Source of the DNA: Clostridia bacterium | Lineage (GTDB): Bacteria; Bacillota; Clostridia; UMGS1883; UMGS1540 | Direction: 5' to 3' | DNA length: 25,060 nucleotides | Assembly: GCA_045578945.1 (NCBI GenBank) | Contig: JAZNLF010000078.1 | Span: 1-25,060 of the forward strand | Part shown: positions 1-25,060 of the stretch, one piece after another | How positions within the stretch are numbered: the first letter of the stretch is position 1 | Layout: each line of letters begins with the position of its first letter | Notes under the pieces: generated by a model | Databases searched by the model: none | Told to the model about the DNA's origin: nothing | Seen by the model: the letters and a program-made list of their open reading frames with translations, nothing else | Made by a program: the position numbers and the translations under genes

Positions 1-150
1 AAAGTCATTCGCCCGCTTCCTTGCTTCTCCTCTTTCACAAAAAGTCACGCTTGGCTCGTCTGTTCAGTTGTAAACGCCCTCTCTGGCGACTCGCTGTCGC
101 TACCAACTTTTTGTGAGTTTAATTTTGACACGTTATGAACACCCGCGCCA

Positions 151-183
151 GAAAAAAGCATCGACTTTGTCGGTGCTTTTTTC
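151..183 (-). terminator. Intrinsic terminator closing the minus-strand surface-protein operon (could be bidirectional)
   Basis: 15-bp inverted repeat GAAAAAAGCATCGAC-TTT-GTCGGTGCTTTTTTC with one mismatch and T-runs on both strands. Confidence 0.75.
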
Positions 184-230
184 AGTGCAATATGCCTTGC
201 AGCATATGAAAAAGCATTTTTGAAAACGTG

Positions 231-263
231 AGGGCATACCGCAGCAGAAAAGCGGTATGCCCT
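231..263 (-). terminator. GC-rich hairpin just downstream of the lipoprotein remnant; probable terminator or stabilising stem
   Basis: Perfect 12-bp inverted repeat AGGGCATACCGC-N9-GCGGTATGCCCT; T-tract is short and offset. Confidence 0.5.
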
Positions 264-274
264 TAATTTGTTTA

Positions 275-448
275 TCAAGCCTGTCTTGTATACATTCTTC
301 GCCTTATCATACTTATCTTGAATTTCTTTAGCTTCTTCGGTTTCAGGGAATTTGCCAAATCACCACAAGCAGGATCATTGCAGCCTGCTGAAAATGCAAA
401 TGACATAACCACCATAAGCAATACTGCTAAAATTTTTTTATAATACAA
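275..448 (-). pseudogene. Frameshifted or truncated lipoprotein gene remnant
   Basis: TTG-started frame MYYKKILAVLLMVVMSFAFSAGC (signal peptide II with lipobox Cys) stops after 57 aa; a protein-like segment FGKFPETEEAKEIQDKYDKAKNVYK lies in another frame just after the lipobox region; not in the ORF track. Confidence 0.5.
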
Positions 449-454
449 TCTTTA

Positions 455-958
455 TTATTTTAAAGCTCTCAATAAGAATGTAACAATCTGCCCCCTTGTG
501 CAGGTTGCCTCGGGTGAGAATGTAGTGGCAGATGTGCCCGAGGTAATACCATTTTGTACCGCCCAGGCAACCGCCTTCGCGTAATCAGCGTTAACCGGCA
601 CATCTGTAAATGTGCTTACTGTACCCGCATCAGGTGAGCCTGCGTTTTTCCAGAGATAGACAACAGTTGATGCACGTGTACAAGGGGTATCCGCAGCAAA
701 CTCATTCCCGCTTACCATATCTTTCTCATATGCCCACATAGCAGGATAGTAATAATAGTGACTGCCGCTTAAATCTGCAAACGGATTTTCTATCGCCGAT
801 ACAGGCGGTTTTACAGCTCTCCATAAAAATGTGAGAATTTGCGCTCTCGTACAGGTGTTGTTCGGTGCAAACTCCGTTTCAGATACGCCTGATGTTATAT
901 TTCTTTGCAAGGCCCATTCAACAGCTTCTGCAAAATAATCGCTTTTATTCACATCCCT
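455..958 (-). repeat. Paralogous 3xSLH module, copy 1
   Basis: Visible DNA and protein similarity to 1629..2140 and 2893..3410 (e.g. TTTTGTACCGCCCAG, GCGTAATC, ATATGCCCAC in more than one copy). Confidence 0.8.
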
Positions 959-1603
959 GCAGAGGCAAAGCTTCGGAATGGTCAGCCTTATATCTATATC
1001 CGTTTCTGCCACGCCATTTACTGCATGTAATGTGCCTTTGAAATAACCAGCCTTTTCTGTTGTTGCCTTTTCTATATCAACCGCACCGCCCTTCCATCCG
1101 AGAACGGTTCCGTTTTTGCACGCAGCTTGTGCAGCTTCACGTACAGATATGTAGCCCGTCATGTTGCTCATATTCATAACATCCAAAGCATCCAGTACAT
1201 TATTCACATCCGCTTCGAGTGCAGCCTCTGCATCCACATCCGCTCCTGTCTTCGGAATTACAATACGCACTAAATAGTGCTTCGTAAAATCGTATTTTTC
1301 TCCGGTTTTCTGCGTGAAAAGAAAATTTGCAGAAACTGAGCCGTCTTTTTCTGTTGTTGCGTTATAAACCTTAAAATTAGAGGTGTAGTCATAATCTAAC
1401 GTAATATGATACTCTTCCGGAATCAGCGCCTGAACTGCAGCTTTAAAATCATCCTCGCTCATATCGTTATATACCGCTATTGTATCCTTCTTAGCTTTTA
1501 CGGCATCAATTGCCTCGTCCAGATAGTCTACCACTGCATAGGATGTAAATGCTGTTGAAAGAAGTAAAACTGTCGTAAGAATGAAACCTATTATTTTCTT
1601 CAT
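455..1603 (-). CDS. Secreted SLH-domain surface protein with two tandem ~90-aa repeats of unknown function
   Basis: Signal peptide MKKIIGFILTTVLLLSTAFTSYA; three C-terminal SLH-type repeats (AVEWA..GITSG..F.P...CTRAQILTFLWRA); RBS AAGGAG. Confidence 0.9.
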   Translation of the reverse strand: MKKIIGFILTTVLLLSTAFTSYAVVDYLDEAIDAVKAKKDTIAVYNDMSEDDFKAAVQALIPEEYHITLDYDYTSNFKVYNATTEKDGSVSANFLFTQKTGEKYDFTKHYLVRIVIPKTGADVDAEAALEADVNNVLDALDVMNMSNMTGYISVREAAQAACKNGTVLGWKGGAVDIEKATTEKAGYFKGTLHAVNGVAETDIDIRLTIPKLCLCRDVNKSDYFAEAVEWALQRNITSGVSETEFAPNNTCTRAQILTFLWRAVKPPVSAIENPFADLSGSHYYYYPAMWAYEKDMVSGNEFAADTPCTRASTVVYLWKNAGSPDAGTVSTFTDVPVNADYAKAVAWAVQNGITSGTSATTFSPEATCTRGQIVTFLLRALK

Positions 1604-1628
1604 ATTGATTATCTCCTTTTTTAATAAT

Positions 1629-2140
1629 TTATTTTATCGCTCTATTTAAAAATGTTACAATTTGTCCTCTTGTGCACGTCATGTCGGGAGAGAAGGTAGT
1701 CTCACTCGTACCTGATGTAACACCGTTTTGTACCGCCCAGCTAACCGCATTTGCGTAATCAGCATCAGCAGCCACGTCTGCAAAAGAGTCTACAGTGCCC
1801 ACATCAGGCGAGCCTGCATTCTTCCAAAGATACATAACTGTTGCAGCTCTTGTACAGGGTGCAGTTGCACTAAATTTACCTCCGCTTACCATACCCTTTT
1901 GATATGCCCACACCGCGGCATCATAATAATAATGACCACTGCTGACATCTGCAAACGGATTTGTATCGTTTGCTTTGGGTGCGCCTACCGCACGCCACAG
2001 AAAAGTCAGGATTTGCGCTCTGGTACAGGTGTCATCGGGTGAGAAAGTGGTTTCGGATGTCCCTGCGGTAATGTTTCTTCCCACAGCCCAGTTAACTGCC
2101 GCAGCGTAGTACGCATCGGGTTTTACATCAATAAAAGCAG
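1629..2140 (-). repeat. Paralogous 3xSLH module, copy 2
   Basis: Same module as copies 1 and 3; shares the stretch CAGGTGTCATCGGG..AAAGTGGTTTCGGATGT with copy 3. Confidence 0.8.
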
Positions 2141-2879
2141 CATTTTTAGGTTCTTCGGAGTCTTCAATCCGTCCCGGCGGTGTAGGGCTTTGCGTTGCAG
2201 GGCCATATCTGTATGTGAAAACAGGAAGATTCGGCGCATTGATTCTCGGTGTGTAGTTACCATTTTCTTCCTTCATTGCCTCAAAGGAAAGGGGCATATA
2301 TGAAACATAGCCGTTTGCAGTTGTCAGGATGAGATAAACTTTTGAAATTTCTCTTGCATTTAAGCTTCTTAAGTCGGTGCTTACCTTACAGTCAACAATC
2401 GTATCACGAGCTGTAAACTGCTGTATCCATGTGTTTCCTTTCTCGCCATATCCGACTCCCATATATCCGGCTGAGAAGCTTAAAATATTCGCACGGTGAC
2501 CGGAGCTGTTCATCCATGATTCTACCACCTGCTCGGGACTGGTCTGCCCTCTTGCCGCATTTTCGCCCGCACCTTTGTGCGGAAATGATTTCGGTATTGT
2601 TGTATAACAACCGGAGCCGTCAGGTCTGGTGTGTGAAAATGAAGTTTCCAGTTCGACTGCACGAATATCGCACGATGCCTGAAGGTCGGAAACCATAGAC
2701 AATGACTGAAGGCCGACGTTTGCACGCTCGATATTGACCAGTTTTAAAACTTCCCATTCATAATCCAGCGCAATGGCTTTTATTTCGTCAGGCAGGCTTT
2801 TTGAGGCTGCCATAGCAGGAACGCTCACTATACCCATAAGCATACATACACATAAAAGTATACTGAAAATTCTTTTCAT
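1629..2879 (-). CDS. Secreted CAP (SCP/PR-1)-domain protein with three C-terminal SLH repeats
   Basis: Signal peptide; CAP motifs EVLKLVNIERA, FSHTRPDG, GENAARGQTSPEQVVESWMNSSGHRANIL, MGVGY, WIQQF; SLH repeats; RBS GAGGAG. Confidence 0.92.
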   Translation of the reverse strand: MKRIFSILLCVCMLMGIVSVPAMAASKSLPDEIKAIALDYEWEVLKLVNIERANVGLQSLSMVSDLQASCDIRAVELETSFSHTRPDGSGCYTTIPKSFPHKGAGENAARGQTSPEQVVESWMNSSGHRANILSFSAGYMGVGYGEKGNTWIQQFTARDTIVDCKVSTDLRSLNAREISKVYLILTTANGYVSYMPLSFEAMKEENGNYTPRINAPNLPVFTYRYGPATQSPTPPGRIEDSEEPKNAAFIDVKPDAYYAAAVNWAVGRNITAGTSETTFSPDDTCTRAQILTFLWRAVGAPKANDTNPFADVSSGHYYYDAAVWAYQKGMVSGGKFSATAPCTRAATVMYLWKNAGSPDVGTVDSFADVAADADYANAVSWAVQNGVTSGTSETTFSPDMTCTRGQIVTFLNRAIK

Positions 2880-2892
2880 AATTTAATCTCCT

Positions 2893-3410
2893 CTACTTCT
2901 TGACTGCTCTTTGCAGGAACGTCACAATATGTGCTCTTGTGCAGGTGTCATCGGGAGAAAAAGTGGTTTCGGATGTACCTGATGTAATGCCGTTTTGTAC
3001 TGCCCAGCTAACCGCCTTTGCGTAATCGGCATCAGCGGGAATATCCGTAAATGTGCCAGCAGTCCCAACATCCGGAGAGCCTGACATTTTCCAGAGATAC
3101 ACAACCGTGTCGGCACGGGTTACAAACTTGTCGGCTTCAAATTTGCTTTTTTCAACCATACCCTTTTCATATGCCCACCAGGAGGATGCAAAGTAGTAGT
3201 CCTTGTAGTTTACATCGGTAAACGGGTTGTAAGAAATTGTGTACTTCGGCTCTCCCATAGCTCTCCAGATAAATGTAATAATCTGTGCCTTTGTGCAGGT
3301 GGTATCGGGGGAAAAGGTAGTAGGAGAAGTACCTGTTGTAATTTTCTTGTCTACCGCCCATTTTACAGGCTCTGCATACCAGGCACTTGCGGAAACATCT
3401 GTGAAATTAC
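2893..3410 (-). repeat. Paralogous 3xSLH module, copy 3
   Basis: Same module as copies 1 and 2. Confidence 0.8.
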
Positions 3411-6171
3411 CTACAATTTCTGCATTCGGCTTTGATGCTACTGCATCTACGCTGGGAACTGTAAAGCTATCTTCGGGAATAGAAGCAAGAACCTTTCTTC
3501 CGAGTGATGAAGCGTTCTTCCATGCACTTCCCGAAACAGAATTGCCGTTTGCATAGCAATTGTTTGTGGTAAAGGTGGCGTCCGGCAGATATACAAGGTC
3601 TGCTTTTCCGGGCAAACCCAAAGCGGTAATCCCCTCATCAATTGTGAGCTTCCCAACATTATAACAGTTCGTAAATGCGCAATTGCAGTTTGTTCTGCCG
3701 TAGTAGGCAAGTCCTGCAACGGCATTTGCTGTCAGATTCCCCGAATTGTAGCAATCAGAAACAGTTGAATGTTCTACCGCTTTTAAATCGCCGTATTTCT
3801 CTGCATATACAAACAGACCGCAGGCAACCGAGTTATAACCGTTCCCCCAATCCATTAAGGGCAGCGTAATATCCCCCGAGTTGTAGCACTCGCTTATCTT
3901 TGACTTTTGAATATCGGCAGCAAGACCACCCGCTATAAGGTAGAAGATATCATTATCGTTTGACTTTACCGTAATATCCGCATCATTAAAGCATTTCGTC
4001 ACTGTACTTCCGGCAATTTCCGCGGCTAAGCCACCGAACATAAACTGCAAAGTCGAAAGATGTTTTGCCCCGGGGGCTTTCGTGATGTTAAAGTTCATTT
4101 TTCCGTTTGCCGTATAGCAGTTTGTGATAGTAGCATCCAGCGCATGTGTGGCAAATGAACCTGCCCAGATATACAAAGGCTCGGAATATGCCGAATATGT
4201 AACGTCGATATTAAAGTTTATAAGTCCAAGGTTGCGTATGCCGGCATCATTGTTTCCAAGACCATTTGACATATATCCCATAAGACCGAAGTAACGGTCG
4301 TTGCTTTTTGCTTGCATAAAGGGCTTTTCTTCGTTTATCTTTATGGTCATCCCCGAGATAACGTGACCATTTCCGTCAAGCTGACCTCTGAAAGCATCTG
4401 CGCCAAACTGTGCGGTATTATTGACATCATCGCCGTTGCCGCCGTAGGCAGGCGTTCCGCCGATAGGAATCCAGTTGCCCCAACCGGACAGGTCGATGTC
4501 CCTTATCAGCTTAAAGTATTTAGCGCTATCTTTGCGTATGGCATTAAGCTGCTCTGCAGTTTCAATCAGGTAAGGATCTTCCTTCGTTCCGCTTCCCCCT
4601 GCAAAGACATAGGGGCTGTCGTGAAGCACAGCCGGAGCGCCCTGCCAGTAATCCTTCATGACAACTTCCGTGAGGTATGATCTGGGTACAAATCCAATCC
4701 TGTTTGAGGCGATAACTCTGCACCATTCTCCCTCGACATCGGGAATTACATCTGAAATATCGAAGTCGAGAATTTCAACTGTCTGATTTGGCTGTATTTT
4801 GTATTTATCTTCGTTTATACCCATAGGATATTTCCAAAGGTACGGCTCAATTAACCAGATATTGTTATCGAGCTTTACCGAAAAATGTTCACTAACCTTT
4901 GCCGTTCCTATAACAGGCAGAGCAACACCTCTCTCATACTTATGCTTTTCATAATAGTCTTGCATAGCCTGTGTGGGCTTGGCAGCTGCGGGTAGCTGCG
5001 GGTCAATATATACATGGTAAACGAGCTCTATTGTTTTTTCATTTATATGATTGATGCTGTATGTATTGACTATCCGGAAGTGCTTGCCATTTTCTTCGAT
5101 GTATTTGAATGTTCTGTCCGTATTGGTCTTTACATCCTTTGAAAAATTATAGGAGTCTTTTGCAACATAGGTTGCGGTGGCAGTTACCATAGAGTACGGC
5201 TCGGGGACCTCTGTCGTGCTATATGTCACGCCTGTGCAGGCATAAGTATCTGTCTTTACAAGCGAGGCGAGCGGCTCTTTTGTGCCATATTCTGACATAT
5301 AGGGCTTTGAGAACACAGTTGCATGAAGGAAGTTTACATCAATTTCGGTTATTTCTTTAAACTTATATCTTTTTTTCGCAAACTTTTCATGATACGGTCT
5401 TTCCGAGTCGTTGCCTTCTTTTAAGAAATTGCCGAAGGTTGCTTTGGCATCATTCATATTTACATAATCAACTTCCTCAAGGCGCTCATTCCAGATAGCA
5501 TAATATGTGGCATCTGTGTCAACGCCGTCAACACCTGCCTCCAAAACGGTTATGGTTGCTCCGGTTTTCTGACTTGAGCCATACATAGTTCTTGTGTCAG
5601 GCTCATGATATATGGAATATCCTCCGCTTACAAGCTCCATTGTTCCAAAATCGCCTGCTTCAAATTTGTCAACCTTTACAGCTTTCACATCTTCGGAATT
5701 TTCTTTTTTGGGTGCGGTAGATTCTTTTGGCGCCTTGGTTTCGGTAAATTTATACGTCAATTTAATCGTACGGTTGCCGTTTGAAAGCTTGATTGTGGGC
5801 GGAAATCTGTTTACCATGTGGTCGGCCGTTCTTGAACTGAACACTTTGTTCTCAGCGCTGTCTTTTAAACTGACAGTCACAGTCAAAGTGTATTTTACAC
5901 CTTCCTTAAAGCATCCGTTGTTATCAAGCTCTCCCGACCATTCATAATCATCCATTTCCATATCGTTTGTATTCCCAAGCTCTATGTTATCGTAAGGCTT
6001 TTCACCTGCAACAGGCGTGTCAACAAATACAGAAGCATATACCGATTCCATTTCAATCGTATATTCTGTCCTGAAAGCTTCCTTACTTGATATACATCGC
6101 CTCAACATACCCGGTGCCGGAAAGATTAAGCATCTTATTTGTATAGCGTATCTTATGCCATCTTCCGTCAA
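2893..6171 (-). CDS. Large SLH-anchored surface protein, C-terminal part (SH3-like domains, GLUG/ZmpB-like region, 3 SLH); probably one gene with 6083..6397
   Basis: 1092-aa ORF without signal peptide; GGSGTKEDPYLIETAEQL...DIDL..W.PIG..F.G.LDGNGH motif; SH3-like GEWCRV...GFVPRSYL; C-terminal SLH repeats. Confidence 0.85.
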   Translation of the reverse strand: MTEDGIRYAIQIRCLIFPAPGMLRRCISSKEAFRTEYTIEMESVYASVFVDTPVAGEKPYDNIELGNTNDMEMDDYEWSGELDNNGCFKEGVKYTLTVTVSLKDSAENKVFSSRTADHMVNRFPPTIKLSNGNRTIKLTYKFTETKAPKESTAPKKENSEDVKAVKVDKFEAGDFGTMELVSGGYSIYHEPDTRTMYGSSQKTGATITVLEAGVDGVDTDATYYAIWNERLEEVDYVNMNDAKATFGNFLKEGNDSERPYHEKFAKKRYKFKEITEIDVNFLHATVFSKPYMSEYGTKEPLASLVKTDTYACTGVTYSTTEVPEPYSMVTATATYVAKDSYNFSKDVKTNTDRTFKYIEENGKHFRIVNTYSINHINEKTIELVYHVYIDPQLPAAAKPTQAMQDYYEKHKYERGVALPVIGTAKVSEHFSVKLDNNIWLIEPYLWKYPMGINEDKYKIQPNQTVEILDFDISDVIPDVEGEWCRVIASNRIGFVPRSYLTEVVMKDYWQGAPAVLHDSPYVFAGGSGTKEDPYLIETAEQLNAIRKDSAKYFKLIRDIDLSGWGNWIPIGGTPAYGGNGDDVNNTAQFGADAFRGQLDGNGHVISGMTIKINEEKPFMQAKSNDRYFGLMGYMSNGLGNNDAGIRNLGLINFNIDVTYSAYSEPLYIWAGSFATHALDATITNCYTANGKMNFNITKAPGAKHLSTLQFMFGGLAAEIAGSTVTKCFNDADITVKSNDNDIFYLIAGGLAADIQKSKISECYNSGDITLPLMDWGNGYNSVACGLFVYAEKYGDLKAVEHSTVSDCYNSGNLTANAVAGLAYYGRTNCNCAFTNCYNVGKLTIDEGITALGLPGKADLVYLPDATFTTNNCYANGNSVSGSAWKNASSLGRKVLASIPEDSFTVPSVDAVASKPNAEIVGNFTDVSASAWYAEPVKWAVDKKITTGTSPTTFSPDTTCTKAQIITFIWRAMGEPKYTISYNPFTDVNYKDYYFASSWWAYEKGMVEKSKFEADKFVTRADTVVYLWKMSGSPDVGTAGTFTDIPADADYAKAVSWAVQNGITSGTSETTFSPDDTCTRAHIVTFLQRAVKK

Positions 6172-6397
6172 TACCGCCCTTTCCGCTTATGTACGCTTCA
6201 AGCACGTCAACCTCGTTACCGGCGCTGAGATATCCGGTAACCTTACTGCTTGAGTCCGGCTTTTCAAACACCCTCCAGTCTGTAATGACAGTAGCCTTTT
6301 CTCCCGCTTTAACTGCGTCTGCAGCAAATACAGGCATGCTCATCATACCAATCAGCATACATATACATAAAAGTATGCTGAAAACTCTTTTTTTCAT
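6083..6397 (-). CDS. Signal peptide plus SH3b-like domain; probable N-terminus of the frameshifted large SLH protein
   Basis: MKKRVFSILLCICMLIGMMSMPVFA signal peptide; SH3b pattern VFEKPDSSSKVTGYLSAGNEVDVL...WHKIRY...GYVEAMYI; RBS-like GGGGGA. Confidence 0.8.
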   Translation of the reverse strand: MKKRVFSILLCICMLIGMMSMPVFAADAVKAGEKATVITDWRVFEKPDSSSKVTGYLSAGNEVDVLEAYISGKGGIDGRWHKIRYTNKMLNLSGTGYVEAMYIK

Positions 6398-6581
6398 AAT
6401 GTAATTCCCCCTACTGCTACAAAATTATATTTGCTGCTTATTTCGTTTTCTGCTTTTTTGCAATGTCTTTTGCCTGTTGTTTTCTCTTTCCGGAAAGCTC
6501 CTCCCCAAGGCCTTTATCGCACTTCCACCAAACAGATACAGCACCTAAATGGCAGACAGTTTCAAATTTATCATCTTCCAC

Positions 6582-6610
6582 TTGAAAAATCAGACATTAC
6601 ATGTTAAAAT
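6582..6610 (+). promoter_or_regulatory. Sigma-A promoter for the merR-family gene
   Basis: TTGAAA (6582-6587), 17-bp spacer, TGn extension, TAAAAT (6605-6610). Confidence 0.65.
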
Positions 6611-6611
6611 A

Positions 6612-6642
6612 ATTATATCCCGTACCCTAAGGTACGATGCAA
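6612..6642 (-). promoter_or_regulatory. MerR-type promoter with 19-bp spacer and dyad operator, directed into the SLH operon
   Basis: Minus strand TTGCAT-CGTACCTTAGGGTACGGGA(19 nt)-TATAAT; perfect dyad CGTACC-N4-GGTACG at 6621-6636. Confidence 0.85.
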
Positions 6643-6697
6643 TAGTTGTTTTGAAATTTTCAAAAATTTTATTTTATGATTTAAATGGGGAATTTAA

Positions 6698-7462
6698 ATG
6701 AATAAAAAAAATTTATTTACCATAGGCGAGATTGCAAAAGCGGTTGGAATTACAAGAAAAGCAATCCTTGGTTATGAGACAAAAGGTCTTATAAAGCCTG
6801 ATAAAAAAGACGGAAATACAGGTAACAGGTACTACACCATTGATACGTTTACGCAGATTCGTACAATTCGAGTTTTTCAGGATTTAGGGCTTTCCCTTGA
6901 CGAAATCCGCGAATACTTTAACGATACATCAGATTTACAACCAATGATAGACAGGCTTGAAAAAATGAGGAATGAACTTAATCTCACGATAGAGAAGTTG
7001 AAAGAGAGAGTCTATAAAACCAATGAGGTTGTTAAGGAAATCACTATAGCACCGCAAGCGCTTTATGTCCGTACATACAATACTGTTACGATTGCCGATA
7101 AAACAAACCTGCTTCGTGATACTGCTCTTGAAGCGATGCGTGAATATGGAACGGACACCACGAGGCGTATGTATTTTACTCAATATTCTGCTGACGCTCC
7201 CCAAGAAATTGCATATTGTGTTGCTGTACCACCTGAAAGCAAGGGAGAATATGTAAAACAATACCCCAAGCTTAAAGCAATTTCTTTCTTCCATTACGGA
7301 GCTTATGAAGAGATTCCCGAAGCTCGAAAAAAACTGATTTCTTTTGCGCAAAACAATCATTTGAAGCTTTCGGGTACATTCCGCAACCTCTATCTTGAAG
7401 GTCCGCCACAGCACAAAGACAAAAGTAAGTTTATTACCCAGATAATTGCGATAATTGAATAA
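6698..7462 (+). CDS. MerR-family transcriptional regulator with C-terminal GyrI-like effector-binding domain (BmrR/BltR-like)
   Basis: N-terminal FTIGEIAKAVGIT....YE.KGLIKP...GNRYY; coiled-coil linker; C-terminal FHYGAYEEI..A...L...A.......G.FRNLYLEGP. Confidence 0.92.
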   Translation: MNKKNLFTIGEIAKAVGITRKAILGYETKGLIKPDKKDGNTGNRYYTIDTFTQIRTIRVFQDLGLSLDEIREYFNDTSDLQPMIDRLEKMRNELNLTIEKLKERVYKTNEVVKEITIAPQALYVRTYNTVTIADKTNLLRDTALEAMREYGTDTTRRMYFTQYSADAPQEIAYCVAVPPESKGEYVKQYPKLKAISFFHYGAYEEIPEARKKLISFAQNNHLKLSGTFRNLYLEGPPQHKDKSKFITQIIAIIE

Positions 7463-7470
7463 CGTATAAT

Positions 7471-7503
7471 AAGCCTCCGGGGATTCACATTCCCTGGAGG
7501 CTT
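7471..7503 (+). terminator. Intrinsic terminator after the merR-family gene
   Basis: AAGCCTCCGGGGA-N7-TCCCTGGAGGCTT hairpin (one G-U pair), 8 nt after the stop codon. Confidence 0.75.
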
Positions 7504-7516
7504 TACTGCACTAACG

Positions 7517-7547
7517 AAAAAAGCAACCTTTAAAAGATTGCTTTTTT
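7517..7547 (-). terminator. Intrinsic terminator after mrp/apbC
   Basis: AAAAAAGCAA-N11-TTGCTTTTTT inverted repeat 6 nt beyond the mrp stop codon. Confidence 0.65.
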
Positions 7548-7553
7548 ACGCGT

Positions 7554-8381
7554 TTATTTTTGCAGATTGTCCAAAATTGCCTTTGCATCTGAGAGCCATT
7601 CGCCCGAAAGCGTTTCCACTTCGCCTGCGTCACACGCGGCGGCAATCGCGGGTTCCATCGGAATTTTCCCGATAACAGAAAGCCCATGGCCTTTTGCGAT
7701 TTCATCAATGTGGCTCTCGCCGAACACATGAATCTTCTTATCGCAATCGGGACATTTTACATAGCTCATATTCTCTACAAGTCCCAAAACGGGAATGTGC
7801 ATCATTTCCGCCATCTTTACAGCCTTTTCCACAATCATGGAAACAAGCTCCTGCGGAGAGGTGACAATCACAATGCCGTCTACAGGGATAGACTGAAATA
7901 CCGTCAAGGGTACATCACCCGTTCCCGGCGGCATATCGATAAACATAAAATCTTCATTTTCCCAGATAACATCCGTCCAAAACTGTGTTACCGTGCCGCC
8001 GATAACAGGGCCGCGCCATACAACGGGGTCCGTCTGGCTTTCCAAAAGAAGATTTAAGGACATAATATCAATGCCCGTTTTAGAGGGTACAGGCAAAATG
8101 CCTGTTTCGTTGACTTTCGGTCTTTCCTCGCCGATGCCGAACATCTTCGGCACGGAGGGGCCTGTAATATCCGCATCTAAAATTGCAGTTTTATATCCGC
8201 TTTTTTGGCTCATAACCGCCAAGAGCGCCGTAACGAGGGATTTTCCCACGCCGCCCTTGCCGCTGACAACGCCAATGACCTTTTTAATACTGGATTCTGC
8301 ATGCGGTGCCTTCAAAAAGCTTTCCGGCTTATCACAGCCCGCGCTGCAGTTTTGGCAATCATGATTACAATTTTCACTCAT
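7554..8381 (-). CDS. mrp: Mrp/NBP35-family P-loop ATPase, Fe-S cluster carrier (ApbC)
   Basis: N-terminal CxxxCxxCxxxC; SGKGGVGKS Walker A; DADITGPSVP; DMPPGTGD; ENMSYVKCPDC. Confidence 0.93.
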   Translation of the reverse strand: MSENCNHDCQNCSAGCDKPESFLKAPHAESSIKKVIGVVSGKGGVGKSLVTALLAVMSQKSGYKTAILDADITGPSVPKMFGIGEERPKVNETGILPVPSKTGIDIMSLNLLLESQTDPVVWRGPVIGGTVTQFWTDVIWENEDFMFIDMPPGTGDVPLTVFQSIPVDGIVIVTSPQELVSMIVEKAVKMAEMMHIPVLGLVENMSYVKCPDCDKKIHVFGESHIDEIAKGHGLSVIGKIPMEPAIAAACDAGEVETLSGEWLSDAKAILDNLQK

Positions 8382-8410
8382 TTTTCACAGCCTCCTTCTA
8401 TAATAGCTTT

Positions 8411-8439
8411 ATTATAGCAGAATTCCGCCTACATGTCAA
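8411..8439 (-). promoter_or_regulatory. Sigma-A promoter for mrp
   Basis: TTGACA-17 bp-TATAAT with TG extension; overlaps the stop codon of the upstream permease. Confidence 0.8.
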
Positions 8440-9532
8440 GCCACAGCGCCACCAAAATCAGCACAAAAAGAATGCTGAAATTAAAAAGAGAATACTTTTT
8501 TATATAGTCCCACGCGTGGCCGGGCATGCGTTTTGTGTATTCTTTAAAGGTGATAAGGCTCGCCAGAGAGGAAATCAGCGTACCCGTGCCGCCGATATTG
8601 ACCGCGACCAAAAGCGACGCATAATTTTCTGTAAACCTCGAAAGCAAAACCGCGCTCGGCACATTGCTGATAACCTGGCAGGACAGCGCGCCGCAAAGAA
8701 GTGCATTTTTTGCCATAAGGCCGCCTAAAAGTGTATTTACGGCGGGGATGCGCGCCATGTTCCCCGAAAAGACAAAGAACGCGCAAAAAGTAAGAAGAAG
8801 TCCGTAGTCCACCTTTTTCAGTGCACCTCTGTCCAGCACAAAAAGAGCGGATGTAATCACCAAAAACCCCGCAGCGCATGACACAATGCGAAATACCACA
8901 GCGAGTGAGAATGCAAAAAGTACAAGATACGTCGCCGTCAGTCCGCGATGCAGGTGGTGGATGGCTTCATTTTCGAGCCGAAGCGGCTCCTTCTTTACAA
9001 ACACAACGCAAGACAGCGTAATCAAAAAGACGGAAACCAAAAAAGGCACCAGCATTATGCTGACAAACTCTCTTGTCGGAATATTGAAATAGCTATACAT
9101 ATAAAGATTTTGCGGATTGCCGAAGGGCGTCAGCATCCCGCCCAAATTGGCGGCAATCGTCTGCATAATGAACACAAACGCCATCTTATCCTTCCGCCCC
9201 GTACTATTTAAAACCAAATACCCGAGGGGCAGGAAGGTAAGAAGCGCCATATCATTTGCAATCAGCATCGAGCCGATAAAAGTCACATATATAAGTGCCA
9301 GTACAACGCCGCGGAGATTTTTAAAGTAAAGTACGATTTTACGCGCCACAATCTGAAAAAAATGAATGTTTTTCAAAGCGCAAATGACCGCCAGCGTGCA
9401 AAAAAGGCAGGTTAGGGTGCGCACATCAAAATAATCTATGTATGCTCTGTCGGGCGGCACGAAAAACATTGTTACCACCGCCGCCAAAATTGCAATACAA
9501 AGCACCATATTCTTTTTTATAAAATTAACCAT
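8429..9532 (-). CDS. Ion-transporter superfamily permease (citrate transporter / SLC13 / ArsB-NhaD-like)
   Basis: Polytopic membrane protein; motifs ANDMALLTFLPL, AANLGGMLTPFGNPQNLY, QVISNVPSA, NIGGTGTLISSLAS; start moved to ATG at 9532 after RBS GGGAG. Confidence 0.85.
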   Translation of the reverse strand: MVNFIKKNMVLCIAILAAVVTMFFVPPDRAYIDYFDVRTLTCLFCTLAVICALKNIHFFQIVARKIVLYFKNLRGVVLALIYVTFIGSMLIANDMALLTFLPLGYLVLNSTGRKDKMAFVFIMQTIAANLGGMLTPFGNPQNLYMYSYFNIPTREFVSIMLVPFLVSVFLITLSCVVFVKKEPLRLENEAIHHLHRGLTATYLVLFAFSLAVVFRIVSCAAGFLVITSALFVLDRGALKKVDYGLLLTFCAFFVFSGNMARIPAVNTLLGGLMAKNALLCGALSCQVISNVPSAVLLSRFTENYASLLVAVNIGGTGTLISSLASLITFKEYTKRMPGHAWDYIKKYSLFNFSILFVLILVALWLDM

Positions 9533-9554
9533 AATTAACAACTCCCACGTGTGT

Positions 9555-9583
9555 ATTGTATCACACACGTGCGCACATGTCAA
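9555..9583 (-). promoter_or_regulatory. Sigma-A promoter for the permease, overlapped by an inverted repeat
   Basis: TTGACA-17 bp-TACAAT with TG extension. Confidence 0.8.
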
Positions 9584-9625
9584 TTCTTTTGGGGCTGAGA
9601 AAAATATGTTCTCTTTTTTATTTCG

Positions 9626-11128
9626 TTATTCTTTTATATCCTTTTTAAATGCCTCGTTTTGCTCAGGATATGCAGAAAGCATCGGCTCGACATCAGCGCC
9701 TTTCTTTCTGTCGTAGTAGTTTTTTGTAATTTTGGCAACCTGCCCGCTTAAGAGAACGACTGCAATTAAGTTCGGCAATGCCATCAGGCCGTTGAAGGTA
9801 TCGTCGAGTGCCCAGAGAAGCTCGCCTTCAATAACGGCGGATGCCACAATCAAAACAACATAGATAACCTTAAACACGACAACAGAAACACGACGGCCTT
9901 TCTCGGGGAGCCATTGGAAGAAGAATTCCGTTGCCTTCTCGCCGTAGTACGACCATGCCAAAATGGTTGTAAATGCAAACAAGGGCAAAAAGACGGAGTA
10001 GATGACGGCACCGACTGCCCCCAAATCCTGCGAGAATGCCGCCAATGCAGTTGCGGAATCGCTACCCGCATAGAAGGCACCGCTTTGGAACGCACCGCTT
10101 TGAATATTGGTTGTCAGTATAACAAGTGCGGTCAGGGTACAAATTACAAAGGTATCAAAGAATACCTCGAAAATACCCCAAAGACCTTGTTTGACAGGCT
10201 CGCGGACTTCGGATGCAGAGTGCGCGATAACGGATGAGCCAAGGCCTGCCTCATTTGAAAACACACCGCGCGCCAAGCCTTTTTTAATAATATCTGAAAA
10301 GACGAAGCCGCCGACGCCGCCTGCAACAGCCTTTGCGGAGAATACGCTGGTAAAGATAAGGCGTATCGCCTCGGGGACTGCTTTTACGTTTATAAAAATA
10401 ATAATGATGGACATAATGATAAACGCCAAAGACATAAAGGGTACGAGCATAGAGGCCACTTTGCCGATTCTCTTAATGCCGCCGATAACGACAATCCCTG
10501 TTATCACGGCCACAATCACGCCAATGATAATTTGCGATGCGACGGAATCTGTATGCAGAATGGATGTTATCGTTCCCGTGATTTTATTTGTCTGCACGCC
10601 ACTCATACCCACGGCAGCGAAAAGGCAGAAAAATGCCGCAATGTAGCCGAGCCATTTCTGCTTTAAGCCATACGCGATGTAGTAGAAGGCACCGCCCGAA
10701 AAGTTGCCGTCTTTATCCTTTTTTCTGTAGTAAAGACCGAGTACGTTTTCTGCATAATTGGTAAGAAGACCGAAGAATGCAGAAATCCACATCCATACTA
10801 CGGCACCGGGGCCGCCTGTCAAAATTGCAGATGTAACACCGATGATGTTACCCGTTCCGACCGTTCCCGAAATTGCGGCAGAAAAAGCTTCAAACTGGGA
10901 AATGGAATTTTCGTTCTTTTTCTCTTTGTTGCCCTTGCCGATATCTTTGATGGCAGGGACGATGGTTGTATTTACGGATTCGCCGAATTTTCTGACCTGC
11001 AAAGCGCGCAGACGAATGGTAAGCAAAAGCCCTGTACCCAAAATCATGATAATCATGGGCCAACCCCATACAAAGCCGTTTACCTTGTCATTTACGCTTG
11101 CGATTGTTTCGATAATGCTGTTCCACAT
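9626..11128 (-). CDS. Sodium:alanine/glycine symporter (AGCS family, AlsT-like)
   Basis: Motifs GTVGTGNIIGV, GGPGAVVWMWISAFFG, GGAFYYI, GGIKRIGKVAS, RGVFSNEAGLGS, MALPNLIA; RBS GGAGG. Confidence 0.95.
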   Translation of the reverse strand: MWNSIIETIASVNDKVNGFVWGWPMIIMILGTGLLLTIRLRALQVRKFGESVNTTIVPAIKDIGKGNKEKKNENSISQFEAFSAAISGTVGTGNIIGVTSAILTGGPGAVVWMWISAFFGLLTNYAENVLGLYYRKKDKDGNFSGGAFYYIAYGLKQKWLGYIAAFFCLFAAVGMSGVQTNKITGTITSILHTDSVASQIIIGVIVAVITGIVVIGGIKRIGKVASMLVPFMSLAFIIMSIIIIFINVKAVPEAIRLIFTSVFSAKAVAGGVGGFVFSDIIKKGLARGVFSNEAGLGSSVIAHSASEVREPVKQGLWGIFEVFFDTFVICTLTALVILTTNIQSGAFQSGAFYAGSDSATALAAFSQDLGAVGAVIYSVFLPLFAFTTILAWSYYGEKATEFFFQWLPEKGRRVSVVVFKVIYVVLIVASAVIEGELLWALDDTFNGLMALPNLIAVVLLSGQVAKITKNYYDRKKGADVEPMLSAYPEQNEAFKKDIKE

Positions 11129-11152
11129 ATCAAAAACCTCCTGAAAATAAAA

Positions 11153-11183
11153 TAAAAAAAGAGCTAAACAAACGTTTAACTCC
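11153..11183 (-). terminator. Regulated terminator (riboswitch expression platform) upstream of the symporter
   Basis: Minus strand GAGTTAAAC-GTTT-GTTTAGCTC followed by TTTTTTTATTTT. Confidence 0.75.
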
Positions 11184-11233
11184 GAATACGAAAAAGAGAA
11201 CTACACCGCATTTTGGATGTATTTCTGATTTTA

Positions 11234-11400
11234 GCTCCGTCCTTTTGCCTGAGAGATTAATGCTTTCGCATTTTGCACCTTCGGCATCCTTTAAAAGAGG
11301 ACTTCTCCGGAGTGCTATCAAAACACAGTACCCGCTTTTTTGAAAAAAGCACCTGAGAGTTTTACTCCGTCGGTTGCAAACAAATGCATCTCCTGTGTTT
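11234..11400 (-). promoter_or_regulatory. Tandem glycine riboswitch
   Basis: Two aptamers: ACAGGAGA...CCGACGGAG...CTCTCAGGT...CTGTGT and CTCCGGAGA...GCCGAAGGTGCAA...CTCTCAGGCAAAAGGACGGAG; lies upstream of an AGCS symporter, a known context. Confidence 0.92.
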
Positions 11401-11425
11401 ATCACATAGCTCTTTATTTTTGACC

Positions 11426-11454
11426 ATTATATCATGTAAAATTTTAAATTGCAA
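11426..11454 (-). promoter_or_regulatory. Sigma-A promoter for the glycine riboswitch-symporter transcript
   Basis: TTGCAA-17 bp-TATAAT with TG extension. Confidence 0.75.
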
Positions 11455-11503
11455 CATTTTTCGTCAAAAAACAAAATAAATCATGGCTTTACATAGAAAA
11501 ATA

Positions 11504-11532
11504 TTGACAAAAAGCGGGAAATATGGTATTCT
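11504..11532 (+). promoter_or_regulatory. Sigma-A promoter for the TPP riboswitch-thiT transcript
   Basis: TTGACA-17 bp-TATTCT with TG extension. Confidence 0.75.
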
Positions 11533-11536
11533 TAGC

Positions 11537-11625
11537 AAAAGGGGAGCTTGTGTGCCAGGCTGAGAGGAAGGGATTGACCTTCGACCCGATAACCTGATTT
11601 GGATAATGCCAACGTAGGGAAGATA
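11537..11625 (+). promoter_or_regulatory. TPP riboswitch (THI box)
   Basis: GGGGAGC...GGCTGAGAG...GACCC..AACCTGAT..GGATAATGCCAACGTAGGGA consensus; upstream of thiT. Confidence 0.95.
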
Positions 11626-11633
11626 AAGATTGC

Positions 11634-11670
11634 AAGAAAGCTTTCCCGCGCGGAAAGCTTTTTCTTTTTT
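11634..11670 (+). terminator. TPP riboswitch terminator
   Basis: AAAGCTTTCC-CGCGC-GGAAAGCTTT followed by a T-rich tract. Confidence 0.8.
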
Positions 11671-11695
11671 CTACAAAAAGAAAGGAAGAGAAAAA

Positions 11696-12241
11696 ATGAC
11701 AAAGAAACTTACCACAGCAGGTGTAATGCTGGCCCTCGCAATCGTGCTGAGTCAGATCAAGGTGTTTGACGCGCCGTACGGCGGCAGCGTAACGGCGGCT
11801 TCCATGCTGCCTGTTCTCATCGTTGCACTTTTATACGATGTCAAATGGGGGCTATGGGGCAGCCTTGTTTTTGCGGCGCTCCAGATGCTTTTCGGCGGCA
11901 TCCCTGCCCCGCCTGTCGCAAGCGTTTTTTCTTACATTTTGGTGGTGCTTTTGGATTATGTTTTGGCGTTTGGCGTTTTAGGCCTTGCGGGCGTATTTTA
12001 CCGCCACATCTTCAAAGAGAAAGCATGGGGCATCGGCGGCGCTGCCGCACTTTGTATCTTCCTTCGGTTTATCTGCCATTTTTTATCGGGCATTCTCATT
12101 TGGGACGTCTACGCGTGGGAAGGCTACGGCGCGGCAATGTATTCCTTCCTATATAATGGCTCGTATATGCTTTTTGAGCTTATTATCACAACGCTTGCCG
12201 CGGTGGCACTTTCCGCAACCATTCAAAAACAAATCAAATAA
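11696..12241 (+). CDS. thiT: ECF thiamine transporter S-component ThiT
   Basis: ALAIVLSQIK..PYGGSVT..MLP, LDYVLAF, LRFICHF.SG..W, YSFLYNGSYM; start moved to ATG at 11696 after the riboswitch. Confidence 0.92.
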   Translation: MTKKLTTAGVMLALAIVLSQIKVFDAPYGGSVTAASMLPVLIVALLYDVKWGLWGSLVFAALQMLFGGIPAPPVASVFSYILVVLLDYVLAFGVLGLAGVFYRHIFKEKAWGIGGAAALCIFLRFICHFLSGILIWDVYAWEGYGAAMYSFLYNGSYMLFELIITTLAAVALSATIQKQIK

Positions 12242-12257
12242 AATTTTAAGAAAATAC

Positions 12258-12286
12258 TTGACAAATCAGGCAAAAGGGTGTAAACT
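12258..12286 (+). promoter_or_regulatory. Sigma-A promoter for the ylxM-ffh operon
   Basis: TTGACA-17 bp-TAAACT. Confidence 0.65.
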
Positions 12287-12338
12287 ATAAAAGCTGTAAA
12301 TACTTTTTGGTTTACACCCGTTTTTTTTGGAGTACACG

Positions 12339-12689
12339 ATGAAAAAGAATTTAACAACGGGCTATCTTCTCGATTTTTACGGCTCGCTTTTAACCGAGCG
12401 GCAACGAGAGGCCCTCAATATGTATTATAATATGGATTATTCTCTGGCGGAAATTGCGGAGCAGTTTTCCGTAACGCGGCAATGCATCCGCGGCTATTTA
12501 AAAAACGGGGAAGCACATATGTGGCGCATGGAAAATGCATTGCACCATGCCGCACTCTACGGGGCGGCAGACAAGGTGCAAAAAATGCTTGCAAAAGCCA
12601 TGGAAGAAGGCGGGCTGGATAAGGAAACGGCAGAGAAGGCCGCCGCTATACTTCGTGATGGCATGGAAAGGGAAACGGATGGCATTTGA
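12339..12689 (+). CDS. ylxM: YlxM (UPF0122) HTH protein associated with SRP
   Basis: LLDFYGSLLTERQRE..MYY..DYSLAEIAEQ..VTRQ; immediately upstream of ffh; alternative TTG start at 12327. Confidence 0.92.
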   Translation: MKKNLTTGYLLDFYGSLLTERQREALNMYYNMDYSLAEIAEQFSVTRQCIRGYLKNGEAHMWRMENALHHAALYGAADKVQKMLAKAMEEGGLDKETAEKAAAILRDGMERETDGI

Positions 12690-14007
12690 AAATTTAGGCG
12701 ATAAACTGCAAAATGTATTTAAAAAGCTTCGCGGCAAAGGGCGCGTTAGTGAAAAAGATATTAAGGAAGCGATGCGCGAGGTGCGTCTTGCACTTTTGGA
12801 GGCGGACGTAAACTTTAAGGTTGCGCGCGAGTTTATTGCAAAAGTCAGCGAAAAAGCTGTGGGGGCAGATGTTTTGGAGAGCCTCACGCCCGCGCAGCAG
12901 ATTATAAAGATTGTGCGTGATGAGCTTTGCGATTTAATGGGCGGCACGACTGCCAAATTAGCCGTTTCGCCAAAACTGCCTACAATTTTGATGCTTGTTG
13001 GCTTAAACGGCGCAGGTAAAACCACCACGGCGGCAAAGCTTGCAGGGTATTTAAAAAAGCAGGGCAAACGCCCGATGCTTGCCGCGTGTGACGTGTATCG
13101 TCCCGCTGCCGTCAAGCAGCTTATGGTTGTCGGCGGGCAGGTAGATGTCCCCGTATTTACCATGGAAGGGGAAAAAGACCCTGTAAAAATCGCAGCAGAG
13201 GCAGTAAGCACTTGTGACACCTCGCGCTTTGACACAGTGATTATCGACACCGCAGGTCGCCTGCAGGTGGACGAGGCGCTGATGGATGAGCTGGCACGCA
13301 TGAAGGATAAAGTTAAGCCTACGGAAATTTTGCTGGTTGTCGATGCCATGACAGGACAAGATGCAGTCAATATTGCAGAGGGCTTTTCCGAAAAGGTTGG
13401 TATTGACGGCGTTATTTTAACAAAAATGGACGGCGACGCACGCGGCGGCGCAGCACTCAGCGTCAAGGCCGTAACGGGGAAACCCATTAAGTTTTCCTGC
13501 ATTGGCGAAAAGCTTTCCGATATCGAGCCGTTTTATCCCGATCGCTTGGCATCCCGTATCCTCGGGATGGGCGATATGCTGACGCTGATTGATAAAGCGC
13601 AAGCAGCATTTGATGAAAAAACAGCGCTGGAGCTGGAGCAGAAAATGCGAAAGCAACAGTTTACCTTACAGGATTTTCTCGACCAGATGGAAAACATGAA
13701 GAACATGGGCTCCTTGCAGGATTTGATGGGTATGATTCCCGGCATGAATAAGGGCGCTTTGAAAAATGCGACGATTGACGAAAAGCAATTTGCCCGCACC
13801 GCCGCCATCATAAAGTCCATGACGAAGAAGGAACGCGAAAATCCCGATATTATAAATGCCGCAAGAAGAAGGCGCATCGCCAAAGGAAGCGGCACAGAGG
13901 TACAGGACGTAAACCGCCTTTTAAAGCAGTTTGATGATATGCAAAAGCTGATGAAGCAGTTTATGGGCAAAGGGAAAAAACATAAGCGCTTTCCCTTTGG
14001 GTTTTAA
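12679..14007 (+). CDS. ffh: Signal recognition particle protein Ffh
   Basis: MAFENL start; GLNGAGKTT, DVYRPAA, DTAGRL, TKMDGDARGGAALS, RLASRILGMGD; Met-rich M domain; true start is ATG at 12679. Confidence 0.98.
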   Translation: MAFENLGDKLQNVFKKLRGKGRVSEKDIKEAMREVRLALLEADVNFKVAREFIAKVSEKAVGADVLESLTPAQQIIKIVRDELCDLMGGTTAKLAVSPKLPTILMLVGLNGAGKTTTAAKLAGYLKKQGKRPMLAACDVYRPAAVKQLMVVGGQVDVPVFTMEGEKDPVKIAAEAVSTCDTSRFDTVIIDTAGRLQVDEALMDELARMKDKVKPTEILLVVDAMTGQDAVNIAEGFSEKVGIDGVILTKMDGDARGGAALSVKAVTGKPIKFSCIGEKLSDIEPFYPDRLASRILGMGDMLTLIDKAQAAFDEKTALELEQKMRKQQFTLQDFLDQMENMKNMGSLQDLMGMIPGMNKGALKNATIDEKQFARTAAIIKSMTKKERENPDIINAARRRRIAKGSGTEVQDVNRLLKQFDDMQKLMKQFMGKGKKHKRFPFGF

Positions 14008-14026
14008 TTTGAGGAGGTGAAAAAGA

Positions 14027-14272
14027 ATGGCAGTAAAAATCAGATTAAGAAGAATGGGCGCGAAGAAATCCCCGTTTTACAGAGTGGTTGTTGCAGATTC
14101 CAGATACCCGCGTGACGGCAGATTTATAGAGGAAATCGGCACATACAACCCGATGGCAAACCCCTCTGAAATCAAAATTGATGCTGACAAAGCGAAGCAG
14201 TGGATCGACAATGGTGCACAGCCGACTGACAGTGTTAAATCTCTCCTGAAGAGAAGCGGCATTGTAGACTAA
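14027..14272 (+). CDS. rpsP: 30S ribosomal protein S16
   Basis: [35 protein letters not shown]. Confidence 0.99.
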
Positions 14273-14295
14273 GAAAAGGGGTGACTTTAAAAGCG

Positions 14296-14523
14296 ATGAA
14301 GGAACTTTTAGAGTTTATCGTAAAATCTTTGGTGTCCTGCCCCGACGATGTCGTGATTGACGAGACGGTGAATGGTGACATTTATACCTATGAAATTCGC
14401 GTCAATGAGGCGGATATGGGTAAGGTCATCGGCAAGCAGGGCAAGATTGCGAAGGCAATCCGTTCTCTTATGAAGGCGGCAGCCGCAAAGCGCAATCTGA
14501 AGGTGAACGTAGACATAGTATAA
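14296..14523 (+). CDS. khpA: KH-domain RNA-binding protein KhpA (YlqC)
   Basis: MKELLEFIVKSLV..PDDV, DMGKVIGKQGKIAKAIR; position between rpsP and rimM. Confidence 0.95.
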   Translation: MKELLEFIVKSLVSCPDDVVIDETVNGDIYTYEIRVNEADMGKVIGKQGKIAKAIRSLMKAAAAKRNLKVNVDIV

Positions 14524-14583
14524 TTACTGTGTGCTGTAAGGGCGGGGCATTCCCGCCCTAAGACGTTTTGGAAGGAATTTTGT

Positions 14584-15078
14584 ATGCTTTTATGTGGTAA
14601 AATCGTAAACACACATGGACTTGACGGCACGGTAAAGCTTTTGCCGTATACAGATGCGCCGTCTTTTTTTGATACTGTAAAAACAGTATATCTGTCTGAC
14701 AAAACCAAGCTTTCCCTTTTAAAGTACCGCCAACAAAAAGGCGCACTCCTGATGCGCTTTCGTGAGGTTGATACGGTGGAAAAGGCAGAAAAACTGCGAA
14801 ACTGTGAAATTTTCGTCTCGCGTGCGGACGCGATGCCGCTTCCCGAGGGGCGCTATTATATTGCGGACATTATCGGCCTTTCCGTCTTTTGTGAGAATGG
14901 CAGAGCGCTCGGCAAAGTGACCGATGTTTTGCAAACAGGCAGTAATGATGTATATGTTGTAAAAGGTGATAAGGAATATTTAATTCCTGTCATTGACGAA
15001 GTGATTTTGGAAATAAACCCTGCCGACGGCAGGATTCTTATAAAACCCCTGAAGGGATTATTAGATGATGAAGATTGA
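14584..15078 (+). CDS. rimM: Ribosome maturation factor RimM
   Basis: GKIVNTHGLDG, YYIADIIGL.V, GSNDVYVV, YLIPVI; operon position. Confidence 0.96.
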   Translation: MLLCGKIVNTHGLDGTVKLLPYTDAPSFFDTVKTVYLSDKTKLSLLKYRQQKGALLMRFREVDTVEKAEKLRNCEIFVSRADAMPLPEGRYYIADIIGLSVFCENGRALGKVTDVLQTGSNDVYVVKGDKEYLIPVIDEVILEINPADGRILIKPLKGLLDDED

Positions 15079-15748
15079 TGTTTTAACACTTTTCCCCGCA
15101 ATGCTGGAGGCGGTTTTGGGTGACAGTATCATCGGCCGCGCGGCAAAGAAGGGGCTTTTGGATTTAAGATACATAAATATTCGTGATTTTTCAGAGGATA
15201 AGCACAAACGGGTGGACGATTACCCGTACGGCGCAGGCGGCGGCATGGTAATGGCACCGCAGCCGATTTACAACGCGTATTTACATGTAACAGAAGGGCT
15301 TAGGGAAAAGCCGCATGTTATCTACATGTCCCCGCAAGGGGCGGTTTTTACGCAGGAAAAGGCACGCGCGCTTGCCACAGGCTTTGACCATCTGGTGCTT
15401 TTGTGCGGCCACTACGAGGGCGTGGATGAGCGCATTTTAGAGGAAATCGTGGACGAGGAAATTTCCATCGGTGATTACGTTTTGACGGGTGGAGAAATTC
15501 CTGCCATGGCCGTGATTGACGCGGTGGCAAGAATGTTGCCCGGCGTTGTGCAAAACGGAAATTCCGAAAGCGAGTCACTCTCGGACGGGCTTTTGGAATA
15601 CCCGCAATATACGCGTCCGCCCGAATTTTTAGGCAAAAAAGTGCCCGAAATTCTTTTAAGCGGCAACCATGCGGAAATCACAAAGTGGCGTAAGCAAAAA
15701 TCACTTGAAAGGACGGCGCAAAAGCGGCCCGACCTTTTGAAAAAATAA
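15065..15748 (+). CDS. trmD: tRNA (guanine-N1)-methyltransferase TrmD
   Basis: IDVLTLFP, VDDYPYGAGGGMVM, LCGHYEGVDERI, SIGDYVLTGGE, LLEYPQYTRP, VPEILLSGNH. Confidence 0.98.
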   Translation: MMKIDVLTLFPAMLEAVLGDSIIGRAAKKGLLDLRYINIRDFSEDKHKRVDDYPYGAGGGMVMAPQPIYNAYLHVTEGLREKPHVIYMSPQGAVFTQEKARALATGFDHLVLLCGHYEGVDERILEEIVDEEISIGDYVLTGGEIPAMAVIDAVARMLPGVVQNGNSESESLSDGLLEYPQYTRPPEFLGKKVPEILLSGNHAEITKWRKQKSLERTAQKRPDLLKK

Positions 15749-15765
15749 AATCGGAGGTGTTTCGT

Positions 15766-16842
15766 ATGACCAAAAAAACGTATCGGATTCTATGGGTGAC
15801 TATACTTTCGGCAATATCGATAGCGGCAATTGTCTTTTTATTGCCCGAGGTTATTCTTTTATTTTTGCCCTTTGTTCTGGCCTGGCTTTTGGCAAAGCTT
15901 ATAGAGCCTGCCGTTTCGTTTTTAAATACACGCCTCCACCTTCCGCGTACAATCGCTTCCGTCGTCGGGATTATTACCGCCGTCGGCATACTCGGCGCGC
16001 TTTTGACATTTGTGTTTGGGCGTATCTGGAAGGAAGCGAATGATATTATAACACATGCGGACGTAATTGCTCAAAATTTCACGACGCGCTATCAAACGTT
16101 TCGTGACACCTTCGCCACGCGTTTTGGCTTTGCGGATATTTTGGACAAGGTTTTTGCAGGCTCGGGCGAGAGCTTGGCAAACAGTATTGCAGAAAATGCC
16201 GTACCTGCGCTGCAGGGCGTGTATGAAATGATAAAAAGTGTACCGACGTGGGTTATCTTTTTCGTAGTTCTCTTTATAAGCACGTATTTTATCAGTAGCG
16301 ACAAAGAACGCATATCGGCAGGTATCCGAAAAGTCGTGCCCGAGAAGATTATGCGTTTTACGGATATATGTACGGAAAACATGTTTTCTGCACTCGGCGC
16401 GTACATTAAGGCACAGCTTGTCTTAATCTGCGTCACATTTTTAGAGCTTACCATCGGCTTTTTGATTATCGGCGGTGCGGTGGCGGATTACACGCTCCTG
16501 CTTGCCATTATCATCAGTATTGTAGATGCCATCCCCATTCTCGGCACGGGTACAGTCTTGGTGCCGTGGGGCATCTATTCCCTGATTGTTGGCGATATCC
16601 GTCTTGGCGCCATGCTTTTGATTTTATATCTTATCTGCCTTGCGGTGCGCCAGATTTTAGAGCCGCGCCTTATGGCACATCAAATCGGCATGCATCCGCT
16701 TTTGACGCTGATGGTCATGTACTCGGGCTTCCGCCTGTTCGGCCTGTTCGGCATGATTTTAGGGCCGATTGTTGCTCTTTTTATAAAACAGATGTATGTG
16801 GCGGGGATATTCAAACGCATTGGTGCGTATATTAACGAATAG
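15766..16842 (+). CDS. ytvI: Sporulation integral membrane protein YtvI / AI-2E-family transporter
   Basis: LPFVLAWLLAKLIEP, DAIPILGTGTVLVPWGIY, RQILEPRL...IGMHPL.TL, G.FG.ILGP; RBS GGAGGTG before ATG at 15766. Confidence 0.85.
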   Translation: MTKKTYRILWVTILSAISIAAIVFLLPEVILLFLPFVLAWLLAKLIEPAVSFLNTRLHLPRTIASVVGIITAVGILGALLTFVFGRIWKEANDIITHADVIAQNFTTRYQTFRDTFATRFGFADILDKVFAGSGESLANSIAENAVPALQGVYEMIKSVPTWVIFFVVLFISTYFISSDKERISAGIRKVVPEKIMRFTDICTENMFSALGAYIKAQLVLICVTFLELTIGFLIIGGAVADYTLLLAIIISIVDAIPILGTGTVLVPWGIYSLIVGDIRLGAMLLILYLICLAVRQILEPRLMAHQIGMHPLLTLMVMYSGFRLFGLFGMILGPIVALFIKQMYVAGIFKRIGAYINE

Positions 16843-16853
16843 AGAAAGCTTTC

Positions 16854-17702
16854 TTACAATTTTTCTATCGGCAAATATTCACGATGCACCAGGCGGCTGA
16901 CCAAAAGCTCCATCGGCACGCCCTCGCGCTGCGGCACGCCGACCTCCTGCGCCGTTCGGATTGCAGCAAACACATAGTCTGCCGCCCCTGCCGCCGCCAT
17001 GGAAAGCGGCTCACCTGAAAGCATACCGCCGCACAAAACCGCAGTATATAAATCCCCCGTGCCCGGATAATGCACGTGCACATACGGATTTTGAATTTTA
17101 TATATGGCGTTTTCCTTTTTATCCAAAACCACAACGGCCACCGTATCGCCGCAAGGCACGCCTGTTATTAAAACGCTGCCGCGCGTCATTTCTCCAAGCT
17201 TTTCCAAAACCTTTTTTACCGATTCGAGGCTTTGGTCTATCGGCATATCTGTCAAAAAACATGCCTCCGTAAGGTTTGGCGTTATCACATCCGCATCCCG
17301 AATCAAAGAGCGCATGGCGCATACCATGCCCTCGTCAAAGCAATCATATTTTTGCCCATCATCGGCAAACACAGGATCTACCACCACAAACGGCGCCTTT
17401 GCACGCTCGATAAACGCCTTTGTGATTTCTACACCGCGTACCGAGCCGATAAAGCCCGTATACACGCAATCAAACGCGCAGTTTTCCTTTTCCCAATGCG
17501 CAAAACAATCAGACAGAAAATCCGTCATATCACACATGGCATATCCTTTGTAAAAGCCTGTAATGGAGGATAAAACCGCCGTCGGTGCAGGACATGCCTG
17601 ATGCCCCATAACGCTCAAAGTCGGCATGACCACGGTAAGAGAGCTACGCCCAAACCCCGCAATATCGTGTACTGCCGCGACCTTTTTCGGTTTACTCAGC
17701 AT
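16854..17702 (-). CDS. pdxK: Pyridoxal/pyridoxamine kinase
   Basis: HDIAGFGRSSL, PTAVLS, YTGFIGS, VVDPVFADDG, DVITPNLTEA, YPGTGDLY; start at ATG 17702. Confidence 0.9.
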   Translation of the reverse strand: MLSKPKKVAAVHDIAGFGRSSLTVVMPTLSVMGHQACPAPTAVLSSITGFYKGYAMCDMTDFLSDCFAHWEKENCAFDCVYTGFIGSVRGVEITKAFIERAKAPFVVVDPVFADDGQKYDCFDEGMVCAMRSLIRDADVITPNLTEACFLTDMPIDQSLESVKKVLEKLGEMTRGSVLITGVPCGDTVAVVVLDKKENAIYKIQNPYVHVHYPGTGDLYTAVLCGGMLSGEPLSMAAAGAADYVFAAIRTAQEVGVPQREGVPMELLVSRLVHREYLPIEKL

Positions 17703-17862
17703 CGTTTTGCAACACATCTATCAATTCTTTATTTTTGCCCTGCAAAAAAGCTTCTACATCACTTTCTGTAATTTCGGGCGTATTTGCAGGCTCTTTCGGC
17801 GCATGACTGCAAGCCGTCAAAAGCGCAAGGCCGATAAGGCCAAGTGCAAAAAGCTTTCGCAT
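17692..17862 (-). CDS. Small predicted lipoprotein (56 aa), absent from the ORF track
   Basis: Strong RBS AAAGGAG; MRKLFALGLIGLALLTAC lipobox, then SHAPKEPANTPEITESDVEAFLQGKNKELIDVLQNDAE; fills the gap between the UPF0210 gene and pdxK. Confidence 0.8.
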   Translation of the reverse strand: MRKLFALGLIGLALLTACSHAPKEPANTPEITESDVEAFLQGKNKELIDVLQNDAE

Positions 17863-17884
17863 TCTCTTTTATCTCCTTTATTCC

Positions 17885-19237
17885 TTAGTTTTTAAGGCTA
17901 TGCATCGGGGCAGGGATTCTGCCGCCGCGATTTACAAACGCATCGCAACGATAGGGATTTACAGGCATGACAGGGCCATAGCCTAAAAGTCCGCCAAAAT
18001 CAACCGCCTCGCCCACCACCTTACCGGGGGCAGGAATAATGCGAAGCGCCGTTGTTTTGCAGTTTACCATACCAATCGCCGCTTCATCCGCCAAAATGCC
18101 CGAGATGGTTTCCGCGCTTGTATCACCGGGGACAACCACCATGTCGATACCCACAGAGCAAACGCATGTCATCGCCTCGAGCTTTTCAAGGGACAATGCA
18201 CCACATTCCACGGCAGAAATCATACCTGCATCCTCGCTGACGGGGATAAACGCGCCACTTAAACCGCCAACGAAGGAGGAAGCCATAACACCGCCCTTTT
18301 TCACGGCGTCATTTAAAAGTGCCAGCGCCGCCGTCGTGCCGGGCGCACCGCATTTCTCAAGTCCCATTTCTTCTAAAATATGGGCAACACTGTCGCCCAC
18401 CGCAGGCGTCGGTGCCAGGGATAAATCCACAATGCCAAACGGCACGCCGAGGCGGCGTGACGCCTCCGTTGCCACAAGCTGGCCCATACGCGTAATTTTA
18501 AACGCCGTCTTTTTAATGGTTTCTGCCACCGTGCCAAAGTCCGCGCCTTTTACCTTTTCTAAGGCGCATTTGACAACGCCGGGCCCGCTGACGCCGACGT
18601 TTATGACGCTTTCATGCTCGCCCACGCCATGGAACGCCCCCGCCATAAAGGGGTTATCCTCCACCGCGTTTGCAAACACAACCAGCTTTGCACAGCCAAA
18701 GCCGCCTGTATCTGCCGTTTTTGCGGCAGTTTCTTTAATTATCCTACCCATCATTGCCACCGCGTCCATATTCATGCCCGCCTTTGTGGAGGCAACGTTG
18801 ACGCTGGAACAGACGCGTTCCGTCTCGCAAAGCACCGCGGGGATGGTTTCCAAAAATGCACGCTCGCCCTTTGTAAAGCCTTTTTGTACGAGCGCAGAAT
18901 AGCCGCCGATAAAGTTTATGCCCGTTTCCCGTGCCGCTTTATCCATCGCGCGTGCAAGCTCCATATAGCCGCCCGACGCTTCGCCCACAATGGAAATCGG
19001 CGTGACGGATACACGTTTATTGATAATCGGAATGCCGTATTCGTGCTCAATATCCTCGCCCGTTTTCACAAGGTTGCCCGCAAGACGCATAATTTTATCA
19101 TAGACCGCATCGCTGCATGCTTTCTTATCGTCACGAATGCAATCCAAAAGAGAGATGCCCATGGTAATGGTGCGGACATCCAGATGCTCCTGCCGAATCA
19201 TTTGAATTGTTTCCAGTATTTCTGATGTGTTAATCAA
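17885..19237 (-). CDS. UPF0210 (DUF711, PFL-family-like) protein
   Basis: [71 protein letters not shown]; directly follows an ACT protein as is typical. Confidence 0.92.
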
Positions 19238-19248
19238 GATAATGCCTC

Positions 19249-19518
19249 CTAAATTCTATGCATGGAATGGAAAATTTCTTCATGCTGCACCGTAATGGTC
19301 ACGCCGACGCGTTCTGCAAGCGCCTTCAGTTCCTCCTCCAGCGCGTTCACCGTCTTACCGCTTTCGGAAAGGTCTGTGAGCATCAGCATTGTAAAAATCC
19401 CCTGCATAATCGTCTGGCTGATATCTAAAATATTGACATGATTTTGCGCAAGACATGCCGTAACCTCGGCAATGATACCGATGCGGTCGCTTCCCAAAAC
19501 CGTTATAACTGCTTTCAC
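19249..19518 (-). CDS. UPF0237 ACT-domain protein
   Basis: [44 protein letters not shown]. Confidence 0.92.
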
Positions 19519-19556
19519 CTTGTAAAACCCCTCTCATTCTATATAATAATGAAGGT

Positions 19557-19585
19557 ATTATATCATTGGCTTTGGCAAAAGTCAA
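19557..19585 (-). promoter_or_regulatory. Sigma-A promoter for the ACT/UPF0210/lipoprotein/pdxK operon
   Basis: TTGACT-17 bp-TATAAT with TG extension; the -35 overlaps the spoIIIAA stop codon. Confidence 0.8.
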
Positions 19586-20442
19586 GTAATAGACGAAATT
19601 ATCCCTACGGGGCGCAGCGTAATCACACGGCGGAAAATGCCGTTTTTTAAAAGCGTGCCGATGCCTGCCTTCAAAAGCGCATCCTCCCGCCCAAAGCCGT
19701 GCATCGTGCAGATAACGCGCACACCGCTGTATACAGCCTCGCACACCGCCGCGACATCTGCCTCGGTGCTAATTTCATCCGTTATCAAAACCGCGGGGGA
19801 CATGCCGCGCAAAAGCATCCGCATGCCTTCCGCCTTGGGGCAGCCGTCATATACGTCCGAGAGAAAACCTACATCGTTTTGCGCCACACCGCGATACATG
19901 GCGGCAATTTCGCCGCGCTCGTCCGCAATGCCGACGCGGAAGTGATGCGTACCGCCGCCGAGTTGGCGTGCAATGTCGCGCAAAAGCGTCGTTTTCCCTG
20001 CCGCGGGTGGTGAGAGAATGAGCGTATTGAAAACATCTCCATCTTGCACGATTTTGGGTAAAATGTCATCTGCCGCACCGAGAATTTGATGTGCCACACG
20101 AAGGTTTACCGCGGAAATATCCGTCAGATGATGTACGCTGCCATTCTCCAAAACCGTGTGGCCGCATATGCCTGCGCGATGGCCGCCCATAAGTGTTACA
20201 AAACCGTTTTTTAAATCCCCCTGCCGCGCATAGACAGAGTTTTGGCACATACGCTCCGCCGTACGCCTTACCATATCGGCCGAAAGCGGCGCGTCCCCTT
20301 TATAAAGCGTGTCTGCCACCAAAACAGGCGGACAATCTGCGCGAATCCGTATTTCGCGCACGCAATCTGCCTCGACGCCTGCCGCTTCATAAAGCGCCGT
20401 AACCGCAGGCGGAAAATACTGTAAAATTGTAAAAATATCCAT
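19582..20442 (-). CDS. spoIIIAA: Stage III sporulation protein AA (ATPase)
   Basis: EIRIR..P, GFVTL.GGHR.GICG, NLRVAHQI.GAAD, NTLILSPPAAGKTTLLRDIAR, DERGEIA, SP.VLITDEI; start moved to ATG at 20442 after RBS AAGGAG. Confidence 0.9.
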   Translation of the reverse strand: MDIFTILQYFPPAVTALYEAAGVEADCVREIRIRADCPPVLVADTLYKGDAPLSADMVRRTAERMCQNSVYARQGDLKNGFVTLMGGHRAGICGHTVLENGSVHHLTDISAVNLRVAHQILGAADDILPKIVQDGDVFNTLILSPPAAGKTTLLRDIARQLGGGTHHFRVGIADERGEIAAMYRGVAQNDVGFLSDVYDGCPKAEGMRMLLRGMSPAVLITDEISTEADVAAVCEAVYSGVRVICTMHGFGREDALLKAGIGTLLKNGIFRRVITLRPVGIISSIT

Positions 20443-20465
20443 CTTATACCAGCTCCTTTTTTCTA

Positions 20466-20494
20466 TATATATGCGGCATAAAATGTGTATAGAC
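20466..20494 (-). promoter_or_regulatory. Putative sigma-E promoter for spoIIIAA
   Basis: GTCTATA-14 bp-CATATATA, close to the sigma-E consensus; spoIIIA is sigma-E dependent in B. subtilis. Confidence 0.65.
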
Positions 20495-20504
20495 GCAGAT
20501 ACTA
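20476..20504 (+). promoter_or_regulatory. Putative forespore (sigma-F/sigma-G) promoter for lonB
   Basis: GCATA-17 bp-GATACTA; lonB is sigma-F dependent in B. subtilis. Confidence 0.5.
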
Positions 20505-20530
20505 CGAAAAAAGGAAGGGACTGAATATAC

Positions 20531-22225
20531 TTGCTTTCGACACTATTTTTATGTATACAATCCGCGCTCTCTGTCCTCATGGGCGCATATTTTCTCAGCA
20601 TGCTGCGCGGCAAAAACAGCAATCATCACGCACTCCATAAAGAATCCACCCGCGCACTCGAGAAAATGCATCGCATGCGGAATATAAAGCTCTCGACGCC
20701 GCTTTCCGAAAAAACACGGCCTGCATCTTTTGCGGAAATTCATGGACAGGAAGAAGGTTTAAAAGTGCTCCGCGCCGCCCTTTGCGGCAAAAATCCGCAG
20801 CATGTTTTAATTTACGGGCCGCCCGGTGTCGGCAAAACGGCGGCATCACGCGCCGCCCTTTTCGAGGCAACGCAAAATCCATCCTCCCCCTTTGGGAAGG
20901 ATGCACCCTTTATCGAGATAGACGCCGCCACCCTCCGCTATGACGAGCGCGGCATTGCAGACCCCCTCATCGGCTCCGTGCATGACCCGATTTACCAGGG
21001 CGCAGGTGCCTATGGCCCCGGCGGTATTCCGCAACCAAAGCCCGGTGCGGTTACAGACGCACATGGCGGCATTTTATTTTTGGATGAAATCGGCGAATTG
21101 CCGCCCACCCAGCTCAACAAGCTTTTAAAGGTACTTGAGGACAGGCGTGTACTTCTCGAAAGCGCCTACTACAGCCGCGATAACAAAGAGATTCCGCGCC
21201 ATATTCATGACATTTTCCAAAACGGCTTGCCTGCGGATTTTCGCCTTGTCGGCGCCACCACACGCGCGCCCGAGGAATTGCCCGCGGCACTTCGTTCGCG
21301 CTGCAGCGAGGTATTCTTCACCGCGCTGTCCGACGCGGATTTACTGGAAATTGCACGCGGTGCCGCTTCCAAAAGCGGATTTTCGGCAGCGCCCGACGCG
21401 CTCGAGGAAGTTGTCCGCTACGCTGAAAACGGGCGTGACGTTGTCAATCTTCTGGAGATGGCAGGCAGCGTCTCCGCACTTGAAAAAAGGCAGGAAATAT
21501 CCGTTTTGGATGTGCAGTTTGTAGCCGCGGCAGGCCACCATGTGCCGCGCCAGAAGGTGCATTCTATGAATGTAAACCGCATTGGGGTGGTGCATGGTCT
21601 TGCCACGATGGGGCTTTCGGGCGGTACCTTGGCGGATATTGAAGCCGTTGCAACCTATGAAAAAGGCTGTGGCAGCCTGACGCTTACAGGCATTGTGGAG
21701 GAGGAAACGATAACGCTGGGTGCGCGGCAGCTTGTAAGAGTCGGGTCGGCAAAGGCATCTATATTAAACGCCCTTCGCGTTTTGGAGGCGATGACCGATT
21801 TTCGTCGCACCGATTATCATATACACATAAACTTCCCGGGCATCTCGATGGCAGACGGCCCCTCCGCAGGGATTGCCGTCTTTGCCGCGCTTTACTCTGC
21901 CGTTTGGGAGAGGCCCATTCCCGACACGGTGGCGCTGACGGGGGAACTGAGTCCCAAAGGCACGGTGCTCCCTGTCGGCGGCATCCCCGAAAAGCTTTCG
22001 GCGGCCGTATCCTGCGGCATTAAAACCGTGATTCTGCCTGCTCAAAATGCGGGCGTTCCCTGTGCAATTCCCGTTTTGCCCATCACCTCTGCCGATGCAC
22101 TTATAGACGCACTTTTCCCCGACGCGCAGACAGAAAAAAAAGATGCGAAAGCCCCGCATCTGACCGCACCGCAATACCCGATTGCTTCTTCCTTTCAGGA
22201 ACAAAAAAATGCACCGCAAGGCTAA
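20531..22225 (+). CDS. lonB: ATP-dependent protease LonB (sporulation type)
   Basis: N-terminal membrane segment; LSEKTRP.SF.EI.GQ, NPQHVLIYGPPGVGKT, DERGIADPL.GSVHDPIYQGAG; Lon Ser-Lys dyad DGPSAG ... PVGGIPEK. Confidence 0.95.
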   Translation: MLSTLFLCIQSALSVLMGAYFLSMLRGKNSNHHALHKESTRALEKMHRMRNIKLSTPLSEKTRPASFAEIHGQEEGLKVLRAALCGKNPQHVLIYGPPGVGKTAASRAALFEATQNPSSPFGKDAPFIEIDAATLRYDERGIADPLIGSVHDPIYQGAGAYGPGGIPQPKPGAVTDAHGGILFLDEIGELPPTQLNKLLKVLEDRRVLLESAYYSRDNKEIPRHIHDIFQNGLPADFRLVGATTRAPEELPAALRSRCSEVFFTALSDADLLEIARGAASKSGFSAAPDALEEVVRYAENGRDVVNLLEMAGSVSALEKRQEISVLDVQFVAAAGHHVPRQKVHSMNVNRIGVVHGLATMGLSGGTLADIEAVATYEKGCGSLTLTGIVEEETITLGARQLVRVGSAKASILNALRVLEAMTDFRRTDYHIHINFPGISMADGPSAGIAVFAALYSAVWERPIPDTVALTGELSPKGTVLPVGGIPEKLSAAVSCGIKTVILPAQNAGVPCAIPVLPITSADALIDALFPDAQTEKKDAKAPHLTAPQYPIASSFQEQKNAPQG

Positions 22226-22238
22226 CCTTGCGGTGCAT
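22209..22238. terminator. Bidirectional terminator between lonB and the HPr-like gene
   Basis: Perfect 13-bp inverted repeat ATGCACCGCAAGG-CTAA-CCTTGCGGTGCAT spanning the lonB stop codon. Confidence 0.75.
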
Positions 22239-22252
22239 AAAACTTTAAAAGA

Positions 22253-22480
22253 TTATGCCATGAATGCTTTGAGCTCTTCGCAGATTGCGTCTGCCGCATC
22301 CGTGTGCACTTCTACGTGAATCGGCTTTGCAAGGTCTAAGCTGAAGATGCCCATAATGGATTTTGCGTCTACGATATAGCGACCAGAAATGAGGTCAATC
22401 TCAAAATCATATTTATTTACGATATTTACGAATTCCTTTACGTCGCTAATCGAACCGAGTCTTACATCAAATGCTTTCAT
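22253..22480 (-). CDS. Short HPr-family phosphocarrier-like protein
   Basis: VDAKSIMGIFSLDL (HPr Ser46 motif); 75 aa; RBS AAGGAGG. Confidence 0.88.
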   Translation of the reverse strand: MKAFDVRLGSISDVKEFVNIVNKYDFEIDLISGRYIVDAKSIMGIFSLDLAKPIHVEVHTDAADAICEELKAFMA

Positions 22481-22510
22481 TTGTAATTCCTCCTTATTTT
22501 TTCTACTTCT

Positions 22511-22538
22511 ATTATATCTTTTTTTCCAAAAATGTCAA
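22511..22538 (-). promoter_or_regulatory. Sigma-A promoter for the HPr-like gene
   Basis: TTGACA-16 bp-TATAAT. Confidence 0.7.
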
Positions 22539-22560
22539 GTATTTTCAATAAATTTATCTA

Positions 22561-23169
22561 TTATGCGCCCAGCGTTTCTATCTTAATAATTGAGATTTCG
22601 TAGGCGGTTTTGGATACAAATGCGTCCTCCGCAATTTTTTTTCGGTACTCGCGCGACTGAATACGGCCGCTGATTTGCACCTTGTCGCCGACCTCTAAGT
22701 TGCGCGTAAAGCGCGCATTGCGTCCCCATGCGATGCACGGAATATAGTCTGATTTATTGTAGGAACGATTGACCGCCAAAAGCATATCCGATATTTCGCG
22801 CCCAAACGGCGTGTGGCGATATACAGGCGGCTTGCAAAGATAGCCGATGAGTGTAATTTCATTCGGTGTGGCGCTGACCGCATCGGGAAAACGAATGTCA
22901 CGCGCAAAAAGCGTAAGCATCAGGCGGTTACCGCTTTCTGTGTAGTTATTATAGGAACGAAATTGTCCGCTGACAACGATGGTGTCGCCCACGTGCAGGC
23001 TCTTCGGCTCACAAAGGCGTTCCGAAATTGTCACGGGGATGCTGTCGCTGGTTTCACTAAGGCGCGGTACCGATACATGGAATATGTAAAATCCCTCACC
23101 ATATACGGCGTGGCTGAATACCGCCTCATCCTCAATAATGCCCGAAATCATAGCTGTGTTTGTCTCCAT
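22561..23169 (-). CDS. ssb: Single-stranded DNA-binding protein with two tandem OB folds
   Basis: OB1 FSHAVYGEGFY..V.RLS..SD.IPVT.SERL..GQFRSYN; OB2 L.GYLCKPPVYR.TPFGREISD.LLAVNRSYNKSDYIPCIAWGRNA..GRIQSREY; ATG at 23169 (alternative TTG at 23187). Confidence 0.88.
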   Translation of the reverse strand: METNTAMISGIIEDEAVFSHAVYGEGFYIFHVSVPRLSETSDSIPVTISERLCEPKSLHVGDTIVVSGQFRSYNNYTESGNRLMLTLFARDIRFPDAVSATPNEITLIGYLCKPPVYRHTPFGREISDMLLAVNRSYNKSDYIPCIAWGRNARFTRNLEVGDKVQISGRIQSREYRKKIAEDAFVSKTAYEISIIKIETLGA

Positions 23170-23208
23170 TGTCTTTTCTCCTTCCAATTTGTAGCTCTCT
23201 CCTTTTCT

Positions 23209-23237
23209 AAAATATGGGTAATTTTGTTTTTGTATGC
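23209..23237 (-). promoter_or_regulatory. Putative sigma-E promoter for ssb
   Basis: GCATACA-14 bp-CATATTTT. Confidence 0.6.
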
Positions 23238-23269
23238 ATACTTTCGGAAGTTTCTTCCATCTTTTACCA

Positions 23270-23298
23270 ATTGTACCACATTTTAGTTAATAATGCAA
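23270..23298 (-). promoter_or_regulatory. Sigma-A promoter for ssb
   Basis: TTGCAT-17 bp-TACAAT with TG extension. Confidence 0.7.
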
Positions 23299-23327
23299 GA
23301 GAATTTCCAAATTTTGGAAAATATTTT

Positions 23328-23900
23328 TTATACGGCAGCAGAAAGTGCGGACGCACCGTACAAAATGATTGCCAATCGCTCGAGCAGTCTGCGCTTATTG
23401 CGCCGCACGGTGGATGTGTCGCAATGCATTTGGTAGGCAATTTCCTCCTCGGGCAGACCGACGATATACTTTAAATAGATAATATCATAATACGGGTCAT
23501 TCTCAAGCGGCTCCACTGCATGCTCAATGCGGCGCAGAGTCAACCGATTAAAGGCAAGCTCGCATTGCACATCGTACACACGCTTTTCCATCTGCCCTGT
23601 GTCTTTCGGTGAAAAAAACAAGAGTGTTCCCTCTTTTTCACCGCCAAAGCCTGCTTTCTCTTTCTCGCGCCGCAGCGAAGCCATCTCCGCCGCCGTATGC
23701 ACATATGCCGTGCTTTCCCGCTTTTTTGCGGCATGATCCCTTAAGGCTCGTAAATAAGAAAGCTCCTCCTCCAGCGCATCAATACGGATATAAAGCCCCT
23801 GCTGCGCATACAAAAGTTGTTCGGCACGCTTTACGTAGATGCTCTTTTTACCCGTTTCTTTCCTTTGTGCTTTCCATACTTCGTTCTTTTTTTCTGTCAT
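23328..23900 (-). CDS. ArpU/DUF1492-like transcriptional regulator with C-terminal sigma-region-4-type HTH
   Basis: C-terminal LENDPYYDIIYLKYIVGLPEEEIAYQMHCDTSTVRRNKRRLLERLAIILYG; N-terminal coiled coil; RBS AAGGAG. Confidence 0.7.
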   Translation of the reverse strand: MTEKKNEVWKAQRKETGKKSIYVKRAEQLLYAQQGLYIRIDALEEELSYLRALRDHAAKKRESTAYVHTAAEMASLRREKEKAGFGGEKEGTLLFFSPKDTGQMEKRVYDVQCELAFNRLTLRRIEHAVEPLENDPYYDIIYLKYIVGLPEEEIAYQMHCDTSTVRRNKRRLLERLAIILYGASALSAAV

Positions 23901-24141
23901 AGCTTCTCTCCTTTTTTATAGTATCTTGTATTGCATCCTGCATCATCAATTCCATATAAGGCATCGGATTTTGGCATATCTTTGCATAAACCTCGTGATA
24001 CGCCGTCCCCCGTTTCGTATTCTGTCTGGCAAATTCCATCGCGTCCGTTGCAAGGGAAATAAAACAATCCTGACATACAATTCCTTCGGATACGGAGATT
24101 TCTGCTTCTGCATCCGTACAGAGCGCGCAATATTTTTTCAT
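23848..24141 (-). CDS. Small hypothetical protein with N-terminal CxxC-x14-CxxC putative zinc finger
   Basis: MKKYCALC...GIVCQDC; strong RBS AGGAGG before ATG at 24141; its 3' end overlaps the next gene by 53 nt. Confidence 0.7.
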   Translation of the reverse strand: MKKYCALCTDAEAEISVSEGIVCQDCFISLATDAMEFARQNTKRGTAYHEVYAKICQNPMPYMELMMQDAIQDTIKKERSYDRKKERSMESTKERNG

Positions 24142-24178
24142 TCTATTTCTCCTCCTGTTGCTTTTTAGCAACAAGTTT

Positions 24179-24207
24179 AGTATATACTCTTTTTAGTCGG
24201 TTGTCAA
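24179..24207 (-). promoter_or_regulatory. Sigma-A promoter for the Cys4 protein / ArpU-like pair
   Basis: TTGACA-17 bp-TATACT. Confidence 0.75.
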
Positions 24208-24258
24208 GTCCTTTTTTCTGATTTTATAATATTTTTTCGTTTTGGAATTCCTCCTATT

Positions 24259-25047
24259 TTATCCGACTTGCAGGTCAAGCCTGAGTTTATCGGCAATAAG
24301 CGCAATAAACTCGGAATTTGTGGGCTTACCCTTAATACTGTTGACCGTGTAGCCGAAAAGGCGATACAAAACCTCATCGTTGCCGCGCATGCAGGCTACT
24401 TCAATGGCATGGCGAATGGCACGCTCGACGCGTGAAGGAGAGGTGTTATGTTGCCCTGCCACTTTAGGATAAAGCTGTTTTGTAACTGCATTTATCAGTT
24501 CTCTGTCATCAATGGAAAAAATGATGGCATCTCTTAAATACTGATACCCCTTTATGTTTGCAGGTATGCCCACGGAGTGAATCGTATCTGTCACCGTCCT
24601 TTCTATAATGTGTTTTTTTGCGGCACCATCTGCCGCAGGGGGCACTGCAGGCAGGCCAACTGCTTTAACGGGGTAGCAAAGGGCACGGATGCGCTCGATT
24701 AAAACGCGCGGCTCAAACGGCTTCATCATACAAAAATCTGCGCCGCCATCCATACACATCCGCATCGTGGTGTCCTGCATCGCCGCTGAAAGCATTACGG
24801 TGCGCGGCCGCTGTGCGGGCGGCATACGCTTTATCTCAGAGAGTGCGCTGATGCCGTCCATTTTCGGCATGACAATGTCTAAAATGACAAGGTCGGGTTT
24901 TAGGCGCCGCACCATGCTTACGCCCGCCTCTCCGTCATGCGCTACACCCACAACGGAAAACCCCGGTGTTTTATCTAAAGTAGCTTTGAGTGCATCTGTC
25001 ATTTGCACGTCATCATCCGTAAGAACAACTTTAATTGTGTCTTCCAT
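24259..25047 (-). CDS. spo0A: Sporulation master regulator Spo0A
   Basis: Receiver domain (PDLVILDIVMPKMDG, KPF); effector domain VGIPANIKGYQYLRDAI, TKQLYPKVA, SRVERAIRHAIEVA, KPTNSEFIALIADKLRL; RBS GGAGGT. Confidence 0.98.
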   Translation of the reverse strand: MEDTIKVVLTDDDVQMTDALKATLDKTPGFSVVGVAHDGEAGVSMVRRLKPDLVILDIVMPKMDGISALSEIKRMPPAQRPRTVMLSAAMQDTTMRMCMDGGADFCMMKPFEPRVLIERIRALCYPVKAVGLPAVPPAADGAAKKHIIERTVTDTIHSVGIPANIKGYQYLRDAIIFSIDDRELINAVTKQLYPKVAGQHNTSPSRVERAIRHAIEVACMRGNDEVLYRLFGYTVNSIKGKPTNSEFIALIADKLRLDLQVG

Positions 25048-25060
25048 TTTCTACCTCCTA

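Follow-up and report, generated by a model that had tools for sequence, protein, structure and literature searches.

Efflux and detoxification are the textbook outputs of MerR regulators that carry GyrI-like drug-binding domains. Regulators of the MerR type work at sigma-70/sigma-A promoters with 19-20-bp spacers (PMC8113463), and they activate these promoters when the spacer is kinked and under-twisted once the signal is bound (PMC8113463, PMC9909328). EcmrR of Escherichia coli, for example, senses multiple drugs and activates promoters with a 19-bp spacer (PMC8113463), and the bmr promoter of the BmrR system of Bacillus subtilis is a sigma-A promoter whose 19-bp spacer holds a pseudo-palindrome, with DNA distortion as the mechanism of the family (PMC9909328). 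Divergent and partly overlapping promoters are found in the merOP of Tn21/Tn501, where the spacer is also 19 bp long and the dyad is centred at -23.5 (PMC11049809).

Here, we followed up a locus on a 25,060-nt stretch of DNA from a Clostridia bacterium (contig JAZNLF010000078.1 of assembly GCA_045578945.1, hereafter called the window), for which a first-pass annotation had proposed that a sensor of this family is wired to a cell-surface operon and not to an efflux pump. As in the bmr promoter, a sigma-A promoter with a 19-nt spacer and an internal palindrome faces the putative target genes, and, as in merOP, it partly overlaps the divergent promoter of the regulator gene (Table). Taking this locus together with its relatives in other species, we consider it likely that the BmrR/EcmrR-like sensor controls the SLH surface operon as a MerR-type switch, through the promoter found at 6612-6642.

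Table. Features of the regulator and surface-protein locus, in window coordinates.
Feature	Position	Strand	Basis
Intrinsic terminator, probably the operon end	222..262	-	fold -23.8 kcal/mol, z -6.95
Repeat-SLH secreted protein gene	455..1603	-	Pfam; 25 nt after the CAP-SLH gene
CAP-SLH secreted protein gene	1629..2879	-	Pfam; 13 nt after the first surface-protein gene
First surface-protein gene	2893..6397	-	signal peptide, SH3_3, long middle part, C-terminal SLH repeats
Decayed DUF4379 zinc-ribbon gene	6438..6565	-	alignment with intact genes of relatives; tblastn E 1e-5
Regulator's own sigma-A promoter	6582..6610	+	TTGAAA 6582-6587, 17 nt, TG-n-TAAAAT 6605-6610; promoter scan
MerR-type promoter	6612..6642	-	TTGCAT 6642-6637, 19-nt spacer 6636-6618, TATAAT 6617-6612; read directly
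Operator dyad CGTACC-N4-GGTACG (predicted operator)	6621..6636	both	perfect; symmetric covariation
Regulator gene, 254 aa	6698..7462	+	Pfam MerR_1, MerR-DNA-bind, GyrI-like; profile, AlphaFold and Foldseek matches
Terminator hairpin behind the regulator gene	7471..7504	+	fold -25.2 kcal/mol, z -6.86

The product of the regulator gene is a BmrR/EcmrR-type MerR regulator that displays every structural and promoter feature of this class. Pfam recognizes MerR_1 (E 1.1e-14, 54.6 bits for a cut-off of 21.6), MerR-DNA-bind (25.6 bits for a cut-off of 25.4) and GyrI-like (26.3 bits for a cut-off of 26) domains in the protein, and when a profile was built from it and five homologues, residues 9-253 matched EcmrR (6xl5) with an E of 3e-18, further matches being CtaZ (7zhd, 2e-12) and the C-terminal domain of EcmrR (3e-9). 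In the AlphaFold model (pLDDT 88.7), a winged helix-turn-helix (HTH) made of helices 9-16 and 20-28 with a wing at ~33-46 is followed by a single long helix (81-104), which would act as the coiled-coil dimerisation helix of what was modelled as a monomer, and then by an alpha/beta GyrI-like effector domain at 113-253. The top full-length Foldseek matches are EcmrR (6xl5_G), BmrR and BrlR, and the C-terminal domain matches that of EcmrR (6wl5) with a TM of 0.80 by target length. The ORF is undamaged and the conserved residues are kept. Since a strong hairpin, common to the regulator gene and to a convergent Mrp/NUBPL-type ATPase gene, lies directly after it, the regulator gene appears to be monocistronic. 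The sensor domain is conserved to the same extent as the remainder of the protein, with a mean pairwise identity among regulators of 73%, compared with 81% in the HTH, as would fit with a ligand that is shared, or similar, across the regulator family.

Between the regulator gene and the surface operon, the first-pass annotation had described a minus-strand TTGCAT-19 nt-TATAAT promoter with a perfect dyad in its spacer, together with an opposing sigma-A promoter that would start just upstream of the same dyad. Both can be read directly from the sequence, and the second one was also returned by the promoter scan. The dyad, CGTACC-TTAG-GGTACG, occupies positions 1-16 of the 19-nt spacer, so that its centre falls at ~-23.5 of the minus promoter; counted from the regulator's own promoter, it covers ~+4 to +20. 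An operator within a 19-20-bp spacer is the arrangement that characterizes the MerR family, and the 19-nt spacing recurs in the 71 promoter-bearing loci of our collection, which correspond to 70 homologous loci and the window. Since a single nucleotide separates the -10 hexamers of the two promoters, the divergent transcripts would share about a dozen overlapping bases. The minus -10 hexamer of the window has no TG extension, an element that 64 of the 71 promoter-bearing loci do have (the window being one of the 71). The possibility of a larger regulon in the source genome was also considered and rejected: the regulator is encoded by a single copy in this 1.24-Mb, 83%-complete genome, where no second operator-type site was found even when 3 mismatches were allowed.

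A scan of species-representative genomes gave 197 relatives of the regulator, and the best 80 of these 197 (67-83% identical), all from MAGs of uncultured gut or rumen Clostridia, were studied. At the protein level, 973 clusters of regulator-like proteins were obtained (90% identity, E <= 1e-40), and no cultured carrier of the module was found among the best 120 clusters, which were all metagenomic or MAG-derived. The distribution is patchy, with a regulator in 9 of 60 related genomes, often at contig ends. The minus promoter and its dyad are kept in 70 of the 79 evaluable homologous loci, from different species, with a common architecture made of TTGCAT, a 19-nt spacer, TATAAT and a dyad of the form CG[TC][AC]C[CA]-N4-[GT]G[TG]ACG. 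On the other strand, the distance between the dyad and the -10 of the plus promoter (TTGAAA-17-TATAAT) is unchanged in 66 of the 71 promoter-bearing loci. The nine exceptions comprise two loci cut by contig ends, three variants and four loci without the region; in L027, L052, L061 and L078, the regulator is retained and the operator is absent. More distant homologues (L016 and L018, 57-60% identical) face ribosomal-protein genes or no divergent gene. Since these loci are related to one another, all such counts overstate their independence.

When operators and regulators were compared, their sequences were found to vary together. The symmetry mates at dyad positions 12 and 17 are C:G in 43 loci and A:T in 27 loci, and they are complementary in 68 of 71. 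Residue 22 of the regulator follows this difference in 69 of 70 loci, being Ile in 26 of the 27 A:T-type loci and Ala, Thr or Val in all 43 C:G-type loci. Its mutual information with the operator class (0.87-0.88 of ~1 bit) is the highest of the 254 positions, and wing residue 33 comes second. The AlphaFold model places residue 22 in the first turn of the recognition helix (20-28), and base-specific contacts are made by the central helix and the wing loop in the MerR family (PMC9909328). Three MAGs carry two copies of the regulator, and the copies belong to different operator classes in two of these three. When the helix columns were left out of the tree, residue 22 and the operator class each changed 13 times, and on average they changed jointly in ~3.9 of the 4 independent contrasts that were well supported; four contrasts are too few for significance (sign-test p 0.125), but they agree in direction. 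Such a pattern would be expected from co-evolution or from joint transfer of the HTH with its operator, both of which imply direct recognition, and we infer that the regulator binds the dyad and reads it directly.

The genes that face the MerR-type promoter were classified in 80 loci, corresponding to the 79 relatives and the window. In 53 loci, the first of them codes for a signal-peptide protein and lies some tens of bases behind the promoter; in 16 loci, it codes for a DUF4379 zinc-ribbon protein, with a signal-peptide protein encoded next in 12 of these 16. In three more loci, the signal-peptide protein is encoded in second position, behind an ORF of ~180-455 aa that has no signal peptide. 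Using a crude home-made rule for signal-peptide calls, we found a signal peptide on the product of the first divergent gene (past the zinc-ribbon gene where there is one) in 54 of 69 loci with a strict start choice and in 59 of 69 with a relaxed one, compared with 9 (strict) or 11 (relaxed) of 52 for the regulator's other neighbour and 70 (strict) or 85 (relaxed) of 390 (~18-22%) for the other ORFs of the same loci. Pfam, run on 61 facing-gene proteins of which many are cut by contig ends, returned 22 families, including SLH (24 of 61), FG-GAP (10), CAP (9), the Listeria-Bacteroides repeat (8), Cu_amine_oxidN1 (5), Metallophos and SH3_3 (4 each), the 5'-nucleotidase C-terminal domain (3) and, in one protein of a relative, GLUG; no transporter family was among them. 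In the window itself, the facing genes encode SH3-SLH, CAP-SLH and repeat-SLH proteins and none of the usual efflux or detoxification functions. This survey identifies the regulator, the control region and the secreted or surface proteins as the constant partners of the module, whose passengers vary and in which the zinc-ribbon gene is optional. A search of related genomes for the regulator, the dyad and a linked SLH gene, as suggested by the first-pass annotation, recovered the regulator and the dyad together with facing genes for signal-peptide proteins that often carry SLH, and its proposal of a surface-protein operon in place of a pump now gains support from a conserved control region, from the covariation of helix and operator and from a secreted or SLH facing gene in ~80% of the loci.

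In the window, the leader that runs from the minus promoter to the ATG at 6397 is 209 nt long, and part of it is formed by a decayed DUF4379 gene, located between the promoter and the SH3-SLH gene, that had been missed before. In relatives, where 17 intact copies were found by tblastn, this gene starts just past the regulator's -35 box, and its product is a treble-clef zinc-ribbon protein of the DUF4379 family, 90 aa long and ending in a basic tail (64-66 bits with PF14311). The remnant retains the ribosome-binding site, a TTG start (6565-6563), a VWWKCDKG piece, the basic tail and the stop codon (6440-6438), and two internal deletions have taken the latter half of the zinc finger, including its second Cys pair, and the bulk of the N-terminal part, of which the rest is no longer in frame; the WWxCxxGHxW ... 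CPxC signature in one open frame is lost. The remnant and the promoter are also present, with 3-5 differences and no gaps, in contigs of two public gut metagenome runs (X2 and X3). In addition, the zinc-ribbon gene was lost independently, by a more severe deletion, from a locus of another genus (L013/L033) in which these three SLH genes likewise stand behind this promoter. That the promoter stayed perfect while the zinc-ribbon gene decayed points to selection on the genes located further downstream. No terminator was found by a scan of the DNA between the minus promoter (6612) and the ATG of the SH3-SLH gene (6397). A lone and weak TATAAT is located at 6429-6424, just upstream of this gene. 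The leader was also considered as a candidate riboswitch or other known RNA, which was rejected, with no Rfam match at E <= 1 and a fold that is not significant (z -0.88).

Behind this leader, the operon consists of SH3-SLH, CAP-SLH and repeat-SLH genes, much as the first-pass annotation had it, except for the GLUG domain that it had assigned to the first of these genes, for which there is no match at E <= 0.01. The first gene is split into two ORFs in the assembly, one encoding the signal peptide and SH3_3 (6083-6397) and the other a 1092-aa SLH protein (2893-6171), through a 2-nt gap at 6090/6091 relative to its L033 orthologue; in L033/L013, the orthologue is a single ORF of 1165 aa. Since a 99%-identical public contig (run X1) has 2 extra bases behind 6090 and keeps the frame, this frameshift stems either from an assembly error or from strain variation. 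No damage is seen in the second and third SLH genes, each of which has its own ribosome-binding site. The terminator that probably ends the operon consists of a 12-bp stem, a 9-nt loop and a short interrupted U stretch (UCACGUUUUC).

Several other explanations could account for at least part of these observations. One is that the motif is a mere chance match and the regulator acts elsewhere: single promoter-like matches are frequent in AT-rich intergenic DNA, and the promoter scan returns them about as often as in shuffles. However, when up to one mismatch is allowed, TTGCAT-N19-TATAAT is found once in the window for 0.21 expected and the dyad once for 0.02 expected, this is the sole such site in the genome, and 70 other species show the region conserved base for base, in register and with covariation. 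As far as computation goes, these expectations, the genome-wide uniqueness and the conservation rule out a chance match, to which we attach practically no credence. It is also improbable, although to a far lesser degree, that the MerR-type promoter serves or served the zinc-ribbon gene only, the surface genes having their own promoters and the switch of the window being a relic that drives a dead gene. The DUF4379 gene is indeed the first one behind the promoter in 17 relatives and has left its remnant in the window, the leader to the SH3-SLH gene is long and the TATAAT at 6429-6424 could start an independent transcript; this hexamer, however, has no acceptable -35 and was missed by the promoter scan. 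Most loci, moreover, do without a zinc-ribbon gene and have a signal-peptide gene in first position, and where the zinc-ribbon gene is present, 31-110 nt separate it from the next gene, with no terminator-like hairpin in 14 relatives. The promoter and the dyad are also perfect both in the window and in L033, despite the independent decay of the zinc-ribbon gene in the two loci. A different gene beside the dyad in homologues had been named by the first-pass annotation as a finding that would speak against its proposal: such a gene does come first in the 17 relatives, but the surface genes follow it without a terminator.

We regard it as similarly doubtful that the module is decaying or silent in the source genome, with a regulator that may still control its own gene but has no functional surface-protein output. 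The frameshift in the first gene, the death of the zinc-ribbon gene and the loss of the extended -10 TG would all fit with such a decay. Still, the regulator ORF is intact with its conserved residues, the first gene is in frame in the 99%-identical public contig, the second and third SLH genes have kept their reading frames and ribosome-binding sites, and L033 lacks both the TG and the zinc-ribbon gene while all its genes are intact.

Altogether, these results support a real and well-conserved MerR-type switch with an unusual class of output, and the steps proposed below for its action follow the model of the family. The regulator dimer would occupy the dyad (6621-6636) within the 19-nt spacer. 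As long as no ligand is bound, the dimer would hold this promoter, with its over-long spacer, in an inefficient state and expression of the surface operon would be low; the unliganded dimer would also damp the regulator's own plus promoter, because the operator lies within the first bases of the regulator transcript and the -10 boxes are adjacent. Once a small molecule enters the GyrI-like pocket, the liganded dimer would kink and under-twist the spacer, so that sigma-A RNA polymerase could engage TTGCAT and TATAAT together. The resulting transcript would start with the 209-nt leader containing the dead zinc-ribbon gene, continue through the three tightly spaced SLH genes, which would be co-transcribed, and end at the hairpin at 222-262. 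Both self-repression and ligand-dependent activation are proposed here because this is how MerR family regulators work. Judging from the fold, a small molecule of the gut that is hydrophobic or cationic is the probable ligand.

The MerR activation mechanism itself is not new; what is new here is the decayed zinc-ribbon gene that serves as leader and the specificity code that links residue 22 to the operator. If large proteins anchored in the cell wall are linked to these regulators throughout the family, the MerR/GyrI regulators would gain a new class of output, namely a surface remodelling triggered by a small molecule, and the recurrence of this pairing across dozens of uncultured gut Clostridia leads to the prediction that their cell surface is altered by a small molecule. 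The 61-bp control region, the 254-aa sensor and the predicted specificity residue could then give a handle on when these abundant uncultured bacteria display adhesins or surface enzymes, and for the engineering of Gram-positive anaerobes the module would supply a natural collection of MerR-operator pairs that are probably orthogonal. More tentatively, and with slightly less than even confidence, we propose that the whole sensor family (973 clusters) is a dedicated and portable ligand-inducible switch for interchangeable surface proteins, in which residue 22 (Ala/Thr/Ile) and one symmetric operator position set orthogonal pairs. If that was the case, a single cell could run several independent surface switches, for instance for adhesins and exo-enzymes.

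How the module compares with the regulators described so far can now be specified. The first-pass annotation knew of no described MerR regulon of surface proteins, and our literature search on MerR/GyrI-like regulators with S-layer, SLH or surface proteins found no such regulon either. By sequence profile and by fold, EcmrR (PDB 6xl5/6wl5) is the closest solved relative; it shares ~22% identity with the window regulator, and differs from it by its Gram-negative host and its drug-response context, and we know of no link between EcmrR and surface proteins. The likeness to the mer operator that the first-pass annotation had pointed out is partial, since the position of the dyad centre (-23.5) and a GTAC core in each half-site are shared (PMC11049809) but the register of the half-sites is shifted: the mer dyad is a 7-4-7 palindrome, TCCGTAC-N4-GTACGGA, at -32 to -15 (PMC11049809), whereas that of the window is a 6-4-6 palindrome at ~-31 to -16 whose GTAC cores are displaced outwards by 1 bp per half-site, so that an identity of the two operators is ruled out. 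MerR also has a metal-binding C-terminus and a mercury-detoxification target, where the window regulator has a GyrI-like domain. BrlR of Pseudomonas aeruginosa, one of the structural matches of the window regulator, combines MerR and GyrI-like domains, responds to c-di-GMP and pyocyanin and is tied to a lifestyle trait, biofilm tolerance; its outputs are the efflux pumps mexAB-oprM as well as mexEF-oprN (PMC9909328). BmrR, finally, has the MerR winged HTH, the coiled coil and the GyrI-like multidrug-binding domain in common with the window regulator (Foldseek E ~1e-12 to 1e-13), at ~16-17% identity, and the window regulator stands apart by its divergent orientation with overlapping promoters. 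The known target given for BmrR in Table 1 of PMC9909328 is an efflux pump, whereas the predicted targets of the window regulator are secreted SLH proteins.

At the head of the MerR-controlled operon, 17 related loci carry an intact DUF4379 zinc-ribbon gene as the first gene, and the window retains a pseudogene of this family (see the table below). The DUF4379 protein could act as a nucleic-acid-binding co-factor of the MerR switch. Behind the promoter of two further loci carrying a regulator homologue (L042 and L041), genes similar to CAP-SLH (~417-430 aa) and repeat-SLH (~381-384 aa) follow immediately, and the big SH3-SLH gene is absent, as seen by comparison with window 455-2879. Genes at the operon head seem to have been gained or lost among relatives.

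The SH3-SLH gene of the window is split by a 2-nt gap at 6090/6091, as judged against the orthologue of L033, a locus in another genus with the same three SLH genes; a 99%-identical contig from the public metagenome run X1 has two additional bases behind 6090 and keeps the frame. At the other end of the operon, a possible short ORF is placed between the last SLH gene and a terminator hairpin (222-262).

Features at the two ends of the operon in the window
Feature	Position	Strand	Length	Remarks
DUF4379 zinc-ribbon protein, pseudogene	6438-6565	minus	~90 aa in the intact protein	Lys/Arg-rich tail
Possible lipoprotein ORF	275-448	minus	57 aa	TTG start, hydrophobic signal, FSAGC lipobox; read by eye

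Many loci showed frequent contig ends within or beside the regulator or surface-protein genes, probably as a result of repeated SLH and signal-peptide DNA and of strain variation, so that the module is under-assembled in metagenome-assembled genomes (MAGs).

L086 has a variant control region: upstream of its regulator (~9850-10000), the dyad reads CGCACA-N4-TGTACG and sits within a far longer perfect palindrome, with the usual -35 replaced; the same MAG has a second, standard copy (L089). At four loci (L027, L052, L061 and L078), unrelated sequence stands in place of the dyad-bearing two-promoter region next to an intact regulator gene, and these regulators may be orphaned. More distant regulator homologues (57-60% identical) in two genomes, at L016 (G023) and L018 (G058), adjoin rpsL-rpsG-fusA-tuf or sugar-acid genes rather than surface-protein genes, and the sequence upstream of the L016 homologue is dyad-like but different. 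The link to surface proteins may be limited to the closer clade of regulators.
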